Assembly (NCBI RefSeq): GCF_006345805.1
Contig: NW_021835974.1
Span: 6,000 to 69,999 of the forward strand
Source of the DNA: Octopus sinensis
Taxonomy: Eukaryota
Direction: 5' to 3'
Length of the DNA stretch: 64,000 nucleotides
Part shown: positions 1 through 64,000 of the stretch, in pieces
How the letters are laid out: each line of letters opens with the position of its first letter
How positions within the stretch are numbered: position 1 is the first letter of the stretch
Position numbers and translations under genes: made by a program
Notes under the pieces: model-generated
The model's input: only the letters and a program-made list of their open reading frames with translations
The model's database searches: none
What the model was told of the DNA's origin: nothing

Positions 1-584
1 GTGCTTTCACACACCAACTTTCTCACCTATATATATATATATATATATATCACACACACATATATATCTCAACCTATAATAATCTTAGAGTATCCTCCCT
101 AAGAGGATACTCTGAGATTATTCGTATTATAGTGTGAATTTTCCTCGTTTAGTCTCTGTAATTACTTTTTTATATAATAAGTATATCTATATACATTACC
201 CTCATAATGAGCTCTACATTCGATGATGCGTGCATTGCGTAGAATATACATTTGCCTGTTTTACCACATCTACATGACTCAGTGTGTGCGCGGGCGTGTG
301 TGTGTGTTTGTGTGTAATTTTGTTTATATGAAGGAGTGTAAGTATCTCCATATATAGTTATATGTATATTGTAAGGCTAGTACTTATTCCATCGTTTCTT
401 TTGCCGAACCGCTGAGTTACGGGGACATAGACACACCATCATCGGTTGTCAAGCGATGGTGGGTGCACAAACACAGACACACGAACATATATATAATATA
501 TGGGGTTGATTTGTTCGACTAAAGGCGGTGCTCCAGCATGGCCGCAGTCAAATGACTGAAATAAATAAAAGAGTGTGTATTTTC

Positions 585-945
585 TTATCTTTTATCTTCT
601 ACTTCTTTCACTCATTAGACTGCGGCCATGCTGGAGCACCGCCATGAAGAATTTTAGAGGAACGAATCGATCCCAGTACTTTGTTATTTTTTTAAAAGCC
701 TGCTACTTATTCTATCGGCCCATTTTATCGAACCACTTAGTTAAGGGGCACGTAAACATTCCAACAATATTTGTCAAGTGGTCGGGGCAAAATAACATAC
801 ACACACACACACTTCTTTCAGTTTTCGCAAGGCTTTGGTCAGCTCGAGGCCACAGGAGAAGACATTTGCTCTAGGTGCGAGATAGTGGGTCTGAACCCGG
901 AACCATGTGGTCGGGAAGCAAGCTTCTTACCCTCACAGCCACATT
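585..945 (-). mobile_element. SINE family B copy (tRNA-derived, CORE-like, octopus OR-type), degenerate; further fragments at 372-575
   Basis: Reverse complement carries the tRNA-like head (GGTTCCGGGTTCAGACCCAC) and the tail GGCGGTGCTCCAGCATGGCCGCAGTC shared by more than 10 copies in the window. Confidence 0.85.
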
Positions 946-1110
946 ATACGATCATATTTTCGTAGACTTTATTGTGCGTATAGAACTGAGTGTTTGTATG
1001 CATTTCTGCATGTGCACATTTGTATATGTGAATGCATTCCAAACCGATCCTACTCACGTGCGCTTACAAATACGGACCTGCCACTGGACCTGCCACCGGT
1101 AATCACGCAA

Positions 1111-2046
1111 GGCGGCGAGCTGGCAGAAACGTTAGCACGCCGGGCGAAATGCTTAGCGGTATTTAAATAATAATAATAATAATGAAATTATTGTATACAG
1201 TGCTCAGGTGCACCACAACTTGTCAGAAAGTGCATATAAAGTACATGCAGTAATGTAGAAATGTCTGGAAAGTGAACATGCTTGTGTGTGTATGGAGGGG
1301 AGAAAATCAAGTGTAGTGTTGGCGAATCTCAGGAAGCATGGAAGTCTTGAAGGATGCAGTGCTCCGACAACTAACAACCGATGCCTGCAGTTTGTTCCAC
1401 GCTTCAGCAACTCTCAGCGTGAAAAAATGTTTCCTGAAGTCATGGGAGCTGTGCTGTTTTCTTACTTTGTAAATATGTCCACGGGTGTTAGATGGGTGGA
1501 GTTTCGTCTGCGTTACGTTGTGAGTTCAAATTCCGCCGAGGTTGACTTTGCCTTTCATCTTTTCGGGGTCGATAAATTAAGTACCAGTTACGCACTGGGG
1601 TCGATGTAATCGACTTAATACCTATGTCTGTCCTTGTTTGTCTCCTCTATGTTTAGCCCCTTGTGGGTAATAAAGAAATAGGTATTTCGTCTGCGTTACG
1701 TTTTGAGTTCAAATTCCGCCGAGGTTGACTTTGCCTTTCATCTTTTCGGGGTCGATAAATTAAGTACCAGTTACGTACTGGGGTCGATGTAATCGACTTA
1801 ATACCTATGTCTGTCCTTGTTTGTCCCCTCTGTGTTTAGCCCCTTGTGGGTAATAAAGAAATAGGTATTTCGTCTGCGTTACGTTGTGAGTTCAAATTCC
1901 GCCGAGGTTGACTTTGCCTTTCATCTTTTCGAGGTCGATAAATTAAGTACCAGTTACGCACTGGGGTCGATGTAATCGACTTAATACCTATGTCTGTCCT
2001 TGTTTGTCCCCTCTATGTTTAGCCCCTTGTGGGTAATAAAGGAATA
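1111..2046 (+). mobile_element. Composite SINE family A: head, inserted CR1 fragment, then three tandem 183-bp body/tail units
   Basis: Head GGCGGCGAGCTGGCAGAAACGTTAGC at 1111. Units at 1502-1680, 1681-1863 and 1864-2046. 13-bp TSD GGTAATCACGCAA at 1098-1110 and 2047-2059. Confidence 0.9.
1165..1501 (-). mobile_element. CR1-clade LINE 3' fragment inserted into SINE A
   Basis: Minus strand translates as SNTRGHIYKVRKQHSSHDFRKHFFTLRVAEAWNKLQASVV...SFK, the CR1 ORF2 C-terminal TRGH...FF..RV...WN.L signature, followed by a 3' UTR and an (ATT)n tail. Confidence 0.8.
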
Positions 2047-2245
2047 GGTAATCACGCAAGGCAATTCAGTCGGTAAGACATTCGGTGTACCGACGATTGA
2101 TCTGACAACATTGCTAATCTTGCTTGAAGAAGGAGGAAAGGATTTTTAAACAGTCTCCAGAATAGTAAATAAAGCTTACCAACCGACGGATGACTTCAAG
2201 GGGGTCAGAGAGCATTCAGTAGGGTGTACAGATTCATGTACACAA

Positions 2246-2376
2246 ATGTGCATATATGTGAGCGTGCCTCTGCGTGTGTGTGTATGTGTGTGTGTGCATA
2301 TATGTGAACGTGCCTGTGTGTGTGTATGTGTGTGTGTGCGTGAGCGTGCCTACGTGTTGTGCGTATAAATCTGTGT

Positions 2377-2411
<35 letters not shown>

Positions 2412-3890
2412 CATATATGTGAGCGTACCTGCATGTGTGTGTATGTGTGCATATATGTGAGTGTGCCTGCGCGCGTGCGTATGTGTGTGCATTTATGTGA
2501 GCGTGCCTGTGTGTGTGTGTGAGTGTACGTTTGCATATATGTGAGCGTGCCTGCGTGCGTGTGTGTGTATGTGTGTGTGCTTATATGTGAGCGTGCCTGC
2601 ATGTGTGTTTGTGTGTGTGTGCATATATGTGAGCGTGCCTGTGTGTGTGTACGCATGCATATATGTGAGCGTGCCTGCGTGTATGTGTATGTGTGCATAT
2701 ATGTGAGTGTGCCTGCGCGCGTGCGTATGTGTGTGCATATATGTGAGCGTGCCTGTGTGTGTGTGTGCGTGTGCATATACGTGAGCGTGCCTGCGTGCGT
2801 GTGTGTGTATGTGTGTGTGTGCTTATATGTGGGCGTGCCTGCATGTGTGTTTGTGTGTGTGTGCATATTGTGAGCGTGCCTGCATGTGTGTTTGTGTGTG
2901 TGTGCATATATGTGAGCGTGCCTGTGTGTGTGTACGGCATGCATATATGTGAGCGTGCCTGCGTGTATGTGTATGTGTGCATATATGTGAGTGTGCCTGC
3001 GCGCGTGCGTATGTGTGTGCATATATGTGAGCGTGCCTGTGTGTGTGTGTGCGTGTGCATATACGTGAGCGTGCCTGCGTGCGTGTGTGTGTATGTGTGT
3101 GTGTGCTTATATGTGGGCGTGCCTGCATGTGTGTTTGTGTGTGTGTGCATATATGTGAGCGTGCCTGTGTGTGTGTATGTGAGCATATATGTGAGCGTGC
3201 CTGCGTGTATGTGTATGTGTGCATATATGTGAGTGTGCCTGCGCGCGTGCGTATGTGTGTGCATATATGTGAGCGTGCCTACCTGTGTGTGTATGTGTGC
3301 ATATATGTGAGTGTGCCTGCGCGCGTGCGTATGTGTGCATATATGTGAGCGTGCCTACCTGTGTGTGTATGTGTGCATATATGTGAGTGTGCCTGCGCGC
3401 GTGCGTATGTGTGTGCATATATGTGAGCGTGCCTGTGTGTGTGTGCGTGTGCATATATGTGAGCGTGCCTGCGTGTGTGCGTATGTGTGTGCATATATGT
3501 GAGCGTGCCTGCGTGTGTGTGTAGGTGTGCATATATGTGAGCGTGCCTGTATGTGAGTGTATGCATGCATATATGTGAGCGTGCCTGCGTGTGTGTGTAC
3601 GTGTGCATATATGTGAGCGTGCCTGTATGTGAGTGTATGCATGCATATATGTGAGCGTGCCTGCGTGTGTGTGTGCGTATGCATATATGTGAGTGTGCCC
3701 GCGCGCCTGCGTATGTGTGTGCATATATGTGAGCGTGTCTGCGTGTGTGTGTGCGTGTGCATATATGTGAGTGTGCCCGCGCGCCTGCGTATGTGTGTGT
3801 GATTATATGTAAGTGTGCCTGCATGTGTATTTGTGTGTGTGTGTGTGTGTATGTGTGTGTATGTGTGTGTGTGTTGTGTGTGTGTGTGGC
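2246..3890. repeat. ~36-40 bp minisatellite (GCATATATGTGAGCGTGCCT + (GT)-rich spacer) with higher-order repeats
   Basis: About 40 copies of the GCATATATGTGAG(C/T)GTGCC core. A variant series recurs at 2657 and 2941 (284-bp period). Confidence 0.95.
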
Positions 3891-4176
3891 TCTGTGTTTG
3901 TATTTGCCTCGCATGACCTCTTGAGAACCAGTGTGCGTTGGTTTTTTTAACTCCTCATAATTCAATTAGTGAAATAAGTACAAAAAAAAAACATAATTAG
4001 TAATCATGTAACAACAATCACTAAAGTCTATGTCTGCCTTCAGGCTCCGATGAACATATTAAATGTTTCATCTTTGCATTTGCTGAACGGCACTTATTAC
4101 AACAACGATCCCCAAAAATTGTTTGTACTGAATGATATGAATGTAGTATCATAACTATGAATGGATGTAGTTATAA

Positions 4177-4405
4177 GGCGGCGAGCTGGCAGAAACGTTA
4201 GCACGCCGGGCGAAATGCTTTGCGGTATTTCGTCCGCCGCTGCGTTCTGAGTTCAAATTCCGCCGAGGTCGACTTTGCCTTTCATCCTTTCGGGGTCGAT
4301 AAATTAAGTACCAGTTACGCACTGGGGTCGTTGTAATCGACTTAATTCGTTTGTCTGTCCTTGTTTGTCCCCTCTATGTTTAGCCCCTTGTGGGTAATAA
4401 GAAAA
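4177..4405 (+). mobile_element. SINE family A, full length
   Basis: A-box-like TGGCAGAAACG, B-box GAGTTCAAATTCC, core GACTTTGCCTTTCATCCTTTCGGGGTCGATAAA, tail CCCCTTGTGGGTAATAAG. Confidence 0.92.
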
Positions 4406-4629
4406 CATATATATGGATGTAGTATCATCTATACACTGGACAGAAGGTCTCAGTGTATAAATAACTGCATGTCACATAAATAGATAGCATCGAAGAAATA
4501 TTGGTTTGTAAGAGACGAGAAAATGCTGTTGATTATCCGTTTACACACACACACACACACCACACACACACATACATGTATATATATTCATATATATGTA
4601 AGCTCATGTATATATTCTGTTATTCTTTC

Positions 4630-4856
4630 ATTCTTTCATTCCTTTACTTGTTTCACTCATTTGACTGCGGCCATGATGGAACACCGCCTTGAAGGTTTTT
4701 AATCGAACAAATCGACTCCAGGACTTATTTTTTAAGCCTAGTACTTATTCCATCGGCTCTTTTGCCGAACTGCAAAGTTACGGGGACGCAAACACACCAA
4801 CATTAGTTATCAAGCTGTGATGGGAGACAAATAAAGACACAAAGAAACACACACAT

Positions 4857-4903
<47 letters not shown>

Positions 4904-5060
4904 CGACAGGCTTTCAGTTTCTTTCTACCAAATCCACTCACAAATCCACTGAGGCTATAGTAGAAGATACTTGCCTTGCCCAAGGTGACATGAGTGGGAC
5001 TGAACCCGGAACCATGTGGTTTGGAAGCAAGCTTCTTACCACGTAGCCACGCCTGTGCCT
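4630..5060 (-). mobile_element. SINE family B, near full length
   Basis: Matches the family B head, CORE-like ACCTTGGGCAAG segment, internal (CA)/(TA) tract and tail. Confidence 0.88.
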
Positions 5061-5132
5061 ATATGTGTGTGGATATGTGTAAATGTATTTGTAAATGAGT
5101 TTGTGGATGTGTGTGTGTGTTTGTGTGCTCTT

Positions 5133-5280
5133 GAAGAAGAAGAAGAAGAAGAAGAAGAAGAAGAAGGAGGAGGAGGAGGGGAGGAGGAGGAGGAGGAGGA
5201 GAAGAAGAAGAAGAAGAAGAGAAGACAGAGAAAAGAAGAGAGAAAGATAAGGAGAAGAAGAAGAAGAAGAAGAAGAAGAA
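5133..5280. repeat. (GAA)n/(GGA)n purine microsatellite
   Basis: Direct reading. Confidence 0.95.
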
Positions 5281-6328
5281 GGGCAAATATAGAAGAAGCA
5301 TTTTGGAGAAGTAAAGAAGAATGAGAGAGATGAAAGAATCCGCAGAAAGTAAGGAAAGAATGACGGAGGCGGGGTGGAAGGGGTCACATGTAAGAAAAGT
5401 AACAAGACTGACGATTGTTTGGGGTTCGGAGGAAAGAAAATGTGAGTATGGGGGTAGAAATACTTGAAGCTGGGTAAGAGATAAGACAAAGTAGGGGTGA
5501 TGAGTGAGAGCGATAAAGAAATAGAGAAAGAGAAAGAGAAAGAGAAAGAGGGAGTTAAGGAGTCGGGATGAGGGTAACAGTAAAGAATAAGGGGGGGGGG
5601 GAATGGCGGAAAGTGGTTTGGAGTTTGAGAGATAAAGGGGGGAAGAGGAAGAGGAGGTGAAAGGATGAAGTTGATGTCATGAGTTGATTGAAATGTAATC
5701 AGTCTGCCAGTTCGGTCGTCCGTCAAACAGTCACGTCACCCACCGCTATCGCCGCCGCCATCTTCACCTCACGTTGCCAACGTTACCTATATTAAGTCTT
5801 ACGTGCTCAGCCGAATATTCACCATCATCTCCAACACTACCGCCATCTTTCCACCACTGTTATCGTCGCCAATACCACTAGTAACTCCAACCCCCAACAT
5901 TCTCTCTTCTCCTCCTCCACCATCCCTCTCTCTCTCTCTCCCTCTCTCTCTTCCCCCCTTTTCTTTCGCTTTCTCTCGCTGCCCAGTCGTTATGCCGACT
6001 GACTCTCCAATTTCTTTGACACCATGAATAATTTAACAAGAAAGTTAGTTAAGTCTCCACATCTGGATCTTGTTTAGCGATGGAAAAGATGTCAATCTTG
6101 GGCAAGAAAATAAGAGAAAGTTCGGAAAAAGTAAAAGACATGGAGGATGAAAGAAAGGAAGATGGGAGAGAGAGAGAGAGAGAGAGAGAGAGACAAAGAA
6201 GGCAAAGCAAAAAGAGAGGAAAGAAGAAAGAAAGGAAGGAAATGAAAGGAGATACAAAATTAACCCCATTTTCCGAATAATATGCGCATGTCTATATATC
6301 TATGTATGAGTGTGCTTGTACATATGAA

Positions 6329-6359
<31 letters not shown>

Positions 6360-6441
6360 GTGTGTGGTGTGTGTGTGTGTGTGTATTTGTGTATGTATAT
6401 GTATATATATATACACACACATATATATATGTATATATATT

Positions 6442-6524
<83 letters not shown>

Positions 6525-6556
6525 GGGTGTGTGTGTGTTATATATATGTAAATATA

Positions 6557-6597
<41 letters not shown>

Positions 6598-6934
6598 CTA
6601 CATATGTACGTGTGTGTGAGTTGGGGGGTGTCTTGGATAGACGGTGATCGGGCGGCCGGACGATCAGCGAGAAGAGAGGATAGGTGGTATGGAGGGAAGT
6701 GAGTCGGGTGTGAGAGGTCAGGCGAACGGTAGGGCGATCGGCTGACCAAGCAGGCAGACAGACGGATGGACGAATGAACAAACGGGCAGTCTGCCATTTG
6801 ATTGGTCTGTTCAAAACAGTTTTTGTAATTTGAGGAATGTTATGCAACGTCTGGTATCAGTGCTGGCCAAAAATGTTCGGATCCTCATTGCGAGGTACCG
6901 AAGAATCTAACCACGATCATTACATTCACAGGTG

Positions 6935-7370
6935 TTGGCTGTGTGATAAGAAGATTTGCTTCCTAAACACATAATTCTGAGTTCAATCCCACAGCGTGGC
7001 ACGTTGGGCAAGTATCTTTTATTTTAACCACAGGCCAACCACAGACCTTGTGAGGGTATCTGGCAGACGGAAACTGAAAGGAACCCGTTGTAAGTGCGTG
7101 TGTATCTGTGTGTGTGTGTATACATATGTTTGGTAGACGGAAACTGAAAGAAGCCCATCGTTTATATATATATATGAGTCTGTCCCCCCACCAGCGCTTG
7201 ACAACCGATATTGATGTGTTTACGTCCCCGTAAATTAGCGGTTCGGTAAAATAAACCGATTGAATAAGTACTATGCTTACAAAAGAATAAGACCCGGGCT
7301 CGATTTCTTCGACTAAAGGCGGTATCCCAGCATGGCCACCGTAAAATGACTGAAACAAGTAAAAGAATAA
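6935..7370 (+). mobile_element. SINE family B with internal duplication of the GACGGAAACTGAAAG segment
   Basis: Head TGGCTGTGTGATAAG...GAGTTCAATCCC and tail CCAGCATGGCCACCG...GACTGAAACAAGTAAAAG. Confidence 0.85.
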
Positions 7371-7405
7371 AATTAATTGAAGTTATTATTATTATTATTA
7401 TTATT

Positions 7406-7955
7406 GAGAGAGAGAGCAGTGCATACCATCAAAGTGATACTGGGGTAAAATATACGAAGCCCAATATACCCATCATGACTACCCGTCTGCTAAAGGTACA
7501 CTAGGGACATGCATCACAACCATATGTGCGCGACATGGTGATCTCATATCAAACAGCACATGACTTTGCAGTTGGGGGGCCTAGTTAGAATTTTCTTCTG
7601 ATTGAGTAACCCATCCCACTCAAAAGGTCCCTGAGTAAGGGTTGTTTAAGGATGTTGAAAGAACCACCCATGTTTCCAGAGGTGAATTATCCAAAACTCT
7701 AAGAATTCCTTTCAACACCCGGCCATGATATTCCCCCACTACTTCTGCTCGTGATCAGAAATGCACATATCGTCAGCCACTAAGGCACATGTTCAACTGG
7801 TTATGGTCAAACAACTGACAAGCAAATCTGTGGTATTGAGCAGAATATTTGCTGTAGCCGATCTTTTATACCAAAACAAAACAATGTACATGATAACACT
7901 TCCAATCAGTTATGGTCAGAAGCCATGAGAGCCACCGCCTGGTACTGCATCAAAG

Positions 7956-7956
<1 letters not shown>
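7406..7956. mobile_element. ~550-bp non-coding interspersed repeat embedded in (ATT)n
   Basis: Second copy at 49362-50017 and a fragment at 10318-10385. Flanked on both sides by (ATT)n. No ORF and no TIRs. Confidence 0.8.
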
Positions 7957-8009
<53 letters not shown>

Positions 8010-8012
<3 letters not shown>

Positions 8013-8428
8013 TCTTTTACTTGTTTCAGTCATTTGACTGCGGCCATGCTGGAGCACCGCCTTTAATCGAGCACCGCCTTTAATCGAGCAACTCGACCCC
8101 GGGACTTATTCTTTTGTAAGCCCAGTACTTATTCTATCGGTCTTTTTTGCCGAACCGCTAGTTAACGGGGACGTAAACACACCAGCATCGGTTGTCAAGC
8201 AATGCTAGGGGGACACACACACACACGCATATATATATAATATATATATATATATACATATATATGACGGGCTTCTTTCAGTTTCCGTCTACCAAATCCA
8301 CTCACAAGGCTTTGGTCGGCCCGAGGCTATAGTAGAAGACAATTGCCCAAGGTGCCACGCAGTGGGACTGAACCCGGAACCATGTGGTTGGTATACAAGC
8401 TACTTACCACACAGCCACTCCTGCGCCT
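8010..8428 (-). mobile_element. SINE family B, young full-length copy inside (ATT)n
   Basis: Close match to the reverse complement of 44708-45115. Confidence 0.92.
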
Positions 8429-8441
8429 ATTATTATTATTA

Positions 8442-8505
<64 letters not shown>

Positions 8506-8667
8506 CATATTTATTCTACATTTTTTCGATGCAGTTCGGTGTGACCCCAAAAATCTGGTATCTCCATTTGGCATCATTAAGGCTGTAGCCGGCATAATGG
8601 AAAAGGAGCGTTTTTTTGTCTATTCAGAACGTTACCCGTAAACAGACTTCAAAGATATTATTCCAAA

Positions 8668-9066
8668 CTAGCAGTATCGCCCGGCGTTGCTCGGGTTTGT
8701 AAGGGAAATAACTGTATAAGCATTTTTAGAGAGTTATAGCCAAGAAATAGCAAAAAAATGCATTAAAAATGGAAAAAAAAAATGATGGTAAATTTTTTTT
8801 AAATCATTGACTCATCGTAGACATTTTTAGAGAGTTACTTCCCTTGTATAATAGCGAAAAAATGCATTAAAATGGAAAAAAATGATGGTAATTTTTTTTT
8901 TTAATCGTAGACTCATCGTAGACGCGCGCTAATACCCAGAAGGGCTCGATATGAATCACGGCTATAAGATACCCGCTTTTGGTTAAACTGCACCGCAAAA
9001 TGTGGGAGTAGTTAGGAATCTAAATCGTAGGAGACAGACACACAACTTCACTTTTATATATAAAGA
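8668..9066 (-). mobile_element. Non-autonomous Helitron
   Basis: Minus strand reads A|TCTTTATATATAAAAG ... CCCGAGCAACGCCGGG (subterminal hairpin) CGATACTG CTAG|T: TC...CTAG termini at an AT insertion site with no TSD. Internal ~100-bp tandem duplication at 8720-8920. Confidence 0.85.
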
Positions 9067-9199
9067 TATATATTTTGTTTATAGAACACGTATTGGTTTT
9101 CTTGAACATCTCCTAGAACTTAAAGCCATGCCATTCATCATGAATCATTATGCAAATGAGTTGTGCTATTAGCTGTCTTGCTTGTATTTAGATGTTTTG

Positions 9200-9598
9200 T
9201 TTTTTACTTGTTCGAGTCATTGGAATGCGGCTTCGCAGAAGCCGCGCCTTGAAGCGAATAAATCGATCCCAGTACTTATTTTATTTTAAAGTCTGGGATT
9301 TATTCTGTCAGTTTTCTTTGCCGAACCGCAAAGTTACGGGTACGAAATAAGCCAACACCAGTCATCTAGCGGTGAAGGAAGACCAACACACATACACACA
9401 CACACACACACACACAGATAGATATTACATGCATGACGACTTCCATGCAGTTTCTATCTGCCATATTAAATCATAAAGCATCGGTCGGCCTGGGACTATA
9501 ATAGATGACACTTGCCCAAGGTGCTGTGCAGTGGAGTTGAACCCAAGACCATGTGGATGCAAAGTGATCTTCTTAATCGCATAGCTATGTCTGCGCCT
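9200..9598 (-). mobile_element. SINE family B, diverged
   Basis: Recognisable head, ACACTTGCCCAAGG core and tail with many substitutions. Confidence 0.75.
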
Positions 9599-10061
9599 AT
9601 GATAAACGGCTTTACCCTACTTTCACTATCTTGAAAGAGAGAGAAGCGTTCAACCTGATGAGTCGTAAGAATAACGAAACTAGTCAGTACCGATCTTCGT
9701 TCTCAAACACTGAAAGCTCACAGCGCGAGACAAAGACATCTATTAAACAGATAAGATACTTTATATTTAATCATAACCCACGTTCTATAAATACTCTGGC
9801 AACGAATCTACTGTAAGCAGAATTACCAGTCAGCGAATGGTTCTGTAATTCCTTGATAATTTAATTGGATTTGATTCTTATCTGCAATTACTGGCGCTGC
9901 GAGAGTGACGATATATATCATAACGATATAATGATAAGGATTTTGTAAACTGAACGAGGAGTGAGAAATCCGGAAAGTATCAGCAGACTCGGTGTGTAGT
10001 TAACTAATAGATCATAGTTATAGCCTGGTCAGGCGGAGCAGCAATCTGATTCGGTTTTATA

Positions 10062-10281
10062 CCCTTTTGTTACCATACTTATTTTGAGATACACTGGGTT
10101 TCTTTCAATTACTTTAAATATAACAAAGAATTTAGTAAAATAACTTAGTTATCATTAAGCTAGTGTTAGGAACATAAACTGTGACTAAGGTTTGGTGGAA
10201 GATTTTAATTCAAAACTTATGAAAACAAGACATTTGTACTCAGAGCCAGAGGTGGTTTCAGCCGGGTTGGTAACGAAAGGG
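10062..10281. mobile_element. piggyBac-like MITE
   Basis: 14-bp TIRs CCCTTTTGTTACCA / TGGTAACGAAAGGG (one mismatch). Flanks TATA and TTAC look like decayed TTAA TSDs. Confidence 0.7.
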
Positions 10282-10624
10282 TTACCTATTTGTCAACAGC
10301 GAGAAATTTTTTACATAACAAAGAGTTCCTCTCAGCACATAGCTATGATGCTCCCCGACTACTTCTGTTCGTGATCAGGGCATTTACTATCATTATTATT
10401 ATTATTATTTCTTTTAATTTCAGGTTTTAACTCCAGGAGTTTTGCTTGCGCAGCTATCTGTACCATGCTATCTGTTCTTTTCATCTATCTAAAACTTTCT
10501 TAGTTATTTCTACTAAGCACTCTATTCCGATTTCCTTAAAATTTCTCTTGATGCCCTCTGATACTGTCCCCCAAGAACCCAATAATAATTGGCACTATCT
10601 TCAGCGGAATTCTCCCCCCCCCAT

Positions 10625-10755
10625 CCCCGCCGGAACGTCGTGGGGTTTATGTGTTTTTATGCTCAATAAACACTCACAATGCCCGGTCGGGAATCGAAAC
10701 CGCGTTCTTACGACCGCGAGTCCGCTGCCCTAACCACTGGTCATTGCGCTTCCAC
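10625..10755 (-). mobile_element. tRNA-derived SINE (third family) head fragment; related copy at 52490-52708
   Basis: Minus strand has A box ..CAGTGGTTAGG and B box GGTTTCGATTCCC. The 52490-52708 copy has GGTTCGATTCCCAGACCGG. Confidence 0.65.
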
Positions 10756-11489
10756 TGTTGTTTTTGTTGTTGTTGTTGTTGTTGTTGCTGTGGTTATTGT
10801 TGTTGCTGTGGTTATTGTTGTTGTTGTTTGTTGCATCAGTAACAATGAAATTACCAAACAGCTGATGATTGCTAAAATTTCACTTAGTTTAACTGCTCCA
10901 CTTGTTTTGTATAATCGTCCTTTAATCATCCGCTTCTCAAGCTTTTTTCTTTTTTTTTTTTTTGATCTCTTCTTTGCTTCTTTCTTGTATTGTTTTGTCA
11001 CTTATTCCATATTATTTGTTGTTTAATTGCGAAGAAGACGAGTAAAGAAAATAATACTTAAACAGTAAAATAAATATTTTACAGCACCAAATTGTACCAA
11101 TAAATTCTGCCATATTCTTCCAACACACCACCGCTACCTGAGTTTAACTTCAGTTTCTGTTGCGTAAAACTGGCCAAAATACAAAGACTGGACATAAGTG
11201 AATCGAGTGAAATAATGAAAGAGCTTCTATGCAGTCGCTCGACTTGCTAGAAATAGCAGCCATATCGCTCTCGAACAATGCTACCTTAAAAAAACGCATT
11301 AGTGTGGTATATGATATACATAGAATGGAGCACAGTTGGAACACGTGTGATCATGGTTCTACTCCATTATGGTTGACCTGGGATTAAATAACAACAAAAT
11401 CTAAAAATTTCGTGCCAATAAGGATTTCTATACGAGATTATTCGACCCGTTACCTTCAACGGATATTTGTCCTCATCTTGTTTGTTGTT

Positions 11490-11535
11490 AACACAACGTT
11501 TCGGCTGATATACCCTCCAGCCTTCTTCAGGTGTC
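11490..11535 (-). ncRNA. Minimal type I hammerhead ribozyme motif (Penelope-like element type)
   Basis: Minus strand reads GACAC-CTGAAGA-A-GGCTG(GAGGGTATAT)CAGCC-GAAAC-GTT-GTGTT. Stems I and II are intact and helix III is reduced to the palindrome AACGTT. Confidence 0.7.
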
Positions 11536-11600
11536 TTGGGGAAATTTCGAGCCTGGGTTCTCATTCCTAAGGTATTTTTCGATCGTTATCTTATGATCTC

Positions 11601-11838
11601 GGCGGCGAGCTGGCAGAAACTTTAGCACGCTGGGCGAAATGCTTAGCAGTATTTCGTCTGTCTTTACGTTCTGGGGTTCAAATTCCACCGAAGTCGACTT
11701 TGCCTTTCATCCTTTCGGGATCGATAAATTAGGTACCAGTAACGCACTGGGGTTCGATCTAATCGACTTAAAGCCTTTGTCTGTCCGTGTTTGTCCCATT
11801 CTATGTTTAGCCCCTTTTGGTCAATAAAGAAATAAGAA
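11601..11838 (+). mobile_element. SINE family A, full length
   Basis: Head, core and tail match the other copies. Confidence 0.9.
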
Positions 11839-11840
11839 AA

Positions 11841-13236
11841 GGTGGTGGTGGTGGTGGTGGTGGTGGTGGTGGTAGTGGTGGTAGTGGTGGTTGTGGTGGT
11901 GTGGTGGTGGTGGTGGTTGTGGCGGTGTTGGTGGTGGTGATGGGTGTTGAGGTGGTCGTGTGGTTGGTGGTCGGTGGTGGTGTGGTGGTGGTGGTCGTGG
12001 TGGTGTGTTGGTGGTGGTCGGTGGTGGTGTGGTCGTGGTGGGGTGTGGTGGTGGTGGTGGTCGGTGTGGTGGTGGTCGGTGGTGGTGGTGGTGGTGGTGG
12101 TGGTGGTCGGGGGTGGTGGTCGGTGGTGGTGGTGGTGGTTGGTGGTCGGTGGGGTGGTGTTTCGGTGGTGGTGGTGGTCGGTGGGGTGGTGGTGGTGGGG
12201 GTCGGTGTGGTGGTGGTGGTGGTGGTCGTGGTGTGGTGGTGGTGTGGTGGTCGGTGGTGGTGGTGGTGGTGGTGTCGTGGTGGTGGTGGTGGTGGTGGTG
12301 GTGGTGGTGGTTGTGGCGACGGTGGTGGTGGTGGTGGTGGTGGTGGTGGAGGTGGTCGGTGTGGTGGTGGTCGGTGGTGTGTGGTGGTGGTGGTCGGGTG
12401 GTCGGTGTGTTGGTGGTCGGTGGTGGTGGTGTCGTGGTGGTGGTGGTGGTGGTGTCGGTGGTGGGGTGGTCGGTGGTGGTGGTGGTGGTGGTGGTGTCGG
12501 TGTGGTGGTGGTCGGTGTTGGTGGTGGTGTGGTCGGTGGTGGGTGTGTGTCGGTGGTGGTGGTGGTCGGTGTGGTGGTGGTGGTGGTCGGTGGTGGTGGT
12601 GGTGGTGGTGGTCGGTGTGGTGGTGGTGGTGGTGGTCGGTGGTGTGGTGGTGGTGGTCGTGGTGTGGTGGTGGTGGTGTGGTGGTGGTGGTTGTGGCGGT
12701 GTGGTGGTGGTGATGGTGTGGTGGAGGTGTTCGGTGTGGTGGTGGTCGGTGGTGGTGTGTGGTGGTGGTCGGTGGTGGTCGGTGGTGGTGGTGGTCGGTG
12801 GTGGTGGTGGTCGGTGGTGGTGGTGGTGGTGGTGGTGGTGGTGTGGTGGTGGCGTCGGTGGTGTGGTGGTGGTGTGGTGGGGTGGTGGTGGGTGGTCGGT
12901 GGTGGTGGTGGTGGTGGTGGTGGTGGTGGTGGTGGTGGTGGTGGTCGGTGGTGGTGGTGGTGGTGGTGGTAGGTGGTGGTGGTGGTGGTGGTGTGGTGGT
13001 GGTGGTTTGTGGCGGCGGGGCGGTGGTGGTGGTGGTGGGGGTGGTGGGTGGAGGTGGTTGGTGGTGGTGGTGTGGTCGGTGGTGGTGTGGTGTGGTGGTG
13101 GTCGGTTGGTGGTGGTCGGTGGTGGTGGTGGTGGTGGTGGTCGGTGGTGGTGGTGGTGGTGGTGGTCGGTGGTGGTGGTGGTGGTGGTGGTGGTGGTGGT
13201 CGGTGGTGGTGGTGGTCGGTGGTGGTCGGTGGTGGT
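11841..13236. repeat. 1.4-kb degenerate (GGT)n tract with GGTC and GTGT interruptions
   Basis: Direct reading. It accounts for the 300-540 aa low-complexity ORFs on both strands. Confidence 0.97.
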
Positions 13237-13389
13237 GAGATTAATACTGTCGACATTCGGTTCGAATTCTGTGAGTTGATCTTGAATGAAAAAAAACTGA
13301 AGAAAATTACTGTTGTCGCTGCTGTCGTCGTTTCGTTTCAAGTGAGTTCTGGACGAGAAGGCATTTGACCAAAGGACATCCCACGTCTT

Positions 13390-13752
13390 CACACACATAC
13401 ACACACACATACACACGCATACAAACATATACATACACATTCATGCACACACATACATACACACGCACACATACACACACGCATATACATACGCACACAC
13501 ATACGCACACATATACACACACTTATACAAACACAAACACACACATACACACATACGCACACAAATACAAACACATACATACATATACACACGCACACAC
13601 ACATACGCACACATATACACACACATACAAACACAAACACACACATACACACATCCATGCACAAGCACACACACATACACACGTATACACACGTATACAC
13701 ACACACACACACATACGCACACATATACACACACATATACAAACATACACAT

Positions 13753-13790
<38 letters not shown>

Positions 13791-13802
13791 ACACACACAC
13801 AC
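13390..13802. repeat. Degenerate (CA)n/(CATA)n tract
   Basis: Direct reading. Confidence 0.95.
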
Positions 13803-13929
13803 AAGCGCACATTTATACTGACATTTTTTTTCGTACATAAAATACTCACATTCTACCTTCATAAAACAAAATGGCAGACTGCAGTAAAAAGTGTTGCGCA
13901 AAATGAAGTGATGCGGTATATTTAGAGGT

Positions 13930-14150
13930 CATCGAAAGAGAGGGGCTTTCTCCGTCCGGGTTGCGGATCCGTGGAATAAGCTGCCAGACGAGATAGTGAA
14001 GATGCCGACGACCGCTCGGTTCAAAGTCTCCCTTGACCACAAATGGCCTGAACTCTTTACATGAACACCACCCTGTACATAACTCCATGTCACCCTACAT
14101 GGCCTTGCTTTTTTGCTTGTTGAGCCAAAAAATTAACTAACAAACTAACT
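13930..14150 (+). mobile_element. CR1-clade LINE 3' end (5'-truncated)
   Basis: Translates as HRKRGAFSVRVADPWNKLPDEIVKMPTTARFKVSLDHKWPELFT* (FS.RV..PWN.LP..IV.....FK..LD motif), with stop at 14062-14064, a short UTR and an (AACT)n tail. Confidence 0.8.
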
Positions 14151-14214
14151 AGTGTACGCTTTTCAAAAGGACTTAGAGTGTGATTTGAGCGACCATGTAG
14201 GTGGCTCCTTGTTT

Positions 14215-14800
14215 AATATTGTAGGCTGTTTGGTAAGAAATTGCTTCCCAACCACATGGTTCGAGTTCGTCTCACTGTGTAGCACCTTGTGCAAGTGTCT
14301 TCTACTACAGCCTCAGGCCGACCAAAGCCTTTTGTGTTAACTTGGTTGTGGAAACTAGAAGAAGCCCGTCGTATATATGTATGTGTGTCTTCGTGTCTTT
14401 GTTCCTCATCACCGCTTGACAACTTAGTGGTTCGGCAAATGAGACCGATATAATAAGTACTGTGCTTAAAAAATAAATAAGTTCTGCGGCCGATTTGTTC
14501 GACTAAAACCCTTCAAGGCGGTGCTCCAGCATGGCATCAGTCAAATTACTGAAACAAGTAAAAGAATAGAAACAGTCGTGGCGGCGAGCTGGCCAAATCG
14601 TTTGCACTCTGGACAAAATGCTTAGCGGCATTGCGTTCGATCCTTTACGTTCTGATTTCAAATACTGCCGGGGTCGACTTTGCCTTTCATCTCTTCGGGA
14701 TCGATAAAATAAGCACAAGATAAGCCCTGGGATCGATGTCATCGACTTGGCCCCTACCCCGGAGCTGTCGATATTGTGCCAAAATTTAAAACCAGTGTTG
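14215..14800 (+). mobile_element. Adjacent diverged SINE B (14215-14570) and SINE A with alternative tail (14580-14800)
   Basis: Family motifs are recognisable in both parts. Confidence 0.8.
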
Positions 14801-15285
14801 CAAGCAACAGTAAAATTGATGAGTGTTTCATTGGCTGGACTCTAAGTTTATATTGTCTCATCTCTTGACCATAACAGAGAAGTGATGGTGGGCGAAACTG
14901 TCATTCTTATCCCTAAGTAAAACAGATGCTCACCCATTGATGGATACATGTGAAGATGAAAACAACGACAAGCAATTAATCCGAACGTAGCTCACATCTA
15001 GAAGGAACTTTCACGTGGTAGCATGACCTGCTAGAGATAGTAACCAAATCTCCACCTTCACCCCATCACCACCACCCATCCCCAGCAAAATCACACCTTA
15101 TCGTCTTACACAAAAAGAGATGAAGTATTCATATACGCGCTATGTCCGAAAACTAGTCACGACAGTCACGTTCGGAACGCTTTTCAGTGTAGCTCTCAAC
15201 TAGGTCTCAGCAACAAACTACAGCAATAATATTCAATAAATTTCTTCCGCAAAGAGATGAATTCAGTTTCAGACAAGATATAAAT

Positions 15286-15304
15286 TTATTATTATTATTA
15301 TTAC

Positions 15305-15342
<38 letters not shown>

Positions 15343-15728
15343 TATTATTATTATTATTATTATTATCATTATATCTTTTATGTTTTAGAATTTATATTTA
15401 TTTTGTTAGTTATTTATTTACAACAGTTCAACAATCCAAATTGTTCCTTAAGGGACTGGACTTTCGATTTAATCGTTCAGAAGTTTGCGCAATAATTTTT
15501 TTTTTCCCATTCCATTCCTCGCTTGTCTTTCTTCTACCCTGTCTCCACCTTCTTTTGGTTTCTATTTAATATTCTTCGTTATCATCATGCTCAACATCAT
15601 CATCATCATCATCATCATCATCATTATTATTAAAGAAATCATCATTATCATCATCATCAGCATCATCAGCATCATTATTATTATCATTACTATTATCTTA
15701 ATCATTATTATTACTATTATTATTATTA

Positions 15729-15769
<41 letters not shown>

Positions 15770-15881
15770 CATCATTATTATCATTATCATCATCATTATT
15801 ATTATTATTATCACAATCATCATCATCACCATCATCATCATTATCATCATCATCAATCATCATCATCATCATAATCATCAC

Positions 15882-15921
<40 letters not shown>

Positions 15922-16036
15922 GAAACTACTACTATTATCATTATTATTATCGTTGTTATTGTTGTTAGTATAATTATTATTGTCATTATTGTCATTATTA
16001 TTGTTACCCTTGTTATATCATCATTATTATTATTAC

Positions 16037-16082
<46 letters not shown>

Positions 16083-16113
16083 GTTGTTGTTGTTATTATT
16101 ATTATTATTATTA

Positions 16114-16200
<87 letters not shown>

Positions 16201-16297
16201 TATTATTATTGTTGTTGTTGTTATTATTATTATTATTATTATGATTATTATTATTATTATTATTATTATTATCATTATTATTATTATTATTATTATT

Positions 16298-16357
<60 letters not shown>

Positions 16358-16360
16358 TAT
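15286..16360. repeat. (ATT)n/(CAT)n microsatellite cluster
   Basis: Direct reading. Confidence 0.95.
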
Positions 16361-16839
16361 TATGTCTTGCACCTGACTGTGTTCTCATGAGAATTTTTGT
16401 GTTTTGCTTTTTGTTTGATTGTTTGTTTGTTTTCTTTTCTTTTCGTTATTTTTATTTTATTTTATTTATTTCTTGTTAAATAGTTTCACAAGACAGTTTT
16501 ACCAAACTGATTTGTTATATAGCTTCGAAGCTACTCCATTTATTGAAATGACAAAAAGAACACACAAAAAAAAAGAGCTAAAAAAAACCGAAAAATTTTT
16601 AATAAATTTGGTGGAAGAAGAGAAGCGGGGGGGTGAGAAGAGGCCGGGAGAGGCAGGGAGAGGAGAGGCTGGGAGTGTGTATGAGGGTGTGGAGGGTGTG
16701 GTAGAGGAACAAAAATCATCGCAATATCATGAATTTCCAGTGGCATCAGATCTTGCTTTAAATTCGTTGCTGTTTGCTTGCAGAACAATGTGAGGCATTA
16801 ATTAATAATGTGAGGTGTTAATTAATAATGCAGTATGGA

Positions 16840-16840
16840 A

Positions 16841-16872
<32 letters not shown>

Positions 16873-17473
16873 CGGTGGCGGTGGCGGTGGTGGTGGTGGT
16901 GGTGGTGGCGTCGGCGGCGGTGGTGGCGGTGTCGGCAGTGGGAAACGGGTGAATAAAATATTCGACATTCATCTCGACGAAAGTGAAAGTAAGGAAAAGA
17001 ATGAGAAAGAGTGAGAAATAGAACGTGAGTAAACGATGAATGAGTGAGAGAGAGAGAGAGAGAGATAAATAGGAACAGATAAGGGAGAGACTAAGAGAGA
17101 GAGAGTAAATTAAATTTCCTTTTTAATTGTTTAAAATGGTTTATTGCTGTTGTAGTTGTTTTTGTAAAAATTATTATTGTGGGCGGCGACGACGCGATGG
17201 CGGCGGTCGGCGGCGGTTGGCGGCGGTTTGCGGCGATAGCGGCGACGGGGTACGGTCGTGATATTTGGGTAAGGATTATGACAATGATTACGACGATGAT
17301 TATGATGATGATAATGACGATGAAATTGTTACGATTGCCATTGGTTGTTGTTACAGTTGCTGTAGCTTTTTATAGTATTTGCTATTGCAGCGACGGTGGC
17401 AGCGGTGTTGGTGTTGGTAAAGGAAGTAGTAGTAGTAGTAGTAGTATAGTAGTAGTAGTAGTATAGCAGTAGC

Positions 17474-17508
<35 letters not shown>

Positions 17509-17830
17509 CAGCAGTAGTAGTAGTAGTAATAGTAGTAGTAGCAGCGGTAGTAGTAGTAGTAGTAGTAGTAGTAGAAGTAGTAGTAGTAGCAGCAACAACA
17601 GTAGTAGTAGTAGTAGTAGTAGCAGCAGCAGCAACAGTAGTAGTAGTAGTAGTAGTAGTAGTAACAGCAACGGAGGTGGCTGTTGAAAGTAAAAGTGAAG
17701 GCGATGACGGGTGTTCCTTTTTGGTGGTAGCGACGATGGTGGTGGCCGTAGTGGTGATAGTGGTGGTGGTGGTGGTTGTCGTCGTCGTAGTGACCGTCGT
17801 GGTGATGACAGTGGTGGTGGTGATGGTGGC
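16840..17830. repeat. (GGC)/(GGT)/(AGT)n trinucleotide microsatellite cluster
   Basis: Direct reading. Confidence 0.9.
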
Positions 17831-18367
17831 GGTGTTGGCCCTGGTGGTGGTTACGGTGACGATCATAATGACGTCCATGATGATAATTGTTACGATTGCT
17901 ATCAGGCTGTCATCAGTTTTATTTGGTTATTACCACTGCTGCTGTTGTTGTTATTGTTGTTGTTGTCATATTCCCCATTATATTATTGTTTGCTATATAT
18001 ATAATGACTATGTTAATTTCTTTTATTTGTTTCTCTCCCACCACCACCAACACCACCACCATCGCCATCACCACCTTCCTCGCTGTCAACCTCTTCTCTT
18101 TATATTTGATATTTTTATTTGCTGAGATAATTTATCATAGTTTATTTATTTTATTAATTGTAATATTTTTGTGGTTTATTAACGCGACTTATTCCAAATT
18201 CCCATAAATGGTAACTTTCTTCGGAGTTCAAATAATTAATCTAAGGAATTCTCTGACAAAATTTCTTTTATTTTGTTTTCGTATTTTATTTTATTTTATT
18301 ATTTTTCGTGTCTTTTAAACTTCCCTAAAAATATTAACAAACGAGCACAAACAACAACAACAACAAC

Positions 18368-18417
<50 letters not shown>

Positions 18418-18429
18418 TAATAATAATTC

Positions 18430-19060
18430 TTTCTTCTGTAAGTACAAGGCCTGAAATTTAGTGGGGAGGTGGGGGACAGGTGATTAAATCGATCCCAAGG
18501 TTTCACTGGTACTTAATTTATCGACCCCCAAAGGATGAAAGGCAAAGTCGACCTCGGCGGAATTTGTACTCAGAACGTAGCGGCAGACGAAATACCTATT
18601 TCTTTACTACCCACAAGGGGCTAAACACAGAGGGGACACACTGGGACAGACAAACGGATTAAGTCGATTATATCGACCCCAGTGCGTAACTGGTACTTAT
18701 TTAATCGACCCCGTAAGGATGAAAGGCAAAGTCGATCTCGGCGGAATTTGAACTCAGAACGTAAAGACGGACGAAATACCGCTAAGCATTTCGCCCGGCA
18801 TGCAAACGATTCTGCCAGCTCGCCGCCTAATAATAATAATAATATCCCTTTCTACTGAAAGCACAAGGTCTAAAATTTTTGTGGGAGGGGACTAGTCGAT
18901 TACATCGACTCCAGTGTGTAACTGGTACTTATTTCATCGATCCTGAAAGGATGGAAAGCAAAGTCAACCTAAGCGGAATTTGAACTCGGAACATAACGAC
19001 GGACGAAATTCCGCTAAGCCTTACTTTCCACATGCTAACGATTCTGCCAACTCGCCGCCT
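18430..19060 (-). mobile_element. SINE A dimer (18430-18828) plus SINE A with alternative tail (18845-19060)
   Basis: Two cores joined at GAAATACC|TATTTCTTT (18596/18597). The alternative tail ends in (TAA)n. Confidence 0.88.
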
Positions 19061-19497
19061 TAAAATTTCTACTACTACTACTACTACTATTAAGAAGAAG
19101 AAAAAGAAGAAAAAGAAGAAGAAGAAGAGAAGAAGAAGAAAAGAAGAAGAGGAAGAAGAAGAAGAAAAAGAAGAAGAAGAAGAAGAAGAAGAAGAAGAAG
19201 AAGAAGAAGAAGAAGAAGAAGAAGAAGAAGAAGAAGAAGAAGAAGAAGAAGAAGAAGAATTCATAAAGATTGACGTGACTCTTCACGAAGGTAAGTATGT
19301 CGTGTACGATTCTAAGGTAAGTAAATAGAGTACAATTGAGTGTTGTTTTGCTGCGTGTTCTGTAGTAAATCCGACTTTAGTTGAGCCTTCGACAGATTTC
19401 TTACCCTTCGACAGATATGTTACGCCTTTCCAAATGGGCTGCATGCATTGTTCAACTGCTTGCTTTGTGGCAATTTCTAAACGTCTATTTTTTTAAA

Positions 19498-20092
19498 GAT
19501 ATATAGAGAATACCAAACGAGTTCCCTATGGATACCGTATTTATTACAACGAGTGGCTTGTAAACGTATCTAACGAGCGAAAGCGAGTTAGATACGTTTA
19601 CAAGCCACGAGTTGTAATAAATACGGTATCCATAGGGAATGAGTTTGGTATTTTATTTATTACACACGAATAAACGACCATATTTTAATCTTAAAAAAAT
19701 CATTCACCTTGATATCGACAACAGTAGCCATCTTGTTGATAGATCTACCTGCACTGCAAGAGTATCGACGAGCAGACGAAATATGTTGTGATTTTTTTGG
19801 CAACAAATAATTGAATAACCACCAGAAATGTTTACATTTTATGTGTATATGACTTTAAGTGATATCTGGTATAAAAAAGATAGTATGTTTGTTTAATTAC
19901 ATGGCTACATTCTACCTGCTCGTGAAAGTAATGAATGAAGTTTAGTTGTAACTTATGAATGACAAAAGTAGTGCCGTCACCGTGACCTCGGGTCATCACC
20001 ATGGATTGACCAATCACAGCGCTCGCAGTATCTGATATATGTTAGATACCAAAAATATCTTAAAGTGTTCTCTCTCACATGTGTCTAATAAA
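19498..20092 (+). mobile_element. Putative non-autonomous Crypton-like (tyrosine-recombinase) element with long subterminal hairpin
   Basis: 144-nt hairpin at 19509-19652. TTTATTACACAC (19656-19667) is an inverted match (11/12) to the terminal GTGTCTAATAAA (20081-20092). GACCAATCACAGCGC motif near the 3' end. The architecture is recalled from invertebrate CryptonV-type repeats and has not been verified. Confidence 0.55.
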
Positions 20093-20879
20093 GCTTTGTA
20101 CACTATGGTACGTTTGTTTGTACAGTCTGTAATATCTGGAGGTGTGTTTATCGAAACACATCCTTCTTGTTTTCTTTTTAACATGTTTCTGTAAGTCTCT
20201 GAGACATTCTACAGAAGCATAAATGAATACATTTCTAGGCTTTGCCACTGAAGCAAAACCCTCGGCGGTTTAATACATTGGGTTGTTATTCTTATTGTTG
20301 TTGTTGAGTGTTCAATGTGTTAGTGTTAGTGGTGGTAGTGGGAGGGCTTGGATTCACAGGTGTTGCGACGCTAGCAGCGTCCATTTGCTGAATTTCCTTG
20401 CTCTTTTCTTCTTCCTTCTCGCGTTTCTTTTCTTCTTTTCCTTCTGTTGCTTAGCATCGCACGTGCTAGCAAGACTTTGTTCGTCCCTTTCTCGGGCTCT
20501 CAAAGCACGGAGAGGGCGGACACAATTAATTCTAAAACTTTTTTCGGCTGTTTTCCGACAGCAGATGGGGGAAGTCAAAAAGAAAGGATGAGCTGACACT
20601 CATCCAACAAGGACATCTTGCAAATTTTAAAATTGAAAAATGAAGAATTTAAATCGAAAATTTGCCCCAAAAGGTATCAAGTCCCGTCTAATCGCTCTGC
20701 TCAGCAAGAGCCCAGTCGGCCTGGCCACAGAAGTGTCGTAAAGAAATTTTCAGATACAACAATATTACCTGTAAAAATTGAACAAAAACTTACAGCTCAC
20801 GAACACACGTCCTTCTTCTCTGAAATCCACCAGCAGAGTCCGGTAGTAGTAGTAGTAGTAGTAGTAGTAAGTAGTAGTA

Positions 20880-20928
<49 letters not shown>

Positions 20929-21219
20929 GGCTTACCATCCCTACAGGAAGTGCAAAAAATCGTATTAACTGGAACGGCTCATGTACTGAGAAGAGCACTA
21001 TCGTTGTGAAAATAACATCCATCCATGAATTTATTTATTTATTAATTTTTAAATACATATTTTATCTGTGAATTTGCGCGTGTAATCTGGGAATGCATAC
21101 AATGAGCTTCTCTGCCCTAGGTGTATGGAAAACACTCGGCGAGAAACGGAAGAAAATTTGAAGAAAGAAGGAAAAAACATAATAATAATAATAATAATAA
21201 TAATATTAATAATAATAAT

Positions 21220-21680
21220 GATACAATGTTGGCAATTTCGGGGGATGTTTAAATCGATTAAATCAACCCCAGCGCTCACTTGGTACTTATTTTATCGATC
21301 CCACTAGGATGAAAGGTAAGTCAACCTCAGCGGTATTTGAACACAGAACGTAAAGATGGACGCTAAGCATTTTGCCCAGTTTGCTAACGATTCTGCCAGA
21401 TCGCCGCCTTAATTTATATTAGTACCGTTTCCTTATTTTTCTCTCGTTAAGGCGGCGAGCTGGCAGAAACGTTAGCACGCCGGGCGAAATGCGTAGCCGT
21501 ATTCCGTCTGTCGTTACGTTCCGAGTTCAAATTCCGCCGAGGTCGACTTTGCCTTTCATCCTTTCGGAGTTCTTAAATTAAGTACCAGTTACGCACTGGG
21601 GTCAATGTAATCGACTTAATCCGTTTGTCTGTCCTTGTTTGTCCCTTCTGTGTTTAGCCCCTTGTGAGTAGTAAAGAAAT
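21220..21680. mobile_element. Head-to-head pair of SINE A copies (minus 21220-21410, plus 21450-21680)
   Basis: Family head and core present on opposite strands about 40 bp apart. Confidence 0.88.
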
Positions 21681-23385
21681 ATATTATAATTATGATGAGG
21701 ATGACGACGATGAAGTTGACGAAGAGGAAGTGAAAGAGGACAAGGCTGATAATGATGAATAAGAGGAAAAATGATGACGAGCATGGTGATGATGAAGTGG
21801 GGGAGAAGATGGAACTTGACCATGATGGTGAGCATTATGAAGAAGGAAGAGGAGAAGGATATAGATAACGATGATGAACTATAATTATGATGATGGTGAT
21901 GATGATGACGACAATGATGATAGTTGTGGTAACGAAGGCGGTAGTGATGATGAGAATGAAGATGATTACGATGATGAAGATGGTAGGGAGAAAGAGGAAG
22001 ATATGAAAGTGGATCATGATTATAACAGTGATGATGATTATGGAACGATGATGATGATGCTGATGATGAATTTCATTCCTCACCATCATCATCCTTATCA
22101 TCGTCGTAATTACCATTATCAAGTTAATCCTAATTAACATAATTATGATATTAATATAATAATGATAAAAATAATATCAAACCAAAATAAAAATTTCATA
22201 AAGACAATTCTAGAAGTTAACATCCATGGACGTTTCACGGCTCTTAGATTATTGGAAGCCTATAACGAAGCATGCAATACAAGAATTCTTTTGAAATTGA
22301 ATTATTTGAAAATGAATTTTAATGCTTGTGATACATGAGACTAGTACCGAAAGAACAGTCTTACGAAAGAAGGGAGAGAAAAGAGAGGAGTGGAGAAAAT
22401 ACGGAAAACATGGAGTCCCGGAATAGTTCGCAGAAAGATTGATAGTGGGGGTGATATTTGGAAAAAAGAAACTACTTATATATTTTTTTTAATATAAAAT
22501 ATATAAACCTCATACTGAACTAAATGTTAATTCCCAAAAAAATCTACTAGAGAAATTATGTAAAATCCTTCGATGAAATGAAGTTCATTAGACGCTTTCC
22601 GGTGTCAAAATATGAATTTTCTCCTGTGTATGCAGAGACTGGAGGTCTCTGTCTTAGCATCAAAGTATCAACCTGGTTTTTTCAATTGCCTGAGAATTAT
22701 TATGGTTTATTTGGCCATGCAGAGCTGGCATCTCTTGGTAACTTTCGTGCGTGGTTATTACGGTATATATTTGAGTGTGTGGCTGTGCGTGTGTAAGTGT
22801 GTTTGTGTGTATGTGCATGGTTGTGGTATATGTAATTGTATATATTATTTTGGATATGGGTGTATACGTGATTATGTAATTATCTGCATGTATATATGTA
22901 AATGTGTATAGGTGTGAACGTGTGAATTGCTATTGTTTTTAACAGTGGACAACAAAAACTGATACGTTTAATGTAATTGAAGAGAGAGAAAGAGAGTAAA
23001 AGAGAGAGGAGAAAGTAAACAAGAGAGAAGAGGACAAAAGTGAGAGAGAGAGACGAGTAAAAGAGAGACAAGGGAGTTAAAGAGAGAGAAAGACAAAGAG
23101 TAGAGAGGAGGAAAGGCAACTAGTAGAAAAGTTCATAGTGAAGGAGAGAGGTGGGAATTCAGACAATAAAGAGAAAAACGAAGAAAGTGAGTAGAGAGAG
23201 GGGGAAAGACAACGGAAAGAAGCAAGAGTATCAAGGACCGAGGAAGAAGATGAGAGGGAGAGAGGGAGAATAAAGAGGGAAAAGGGGAAAAAGACAGAGA
23301 GTGAAAATTATATAAGGGAGTAAGAGGAGGGGAGAAGAGATTGAAAAGAGAAGAAAGATAATAGGAGACTGGAGAGGAAATAGCG

Positions 23386-23430
<45 letters not shown>

Positions 23431-23524
23431 GCGAGAAGATGTTTCTTTTTTTTTATTTGAATGAATTTTAGAAATAAAGGAAAATGAAACGAATGAAACA
23501 AAATCTAGAGAAAAAGGAACGAAA

Positions 23525-23854
23525 ACAACAGCAGCAACAACCATCATCGTAATCGACGTTGTCTTCATCATCCCTATCATAGATATCATCATCACCACCA
23601 CCATCATCATCATCATCATCATCGTCGTCGTCGTCGTCGTCGTCTTCCTCGTCGTCGTCGTCGTCGTTATCATCATCACCACCACCACCACTACTATCAT
23701 CATCATCATTATCATGTTTATCATCATCATTGTCGACGCCATCGTCGCCGTAGTCATCATCATCATCATCAGCAGCAGCAGCAGTAGCATCGTCATCGTC
23801 ATTACCATCACCATCACCTTCATTATTGCCGTCGTCATCATCATCATCATCACC

Positions 23855-23910
<56 letters not shown>

Positions 23911-23920
23911 AATTACCATC
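23525..23920. repeat. (CAT)n/(CGT)n microsatellite; similar tract at 46970-47345
   Basis: Direct reading. Confidence 0.93.
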
Positions 23921-24237
23921 GTCGTATACTTTCCGCTCTCATTCGATGTCAAAAATCAAATCAAATAAAATATATTAAGCCAACACCATTTTCATAATTC
24001 CCCTCACTCCTTCTCTCTCTTTCTCTCTCTCTCTCTCATATATCCCCTACCAACCGTCCAACCAACCAGCCCACCATCATCACCATTTGTCGCCCTTCGA
24101 ACAATGAGAGAAAAACCCTCGTTATTAATATTATTAATAATATCATTTTCTAAAAATACAAACTTTATAGGATTCACTTTCAATCTCAGCCATCCTTTTC
24201 CCCTACCCTTCCACCCCTGCTCAATATCTCACACACT

Positions 24238-24280
<43 letters not shown>

Positions 24281-24375
24281 CCTTTTCTCACGCCTTTTCT
24301 TTCTATATAGCAAATTCTATATTTCTCTCTAATTGAATTAAGTAATAATTCTAAAGTAAAACATGTAAATATCTA

Positions 24376-24439
<64 letters not shown>

Positions 24440-25005
24440 TTTATTTCAGATTCTTCTATTGGTCGTTATGGAGATGTTTGATCAACTGGCATTATAACAA
24501 CATTTCAACATTTCAACATTCTATTTTGTCAAATGTCGAAAGAAGTTTTGTTGGCGTTGTTTGTTTGTTAGTTTGTTTGTTTTTTTTTTCAGTTCTTTTC
24601 TAAGTAGGGGTTGGAGGTAGTATAAATTTGTTCTTGTGTGTGTCTCTGCATGTGAGTACGCACTTGCATACGCAAATACATACACATATATATCTAAGTA
24701 TACATCGCATACTCTGTGTGTGTGTGTGTGGATATGTGTATACTTAAATACACAAAATTTGTGCATACACACAGATGTGAATACTTACATACATATATAC
24801 ATACATGCAATCATATACACACATGCCTGTGTATATAAATATATGTAAGTTATATGTGTATGCGTTAAATATATATTATAGACATATGCGTATGTATGTA
24901 AGAGTGTATGTAATATGTATATCTATATCTATCTCAATCTCTCTCTCCCTCTCATTCTCCCTCCCTCTCTCTTCCTCACTGTCTGTCTGTGTCTCTCTGT
25001 TTCTA

Positions 25006-25044
<39 letters not shown>

Positions 25045-26014
25045 CGCACACACACATGTACATATATATATAATAATATAATATATATATACATATTCAT
25101 ACATGCGTATATATGTACGAACTTACACATAGACAGACATATATGTGTGTGTGTGCGTGTATGCTTGTATGTATGTATGTATATATCTTTACACACACAC
25201 ATACAAACAAACATACGCATATTTTTGAGATGGGGGTGTATATTTCCCTAGAGTGTTCATTTTGTTTTGAAACGTAGTGTATTTTGTTTCCAGAAGTAGG
25301 GAATCATTATAAGAGGGTTTTGGGATGTTGTTTTCATATAGTTTGTGATTTTGTTTTTGGTTTTTCCTTACATTTTCTTAATTTCATTTTTCACTTGTAA
25401 TAAATAACTGTTAACAGACTGTCTATATTCATTTCTCATACGTTTACACGACAAGATGTGTCTATTTTCTCGCATTGAAAACATGTTTAAATATGTTTTC
25501 TCCCATATTTATTCTATTGCTCATCACCTCGTCATCTCTCTCTCTCTCTCTTCCCTTCCTCTCATCCTTCTCCTCCTCCTACTCATATTCTGCTCCCTCT
25601 ATTTCCACATCCCCTGCTTCAACTTATTCTTTCATCACCGCCAACTACCTCCCTACTACCACACGTTAACCTGCTCCGTGTTTTAAAACGTGTGATCCCC
25701 TTTATTGGTTTATAATTCTCCTGCACCACACGTGGGGTAGGTAACTAACTCCATGTTGTTTTACTGGTTCTATTTCGGTAGAATTTCGCAACACAGATGC
25801 GCCGTCTTTCAGATATAGTATCCTTCCTCATTATTACATGTAAGTCAATGAGGAATGATCTCAAGATAGTTTGGCTGTTATATCTAGCTGCCGGGCAACC
25901 GCATATTGATGACTTCTTCATTGCTTATAGTTACTTGTTGTTTATATTTTTCTTTAAGGTTTGGCATTAGCACAAACTATGTATGTATGTATGTATGTAT
26001 GTATGTATGTATGT

Positions 26015-26993
26015 CATTGTTCAGTTTTATTTCAAGATTTCCTGGCCCTTTCAAGGCCTTTCAAGGCCCTTTCATTGGAATCAATAACAGGGTATTTTTG
26101 TTTGTTTGTATGTATGTATGTATGTATGTATGTATGTATGTATGTATGTACATGAGCAGATTTGTAAATTTTGTTTTATGTATGTATTCTCATGCATATA
26201 CTTACATATCTAGACATGCTCATATATATTTAAATGATAAACGTCTGGAAAGTTTTACAGATTTTTACAGTTCCAGTGATGGATTGGATCTGTAGTCTTC
26301 GAATTAGCTTTCTCCTTTTTGGTTTTGAGAAGCCGAATTTCTCAAGATTGGTATTTAGGCAGTGTGTTACATATCCCAGTGCCCCAATAATTACAAGTAC
26401 AAACCTGAACTTGTAACCTACATAGAGTAACTGCAGATTTCTCAATAGATCAGCTTAGACATTCTCTTTTACTCTGATCTCCAGCTTTACTTTAACATCC
26501 GTTGGGCAGCTAATTTCCACAACTGTACACAATTTCTCTTCTCCATCCCAAATCATTATATCAGGTCTGTTGTGCTTACATAATATTGAGGTCCTCACTG
26601 GAACATTCCACTAGTACTCCTTTTTATTATGAGTGGCTATGGCTTCTACCATACTGTAGGTTCTTATTTCTTTCTCCTCGGGGTTATCCTTCCGACGGAT
26701 TTCATTATAGAGTGTCCTAGCTACAGCCTCATGTCTCATCGGTGGATAATACCGTGATGACATTTTCGGACAACTGCTTATGATGTGTGTGATATCGTCA
26801 GTGTGAACTCTACAAAGTCTGAATAGGTGGTCACATTTTATTGCCTTTCCTGCATCTCTGTCCCTTTTGTGCATCGGGTATTTGATTGATATTTCCTGTT
26901 CCTGGATTGCAAACGCATACCCTTCAAAGTGGGAGGTAGTAATCCTGCTATTGATCTATGATACACTGCTCTGATCATCGATATTACTATCAT
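26015..26993 (-). mobile_element. R4/Dong-like non-LTR retrotransposon, 5'-truncated pseudogene (zinc knuckle + restriction-like endonuclease)
   Basis: Minus strand gives EGYAFAIQEQEI...RLCRVHTDDITHIISSCPKM...MRHEAVARTLY...KHNRPDIMIWD..KLCTVVEISCP...VIIGALGYV, i.e. a CCHC-like knuckle, RH motif and PD..E RLE motif, with in-frame stops. Flanked by (TATG)n at both ends. Confidence 0.85.
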
Positions 26994-27044
26994 TATGTAT
27001 GTATGTATGTATGTACGTACGTACGTACGTATGTATGTATGTAT

Positions 27045-27597
27045 GTAAACTTCTAGAAAGTTTTACAGATGTTTGCAGTTCTTGTGATGGATTAGATCTG
27101 TAGTCTTCATGTGTGTGTATGTATGTATGTATGTATGTATGTATGTATGTATGTATGTATGTATGTATGTGTGTATGTATGTTTGTGTGTATGTATGTAT
27201 GTTTTTCTTTGAGTTTTTTTAAAGTTCTTCTCAAGAGTGTTTGTAAATATGTGGGGGAGTGGGTGTGCTGGTTGAGCTATCGATGCACGCCCCTAAATAT
27301 GTGCAGCCATTCACCAAAAGAATCTCAGTTGGACAATCTTTGAGATATCTTACAGATCTTCACTGTGCCATTAATAGATAAGATTTGGAGAAACACGTCA
27401 GTTTTTGCTTTTTTGGTCTTTCATCGAAAAACCTAATATTTCTAGTCTTTTGTGCAAATTTGTCGGTATATAGCCTAACGTACTTGTGCTTATAAGTGCA
27501 AATGAGAATTTATAGTCGGAGGACAAGAGCTGTAAGTTCCACATTAATTTGCTATAAATGTTCTCTTTTTCCTGGACCTTTGATTGTATATTCAGAA
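27045..27597 (-). mobile_element. Two more R4/Dong-like 3' fragments (27045-27110 and 27330-27597)
   Basis: The first resembles 26243-26300. The second translates as KVQEKENIYSKLMWNLQLLSSDYKFSF...TLGYIP, a paralogue of the 26230-26480 peptide. Both abut (TATG)n. Confidence 0.75.
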
Positions 27598-27603
27598 TGC
27601 ATG

Positions 27604-27634
<31 letters not shown>

Positions 27635-27707
27635 GTATGTATGTATGTATGTATGTATGTATGTATGTATGTATGTATGTATGTATGTATGTATGTATGT
27701 ATGCATG

Positions 27708-27739
<32 letters not shown>

Positions 27740-27743
27740 CATG

Positions 27744-27777
<34 letters not shown>

Positions 27778-28494
27778 TGTGTATGTATGTATGTATGTTA
27801 GAACGTATGTGTGTATGTATATATATATATATATGTATCTGTGTGTGTATGTATGTATTATGTATGTATGCATGTCTATGTATATCTATGTATGTATGTC
27901 TATGTATATGTATGTATGTATGTATGTATGTATATTATGTATGTATGTATGTATGTATGTATGTATGTATGTATGTATGTATGTATGTATGTATGTAGGC
28001 AATCGGATTGATTTTGCTGGTAAATCAAACATACAGCCTTATCACCCACTCTTTCAAGCTCCGATTATGTCTGATAATTATGTTAAGAGTAAAAGTGTCT
28101 ATGGAGTACTCAGCCACTTTCACGCTTATTCACTGAACAGCAGATAATTCACTTGATCTAATGACTGAATGCTCATCATCGAAACTGACGGAGCACCATC
28201 CGTGTACATAGGAAAGGACAGAGAAAGACAGACAGAAAGACAGACGGACGGATGGATGCATGGATGGATGCATGCATGGATGGATGGATAGATGGATGGA
28301 TGGATGGATGGATGGATGGACATAGGGGCAGGCAGACAAAGAGACAGAAAAATCACATAATAGACAGGCAAGCAGAAAAATAGATCAACAGTGATTAGAG
28401 ATAGAGATATACAGAGAGGGGGGGGTTAAATATATAATAAACAGACAGATGGGCAGACAGATAAACACAACCAGACAGACAAGCAGACAGACAC

Positions 28495-28567
<73 letters not shown>

Positions 28568-28980
28568 AATAGAGAGAGAGACAGACAGACAGGCAGACTG
28601 GCAGACACACACACAGGCAGGCAGGCAAGCAGGCAGACAGACAGACAGACAGACAGATAGATAGATAGATAAGTTTCTTTATTGGCCACGCTGGGCTGCG
28701 CACAGATGGGACAAGTTACAAGGTAGAGCTTTTCTTTTGGGGGATGAAAAAAACAAAAAACAAAAGAAACAAAAAAAAGGGGTGGCGTAGGTTTTCGATC
28801 AAGAGGGATCGTAAAAGGGAAGAAAAGAACAAAAAAAAACCAGATAGATAGCTAGACAGAAAAATCAAACAGATAGACAGACAGATATAGATAGACAGAT
28901 AGACAGGCAGACAGACAGACAGATAGACAGACAGACATACAGGCAGGCAGGCAGACAGACAGACAGACAGAGAGACAGAC

Positions 28981-29055
<75 letters not shown>

Positions 29056-29179
29056 CAGAAAAATCAAACAGATAGACAGACAGATATAGATAGACAGACA
29101 GACAGGCAGACAGACAGACAGACAGGCAGGCAGGCAGACAGGCAGACAGACAGACAGACAGACAGATAGACAGACAGAC

Positions 29180-29254
<75 letters not shown>

Positions 29255-29362
29255 AAAATCAAACAGATAGACAGACAGATATAGATAGACAGACAGACAG
29301 GCAGACAGACAGGCAGGCAGGCAGGCAGACAGACAGACAGACAGACAGACAGATAGACAGAC

Positions 29363-29429
<67 letters not shown>

Positions 29430-29435
29430 CAGACA
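27597..29435. repeat. (TATG)n, (GGAT)n and (GATA)/(GACA)n cluster with a ~197-bp unit triplicated at 28859, 29058 and 29253
   Basis: The anchor GAAAAATCAAACAGATAGACAGACAGATATAG recurs three times. Confidence 0.93.
28672..28830 (-). mobile_element. Probable LINE (Tx1/L1-like) 3' UTR end inserted in (GATA)n
   Basis: Minus strand ends CCTTGTAACTTGTCCCATCTGTGCGCAGCCCAGCGTGGCCAATAAAGAAA, similar to the 3' end of the LINE at 51900-51955 and to the SINE A tail. Confidence 0.55.
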
Positions 29436-32400
29436 ATGTTATTTGACTGTCTTCAGTGATAAGTAACGATAAGAAAAATTAGTCAGTTTCTAACTGACAT
29501 TGAAAGATTTGACAGACAACAAAGAATTCCAGACTGAAACCCGTTAAAGTCGAACATGAAGACGTTAATGTTGTTTGCCTGAGCTGTCAAAATATTTCTA
29601 TTTAATGAAAATAAAAGATACAGATCGACGAAGGATTGGAGTGACGTGACAGAGAAATGAACGACAACCACAACAAACAAGAAGCGGAGGCGTCAGGGGT
29701 TCGTATCGTTGCATTGCCAAAGTATTTGAAAAACGATTCAAGGAGAGTACTTGTACTTTTATTTGCTGTGGCATTCACCCTGAGTGAGTTGAGCCGACTC
29801 CGACTACAGGGCTCAGAGTTTCTGTGAGAATACAAGCTCACTTGCGGCCCCTGGTCACATGCATACACATTTCAAAAGATAGGTCCTTCCCGAGTTATAC
29901 AGACTCATAAGGACCTGTTTCCCGTTTTCCATGCCGTATAAATTTCCAACCTGGACAGGATGTCGGTCTCTTGCAGGACTTATCCATTTTTGCCGGCTGA
30001 GTAGACTGGAGCAACACGAATCGGCGACTAAAAATTAATATTTTAATATATATATCCTCGTTTTTATTGCTGGTTCATTCATCACTGGTAACACGGGATA
30101 ATACGGTACGCTTAATTGCGAACCATGTTACGCGTTATCATAGCTTGATTCGTAATAACACGAATCGGCGACCAATCGAAGATTCGACTTGTACCACAAT
30201 AGGTATTTCGTCTGTCCTTACATTCTGAGTTCAAATTCTGCCGAGGTCGACTTTGTCTTGTATCCTTTCGGGGTTGATGAAATAAGTACCAGTTGAATGC
30301 TGGGGTAGATATAATTGACTTAACTACTACTGGGCATGAATATAAAAACTGCATCCCACTGTCAAGCCATGCTGAGCTAGTGTGGCAGAGTAGGCTCATT
30401 AAAACCAGTGTAATCTCAAGCTCAAATTCACGGCCTTCATAGCAGACCGTGGATGGGTGGAGAGACCATGCTGAGGATTTCGTCCTGCAGTGGACTGCAC
30501 ATGGACAATCCAATCCAATCCAGTCTTTTATAGAGTGATACATTTACTACTTAAGTGGAGAATTCATAGCATTTGAACAAAGCTAAACACCGGCTCTTAA
30601 AACATTTCAAGAATCGTTCAAGAATTTATGATTATAATACACTAATTCTGTCAAGTTGTTTAGAATAAGATGTGGGCAGTCAGTAAATCTACTGCGCCTT
30701 GTGGAGCACTCTCTAATCGAGATTATTGGAAAAGAGGCTTGACGAGTTGATAGAATTTATGCTTAATGATCAAAAGGTTAGTTGGGTGGGGGACTGAGTA
30801 GGTCATTGGATGGTTGGTTGGTCGGTCGGTCGGTCGGTCGGTTGTTTGGTTGGCTGGTTGGGTGATTGGTTGGTTGGTTGGTTGGTTGGTTGGTTGGTTG
30901 GTTGGTTGGTTGGTAGTTGCTGTTGTTGAAGCTGTTGTTGTCTAACTCCAGGTCAATCCAAACTGAACTGTTCTACGATCAAGAGTCATTCCAACCGTAA
31001 GAATCCTGTCTTGTTCGTGTGTGGAAAAGGACTTACAGATTATCCAATCTCTCCATGTGATTTAAGGAAAATTTGGCTGTCATTTCTAGCAGTTAGAGCG
31101 ACCACTTTGATGCTTCATCGTTAATTCATCGCAAACTTCTTTTATTCTCGTTGAATCGAATGAAGGGGTTTTTCATTAGTTGACCGAAATTCAATAGAAA
31201 TTGTCGGAGTTGAATGGGGGGGGGGCTTAGTGATATAAGTTTATAGCATCGTTGTAGGATTCCAAATAAGACATCTATGATTCCATGCAATGGTAGACAA
31301 ATTCAGAAATATCATGGAATAACTTTTAATTGCTTCCTTCTCCACAACCATACACAGACGTTGAACTCGCTATATAAGGCTTACAAAATATTTACCATTT
31401 TCATAGAACTTCAACTTATTACCGCCCTTTGGTGAATTTGACAGACAAGAATTCTGTTCCTTGGTTCCAGGCAAAAACTGCCATATCATAAAAAAATGAT
31501 TGAAGATAACTAATTTTTTTTCCTTTAGCTTTTCCTGTTTACAGATATTATTTATTAAAACCATTCCATAATTTTTTGAAATATCTGTTTGAAATATACA
31601 AATATATTTGTTCGTCTTCGTCTTTTAGTTCTGAGAGTACATTGGCCATAAGTCCTGCCAGAAGCCGTCTGATATCAACTTGCCCAATAAATGTCAAAGA
31701 TTACATATGAAAATATTACTTCAAAATTTAGAACTGCTTGAAACCGAGCATGAAATAAATATCAACAAAAATATAAAATACTCAAGACGTATTGGTGGCA
31801 TTAAAAATGAAAGGAAATAACAGACGGTTTCGAACGAAAATATGTTCCCTTTCAGCTAAAGAAATCCTAACTGTTCTACGTGAACTTACTTATCAATATA
31901 ACCAATATCATGATTTATGCAGATAAGTTAAATACGTACATTTTTACCAAACATTCACTTATACTACGTTAGATCAACAGAAATGTTTAAACATCAAAAT
32001 AAAATGTCCTCCTGTCAAAAGAGAACGTACGACCCAACTAAAAAAATGGAGGCAAACAGTGTTATAAATAGCGTTCTAGTAGTAAAGTTAACTTTAAATA
32101 AATACTAAAAGTTAATGTTCTTTCCCACATGAAAGGTATATACGGACATCAGTATAAATATGAAGTATCATAAAAACGTATACTAATAAATTTATAATAT
32201 CAAATTATCCATTTAACAAGTTATTACAGTTGCTTACGGTATGAAAAACGGTTATTTTCAATACTAAAATATCACCTACCGAATAATTTTGTAATAAATT
32301 CAACAATCATATAAATATACATACATATAACATATATATATGTTTGTGGGTGTATGTATATGTATACATACATACACACATACATACATATATACATATA

Positions 32401-32959
32401 TACATACATAAAATAAATAATAAATACAGATGATTATTCTGTTGTGTCTGGGGAGAGTCGTTTTCTTTTTGTGCCTTATTATGTAACACACTCACCGGTA
32501 AAATTTCCACTTCTTTCGCAAGACGCAACGAAAATTTTAGGAAAAAATTGCATGACGGTAGTTCAAGGTTTGAGAGGGAAGGAGTGGAGTTTGAGAGAAT
32601 TAGGAGGGGGCTTAGAAGGGGTGAACCTGTGCAAAGTGAGAGAGCGTTGCTTTTTATGTGTGTGGGTTGTGGGCGTAGGTGTTTGAGTTGTGCAGGCCTG
32701 GTAAGCCTTCAAAATTCTCATAGAAATCGACCCATGATAAACAATGATGTGGCTATTAAAATTCAAAACAAGGCCTTGGTCGGCAGTGGGACTGAACCCG
32801 GAGCCACATGGTTAGGAAGCAAGTTTCTTACTACACAGCCACGCTTGCGCCTACATATATATATAAAAGCTACTTATATATATATATATATATATATATA
32901 CCACACACACAAACACACACACACACACACATATATATATACATATATATATATATAAT

Positions 32960-33010
<51 letters not shown>

Positions 33011-34243
33011 GAGAGGGTGCTGAAAAGTTCCTATCTTACATTCTCTGAAGATCTTACATGGCATTCCCTCATATACCATTACCCAAATTATCGTAAAGAG
33101 TTGGACTTCCTCTTCCGGGCCAGAAAAAATCTTTCAAATCTGATCCTTTTGCTGGTATGCTACAATACTCTACTAAGAGAAGTATACAAGCAGCACTCAG
33201 GTATTTTTTAAGTAGCTTTTATAATACTCGAGAAGCACTCAAATATGGTAGCACTCAGACATTAAGTAGCACCTACATTACTCAAGTAGCTCTCAAGTAT
33301 TCAACTAGTAAGATATTCAAGTTACACTCAGAGAAAGTAGCACTCAAGTAACAGCAACAGTACTCAACAGATAAAGGTGTTCAAGTAATTCTCAGATACG
33401 AGGGTGGCTGAGAACGTCATTGGTTGAATATGACGGAGTGATGCTAGAGCTGTGAAATTTTACATGCATCCAACTCAAGATTAGCAGGTTCGTTCAGTAA
33501 TAGGCTAAAAACGCTGCTTCATAAAAGCATGTCTTTGTTTTTATTTTGCTTTGTTGTTTTTTTTTCTCTCTGACTCTTCAACATGTACAACAACATTCCT
33601 CTGAGCAAACAAACCTTATGTCACCACCGACTAATTTGCATGAAAATCCCAACCCACCCGCTTCTCCTATAATTATGCCTATTGTGTCTCACTCCCCAGA
33701 TTCTGCACTACGCTCCTTACACAAGCGCATTCCTCTCCTGACGAGAGCTATAAACCGCTTGAATTCCCTCCCGGACAACTAATTTTCCTGCGTATTCACA
33801 TCATCTACATCCATCACACCAGTTTGAGACAGACTGTTAAGGACACAGACAATTATTCTTCAGAATAATTAATAAAATGTATATGTTAATGACATGTACG
33901 TAATAGTTAACGGCACTTACTGATTAAAAATATAAAAAGAGTTTCAAAACAACCCAGAAGTAAAATTCAATTATGAAATAGATTCACAAAATATATTTAA
34001 ATTTCAAGATATTAAGGAATTTCTTTTTGTTTTTCTTTTCCTTTCTTCTTTTTTTATATCTTTCAGAAGTTGATAAAATATGCAATAGCAGATCCTTGTA
34101 TCGATATAATCAACTGTTAATTCCCACGAAATTAACTTAGATAAGGATTTTTTTTTTAAATAGTCGAAAATCAATGAGAGAAAAGAGCGAGCGAACGAAT
34201 AACTATGATAGTGTCTCCGATAGATAGACAGAAAGATATGTAA

Positions 34244-34315
<72 letters not shown>

Positions 34316-34316
34316 G

Positions 34317-34361
<45 letters not shown>

Positions 34362-34550
34362 GAAGAAATAAGTACATTGGTGAGTGAATAAACGAAAGAA
34401 AGTAAAACTCAACCCATTTGATGGGGTTTATAGATATATACTAGGAGAATCTGATAAGATGGACGAGTCCTTCGCACCCACGAAACTTTAAGCCATGTGA
34501 AGCTGAGCCAAACTGTAATTAAATACACACGCACGTACACAAACGCCATT

Positions 34551-34622
<72 letters not shown>

Positions 34623-34661
34623 TATATATATATATATATATATATAACCGTAACCCTTGGC

Positions 34662-34749
34662 TTCCTGCTGAAGATGGCAACGCCAATCGTAAATTAAAAT
34701 TATTTTATTCTATTTACAAAGATTGCCGAAACTATGCATAGTCCAGGAA
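34662..34749 (+). ncRNA. Type I hammerhead ribozyme in a ~220-bp element (34646-34868) inserted in (TA)n
   Basis: TTCCTG-CTGAAGA-T-GGCAA...TTGCC-GAA-ACTATGCATAGT-C-CAGGAA: 6-bp stem I, complete core, palindromic stem III and GUC cleavage triplet (cut after 34743). Confidence 0.85.
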
Positions 34750-34869
34750 AGATAGGGTAAACGTTTATTTCTCTTTCCATTTCAGAACTACAACTATTAG
34801 TGGTTTGGAGTTTAACTGCTCTTTCTAGTGAGTCAGATGTCCTATTATGGCCATCTCTTATATGTTTAA

Positions 34870-34904
<35 letters not shown>

Positions 34905-35280
34905 ATATATATAATATATATATATATATATAGATATAGATATTTGACGGGCTGCTTTCAGTTTCTGTCTACCAAATCTCCTCACAAAGCTTTGGTCCGC
35001 CCGAGGCAAAAGTTGAAGACACTTGCCCAAGTTGTCACGCAGTGGGACTGAACCCGGGATCATGTGGTTGCAGGTTCTTACCACAGCCAAGCCTGCGCTT
35101 GTCTGTCTGTGTATATGTATGTATGTATGTATGTATGTACTGTATCCATATATGCATGTGTATATACATATATATGTAGATATGTACATATATGTATGCA
35201 TATATGCATATACTTATATTTTAATTATATTATATATACATATATATACATGCGCAGATAGATAGATAGATAGATAGATT

Positions 35281-35402
<122 letters not shown>

Positions 35403-35808
35403 CAGACGGTGTTCTATTAAGAACAAATAATAAGTAATAATTAAAAATTAATGAATGAAATTATCTGTGTGGATATATAGATGATTGATGTACTTGATCA
35501 AAACTAAAAGCTCGCTGGAATTAAAATCCAATTTCTTGGGTCAAAGCTACACTGAATGCCACAAATGCATCTAGTTTTTATGCAATTTTCATCGTAACAC
35601 TTCTTGGTAAATTATGAAGAGAAGATATCAGAGATAATTTAGAAACTGGTGTATCTGTTATCTGATGATTACTTGGTATAAACGGGTCATGAGTCTCTAA
35701 GTTTCGATGTATTATCATTAGCAGACCATATCATTTAATTTATCAACTTCACACACACACACAAACTCACGCGCAAATCTATCTATCTATATTTATGTGT
35801 GTGTGCGC

Positions 35809-35852
<44 letters not shown>

Positions 35853-35980
35853 TAAAAACACGAGCACAGAGTGTATATTAATTAGTTGAATAATGTATTA
35901 GACGGCCTTTTGGCGACGAGTGAGGGAGAGGGAGAGAGAAAGAAACTGAATATTCTATGCATTAATCGTTCATTATATAC

Positions 35981-36045
<65 letters not shown>

Positions 36046-36472
36046 CATACATACATACATACATACATACATACACATACATATGTATATATATATATAT
36101 ACACACATATATATAAACGTATACATATATACGTACATATATAAATATATATATATACATACACACATGCACACACATATATACGTACAGATTACTATAA
36201 ATATGTATATATGTATTCACATATTTCTGTTTCTATCTGTGTATATTCACATATCCATATTTATACATACGAGTATGAACATTTGTGCGTGCGCATGTGT
36301 CTATTTTAATAAAGACGGTGATTATATGACTTTCATTAGTTCGTATGTGATATACCAAGACTAAAGCTGAGATGAATAATTTTTACATATTCGATCTGAA
36401 TGCTATAGAGAAGAATAAGTGATGTAAGATCCGGTTGATTATGGCTCAAACAGTAGAGTGTGTCCGCATATA

Positions 36473-36504
<32 letters not shown>

Positions 36505-36777
36505 CATACGTATATTCATGCAACTATACATATATACATACAGTGTTTTGTACAGTTCATATATATTCATATGCACATACTTATAACTTATCTAAATTCC
36601 AGTGAGGGATTTTCGTTTTGTTTCTTTCTTAGAAACCAAGTCTATGGGAAATGAAACAATTAAAAACGAGAGATAACACACACATACATAGATAGATACA
36701 TACATACATACAGTATATATATACATATATATACAGACACACATATATACATACATATATATGTGTGTGTATATATA

Positions 36778-38189
36778 CAGAATGCGGTGAATATGTTTTC
36801 GTCTAAATTGTGCAAAAATGTAAATAACACTGACATCTCATTTTAACAGATATATTTACCAAAATTACATAAAAAATATCTTGAAATACTAAAGAGTAAA
36901 TTTATTCAATAAAATTGCCTTTAGCTTCAACCAAGGTTTTCAGACGACTTCCGAATCTCCTGCAACTCTTCTGGATAGTCTCTTTGTTTTAAGTTGGTGA
37001 ATGCTGCCATAATCCTTGCCTCAATAAAATCATCATTGACTTCAACAACAGCCTCCAAACGACTTCGTAATCTCCTGCTGCTCTTCTGGACGGATTTCCT
37101 GTTTAAGTTGGTGAATCCTGGCCTTCAGTTCCCTTTGGTGTTACAAGGAGTTTTGTTGGTCTCTCGCTCAACTGTGCCCCACACATAATAATCAAGGGGG
37201 TTACAGTCTGGGGAGTTAGGTGGCCAGATGTTAGGGCTGATGTGGTTGCAGAAACTATCAGATAGCCATGACTGGGTTCTCCTGCTTGTGTGGCATGGTG
37301 CAGAGTCTTGTTGCCTGTCATAGGATGTTCCAGCAGCTACCCTCTTGACCCACGGCAGCACTACCTCCTCCAGGCTCTTGATGTAGGCTTCCATGTTTAC
37401 TCTGAGGCCCTGAGAGAAGATGAATGGAGGTATAACGTTGCCACCACTAGTGATCACTCCAAGCATCATGAAGTTGACTGGATGTTTGATTTTTTTCAAT
37501 CTCGGTACATGTTTTGGGGACACAGCAAGCCAATGGGTTTGTTCTGTGTGTTTACTATCTCATCTTGGCAGAAATTTCTTGCGTCTAAGAAAAACCAAAG
37601 CATGTTTTGTTATAGGAGATGCTTGAGTTTGTTCAAAAGCTTCGTAGTGCGGGCTTTCCTTTTGTCCTTGATGGCTTGGGATAAAAATTGGCCCTTTCTT
37701 ACCTCTTATGAGGAATACCGAATGTTTTTATACACTACCTGCCTGATAAGAAATTCAGACACTCTCATGTCCATGGCGATGGACCTGGTTGACTTGGAGT
37801 GATCGTAGTCCATCATGGCTTGAATCTCACATATAAATTCAAGGGTTCTTTTCCTATCAGAATGATCAGAGTGAGTTTTCCGAGCCACTGTACCTTCGTA
37901 ATCACTATGAAACTCATACAACTCTTTCTGAATCATCTGCACTCTCCTCAGATTGACACTCAAACACTCTGATATGTTCGTGCTGGAGCTTCCGGCGCGA
38001 ATGCCAAGCAGTACAGCAAACTGCTTCCAAATTTCCGGCAGGGTGACTAGCGTCATGGTGCTGTTTTTCTCACAGACGGTGCCTAACTGACCCTACTATA
38101 CTGTATAGTCGACAAAATTAAAGACAAACAATGCGCATACACGAAATTAAAAATATAAAATGGTGACAATTTAACCATTGCACCCTCTG
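36778..38189 (-). mobile_element. Tc1/mariner superfamily DD37D (maT) transposon, frameshifted transposase pseudogene
   Basis: ORF pieces at 37706-38056 (HTH region, KSTRSIAMDMRVSEFLIRQVV) and 37125-37523 (QQDSAPCH...WPPNSPDCNPLDYYVW, exactly 37 residues between the two Asp). Decayed CAG-initiated TIRs lie in TA-rich flanks. Confidence 0.9.
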
Positions 38190-39240
38190 TGTGTGTATAT
38201 ATATATATGTGTGTGTGTGTGTATGTATGTATGTGTGTGCGTATGTATGTATGTATGTATGTATGTATGTATGTATGTATGTATGTATGTATGTATGTGT
38301 GTATGTATGTATGTATGAATATTTAATAATTGATAGCGAATGCAGAGTGTGCTGTAAGCATTATTTAGCACAACGGCCGTTTCAGATTACATCTGCAATG
38401 CTCTTTATTGGGTGGGAAATGATATAATTGAATCGAATGCAACCCACAGTGCAGAAGAAACTTCATCAGGTAACATGATACTTTACAGTGTTATAAAATG
38501 TACATTTTTTCCACTCTGTGTGGTTCTCAAGGCACACTACTAAGGACATACACAAAACAAGGTTTGGATACTACATTTTAAAGACTCCTGTCTAAAGTTC
38601 AATTTCAAATATAGCCTATATATATATATATATATTATATAAAGATATGTAGAAGGTTGTAAAGAAACACACGAGTTGATATATATGGAAAAAAATAAGT
38701 CAAGATAGAAAATGCTAAAATAATTTTATAAAAAACATTTCAGTACCGGTTTCAGTCATTGAGATTTTTTCAACTGTAAATATGGAAAACAATTAAATTT
38801 TGCAATAATAAATCTCTGAACGAGATGTAAACAGTAACTGCACGACAATGTAAGGTATACTAGCCATCTCAATATGGCTAACCACTAAGGGTGGGTGTTA
38901 CTGTAGTTTGTAGCCCCAGGAGATCATCGTCTCCAGCTGGCTTTAGGCACACTTTCTGTGCTCTTATGGTATTTGCAAAGGGAGGTCATCCCTCTCTCGT
39001 CAATCTAAGTGATATGCACGGACTGCAGTTTCTAGGTATTTGCCTGTCTTCTGCGTACGGAAATCACCGGTTTCGATGAAGGGAGTCCGTTTGCAAATCC
39101 TTAAGAAAAGTTTTCTGAAAAGAATATTTTTATAGTGTTCAAATACAAGTGGCTTTTTCCTTGTTTCTGCCTGTCTCTGTCTCTCATGTTTACTCTTATA
39201 AACAAGAGTTATGCCTGGCCTATAAAAAGAATTAAAAAAT

Positions 39241-39293
39241 GTTTACAGCACCTAGGTTTCCCAAACAGTCACCCATCTAAGTCCTAACTAGGC
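39241..39293 (-). pseudogene. 5S rRNA 3'-half fragment
   Basis: Minus strand GCCTAGTTAGGACTTAGATGGGTGACTGTTTGGGAAACCTAGGTGCTGTAAAC resembles the 3' half of metazoan 5S rRNA (box C region) and is followed by an oligo-T run. Confidence 0.75.
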
Positions 39294-39607
39294 ATTTAAA
39301 TACAAACAAGTGCACTTCCGCTTGGTTGCTTGATATGGTAAAAATAACACCTAAATATTTCTCAGCTCAGATCTTACAACTTTAGAAAAAAAGGGAAGGA
39401 TAAATCCATTTGATTGAGTAGTCAAATATTACAAATAATAAATTAGTTGAGATGGTCATTACTGGAACAGCTTTGGTTATAGTTGTCTTCTTTCAATGCT
39501 TATTTAGATTTTTCTTCGACTGTGCTTTGAAAGTGTGTGTACCTGTGTGAGTTCTAAATAGACCGAGGTCGCCCCCTATTATTTTTCATTCATATCTTGC
39601 AACTACC

Positions 39608-39839
39608 TATTTCTTTACTACCCACAAGGGGCTAAACACAGAGAGAACAAACAAGGACAGACAAACGGATTAAGTCGATTACATTGACCCCCAGTGCGTA
39701 GCTGGTACTTAATTTATCAACCCCGAAAGGATGAAAGGCAAAGTCGACCTCGGCGGAATTTGAACTCAGAACGTAACGGCAGACGAAATACGGCTACGCA
39801 TTTCGCCCGGCGTGTTAACGTTTCTGCCAGCTCGCCGCC
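39608..39839 (-). mobile_element. SINE family A, full length with 19-bp TSD
   Basis: TSD TTCATATCTT(G/A)CAACTACC at 39589-39607 and 39840-39858. Confidence 0.93.
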
Positions 39840-41399
39840 TTCATATCTTACAACTACCATCCTCAAAAGATGCACACTTATAGCCATTACTTAGCATTTA
39901 GTGTAAAATTTACTCGTCCTTCATTTGAATCTTACTTACAATGTAAACACGATTTCTTTTGGCTGTTATTCGTTATCTTTTCTTTTTTTTCTTTTTTTGC
40001 AACAGAGAGAAGGCTTCCGGCAATGTATATTTTCTCTTGGTATAATAATTTCTAAAAAAAGAAAAGCATCATATTTCTTTTCCTCCAATTATTTTTGATA
40101 TTTAATTTAATTTTGGCTTCAATATTTAAATGAAGCTGAAATTTAATTAAATGATAAAAATAATTACAGCAAAAGGAATATATTTTTTAAGTATTTTACC
40201 AAAGGGGGAGAAATTAACATTACCGCAAGCCTTGTCTCCCTTGTGTAGAAAAAAACCGAACAGGTTAGAAGATGACGTCACACACACAAATGTGTGTGTA
40301 CGTAAGTGTTGTGGGGGGGGGGGTTGTGCACGCATGTATGTATGCGGGTGTATATATCACATAGGAAAATCAAAAATAAAAACAAAAACAGGAAAAAACA
40401 ACAAAAGTTAAAAGGACCAAACAATGAATGTATTAGATTGGCGCTCAGAAAAAAGTTTAAGACGACAAAAAGAGGGTGTGGTGACGTTCCGAGCATGGAT
40501 CTTCGTGAGAAAGATGAAAGAGGGAAAAACGAGGAGAGAAGGAAAAAAAGCCGCGCGGTCGGAATGAACCTGAAAACTTAGTGTTTGCAAAGTGGTTTTC
40601 TTAACCATACAACCATGCATGCACCTGTGTAGAACAAATGATTTCATTGTTTCTGGACACCGACCTTTTGAAATTTATGCTGTCATTATGTACAATCGTG
40701 CATTCATTATCCGCAACGATAAAAAACAAAACTTGGTGTTAGATATCACACTCCAGAGAAGTTTACAGAAAATATCAATATGGATAATAATACTCTGGGA
40801 AATATCGAATTCACACAGACGAAGGGATTAATTTAAATTGTCGAGATATGATTGTGAAAGCACATCGAGGAAGGAAATGTCTTGTAATTGATATATCAAT
40901 CCCAACAGACAACGATATATCTCTGAAGGAAACGAAGAAACCATCTGACTATAAAGACTGTGAATAGAAATATTCAGAATATGGGAATTGAAGACATTCC
41001 ACATTGTAATAGGTGCCTGGGGGATGGAACGCAAAGAAACGTGGACAAATTTATAATAGAAACACAGTAGAGACAGTGTATAAATAATTAGATAATTAAC
41101 TAATTAGAGTAAAGACACTGTATGAATAATTAATTATTTTGAGCCCAAGGCTAGAAATATGAAGTTCAAGTCGTGGGTGTTTGGATCTTGCAGTATATTA
41201 ACAGAGCTTACTTTATCCACCCGGACGAAAAAAATGTCAAATTGGCTCAGACGTAAATTAAAATTGGAGATATTAAGGGAAAACGAATAAAACAAACTAC
41301 TTGTATGGTTGTAATCATTCACGGCTGCATGAAGATACATACATACATGCATATATATATATATATATATATATAAAGCCTGCCATTTATGATACGTTC

Positions 41400-41448
41400 A
41401 GGCTTGCTGAAGAGTACGTAAGTACGAAATCACAGGTGATACAAGTCT
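41400..41448 (+). ncRNA. Type I hammerhead ribozyme (copy 1)
   Basis: AGGCTTG-CTGAAGA-GTAC(GTAA)GTAC-GAAA-TCAC(AG)GTGA-TA-CAAGTCT: 7-bp stem I, GNRA-capped stem II and AUA triplet (cut after 41441). Confidence 0.85.
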
Positions 41449-41857
41449 ATATTTTTTTAAATGTCTTGCTTTGAAAGATTGCATTCGGTGGGATTAGTAA
41501 AATATTTGGTAGAAATGACTTTTTGTCCCTCTTAGCGTGTGGCATCTATGTATAATAAAGCCCTCTATATATAAATTAACATGTTCAATAAGAAAAAATT
41601 ATTTTCGAAATTTTTCTCTTATGAGGTTTTTCACGCTATCTACCTGATAATTTCTTATTAAGATTCCTTATTAAGAAGTTGTCCTTAATTGCTAAATAAT
41701 TTTATTCCGAAAAAACTTTTCCTATCCGAAATGCAATTCGAAGAAGCTTGCCATTTACCGGATGTAATATATGTAAACTCCCCCATGTGCTTCGTTGACG
41801 TTGAACAGTTAGCTGCTTGGCTTCGACGAGACAGGGTCGTTTATTTATGATACGTTC

Positions 41858-41905
41858 AGGCTGCTGAAGAGTACGTAAGTACGAAATCACAGGTGATACA
41901 AGTCT
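41858..41905 (+). ncRNA. Type I hammerhead ribozyme (copy 2, one T missing in the stem I 5' strand)
   Basis: Same core and stems II/III as copy 1, with the cut after 41898. Confidence 0.78.
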
Positions 41906-42028
41906 ATATTTTTTTTAAATGTCTTGCTTTGAAAGATTGCATTCGGTGGGATTAGTAAAATTTTTGGTAGAAATGACTTTTTGTCCCTCTTAGCGTGTGG
42001 CATCTATGTATAATAATGCCCTCTATAT

Positions 42029-42063
<35 letters not shown>

Positions 42064-42065
<2 letters not shown>

Positions 42066-42449
42066 CAAAAACAATTAAGATTCAAGTGAATTCCAATGAA
42101 TTCAATTGAATATGGTACTTAACTTAGATGCACCAGAATCAATTATGGCATTAACCATAAAATAATGTGGGGTGATTATACCCAAGAAAAAAGCAACAAG
42201 AATGGATTAGTAGTTTAGTACAATTGTTTCATACTAAGAACAATTTTATTTGAAGCTGCAAATATTGCAGCAAATACAAATGTCCAGTATTCATCAGCTA
42301 AATCCCATATATGTTTTCCAGACATCCTAGAGAGTTATGAATACTGGACATTTGTATTTGCTGCAATATTTGCAGCTTCAAATAAAATTGTTCTTAGTAT
42401 GAAACAATTGTACTAAATACTAATCCGTTCTGTTGCTTTTTCTCGTGGG

Positions 42450-42453
<4 letters not shown>
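42064..42453 (-). mobile_element. Penelope-like terminal repeat with inverted truncated copy, in (TA)n
   Basis: ~110-bp inverted repeat (42185-42294 versus 42337-42443). Flanked by (TA)n on both sides. Confidence 0.7.
42214..42302 (-). ncRNA. Type I hammerhead ribozyme motif with long stem II
   Basis: Minus strand reads TTTAG-CTGATGA-ATACT...AGTAT-GAAAC-AATT-GTA-CTAAA, with palindromic helix III ACAATTGT and a GUA triplet. Confidence 0.75.
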
Positions 42454-42535
<82 letters not shown>

Positions 42536-43057
42536 CACATACATATATACATACATCTTAGGGTTCAGAAAAATTGCTTCATCACATACCGAATTTTAGA
42601 AATAGCAGTTAAATACTATTCTACTACCATAAGATATCTCCCAGACAGCTGTCTGTTGATTGAGTGTTAACCAACACAGACACAAGCGAAATTTTCCGGA
42701 TAAAGAACTGTATTCACACGAATTTAATGAACGTCAATATGTATGTATGTATACATGTTTGTATGTACATATGTATGCATCTACATCTGTTTGTATGTGT
42801 GTATGTATGTATATATGTATATATATATATATATATATATTATGTATGTATGTATGTATGTATGTATGTATGTATGTATGTATGTATGTATGTATGTATG
42901 TTTGTACATGTATCTATGTAAGTATATACTTATATAAGCATTCACCATGATAAATCGCTAGCCACTATACATTCTTTATTTTTTCTCCTTGTTTCTTTCT
43001 GTATTCCCTTCTGTGGAAGAGCGTAGGCTCGAAACGTTAAAGCCTTTTTCACTTATG

Positions 43058-43525
43058 TCATTGTTTAGTTTTATTTGAAGATTTCTTGCCAAAAGAGAAA
43101 GTGTCGGTTTCTAACGTAGATTCAAGGCTCCTTCATTGTAATTTCAACATCAACAGCAAAGCATTTTTATCTGTATATATGTATGTATATGTGTAGATTT
43201 TTATGTTTCGCTTTATGTATGTCTTCTCATGCATATACTTGCATATCTAGACATGCTCATATATACTTAAATGTTAAACGTCTGGAAAGTTTTACAGATT
43301 TTTACAGTTCCAGTGATAGATTGGATCTGTAGTCTTCGAATTAACTTTCTCCTTTCTGGTTTTGATAAGCCTAATTTCTCAAAATTTGTATTTAGGCAGT
43401 GTGTTACATATCCAAAGGGGCCCTGATAATTACAGGTATAAACCTGAACTTGTAACCTGGATAGAGTAACTGTAGATTTCTCAATAGTTCAGCATAGATG
43501 CTATCTTTTTCACTGATCTTCAGCT
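43058..43525 (-). mobile_element. R4/Dong-like retrotransposon 3' end (5'-truncated)
   Basis: Clearly homologous to 26015-26485 (same 3' UTR and C-terminal coding segment). Confidence 0.85.
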
Positions 43526-43748
43526 ATTAGCATATGTGTGTATCTGTATGTGTTTGTCCCCCACTCCCACCACCACCACCAATTGACAACCTGTGTTGGT
43601 TTGTTCACAGACCGTAACTTAGCGGTTTCAGCAAAACTGAGCGATAAAATATGTACCAAACTTCGAAAATCAAGTACTGAGGTTACCGGGGTCGATTTTT
43701 CCGAACAACTGATACAAATAAAAAGATATATGTATGCATGTATGTGTA

Positions 43749-43846
<98 letters not shown>

Positions 43847-44203
43847 GTTAATCCAAGAAAGCACCAAAAACAAGAAAGCACAAAAAAACACAAGAAAGCA
43901 CAAGCAAGAAAGCACAAAAAAACACAACAACGCGAGGACGTGGAACAAATATAGTATTATTGGACGCTCAGGAAAGAAGGAAAGAAGGAGGGTTTAACGT
44001 TTCGAGCGGAGCTCTTCGTCGGAACATAAGAGAAGGAAAGATCCAGAGAAGGGAAGACAGAGGAAAAAAATCGCCAACGGTACACACGCGGTCACATTTT
44101 GTATATATATATATATTAAATATGTATATATATATATATATAATATATATTTGCATACATGTATATATACATACATATATGCATATATATATATATATAT
44201 ATA

Positions 44204-44247
<44 letters not shown>

Positions 44248-44707
44248 TGCGTATGTATATAAAGAGACACATGCATATATGTTTACTGTCACCAACAGTA
44301 AACAACATGAAATAGGAAAGCAAATGAGTTCAATACGCAAACAACGAGAGAAAAAAAATGGAAGACGGGACAAGTTACACAAAGAGCAACCTGTCATCAG
44401 TTGTCGACTGTCTATCTACTCCTCATTTCGAGCATTGTACGACAAAATGAGTCTTCGAAGCCAGCTATTCCCATAAATACCAAGATAATATTTTGGATTT
44501 ATGGAGGGTCAAAATTGGGAACAAAATAAGGACAGTGGAGACATACAAGGAAACCGAACGAAAACACAAGAAAGGTCGTTAGACCAGACCGAGGGTGAAA
44601 TTTGTTCGAGTAAAGGCGGTGCTCCAGCATGAACGCAGTCAAAATGACTGAGACAAGAAAAAGAGATAAAAGAAATAAAATAAATATGTATATATATATA
44701 TATATAT

Positions 44708-45115
44708 GGCGCAGGAGTGGCTGTGTGGTAAGTAGCTTGTTTACCAACCACATGGTTCCGGGTTCAGTCCCACTGCGTGGCACCTTGGGTAAGTGTCTTC
44801 TACTATAGCCTTGGGCCGACCAAAGTATTGTGAGTGGATTTGGTAGACGGAGACTGAAAGAAGCCTGTCGTATATATGTATATATATATGTATGTGCGTG
44901 TATGTTTGTGTGTCTGTGTTTGTCCCCCTAGCATTGCTTGACAACTGATGCTGGTGTGTTTATGTCCCCGTTACTTAGCGGTTCGGCAAAAGAGACCGAT
45001 AGAATAAGTACTGGGCTTACAAAGAATAAGTCCCTGGGTCGAGTTTCTCGATTAAAGGCGGTGCACCAGCATGGCCGCAGTCAAAATGACTGAAACAAGT
45101 AAAAAGAGAAAAAGA
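44708..45115 (+). mobile_element. SINE family B, young full-length copy
   Basis: Head GGCGCAGGAGTGGCTGTGTGGTAAG, B box GGTTCAGTCCC, CORE-like GGCACCTTGGGTAAGTGTCTTCTACTATAGCC, and tail GACTGAAACAAGTAAAAAGAG. Confidence 0.93.
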
Positions 45116-45921
45116 GATATATATATAATATACATACATACATAGATAATTATATATTTTTATGTGTATGATTGTATCATATCGGCCATATTGCAACTAG
45201 AAATGTTTCTTCTTTCGTTCTTTCACATTTCGTTTTTCTTGACAAGATTTCACAAGAGTTTATTGCTGAAGATGATAGACAAGTCACACAGTCGCACAGA
45301 CAAACAGACAGAGATAAACAAGCAATAAAAATATAAAAACAGCAGTATCAACAACTGTAATGTACTAAGACAACAACAGCAACATCAACAATAAATAGCA
45401 ATTTACAATTCATATATAATAAACTTTGTAACAAAAACTTTCGTAATCATTTTTTTCTCTTTCTATATTTATTAGCTTCATGTTGTTTAATTGACTAGTT
45501 TTATATAATAAATAAAGAAAATGGTCTGATTTTATATCTGCGGCATTGGCATTCTGTCCTTTATTCTATCTTATATTTTTGAAATTTTTGGTAATTTTCT
45601 TTCTTTTTTTTATTTTGGTTTCGTTCGTGTTATTTTTTTTTTGTGTGTGTGTGTTTTTTTTATTTGATGTTTTCTGTCGTATGATATTTTTCCTTTCATT
45701 TTTTTTTGTTTTTGTTTTTTTTTTGTCCTTTCCTTCTTTATTTTGTTGTCTGTTGTGATATATCTTGTATGAATGTGTCTAAGTCCTTTCACTTCGGTTT
45801 CGCGCAACCACCCACCCACCCACCACACCCCGTTCTACTTCACCTCAATGCTTTCTGTCCAGTGTATACCTACCCACCCCTATCCCTTTACTTTGTTGTT
45901 TGTATTTTTGTAGTTTGACTG

Positions 45922-45960
<39 letters not shown>

Positions 45961-46044
45961 GAGAGAAGACAGTAAAGAGGAGAAACTAGAGTAAGAGTAA
46001 GAGAATGAGAGATACGAAAAGAAAAGCACATGAAAGAGAATAAG

Positions 46045-46199
<155 letters not shown>

Positions 46200-46226
46200 T
46201 GGCGAGAGTGAGAGATGGATAGACAG

Positions 46227-46257
<31 letters not shown>

Positions 46258-47770
46258 GAAAAACAGAGAGAGAGAGAGGGGGAAAGAGACAGAAAGAAGA
46301 GAGAGCGTGAGAGAATGAGATCTATAGAAAGTGATAGTGAGATATTGATACATAGAGAGAAACAGGGGAGGGAGAACCAGAATGAATGATCCTGAGAAAA
46401 CAAGAGAGAGAAAAATCAGAGACTGTGAAAGAAAAAGAAAACTCGTGAGAGACCGACGTACATATATATATATACACACACATATACATACGTACATACA
46501 TACATACATACGTACATACATACATACATACATACATACATACATACATACATACATACATACATACATACACACACATGTATTTATGTTTATGTATGTG
46601 AAAGAGACGGGAGAAAGGAGAGAGAGTGTGATATGGAGAGATCTGGAAATTTGTCTGAAGATCGTATCGGTTTCTTTGTACAGAAACCTCTAACATAGAC
46701 GAACCAACAGTTTCTTAACTTCTTTGATCTATTAACATACTGTTACAGATATTGAATGGCTTCAGCTTTAAATATGTTTGACCATTAGTCACCCTCTCAC
46801 TCTCTCACTCTCTCTTCTTCTCTGTCTCTGACTCTCTCTCCTTCTCTCTTCTCCTCTATCTCTATGACTTTCTCCCCCTTACTCTCTCGTGTCTCTGTTT
46901 CTCTCTCTCTCTCCGTCTCTCTCTTTCGCTCTCTTCTATTCAATCTGTCCAACAACTGACAAACTTTATTTTCATCGTCATCATAATCATCATCATCATC
47001 ATCGCCATGATAATAGTCATCATCATAATCATCAAATGATGATCGTCGTCGTCGTCATCGTTGTCGTCATCGTCGCTGTACTCATTGTAATCATAGTCGT
47101 CGTCAACGCCCTCATCACCATCATCATCATCATCAACACCACCATCATCATCATCGCTATCATCATCGTCGTCATCATCATCATCGTCATCATTATCATC
47201 ATCATCGTCATTATCATCTTCATACTCGTCGTCGTCATCGTCATCATCATCATCTTCATCTCCATCAACCCGCTTCGTCATCGTCCTCATCATCACTAAC
47301 GTCATCGTCATCATCATCATCACCATCATCACCATCATCATCATCATTAGTATCTAAATTGTTATTTGCTTGTTACATGTTTTTTTATTATATTTTTCAT
47401 TATATTTGTTTTTATTTTCCGACTGATTTTATTTGTTGTTGTTGATTTTTTTGTATTTTTACTTTTTGTGTTCTTTTGTATTTATTTTATTTTATTTTAT
47501 TTGTATTTCTCAAAGAAACGATTCCTGTTGCTAAAACAGACCAAACTCAAAGGACACACACAACAGATATATACGCACGTATATATACACACACACACAA
47601 CATGCACATGTATACAGACACACATGATACATACACCTACATATACGCTCAAAAAGAAACACAGACGTGCATGCGTGTGTGTGTTTATGTGTGTTTATAT
47701 ATATCTATATACACACACATATACATACATATATATATATATATATATATTATGTGTATGTATGTATATG

Positions 47771-47806
<36 letters not shown>

Positions 47807-47944
47807 TGCATGTATGTATGTATTATGTATGTATGTATGTATATATGCATACACATGTGCACATGCGCGCGCAGATACACAAATAAAGAAATAAACAAAT
47901 CAAACGGAGGAAATATAAAAGAAGAAAAATCTAAATAGAAATGA

Positions 47945-47980
<36 letters not shown>

Positions 47981-48719
47981 AGGTAAGGATGAATGGATGA
48001 ATGAAAGAGTGAATAGCTTTCCTTCAAACTGCAGTGAAGGACCTTATACCCTTATTCGGCTCATTTAATGATGCCATTGTGGGGTAAAAAAAAAAAAAAG
48101 CAAGATGACCTACCAACAAACAAATAAATAAATAAATAAATGATGATTAAAGGAAAACAAAAAAAAATATATATATATAAATAAAACTAGAACAAATAAA
48201 AGAAAATGTCTGCCTATCATTGATGTTATATTTTCATGAAAAAAAAAACTAACAGACAGACAATATTATGATGTAAAAAGACGTCGTGGTAGAGAGGCAG
48301 AAGAGGCGAGGGTGGCGGTGACGGCGACGGTGGGTGGGTGGGTGGGTGGTGGTGGTGGTGGTGTTGGTGGTATACGGATGTGGGTGATTTCACTATGGTT
48401 CTCAAATGAGCTCAGCTATGCTTCAAAACTAGCTGTGTGTGTGGCTGGCTTAAGTTTAGTTAGACACAAACTGTGTGGTAGATAGAGAGTTATTTCGGTT
48501 AAAGAGGGAGAAATGGGTTAAAACAGAGAGTGAGAGAGAGAGAATAAGAGAAAGAGAGAACGAGGAGAGGGAAAGAGAGAGAGAGAGAAGGCAAGGACAG
48601 AGAGAGAGAGAGAGACAGTAAAAGACAGAGATAGAGAAACAGCAAGTGAGAAAGAATGGGATGGATAGAGAAGGAGTAAAATAGAAAAACAGGCATTTCA
48701 AACGCAAGATATACATACA

Positions 48720-48755
<36 letters not shown>

Positions 48756-48780
48756 TGTATGTATGTATTATGTATGTATG

Positions 48781-48812
<32 letters not shown>

Positions 48813-48956
48813 TGTATATATAAACATATATATATATGTGTGTATATATATACATATATATACATATATATATATACTATATATATATATATATTATATA
48901 TACGTATACATATATATACGTTGCACACACACACACACACGCACACACACCACACA

Positions 48957-48987
<31 letters not shown>

Positions 48988-49361
48988 TGTAAAGCAGCTG
49001 ATTGAATGCGTGCAATGAAATATTTTCTGGATGATAGATAACTGAGATGTGATAAGTTTTTACTTAGTCACGCTGATGTGCGTGTGTGTGTGTGTGTGCG
49101 TGCGTGTGTGCGTGTGTGCGTGTGTGTAATGCATGTCCACGTATGAAAAATTAAAAGCGATCGAAGTTACTTCCCGACCCATAGACTCATAAGGCCAGTT
49201 TCCCGTAAGATCACCCATTCTTGCTAATTCTGCCTATCATTCTTCGGGAACGATAAAACAGGTACCCGTTGAGCACTGGGGTCGATATATTCCATTTATA
49301 CCCCTTTCCTCGAATTTGCCAAAGTTTGAAATCATGATTATTATTATCATTGCTGAATGAT

Positions 49362-50017
49362 TGACACCAGGGTACAGATATACGAAGCCCAATATACCCA
49401 TCATGACTACCCGTCTGTTACGGATTCATCAGGCACATGCATCACAACCATATGTACGCAACGTACGGCGAGCTGGCAGACTCGTTAGCACGCCGGGCGA
49501 AATGCGTAGCCGTATTTCGTCTGCCGTTACGTTCTGAGTTCAAATTCCGCCGAGGTCGTCTTTGCCTTTCATCCTTTCGGGGTCGATAAATTAAGTACCA
49601 GTTAGGCCCTGGGGTCGATGTAATCGACATAATCCGTTTGTCCCCTCTGTGTTTAGCCCCTTGTGGGCAGTAGTGAAATACATATGTACGCAACGTGGTG
49701 ACCTCATATTAAGGTAAACAGTGCATAACCTTGCAAGTGAGGGCCCAGTTAGAATTTTCTTGAAGTCGAGTAGCCCATCTTGCTCAAAAGGTCCCTGATT
49801 AAGTTTTGCTTAAAGATGACGAACGAAATACTCATGTTTCCAGAGGTGAATTATTCAAATCCCAAAGAATTCCTCTCAGTACATGGCTACGATCATTTCC
49901 CCGCTACTCCTGCTCGTGATCAGAGATGTATATATTGTCAGCCATTAAGAGGCATGTTCAACTGGTTAAGGTCAAATAACTGACAAGCAAATCTGTGGTA
50001 TTAAGTAGAATATTTGC
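49362..50017. mobile_element. Second copy of the 7406-7956 repeat, interrupted by SINE A (49465-49680)
   Basis: Collinear similarity to 7430-7852. The SINE is flanked by a perfect 16-bp TSD CATATGTACGCAACGT (49449-49464 and 49681-49696). Confidence 0.88.
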
Positions 50018-50033
50018 TTATTAGTATTGATAC

Positions 50034-51955
50034 TTGTACGTACTGTCACTCGAGTCACTGCTGCTGAAATTGGAATAGCTAAGGGGCATCCCTTTCGAAC
50101 TGGGACAAGGAAGGGCAGTGTCGATATATGCGGACGACCTCACCGTCATGGTATCGCACGCCTCCAAATTGGAGATGGTCGGCACCATCCTAAAGGAATA
50201 TAAGTCGGTTGCAGGAACTAAAATCAACGTTGACAAACCGGTGGGTTTACGGTTGGGGTCCTGGAGATGCAGGACGATGCCATCGGGCGGCGTCGTAGGA
50301 CACTGGACCGACGGGGCAGTTAGACTTTTCGGGGTCTGGTTAGGTCCCGACCTCCAGGTTGATAATAACTGGGACGAGGTGGCGAACAAGTTGGCCAGTC
50401 TTACTGAGAAATGAGCAATGCTTACATCGCCTCCGTTATCATTTATCGCTTGACCGTCGTGCCTTGTCCCAGTTACTACTTGACCAGGTAGGAGCGTCCC
50501 TTATTTAAATTCTTGAGGAAGAGACACGTTCAAATGGTCAGGCGGTCAGTCTGTTGCCAGCATCCTCTGAGTGGCGGATTAGGTATGCCGTGGTTCCTAA
50601 TGTGCAGCTACGCTCTTAGGTTACGCCACCTGCAACGATTTCTGGACGGTGAGCGTGTGTAGCTCAGTTTGAGAGGATCGTCTTTCCGCAGTTCGTCTCC
50701 TTGACGGAGCTGCAGTCCTTGGTGAAGAAAAGACCGGGACTGGGCGCCTGGCACCTAGAATGTCATCAGGCGCTTACAGACCTTTACCAGTCGGGAAATT
50801 GGATCGGTGGATGTTCCGCTTCAGAAATTTATAGAGGATTAGTGACGGGGAAGTGCGATGACGTCCTCGGGGAAGCTCTGGGCACCGACGAGAACGAACT
50901 GGCTAGTCTGTTCCGGAGAACTTTCTGGTCGGAAACTATCATGGATAATTTCTAGATATCATTTCTAGATACCGGGATAGGGGCGCTACCGGTTCGAGAT
51001 AACTCTACAGGCACGGACAGGTTGTCAGACGGGCTTGTCTGACGTACGCGCAGAGTGACGAAACCGTTCTGCAAGCCCTCGTTCAGTGTCCGGGCATTGC
51101 TAACTTATGGGTTTAGGTCGAACAGCTTTTGTCACGTTTGGCATGGATCCGTCTGTCGGCCGAGTCTGTAGTGATATTTCTTTATTACCCACAAGGGGCT
51201 AAACATAGAGGGGACAAACAAGGACAGATATAGGCACTAAGTCGATTACATCGACCCCAGTGCGTAACTGGTACTTAATTTATCGACCCCGAAAGGATGA
51301 AAGGCAAAGTCGACCTCGGCGGAATTTGAACTCACAACGTAACAGCAGCCGAAATACCGCTAAGCATTTCGCCCGATCGTACCGCCACCTTCCTTCAATC
51401 GGTCAGGCAAGGCAGTTTTCCTTTGCTTGGTAGCTGTGGTGAAAGAGGTTGTTTGATGGACAAGGCTGAAAGGTACGAGGACATATACATTCCCCTTTGG
51501 TAGAGCTCTCATTGACTTCTTCAAGTTTCACTTGAAAAAGGAAATTGAGAGGGAAGTGCTGTCCTCGAATGAGTTTACTGAAAGGTGGGGGAAAGTTGCG
51601 AAAATGGCAGGAGTGGATTGTATCTCTCTAAGTATAGACCTGTAAGTCGCAGAGAAGGAATTGGAGAGCACATTTGCTCTTGGGATTTCAGGGAAATCTC
51701 AGATAGTGGTGCTCCTCGATTATCCCCAGAGGCCTTCCTGATACAGGAAGGCCACATCTCTATCATCTTCCCCGCCACTTTTTTTAACCTTTCTATGCTA
51801 TGCACATGTCCCTTCTTTTTCAATGTAATGTATACCGTGTGTATACTTAATTTCTTTCTTTTTTATCATTTCATTATTATATATAAACCCCCACACTTTA
51901 TGCTTGTCTTTGTATTGTCCCCATCATCCTTCTCCCTTGTGGCAAATAAATGAAA
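50034..51955 (+). mobile_element. Tx1/L1-like LINE, 5'-truncated, degenerate RT and 3' UTR; SINE A inserted at 51174-51375 (minus)
   Basis: LYVLSLESLL...SIYADDLTVMV...GTKINVDK...RLFGVWLGPD (RT motifs around YADD) and a decayed C-terminal Zn knuckle near 51030-51090. Contains stops and frameshifts and ends CCCTTGTGGCAAATAAATGAA + (ATT)n. Confidence 0.85.
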
Positions 51956-51970
51956 TTATTATTATCATTG

Positions 51971-52002
<32 letters not shown>

Positions 52003-52929
52003 GGTGGTGGTGGTGGATGGCGGCGGCGGCGGTGGTGGTGCTGGTGGTGGTTTTGGTGGTTGTGGTGGTGGTGGTGGTGGTGGTGGTGGTGGTGGTGGTG
52101 GTGGTGGTGGTGGTGTTAGTACTGTTATCGACAAAGTGCTTTGCAACATTTCTTCCAGCTGAAACCTCTCGTTTCCTAATCAATAAACGTCACGTGACCT
52201 TCTTACTAAGTCACAAAATCAATATTTTCATCAACATTGCGTTTCAGTTAGTTTCACTTTCAATTGTCATCGGGTTTTCTCACTCTTTGATGTCTGAACG
52301 TAATATTTCGTAATAGATACCTTTACTTATAAACTGAAGGTAACTACGCTCTTATGCGGCGTGTCACAGTCAAGCTACGAACTTACAAGTCTCACTACCT
52401 CTCGCCTATGCTGTTTTATAGAGAGAGAGTATCGGATTACTTTTATAGGTCGTAAATAAACAAGGCGCTTCGCATTGTTTTAGATTTCGGATAATGCCAC
52501 CCCGCTGGCTAGTCGAACAGGCCCACAGTTCCCTCTGATCGGAAAGCTATTCCGTCGCCGGGTTATCCATTTATAGCTGAATGGAGTGGAGCGGAGTGAA
52601 ATGAAGTGTTATACTCAAGAATACAACGCGCCACCCGGTCTGGGAATCGAACCCACGATCGAGCGATCGTAAGCGTAACATCCTAATCACTAGGCTACGC
52701 ACCTTCACACACACACTCACACACACACACACTCACACACACACACACGCACGCACTTTCTTCTTAACAAAATACGAAATTGCAATATTTTCACTTATTT
52801 CAATGCCATGATTAGCGAAACGTGAAACCGGTCGACTATCACTATTTTATTCATTAAAGTATATTAAAAATATGTAAATTATGTGCATTTTCCTTCTTTT
52901 ATTAATATATATATATATGCACACACACA

Positions 52930-53315
52930 CACAATATAAATAGCAATTTATGTATGTCTGTCTGTTACCATCTTAGTGCCTAAACCACCGAATCAATATT
53001 CACGAAACTTTGCAAACATGTTACACTAACATCCAGTTAAATAATAGCTTAATTAGATTTCAATAAAAATCTATAATGTTCTTCCAGGAGCCTTCGGCGA
53101 ATTATATGATAAAATGAGGAGGTTGCGAAAAATATGTTTGACGGAAAAGTAGTAGCAGAGAGAGGGTGACTTATATCAGTGAAGGCGAGAACAGCGGCAG
53201 CAAAAGGATAGTAACGTTAATACAGCTGCCATTTACATGCAACGCTACATGGATACTTTCGTAAATAGATAGATACAACACACAGACATACACACACACA
53301 CACACACACTCTCTC

Positions 53316-53366
<51 letters not shown>

Positions 53367-54318
53367 AGAAAGGTAGTGTAAGGAATATGTAACATTAAGT
53401 AGAGAGAGAGTAGGTGGCTTTTCTGCTGTCCATCGCAAAGAAACACACACAAAGAGACATGTACACACATACATACATATATATATATACATACGTATGT
53501 ACATATATACATACATACGTATGTCTACTTTACACCCTTTTAAACTCATAATTGCCTCTGTGTTGCTGTTTGTTTCTTTTCGAGCCATGCCTGGCTCATA
53601 ACAGCCGGTTTCCCGGTTTCATTCGCGTATAGGCTCTCCACCTGAACAGGACACCGGTCCGTCGCAGTTACCTGTGTGTACGTTTGTAAATAAATGTGAG
53701 TGTTTGTTTGTGCGAGTGTGTGTATATGTGTGTATGAGTGTGTGTCACATCCTAATACTGTCTGTCTCTCTACTTTTATAGGGTCTTCTCTGTTGCTGTA
53801 ACACATTGTGAAATTTTAAAATTTCCTCAAAATATTTAAAATTTGGTATACTGAAAAAACTTCCCACGTTGAATCCGATTTTGTTATTTAATTGTTCCAG
53901 AAAAATATTACTACGGTTTAAAGTTTAATCAAGTTTACCTAATCAGAAGACAGGATTTGGAAGCTGGCATTTTCTGCATGATAGTTGCATGATAGCTGGC
54001 ATTTTCTGCATGACAGCTGTTTATCATAACATGAAAGCAAAGGAGGAAGAATTTTTATTGTACAAACGAAAGCAAAGCATTACGACGACCAAAGTTGTAA
54101 GAACTTCTGAAGTTTTAATGAAAAAACTCATGTGAAACGGTCGAACAGACATGTAAATAATTTAAAAAGGAAAAAGATCCTCAACGAAAATTTTGGCGAA
54201 AAGTTGCACAAATCTGTTCTGATCAAGAAGCCTATCTGTCGGAGAAGGCATGCTCTGACATGGAACAAATAAAAATTTGTTGTATAAATTGGCTGGCAAC
54301 GACGCCCTATTCAGCTAG
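52930..54318 (+). mobile_element. Possible decayed Helitron-like element(s)
   Basis: TGTCTGTCTGTT...AAACCACCGAATCAATATTCACGAAACTTTG 5'-type motif and a GGCAACGACGCC...CAGCTAG|T 3'-type end at 54315-54318. Continuity between the two ends is not demonstrated. Confidence 0.35.
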
Positions 54319-54390
54319 TGTGTATATATACATATATGTATATAATATATATATATATTATATATATATATATATATAGAGAGGAGAGAG

Positions 54391-54434
<44 letters not shown>

Positions 54435-54510
54435 TAGATGATAGATAGATAGATAGATAGATGGATGGATGGATGGAGGGATAGATAGATAGATAGATCG
54501 ATAGATAGAT

Positions 54511-54579
<69 letters not shown>

Positions 54580-54969
54580 TCTGTATATCTTACTTAACGT
54601 AGGTATTCTATTGAAAGCCACAAATCTGCATTATTCATCTTGAGAAAGGTTCTGGTAGAGAGAAATTGAGCTAAAACGCACAGAAATGTATGAGTAGTTG
54701 ACGAAAAGCATCCAAATGGTAGCAGAATTGCTAAATCATGAATTTCTGAGTCTTTGCATGTCATCAGTGTAACTTTTCCGCTATCAATTGCATGCTTGGA
54801 CAATTTTAATCTCAACTGCAATTCAAAAGCGTTAATTGGTGATCACGTGCAAATCATGATTTGACAATTCCACCAGCGATACCGGACGTTTTTCATCTAC
54901 TGCTGATATACTTGTGTGTCTTTTAGCACTATACGTGTGTTCGACAAGCTCTTTCATGACCAATACTGC

Positions 54970-55170
54970 AAATTTTCTTACAAGAACAGCAATTTTGGGA
55001 GAGGGGACGAGACCGTAACATCGACCCCAGTGCTCAAATGGTACTTATTTTATCCACTCAAAAAGGATGAAACGCAAAGTTGATCTCGGCGGAATTTAAA
55101 GTCAGAACGTAAAGACGGATGAAATGCTGCTAAGCATTTTGACCGACGTTCTAAAAGTTCTTCCAGCGCG
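54970..55170 (-). mobile_element. SINE family A, diverged
   Basis: Core CGACCCCAGTGCTCAAATGGTACTTATTTTATC...GGCGGAATTT is recognisable. Confidence 0.75.
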
Positions 55171-55258
55171 TGCGTGGTGTCTGTGTGTGTGGGTGTGTAT
55201 GCCTCCATGTATGTGTGTAAGTATGTAGGTTGATAGATAGATAGATAGATAGATAGAT

Positions 55259-55311
<53 letters not shown>

Positions 55312-56125
55312 AAGAAAGATAGATGGTGAACAAGCAGAAAAAACAGAAAGTAGCACTCAACACATTTGGTGTATATATATTTAATAACAGTTTCACTTAG
55401 TTACACATTACATAATGATTCGTGTATGAATGTATATATATATGTGTGTGTATGTATATATATATATTTATCTGTCTATATATATATATGTACGTATGTA
55501 TGTAATGTATGTATGTATGTATGTATGTATGTATGTATGTATGTATGTATGTATGTATGTATAGGGGCAATTATGCGGATAAACAAATTAAATGTATTAA
55601 GTATAATATAATATGTTTGGGTATGAAACACAAAATATGTATTTATGTATACATGAAAAGCGAAAAAAAAAGCAAAAGATGAAGACTTTCAGACGATGAA
55701 TATTTAAGTACAAATATATACATATTTATATTAATAGGTCCAACATACACAGAGTACAAACGAGAGAGAAAATTAAAGGGTTGAAAGACAGCTGTTATAA
55801 ATCCAACAGCTGTTTCTGAGAGCTTGGAGATCCATGATAGTGCATTTAATATCTGGGTAACAACCTCGTAATATGCATTCAAAAGCTCCTAAGGCTTTCC
55901 ATTTTATCTCGTAACTATATACTGCGTGCATTAAATAATATTTATCTCTCACAGATGAATACTTTTTTTGTTGATCTTACCTTAACGAAAAAAGTAAACT
56001 ATATACCTTCAGCGCGTGGTTTTCTACTGCAAATCTATAATCTACATGTTTGTCGTGATAGCTACATTAAGTTGAGTAACTCCAAAGATTCTACCAATTT
56101 GCACACTATTATGGATTTATACCAC

Positions 56126-57100
56126 ATGGATTATTCTGCTAAGAACATACATACACGACCGAATAGCCTAAACCTCAAGAAGCTTCTCAAGAAAGTTGAA
56201 GACCTCATGTGACGGTCGAGATGAAAGGCCTTTTTTTGATACTCCGCTACCACTCACTGCTTCAGAATATTATGATTTAGAGACACGTAAATACCTACCC
56301 AGGATAAAAGTTCTGCCCTTTTGAGGCAGAACTTTATTTAGTTAGCAATATTAGATTCCGTAAGTACTATAACCCTTTTCAAGCCAAACTAAAATCTGAT
56401 ATTAGAAACTTTAGAAGCTCTAAAAGAAGTTCGTTGTTTCTGATGAGACCAGCTACCTATACGAAGTCACTAATGATCTATTTGATAAGTTGCTGAATGC
56501 CACTATTTCACCTATTTATAAAAAAACTAACATAGATATAATGATTTAACCATGAGGCTAAATTCCTCTCTGAGCGTAGTTAAATTAATGATAGATTACA
56601 ATGCTTAGCAAAAAGGGAAGCTTTCATAACTCTAAAGGATCACAAGCCTAATTTCAGTTATAAACCCACTTGTTGATTGTTAAACCTATCGAGGACTAAA
56701 ATCGAGTAAGTAGCCAAAAAATACTAAGGAATATTAGCATCAGAATCAGAAAGACCACAATACTACAGTAATTGGATGATAACTACATTGTAATAGAGTG
56801 GTTTAAAAATTTAAAGGATAATCACAGGGCCAGATTTACACAGTTTGATATTAATGATTTTTATCCCTCAGTATCGAGATCGCTGCTTGATAAGGCAACT
56901 GAATTCGTGAAAACATATTTTCATAGAAGCCACATAGATCTAGACTTTATCATGCATGCGAAAAAAACAATTTCATTTAGTAAGAGCTCAGCAGGGGTTA
57001 AAAAATCCGATATAGATGAATTGTTCGATGTATCGATGGGATCGTATTACAGAGCTAGCATCTGCGATCTTGTAGATTTCTAAATATTAAATACACTGCT
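56126..57100 (+). pseudogene. Penelope-like element (Naiad-type) reverse transcriptase, degenerate N-terminal half
   Basis: Across stops and frameshifts: MDYSAKNI...[72 protein letters not shown]. These motifs are typical of Naiad-clade PLE RTs. Confidence 0.8.
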
Positions 57101-57129
57101 TTATATTAAATATTCATGCTTATGTATGT

Positions 57130-57280
57130 ATGTAGGTAGGTAGGTAAGTAGGAAGGTAGGTAGGTAGGTAGGTAGGTAGGTAGGTAGGTAGGTAGGTAGG
57201 TAGGTATGTAGGTAGGCAGGTAGGTAGGTAGGTAGGTAGGTAGGTAGGTAGGTAGGTAGGTAGGTAGGGAGGTAGGGAGG
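57130..57280. repeat. (TAGG)n microsatellite
   Basis: Direct reading. Confidence 0.95.
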
Positions 57281-57769
57281 TATGCTGGGTTTTCGTCGAT
57301 TAACGATGATGATTCACTTGTTCGATCACTTCAATTAGCTGCGTATACCACAGATATATGTATCCTTTAACATAATTCTCTAGCAGAGTTAAAGTGACAC
57401 AGTATGGAACAAGGCTATCTTCATCTTCTCTAGGTGTCATGTCCTGAATGCTACAATTTTTGGGGGGGTTTTATTTTGTTTTCTGTAACAGTTCCACTTC
57501 CTGATGTTTATTACTTCTTTCTTCCAACCAACCCATCAACCTAGACATCCAAAAGCCGTCCAAGAATTCGGACCTGGAGATCTCCATTTTCAGCGACTTC
57601 GAGGGCCACCTCCCAGTGGTGTGGAGCGTCAACGAAGAGCCCTCGACTACAACAAGACGACCAAAGGTTTTTTCCAAGGTCTGGGGTCCCCCCCCCCAAG
57701 CCCTAGACCATCACCTAGTCATCCTTACCCATCTTGTTGCTTAACAACAACAACAAGACATCCATATCA

Positions 57770-58125
57770 TCCTTCTTCTTCCTCTGCTTCTTCTCCCTTC
57801 AATCTTTCCAGTCATTGATAAGTTCTCCAGGCCTTCTTTCCTCATCACATGACCAAGAAATCTTAGTTACTTGGCCTTTATCTCACGAAACAGTTTCCTA
57901 TTTACTGTAACCCAGGTCATCACTTCTTCGTTAGACACTTTGTTTGTCCATGTTATTCTCAATATTCTCCTTAAAAACCACTTTTCACTGGTCTCCAAAC
58001 ACCTAATCATTTCTGCCTCACAACAATACGTTAATACAGAGTAGATACAGCAGTTCAATATACGGACCATGGTCTTGATGCTCAGAGTACGGTTTCTCAT
58101 GGTTTTATACGTTTTTGAATTACAC
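57770..58125 (-). mobile_element. RTE-clade LINE C-terminal fragment
   Basis: RILNCCIYSVLTYCCE...WFLRRILRITWTNKVSNEEV...LRFLGHVMRKEGLENL..TGKIEGRRSRGR, a characteristic RTE ORF end. Confidence 0.8.
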
Positions 58126-58485
58126 GTGCACTCCAAACAAACGGCCCTCTATATAGTTTTATTCACGAGGTATGGATCGACCCAAACGCATATATATAAA
58201 AAAAATGACATATAGCCAAGACGCTATGAGTCGGATCGAACGAGGGACCTCGTGGGTGCTAAGCAAATTTCTTAACCATTCGGCCATACTGCTCCTACAC
58301 ATACACTCAGACATACAGCAGCAGCAGCAGCTGATGGTAAATAATGCATTAGTGAGAAAACTTTAGAAGTAAACTGACTTGAAGTATTTACTTTGACATT
58401 AAACTGTGATTGTGCTTTATTTCAGTGACAGCGAATTTAGTCAGGTACAACATTTTCAACTGACATTCCAGAAAACATTATGATG

Positions 58486-58518
<33 letters not shown>

Positions 58519-58759
58519 TTATAATATATTTATGTATTTTCTATATAAAATATACGTATATAATATATAAGACATATTTATAATATTACAGCCTTATTAC
58601 ATACGTATATAGGCATGAATGGATGTAGCTATATATGTGAAATATTAATGTGCATGCTTATGTATTATACGTGTATGGGTAATATATATGCGTGTCTATA
58701 TATATTTACAAATAAAACATGTAAGGAACATGTATATATATATATATATATATACATAT

Positions 58760-58846
<87 letters not shown>

Positions 58847-59022
58847 TACTATATATATATAATATATATATATACATTATATTTATATTTTATATTTATA
58901 TTTATTTATATATATAACATTTTAATGACATCAAATGTAAAATGTAAACAATGCCTCTCTTCGTCGACTCTCTTCTAAATGGCTCTAAGTATATCTCTGC
59001 GCAATGTTTTAGAATCAGAATA

Positions 59023-59101
<79 letters not shown>

Positions 59102-59697
59102 TCCGTTTGATTAGCGTTAGCCTAGCCTACTCTCGGTAAAATTTCTCAAGTTTGACTCTGTAACGAGTCAAACAATAAATGAACAATTATTATTAGAAAA
59201 TATAAACATCGCCATATTTTACAAACAAATATCAAAAGACAAAACAACAACAATATTGAATATGACAGTAAAAGTCAGTAAGAACAACAATAATGACAAC
59301 AGCAGTGGTTATTACGACAGTAATAGCAACACCAACAATAACAATAATGGTTATTATTTATAATAATAATGACAATAACAATAAGAAAACGAAAACGAAA
59401 ACGGGAAAGTTGATTTCTTAAAGAATTGCAATTTAATCTGATGGAATTTATGCTTCAAGTTTTAGCTGCGTGTATTCAGCATTGTTGGCGCCACATATAG
59501 ATAGAATAGGGTTGGAGTGGGAGGGGGAGAAGAGAGAGAGAGTGTGTGTGAGGGAGACAAAGAAAGAAAGACAGGAAGAAACAAAGAAAGAAAAGAAGAA
59601 AGACAAAGAGAGAGAGAGAGTTGAAGAAAAAGAAAAGAAAGGGTGAGGAATGGCTAATGCAGAATGTGAGCGGTGAAGCTAGGTGGATATATATATG

Positions 59698-59734
<37 letters not shown>

Positions 59735-59744
59735 TGTGTGTGCG

Positions 59745-59789
<45 letters not shown>

Positions 59790-59884
59790 CTATGTATCTA
59801 TGTATCTATATGTATATATTATGTGTATATATGTGTGTGTGTGTGTGTGGGTGTGCACTTATAAAAACACATATGCACATATAC

Positions 59885-59933
<49 letters not shown>

Positions 59934-60447
59934 GTGTGTCGAAATATATATATATATATTTGGTCTAAGTGTCTTATATGTCTCTGAAAGCACATATATA
60001 TGCTTCAATGAATATACGTTTGTCCACTGTATGTATATATATATATGTGTGAATGTTTATGTTTGTATGTATGTGTGTGTGTATGCGTGTATGTGTGTGT
60101 ATGTGTGTACGCATGAGTTTCTGTGAATATGTATGTTTATTTATGTATGTACATAAACAATGCTTGCCCGTATGTATATGATATGCATGTGTAGATGCCT
60201 GTATGTATGCGCATGCGTACGTACGTATGCATGCAGTATGGATGCCTTCGTGTATGTACACATGCATGGATTTATGTGCGTGTGTACACATGTATACATA
60301 TATACATCTATATATGAATGTATGTATAGCTGTATATATATATATACATATATGTATATATGCAATAACATACACTCTCTCTCTCCACTCTCTGTTTCTT
60401 CCACTCTTTCTCTCACTCTCTCTTGTCTTTCTCTCTTTCTATCTCTG

Positions 60448-60489
<42 letters not shown>

Positions 60490-60985
60490 CTCTAAAAGGT
60501 TTTACTAAAACAAACATGTCAGATTTTTTAGCTAATATTTCCAAGCATCTGGATCAATCTACCATGGTACCTAGGGTAGAGAGGGTGGAATTATACACCC
60601 CATATCATTGGAGTTAAAGAGCAGAAGACATTAGCATTGAAAAATTGGCAGCAGGAAAGAAACTGGGGGAAAAAAAAAAAAAAAAAAATACAAAAATAAA
60701 ATCCCCTGAAACTAATAAAAAAAAAATTAATAAACTTTAAAAGAACAAAGAATGAGACCCGTGTTCTTTCAGCATTCATTGTTTTATTGTTGTTTGTATA
60801 TATTGTTTTATGTAGGTTTTGTTTTGTTGTGAAATTTCTAAGTTATTTTCTTCCTCATTTAAAATTCCAAGCACACGACCAGAACCTAAGTAATCCACAA
60901 TGGCTACAAAGCTTTCCTGGAATAAATTATACGAAAATAATGCTACGTATAGACATATATATATATATATATAATATATATATAT

Positions 60986-61038
<53 letters not shown>

Positions 61039-61188
61039 GTATGTATGCATGTATGTATGTATGTATGTATGTATGTATGCATGTATGTATTATGTATGTA
61101 TGCATGTATGTATGTATGTATGTATGTATGTATGCATGTATTTATGTATGTATGTATGTATGTATGTACACACAACACACACATATGT

Positions 61189-61226
<38 letters not shown>

Positions 61227-61471
61227 TTTTATACGTATGTTTGTATTTCAGAATTAAAAGAGAAAATTTTAAATTTGGTAAATGTGTGGTTTTTTTCTTT
61301 TTAATGGAAGCTGGAACTAAAATTCCTTTTTTCAGACATACTTTGATCAACTACTTGTAATAACTAACTCTAAGTACAGGCATCGCTATGTGGTTAGGAA
61401 GTAGGAAAGTACACCTTGCAATCGAGTATTTCTAGGTTCGATCCCAGCGGGTGGCATCTTTATTAAATATC

Positions 61472-61702
61472 TATTTCTTTACTACCCACAAGGGGCCAAA
61501 CACAGAGGGGACAAACAAGGACAGACAAACGGATTAAGTCGATTACATCGACCCCAGTGCGTAACTGGTACTTATTTAATCGACCCCGAAAGGATGAAAG
61601 GCAAAGCTGACCTCGGCGGAATTTGAACTCACAACGTAACGGCAGACGAAATACAGCTACGCATTTCGCCCGCCGTGCTAACGTTTCTGCCAGCTCACCG
61701 CC
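61472..61702 (-). mobile_element. SINE family A, full length with TSD
   Basis: TSD TAAATATC at 61464-61471 and 61703-61710. Confidence 0.92.
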
Positions 61703-62697
61703 TAAATATCTCTCACCAGAACTACGAGTTGAAGAAGTCTTTGCGAATGGAAATTGGTAGATGGAAGCTTTGCTGACACCCGTGGTGTATGGATCGATTA
61801 TTCTTTTTAGCCGTGCAGCTATAACCATATATACATAGAGAGATCACCAATGCTTACACACACACACAGACACACACACATATGTTGGGTTTCTGCAAAA
61901 TTACCATGAATCAAAATTCCACTGACAGTGCGTTGTTCAAAGCGATGCTGTGGTTAAAGAAAAAAATAAAACAGTTTGCCAAGGTGTTGCGCAATGAGAT
62001 CGAACCAAGAATCTCATGACTCCGGAACAAACTTCTTAAACACACACACATATAACGGTTGTTGATTGTAACAACGAACCATTTGCCTAGGTTGTGGCGA
62101 TGGTCAATTGTCCGTTGATGAAATTACATTACAATTTTCCACATAATCAATCTATCAATCTTCATTCACTTCTTCCCACGATGCGCCGCCATATTTCTTT
62201 CTCTCTTTCTACGGTACCTCCTATAACATTATCTACTTTAATTACGTTTAATAGCTATCCATGAACGCATGTTATTGGTTACGTACATCAGTTGCTCTCC
62301 TGGAAATAAGCCCCGTAATACGCCAACTAATTCGTTAACCCGTTCTCAATTTGGTTTATTAATTTCTTATTACAAACTCACTCGATCATAATAACTTCAT
62401 TTATTACACTTGTCTTTATTCCACGTCCATGCAAAGGCAATATCAAACTTCTTGCCTGTGTATCAGATAAACAGCTCTTTCCCACATAATGAACGACCTT
62501 GCGAGATTTTAAATATTGTGCTTGGAGCTGATATTTCTCGGGTTGCTCAGATATCCATCTATGTACGGCGGGCTATCGAAATATATGCACGGTCGTTCGT
62601 GTATTTAGTTCTGTTCCACCGATCGCATACTCGGCTCTGACTTTAAATCGGGACACAGTCGACTTCCTTTTCCAAATCTCTCTCCCTCCCTCCTCCT

Positions 62698-62764
<67 letters not shown>

Positions 62765-62799
62765 GTCTGTCTTCTTCTTTCTATATATATATATATATC

Positions 62800-63017
62800 T
62801 TTACTCTTTTACTCTTTTAGTTATTTCAGTCATTTTACTGTGGCCATGCTGGAGCACCGCCTTTAGTCGAGCAAATCGACCCCAGGACTTATTCTTTGTA
62901 AGCCTAGTACTTATTCTATCGGTCTCTCTTACCGAACCGCTCAGTTACAGGGACGTAAACACACCAGTATCGGCTGTCAAGCGATGTTGGGGGAGACAAG
63001 CAAGGACACACAAACAT

Positions 63018-63048
<31 letters not shown>

Positions 63049-63164
63049 CATATATATACATAAATACGACGGGCTTCTTTCAGTTTCCGTCTACCAAATC
63101 CACTCACAAGGCTTTGGTCGGCCCGAGGCTATAAGTAGAAAACACTTGCCCAAGGTGCCACGCC

Positions 63165-63196
<32 letters not shown>

Positions 63197-64000
63197 TTGC
63201 GTATTCCTCTTGTTATCTTTCTGATACACTTCTTCCCTCTGTCTTTCAATATAGCTTTCTGTGAATCGCCAAAAGCTCTTCGAGCTGGCAGAATCGTCCG
63301 AGCCACGGGTAAAAAAAAATTGCATTGAAATATTACTTCCGGTTCTTTACATTCTTTGTTTAAATCCTGTCGAGTACCTTTCATCTCTCCGAGACGACCA
63401 AAGCTCTGTGAAAGAATTTGATGGGCAGAAACTCCGTGTAAAACCTGCGTATATAAATGTGCATAAATGTGTATATGTACGAAGGGTTTGTGTGTGCTTC
63501 ATATTTGTCCAGTCCACTGCTTGTCAACCGGTGTTAGTTTGATTACGTCCCCGTAACCATGCAGTTTGGCAAAAGACTACCGTCAGAATAAGTATCATAC
63601 TTAAAATAAGTATTAGGGACGATTTATTCGACTAAATCCTTCAACGCGGTGGCCATCTTTCGCCACAGTCCAATGGCGGAAACAAGAAAAGAGAAAAAAA
63701 AACGAAATAATGATTAAACGACTGAGACTTCATTGATGTATTTATTTATTTACTCTTTTATTATATTTTTTTTTTACTTGTTTCAATCATTTGACTGCGG
63801 CCATGCTGGAGCACCGCCTTTAATCGAATAACTCGACCCCGGGACTTATTCTTTTGTAAGCCCAGTACTTATTCTATCGTCTCTTTTTGCCGAACCGCTA
63901 AGTACCGGGACATAAACACACCAGCATCGGTTGTCAGCAATGCTAGAGGGACAAACACAGACACACAAACACACACACGCATATATATATATATGTATAT
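62800..64000. mobile_element. Cluster of SINE B copies (minus 62800-63163, plus 63400-63690, minus 63770-64000) and a decayed SINE A head (63280-63385)
   Basis: Family motifs are recognisable. The last copy runs off the window. Confidence 0.85.

Follow-up and report, generated by a model that had tools for sequence, protein, structure and literature searches.

What a 144-nt hairpin broken three times by GA opposite GA is doing in octopus DNA is the question raised by this locus, which lies in the 64,000-nt stretch of Octopus sinensis contig NW_021835974.1 analyzed here and called the window below. A first-pass annotation had taken the hairpin for a single-strand recognition or recombination site of a Crypton-like element spanning about 19498 to 20092. 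Our results indicate that the hairpin is one end of a 589-bp non-autonomous Crypton transposon of the DUF3504 type; the proposed element was borne out, and its limits had to be moved to 19503-20091 (±1). The features of the window copy are listed below.

19499..19502, plus strand: host target remnant ATAT; the family target is ATAN, resembling the element's own far end ATAA
19503..20091 (±1): non-autonomous Crypton, 589 bp, an internal-deletion derivative of a 2.36-2.41-kb autonomous element, delimited by copy comparison and the empty-site joint
19503..19508, plus strand: hairpin-side terminus ATAGAG, whose initial ATA is predicted to pair with 19654-19656
19509..19652, plus strand: 144-nt hairpin, interrupted by three tandem GA/GA loops and located 3′ of the recombinase gene; the GA strand is non-coding
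19509-18/19643-52: stem 1, 10 bp
19519-20/19641-42, 19551-52/19609-10 and 19575-76/19585-86, plus strand: GA opposite GA
19521-50/19611-40: stem 2, 30 bp, with a single G·T at 19521/19640
19553-74/19587-608: stem 3, 22 bp, followed by the innermost 2-bp stem
19577..19584, plus strand: apex GCGAAAGC, a DNA mini-hairpin sequence of unusual stability
19579-82, plus strand: apical loop GAAA
19653..19667, plus strand: internal complement of the far end (20081-20091) and of the first ATA; predicted to splint the two ends
19687..19731, minus strand: remnant of the recombinase ORF, first ~15 codons (ATG at 19731), by alignment to autonomous copy L031
20028..20049: short palindrome GTATCTGA…TTAGATAC near the far end, with a 9-nt word common to the inner hairpin stem
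20080..20091, plus strand: far terminus TGTGT(G/C)TAATAA, closing ATAA in 33/33 copies (three irregular copies excluded)

Structure of the hairpin and extent of the element

The stems, GA/GA loops and apex described in the first-pass annotation were verified pair by pair; five of the GA sites lie in a CGAG context and one in TGAG. Under a nearest-neighbour model, the plus strand folds at −68.3 kcal/mol and the minus strand at −66.0 kcal/mol, with a folding z-score of about −19 and none of 200 shuffles folding as well. The expectation that only the plus strand would fold well did not hold: since both strands fold far better than shuffles, the difference between them is one of kind rather than of fold versus no fold. 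Energy models of this type are reported to miss the stability of mini-hairpins, and the GCGAAAGC mini-hairpin to melt at 76.5 °C as DNA and at 39 °C as RNA (PMC13037366). GA/GA or TC/TC, out of 144 possible types of two-by-two loop, occurred in none of the 17 such loops of 22 unrelated hairpins in DNA fetched from the same genome. A loose pattern search for a second family of GA hairpins yielded one candidate that was rejected, its frequent 14-mer being a coding-like repeat with no hairpin (12 copies). This frequent GC-rich repeat (L154-L165, G000:C1) is probably part of a LINE-type element.

As the first-pass annotation had assumed, the sequence is multi-copy, with a few hundred candidates: a search of the 2.7-Gb genome gave 363 first-look candidates, of which 40 were scored and found to be 96-100% identical across the hairpin, and a far-end query of the same genome gave 349. 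Copies keep both ends and vary by internal deletion, with lengths of 366, 418 (the commonest) and 589 bp (the window copy) and up to 2.36-2.41 kb. Left flanks read A-T-A-N, with A at −4 in 32/39 copies, T at −3 in 36/39 and A at −2 in all 39, and right flanks tend to A (22/33 copies). No consistent target site duplication was found among 33 copies, just 8, 4 and 3 of which have flank repeats of 2, 4 and 6 bp, respectively. The terminal inverted repeats and target site duplication of an ordinary MITE are both absent, in line with the first reading of the site, and classification as a MITE, which requires inverted repeats at both extremities as well as a duplication, was rejected. As for terminal direct repeats, just a 3-bp ATA core is common to both ends, against 4-6 bp in fungal Cryptons; for animal Cryptons none are reported in the available text of PMC3212892. 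A terminus that resembles its target is a Crypton pattern (PMC9977147).

Comparison with empty sites, proposed in the first-pass annotation, revealed exact and seamless ones. The joined flanks of two copies (L019 and L029) align gap-free to paralogous empty sites, which indicates that no duplication took place. At the window site, contigs join 19502 to 20092 in three of four public runs, the fourth carrying a variant of the same site; the flank there is repetitive, so these empty sites may be paralogues. No empty site was found for L031 at 7 paralogous flank loci. The 11/12 inverted match of the far end to 19656-19667 and the GTATCTGA…TTAGATAC palindrome, both noted before, were found as well. 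The single mismatch in the former is not the family state (G stands there in 34/37 copies), and the palindrome is a possible protein-binding site.

Several arrangements of copies and repeats were recorded alongside. One locus (L009, G000:C1:107572828-107574500) is a head-to-tail trimer of 632, 632 and 418 bp with exact end-to-end junctions, which could stem from a multimeric circle or from insertion beside the element's own ATAA end. Two copies in opposite orientation 6.4 kb apart (L008 and L024; G000:C10:20881585(+) and 20887988(-)) could act as a composite or as an inversion substrate. Five loci (L002, L005, L240, L248 and L253) have one common left flank followed by TA repeats, with two element types and a 43-nt apex deletion there, as if the Crypton rode in, or repeatedly targeted, the end of another repeat. 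Autonomous copy L031 (G000:C4:133648.5-133651.4 kb) sits between inverted copies (92%, 173 bp) of an abundant repeat with 2271 candidates. The window itself contains many copies, in both orientations, of a ~240-bp interspersed repeat (18500-19060, 1511-2050, 4171-4412, 21447-21684, 49466-49642, 51174-51375 and 61465-61706), which we take to resemble an abundant octopus SINE-like repeat.

The recombinase and the ends of its relatives

Long copies encode a tyrosine recombinase, as the first-pass annotation had predicted, and the window copy is a deletion derivative of them. Seven near-full-length copies were found in the genome. In L031, the strand opposite the GA strand carries a 527-aa ORF, beyond whose 3′ end the hairpin lies; the protein matches DUF3504 (PF12012, E 2e-25) and Phage_integrase (E 3e-7). 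The catalytic residues are R266, K299, H394, R397, H420 and Y429, with Q at 299 in L031 and K in the six other copies; each position of this R-K-H-R-H-Y set is kept by 37-40 of the 40 proteins aligned, and four of the seven copies (L033, L034, L036 and L038) have all six residues. The predicted structure (pLDDT 79.7) matches the structures of QRICH1 and Cre (Cre E 2e-8), and residues 10-56 of the model (P0001) are predicted to form a small N-terminal beta-strand domain (pLDDT 86-95) before the recombinase fold. The 68 matches to the protein include ones from molluscs and other animals, and the nearest one with a name comes from Octopus sinensis (96%). In viral contigs, a single protein query found no relative, and an alignment query just 8 weak integrase-tail matches at 23-27% identity.

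The 2.36-kb element holds one long ORF with Pfam matches to recombinase-related families only, and neither a reverse transcriptase (RT) nor a DDE transposase was found in it. Of the HUH enzyme and tyrosine recombinase previously offered as alternatives, the HUH enzyme is excluded because the full-length element carries no gene for it. A Helitron, Replitron or parvovirus-like HUH element was accordingly rejected, the autonomous partner having no HUH Rep gene, as was a DIRS retrotransposon, RT/gag and LTRs being absent. By sequence, DUF3504 points to the CryptonA side; AT-rich targets resemble the microsatellite targeting of CryptonV (PMC8869645). Other DUF3504-like matches in the genome (20-35%; L040, L046, L047, L050-L054 and L057) were set aside since they have no match to the element DNA; they may be domesticated genes or old families.

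Relatives came from metagenomes, where 362 loci encoding related recombinases were confirmed; the best 80 of them (30-49% protein identity) were used, and their hairpins were located with a strand-neutral, gapless Watson-Crick finder. Among the 45 loci with at least 600 nt downstream, a hairpin was present within 1 kb of the gene end in 22 and absent in 23. The 26 downstream hairpins of relatives, from 23 loci, contain 62 two-by-two loops, of which 37 have GA/GA on the non-coding strand, 5 have it on the coding strand and 20 are of other kinds. Every one of the 37 stands in a Y-GA-R context. A GNA triloop, described as a DNA mini-hairpin motif (PMC13037366), forms the apex on the non-coding strand in 10 of the 26 hairpins and on the coding strand in 1. 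These hairpins are not independent, since 15 of the 26 group together by sequence; the polarity is the same in only three other clusters, and there is no DNA-level match between the hairpins of relatives and that of the window family. The first-pass expectation of invariant GA/GA with covarying stems therefore stood in part: register and strand polarity are kept in relatives with dissimilar stems, but GA varies within the family (36/63 copies). The antisense position of the GA strand relative to the gene, together with the GNA loops, a DNA motif, makes it likely that DNA, not RNA, is what folds; the sense, mRNA-like strand would carry UC/UC instead of GA/GA.

Two further structures were observed upstream of the matched genes. 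Some hairpins there contain loops of tandem GA or TC (L062:61-143, L069:1468-1572 and L095:2638-2724) and are probably the ends of neighbouring Cryptons. A shorter conserved palindrome with CCAATCAG, 150-330 nt upstream of the gene match (L063, L070, L090, L093, L102, L124, L132 and L133), is possibly a promoter or binding site; in the window family, CCAATCAG stands near 20010, next to the short palindrome of the far-end region.

The segment at 19653-19667 is complementary to both ends of the element, so that the folded strand would splint them into one duplex. On folding, the natural head-to-tail junction of L009 gives a single stem across the joint with a 2-nt bulge. The segment was present in 25/25 copies picked by their far end in which the hairpin end was located (30 picked), the anchor used to locate that end including the segment itself. 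In 15 relatives, the 80 nt inside the hairpin were compared with the region upstream of the gene. Ten of them showed pairing over 16 nt or more, with no more than 1 mismatch, at sites 251-468 nt upstream of the gene match, and 5/15 fail this pairing test, with 13 nt in one and background in four. Unrelated swaps gave a mean of 11.1 nt and reached 16 nt in 1/196, a set that includes the mis-anchored row of the window family, which was disregarded as a relative. The paired words vary between families around constant termini ATAG…ATAA, and the ends are predicted to abut exactly in L064 and L133 and to leave a gap of 1-3 nt in L069 and L136. This splint covariation, in which pairing is kept with different sequences in 10 of the 15 relatives, is new here. 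An internal region complementary to both ends, the mark of DIRS elements, is thereby found in geometry alone. Conservation of the G·A mismatches and of the complementary segment in distant relatives suggests that transposition of these elements as a single folded strand, a route with bacterial precedents, is likely; conservation of an inverted repeat can alternatively reflect protein binding to double-stranded DNA.

Instability of the hairpin within the family

Hairpins were compared in 63 copies, comprising 13 earlier loci and 50 new ones picked by pattern on contigs C1-C6, with 6 loci dropped because their anchor was missing. At least one GA was changed to TC in 36 copies, and the loop was inverted in 24. 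Conversion of the outer site affected the terminus-side arm in 17 cases, the other arm in 2 and both arms never (p=0.0007 if copies are independent). Of 30 far-end-picked loci, the 25 with the hairpin end in reach comprised 6 unaltered and 19 altered forms, namely 8 apex inversions, 8 deletions of at least 24 nt and 3 with conversions only. The element body, for its part, differs on average at 4.4 of 265 nt. Isomers are mixed within one deletion type, which indicates that they recur. Despite this hypermutability, GA/GA is the commonest single form of the hairpin, a combination that fits real extrusion together with selection. On one view, homogenisation at this pace would remove GA/GA if it were not favoured by transposition; on the other, many copies manage without it. 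The isomers may arise during insertion or after it: in a comparison of age, altered and unaltered hairpins carry 4.2 versus 2.3 differences (n=29 and 19; p=0.09), a contrast inflated by one co-converted base.

Mixed forms were observed on 100%-identity contigs in all four runs examined, from four studies, at ~16-25% of the shared-piece depth in three of them. They are not specific to the assembly, and library fold-back artefacts may contribute to them. Contigs aligned to the window left the GA positions unseparated, probably because the arms map onto each other. A repeated 43-nt apex deletion was considered as a sign of apex-less transposition and rejected, since the three copies that carry it share one host flank with intact copies; one apex deletion most likely arose after insertion.

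Possible route of transposition and comparison with known systems

We think it rather probable, without strong confidence, that the element's tyrosine recombinase uses the hairpin end as its substrate in the form of one folded strand, in an integron-like excision and insertion. We infer that the non-coding strand folds in vivo, that the recombinase acts on it, that a single-stranded circle is formed and that replication resolves the outcome. The non-coding strand, once single-stranded, for instance at a replication fork, would fold into a G·A-studded rod. Segment 19653-19667 would pair with the far end and the first ATA, and both ends would come together in a single duplex from which the host flanks project as flaps. 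A single pair of strand exchanges would then free the circle, the host strand being rejoined without duplication. The junction stem of the circle, with its 2-nt bulge, would recombine with an ATAN target, and resolution of the product by replication would let copy number increase too. The role of the sheared G·A pairs and of the mini-hairpin apex would be to mark the used strand or hold it folded, and arm conversions, apex inversions and deletions would be by-products of folding. Against this model, the two strands differ by just 2.3 kcal/mol, 36/63 copies are without the full GA/GA set, and end-to-end junctions were seen in one tandem trimer alone (L009). The relatives in which the finder gave no hairpin (23/45) or the far-end pairing failed (5/15), the clustering of their hairpins and the gap between the ends in L069 and L136 weigh on the same side. 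A more specific proposal, “peel-and-paste”, we put forward as a plausible idea of which we are rather doubtful: in animal DUF3504 Cryptons, a self-splinting ssDNA, marked by sheared G·A pairs and a mini-hairpin, would be moved by a Cre-like recombinase with one strand exchange, the internal segment reading ATAN by base pairing.

Part of these data could also be accommodated by the conventional double-stranded Crypton cycle (Goodwin model), in which the recombinase or a host factor would bind the palindrome and the inverted far-end copy on duplex DNA, and GA/GA would be a side effect of the same YGAR word being needed on one strand at mirrored positions. ACGAG-like words do occur six times on one strand, many genomic copies tolerate the loss of GA/GA, and the rule that the terminus resembles the target fits the published model (CACCG/CAYCG in CryptonF-1_cRei, PMC9977147). 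However, the stems of relatives differ wholly from those of the window family, and yet these hairpins retain the pairing, the GA register, the Y-GA-R context and GNA loops; the far end varies in concert with its inverted copy from one family to the next; and the double-stranded junction has no adjacent inverted arm pair. We consequently regard a purely duplex cycle as unlikely, although it deserves serious attention.

It is less likely again that the folded rod is a priming site, second-strand origin or protection signal of an ssDNA circle, with recombination taking place on a later double-stranded circle, as proposed for DIRS. Hairpin-primed replication produces flip-flop forms, to which the inverted apices (24/63 copies) are analogous. 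Mini-hairpins of the GCGAAAGC type are found at ssDNA phage origins and bind SSB poorly (PMC13037366), and the internal complementary region (ICR) of DIRS is proposed to join ssDNA ends before the double-stranded circle forms (PMC7192593). On the other hand, the hairpin has no paired 3′ terminus, and the element encodes no HUH protein, polymerase or RT to produce the first single strand, which leaves the recombinase as the only candidate for freeing it.

A role as RNA, be it a terminator, a small-RNA source or an intermediate copied by another element's reverse transcriptase, is very improbable: the GAAA loop fits the GNRA class of RNA loops as well, and the hairpin follows the gene on its 3′ side, but the sense transcript would carry UC/UC, relatives have GNA triloops, the copies, though internally deleted, retain both ends and lack tails and 5′ truncation, and Rfam gave nothing at gathering score, the hairpin matches being sub-threshold (41.9 versus 97 bits). 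That a functionless decayed palindrome or assembly artefact is involved is hardly credible, for long palindromes are indeed error-prone in assemblies and libraries, but the same design recurs in many copies and in unrelated relatives, no control loop (0/17) is of the GA/GA kind and the sequence is present in four runs from four studies, which already refutes an artefact for the hairpin itself.

Action of the recombinase on a folded strand, the reading that we prefer, departs from the standard model of Crypton movement, the cut-out and re-insertion of a double-stranded circle. The one Crypton family observed to be active gains copies (PMC9977147), and the anatomy described here offers a concrete substrate (GA strand, junction stem and ATAN target) together with an intact enzyme. 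The hairpin and the complement of the far end make a structural signature for Crypton boundaries, which the literature calls hard to define, and may hint at the DNA shape bound by the ancestors of domesticated DUF3504 proteins (ZMYM, QRICH1 and KCTD1).

The element shares with the animal CryptonA-type elements described so far (DUF3504; Kojima and Jurka 2011, PMC3212892; PMC13465315) a single tyrosine-recombinase ORF with an intact catalytic set, the absence of terminal inverted repeats and target site duplications, and deletion derivatives that far outnumber full copies. Unlike them, as portrayed in the available texts, it has a 144-nt G·A-studded hairpin end and a segment complementary to the other end. 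Animal Cryptons are described without terminal repeats by Kojima and Jurka 2011 (PMC3212892), whose main text contains neither “hairpin” nor “palindrom”. The accessible part of the 2026 Glomhopper paper (PMC13465315) describes variable terminal repeats and contains none of “palindrom”, “stem” and “circular”, and that of Kojima 2018 assigns Eulor5/6 to the Cryptons and does not speak of hairpins. The literature searched yielded no paper on Cryptons with G·A hairpins, a segment like the DIRS ICR or an ssDNA intermediate. Some Eulor repeats are reportedly called hairpin-forming in database notes, where the hairpin as such may be recorded. What we describe is an end architecture, absent from the literature searched, of a known transposon class.

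CryptonF-1_cRei of Chlamydomonas (PMC9977147) likewise has a terminal motif like its target and clean empty sites, and its copy number rises by what its authors call a “complex mode of transposition”. It belongs to another Crypton group, its motif is CACCG/CAYCG versus ATAA/ATAN here, and a folded end is undescribed in the text available. Integron attC sites with IntI (PMC2727003) work like our model, in that the substrate of the recombinase is one folded strand, selected through its unpaired bases, and the single exchange is resolved by replication. They are, however, a bacterial cassette system in which strand choice depends on extrahelical bases and a central spacer; the present element is not a member of the attC systems, and its candidates for strand choice are the sheared G·A pairs, the apex and the 2-nt bulge. 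The ICR of DIRS (PMC7192593) has the same end-splinting geometry as 19653-19667. DIRS elements possess RT, gag, LTRs and an 88-nt ICR, whereas here there is no RT and the segment of ~15 nt is continuous with a long hairpin. If the “peel-and-paste” proposal is true, a eukaryotic tyrosine recombinase would act on folded ssDNA, linking Cryptons in mechanism with both DIRS ICR and integron attC recombination.

Follow-up and report, generated by a model that had tools for sequence, protein, structure and literature searches.

The window, a 64-kb stretch of octopus DNA, contains a locus that we interpret, with a probability of about 0.7, as a 1.4-unit insertion of a non-coding hammerhead retrozyme, whose RNAs were likely circularised and copied into (TA)n by a Penelope-like reverse transcriptase (RT)/GIY-YIG enzyme at two internal sites. 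In this family the ends of insertions are set by these two internal sites and not by the ribozyme cut.

The direct repeats 41385-41578 and 41843-42036 are 98% identical, differing by two 1-nt indels and two substitutions. The string CUGAAGA / GUAC-GUAA-GUAC / GAAA-UCAC-AG-GUGA-UA of a type I hammerhead was found in both, with cores at 41407 and 41864, and the predicted cleavage sites, after 41441 and after 41898, are 457 nt apart (Table 1). The longest ATG-started frame within 41385-42036 has 39 codons, and the GC content of the 2-kb bin is 34%. The initial annotation had described two ~190-bp direct repeats with hammerhead cores, cuts at this spacing, a non-coding interior and (TA)n on both flanks as a non-autonomous hammerhead-bearing retroelement, and our analysis supports that description. 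Its further allusion to terminal repeats was not borne out: the ~190-bp repeats are the overlap of a 1.4-unit head-to-tail tandem, and a terminal-repeat or LTR reading was rejected. Aligned to the unit, the locus reads as a 5′-truncated 1.4-mer.

Table 1 Features of the retrozyme locus, in positions of the window.
Feature	Position	Strand	Basis
Left (TA)n target microsatellite	41351..41375	.	sequence
5′ junction, 14-nt interior piece (= 41744-41757), ATTTA microhomology	41376..41389	+	sequence, unit alignment
Type I hammerhead copy 1; stem II 4 bp + GUAA loop, palindromic stem III, AUA triplet	41400..41448	+	
Complete 457-nt unit between the two cuts; RNA predicted to be released	41442..41898	+	descriptor scan, folding
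Site A, first of two fixed 3′ termini in genomic copies; putative reverse-transcription start	41560..41578	+	
120-nt tail between sites A and B	41579..41698	+	conservation, predicted helices
Site B, second of the fixed 3′ termini in genomic copies; putative reverse-transcription start	41684..41698	+	
Type I hammerhead copy 2, 1-nt stem I deletion; predicted cut after 41898	41858..41905	+	
Last unit, partial, terminating at site A	41899..42036	+	unit comparison
Right (TA)n target microsatellite	42035..42064	.	sequence

The insertion starts at 41376 with 14 nt of unit interior (the correspondence is to the family allele), which are joined to the rest via the 5-nt microhomology. Ninety nucleotides of predicted hairpin are skipped at this junction, which likely reflects a template jump across the hairpin. 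Target-site duplications are unreadable within (TA)n. Hammerhead copy 1 has a stem I of 7 bp and copy 2 lacks one U from stem I with its core intact; their ribozyme folds have energies of -9.6 and -4.9 kcal/mol, respectively, and for both copies the minimum-energy fold is a different, non-ribozyme fold of lower energy. Folded as a circle, the unit 41442-41898 reaches -113.3 kcal/mol (z -4.4), and 0 of 60 shuffles were equally low.

A descriptor scan of both strands of the window found two hammerhead sites of this pattern only, and Rfam gave 0 matches at the gathering score. Minimal hammerhead-like motifs were seen at two other places. The one at 9648-9695 (+), which has its core at 9655, a GUC triplet, a damaged stem II and a stem III built on the palindrome CUAG, is likely a relic of another repeat of Penelope-like element (PLE) type; the one at ~11480-11530 (-) (CUGAAGA...GAAACGUU) belongs to a different repeat. 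A perfect 81-nt inverted repeat with a 42-nt spacer occupies 42214-42417. Elsewhere in the genome, an unrelated type I hammerhead family with stem III around UCGG and a GUC triplet was noticed in the flanks of G000 C3:13804033, C1:37154953 and C10:19534874.

The family is large. In the 2.72 Gb of genome searched, a pattern of core plus stem III found 4,307 intact cores, against 0 for its reversed control. The initial annotation had proposed checks of copy number, core conservation and stem covariation; both the repeat and the interior are multi-copy (1,826 and 2,565 genome search candidates, 40 scored for each), and the ribozyme is conserved, with compensatory stem changes between subfamilies. 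Unit length is 457-495 nt across subfamilies, and head-to-tail arrays reach at least 14 units. CUGANGA was kept in 234 of 262 distinct sites that had been chosen on stem III and the cut motif alone, and all four bases occur at its N7. Six different sequence versions of stem I occur, all of them fully paired and several carrying double changes. In an alignment of 8 units double changes affect 24 of 133 consensus pairs, the covariation energy term being small, and the commonest ribozyme variant carries a U-U mismatch at the closing position of stem II. Since the core is conserved and the stems covary, these comparisons place the hammerhead under long-term selection.

The 2-nt loop of helix III had led the initial annotation to suggest that the two copies may cleave as a dimer. 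Stem III is a palindrome around 1-2 nt, and its self-pairing was calculated at -10 to -11 kcal/mol (-11.2 kcal/mol in the window). A hairpin closed by a loop of 3-4 nt is possible too, which in the window would comprise 4 bp and a CAGG loop; the isolated hairpin is unstable. On these energies a ribozyme acting as a dimer is plausible, as reported for axolotl retrozymes in the available part of PMC7229834, and is not required, because the palindrome has both options.

The 3′ ends of genomic copies lie either at site A (41578 and 42036) or at site B (41698), 120 nt apart, and run into (TA)n, whereas 5′ ends are scattered. The same exact junction recurs 300 times for one A end and 14 times for one B end. 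Truncation at the 5′ end, partial tandems and an inverted 5′ copy are all present among the insertions of the family, and in a sister family (~72% identical over the best-aligned part) the 3′ ends fall at the same two sites. Back-to-back inverted insertions made up 117 rows, of which 17 were dropped at a locus edge, 16 were not resolved by the classifier and 84 were classified. Site A was paired with site B in 81 of these 84, partly redundant rows of which two are duplicates; two others were B/B and one A/A (a B end on inspection). Where loci had been chosen for their A end, the partner was B in 41/41 resolved rows, and where they had been chosen for their B end it was A in 10/11; in sets not selected on an end, 30/32 were A/B (p = 2.5e-7). 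The 120-nt stretch between the sites is well conserved across subfamilies and holds strands of conserved predicted helices. The strict A/B pairing suggests simultaneous copying from two starts by a Penelope-type enzyme, on an RNA that is likely circular, and by its arrangement the A/B footprint corresponds to the Penelope tail, here 120 nt long.

The autonomous PLEs of this genome leave the same footprint as the retrozyme. One autonomous family with RT and GIY-YIG domains targets (TA)n, has a tail of its own of ~36 nt and has AAATA at both ends; 25 of 30 tail loci, out of 173, end at a microsatellite, and in its inversions the tailed end faces the untailed end in 5 of 5 located. Intact ORFs of 775-781 aa are present (L186, L191), with an RT, a C-terminal GIY-YIG and a Cys-rich linker of Neptune/Nematis type; the label Neptune-type is taken from this linker and not from a tree. 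A GIY-YIG scan in the search for a helper gave 149 matches, and 150 of 5,029 candidates were scored. The PLE comparison set comprised 80 loci, some of them overlapping, and at least three families with a C-terminal endonuclease were read at their 3′ ends. Clear DNA homology between the retrozyme unit and an autonomous PLE was not found among the 80 loci: the best match, 77% over 52 AT-rich nt (E 2e-4), does not fall in register with the ends. PLE coding fragments in retrozyme loci lie away from the arms, none of which is adjoined by a PLE ORF.

This lack of a homologous PLE terminal repeat among the 80 loci speaks for mobilisation by a LINE, such as an R4/Dong-like enzyme that targets microsatellites, or through some other route independent of PLEs, as does a decayed coding remnant near the insertion, at ~40780-41000 (+), which we take to resemble the restriction-like endonuclease end of a non-LTR retrotransposon. 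A LINE is nonetheless very unlikely to be responsible, as the copies have neither poly(A) nor a single 3′ end, and inversions are bounded on either side by a fixed internal site, as in the PLE footprint of the same genome. The insertion ends thus indicate that the retrozyme was very likely moved by PLE enzymes, and the helper is most likely a Neptune-type element. The initial annotation had named a (TA)n-targeting Penelope/Naiad RT; Penelope-like mobilisation and the (TA)n ends stand, but a Naiad helper appears doubtful, because Naiads are reported without canonical hammerheads in the available part of PMC8557442.

Several PLE-associated motifs were observed alongside. An atypical hammerhead-like motif (UUGAUAA...GAAACAUGU) occurs at ~6340-6450 of L186 and in related loci, in an intact, apparently young Neptune-type PLE family, ~70 nt upstream of the first 3′ end. 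A second PLE family (L197, ~5825-5870) has a minimal hammerhead with a U-U closing pair of stem II, as in the dominant retrozyme subfamily. In the window, ~43005-43050 (+) is the terminal motif of an abundant repeat, and a related copy in L061, preceded by decayed PLE-like coding sequence, terminates in (TA)n; from this arrangement the repeat is a candidate for a further helper family.

The arms of the insertions also bear on the RNA template. Of the 148 arms in loci that had been selected on an end, 88 read across a cleavage site and 31 across two or more. An exact start at the cut was seen in 0 of 273 arms, and 5′ ends do not pile up there, the nine rows at position 1 reaching at least 4 nt further upstream. 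Because arms read through the cut and none start there, cleaved linear monomers are excluded, and the arms identify the templates as circles or uncut multimers. Divergence within arrays is as low as 0.06% (13 units) and 0.08% (9 units), and long arrays of intact ribozymes would favour a circular template. Private fixed variants, at 0-2 per array, were too few to be informative. Some arrays have a higher-order structure: the arm of L282 shows a period-4 variant pattern, and an array on contig C3 (G000:C3:82266100-82269500) combines a period-2 pattern with nested shared changes, its seven units being alternately 486 and 459 nt long and every other ribozyme carrying a G8-to-C change that inactivates the core. 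A monomer circle is insufficient for period-2 and period-4 arrays, which need multimer templates or later DNA duplication; their variant patterns speak against templates that were solely monomer circles.

Paired arms of one inversion diverge by 1.5% (median 7.4%) and by this divergence come from the same subfamily; with the best arm elsewhere at 1.1%, the comparison does not decide for one common template molecule. None of the sequence records that contain the repeat is listed as RNA. The unit was covered by contigs in 3/3 and 4/4 runs that were guessed to be RNA, and one contig bridges the cut. A repeat unrelated to the unit, at the margin of the second stretch, was covered equally deep, so that contig coverage is no evidence of expression or of circles.

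The higher-order periods and nested changes of some arrays are what spread at the DNA level would offer, by unequal crossover or by a rolling-circle DNA transposon, with a minisatellite as the outcome and the hammerhead as a relic. This explanation is extremely improbable given the dispersed young insertions, their 5′ truncation, inversions and fixed 3′ ends, and the compensatory changes in the ribozyme; we regard it as largely refuted by the A/B inversions together with ribozyme covariation. A PLE could instead use an uncleaved linear multimeric transcript, the ribozyme trimming ends or acting late and circles being uninvolved. Period-2 and period-4 arrays could then be inherited from parent arrays, weak-looking ribozyme variants predominate in the family, and an anole PLE used uncut RNA in vitro, inserting without a need for cleavage, in the available part of PMC11167929. 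However, one 6.9-kb arm of 14 units (0.06% divergence, 14 intact cores) needs 14 uncut ribozymes on a linear template, the long-term selection on the core implies that cutting matters, and circles are the main form in mussel according to the accessible part of PMC7229834. We consider the linear template unlikely.

Mobilisation by a PLE from likely circular RNA would proceed as follows. Multimers would probably be transcribed by read-through or by Pol II, because the unit contains T runs of 6-8. Self-cleavage after AUA, incomplete and possibly aided by paired palindromic stem III strands, would yield unit or multi-unit RNAs, which a host ligase would close into circles, as reported for mussel and axolotl retrozymes. 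A Neptune-type element would provide the enzyme. At a nicked (TA)n target both strands would prime cDNA, one at A and the other at B; in vitro, a PLE cut and extended both target strands, and two internal RNA start sites defined the tail, according to the portion of PMC11167929 available. Synthesis of cDNA would run in reverse across the cleavage site and could cover as many as 14 units, and the arms would join at their truncation points; where one arm alone was kept, a simple insertion such as that in the window would result. More tentatively, with the odds leaning against it, the retrozyme may be a circular-RNA parasite with a folded docking domain and two starts 120 nt apart, on which a dimeric PLE, one subunit per site, rolls round monomer or multimer circles. 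If so, retrozyme and helper would have structure and not sequence in common, and the PLE tail would be the spacing of two active sites on a folded RNA.

The element class itself is not new. Two or more successive units that each contain a type I hammerhead, low GC, many copies, and the lack of coding sequence and of true LTRs were all found here, as in metazoan non-LTR retrozymes, and by these features the octopus elements form a new family among the animal non-LTR retrozymes. In the available parts of PMC7229834 and bioRxiv 10.64898/2026.07.22.740005, those elements are likewise non-coding AT-rich tandem units with one type I hammerhead per unit, occur as dimers to long arrays in thousands of copies, have a highly paired predicted circle and co-exist with PLEs. 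The octopus units of 457-495 nt are longer than the 170-400 nt given by Cervera and de la Pena 2020 (PMC7229834) and fall inside the 51-972 of Li, Clavereau and Pollet 2026 (bioRxiv 10.64898/2026.07.22.740005), as far as the accessible text of each goes. In the published retrozymes, as covered by those portions, the link to PLEs consists of co-occurrence and terminal-repeat homology, whereas here it consists of the insertion ends, and no homologous PLE was found. Neither this octopus family nor an A/B end rule on a retrozyme was found described in the literature, where supplements may hold either, and Repbase/Dfam the former. Plant LTR retrozymes have a ribozyme-bounded non-coding unit and a circular RNA model as well; they differ in their type III ribozyme, true LTRs, PBS/PPT and 4-bp target duplications (PMC4918200, in part). 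Identity with them was rejected on the type I topology and the partial tandem seen here.

Chlamys elements such as MRC1 are also ORF-less PLE passengers, multicopy and head-to-tail, once mistaken for LTR elements; unlike the retrozyme, their 3′ sequence is generally common with the autonomous partner, and their clade is reported without canonical hammerheads (PMC8557442, available portion). Endonuclease-bearing PLEs, as described in the accessible parts of PMC8557442 and PMC11167929, have 5′ truncation, partial tandems, an inverted 5′ copy, microsatellite targets, a tail at one end only and two internal starts downstream of the hammerhead in common with the octopus family. They differ from it in that the retrozyme has no ORF, a full-size and not a minimal ribozyme, and arrays of 14 or more units. 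Its 120-nt tail exceeds the 30-40 bp extension, often at one end only, described for PLEs in the available part of PMC8557442, a typical rather than a defining value. Inverted repeats and a 34-bp repeat already feature in the PLE structure of Schostak 2008 (PMC2377424, in part), and the octopus family bears on the origin of this Penelope structure of inverted repeat and tail. It bears as well on the copying of retrozymes into animal genomes, which is proposed and not demonstrated in the parts of PMC7229834 and bioRxiv 10.64898/2026.07.22.740005 available. The octopus family makes both questions testable in vitro, since its footprint has been counted, its non-coding substrate is short and conserved in fold, some of its arrays are very young, and the same genome encodes candidate enzymes that are intact.
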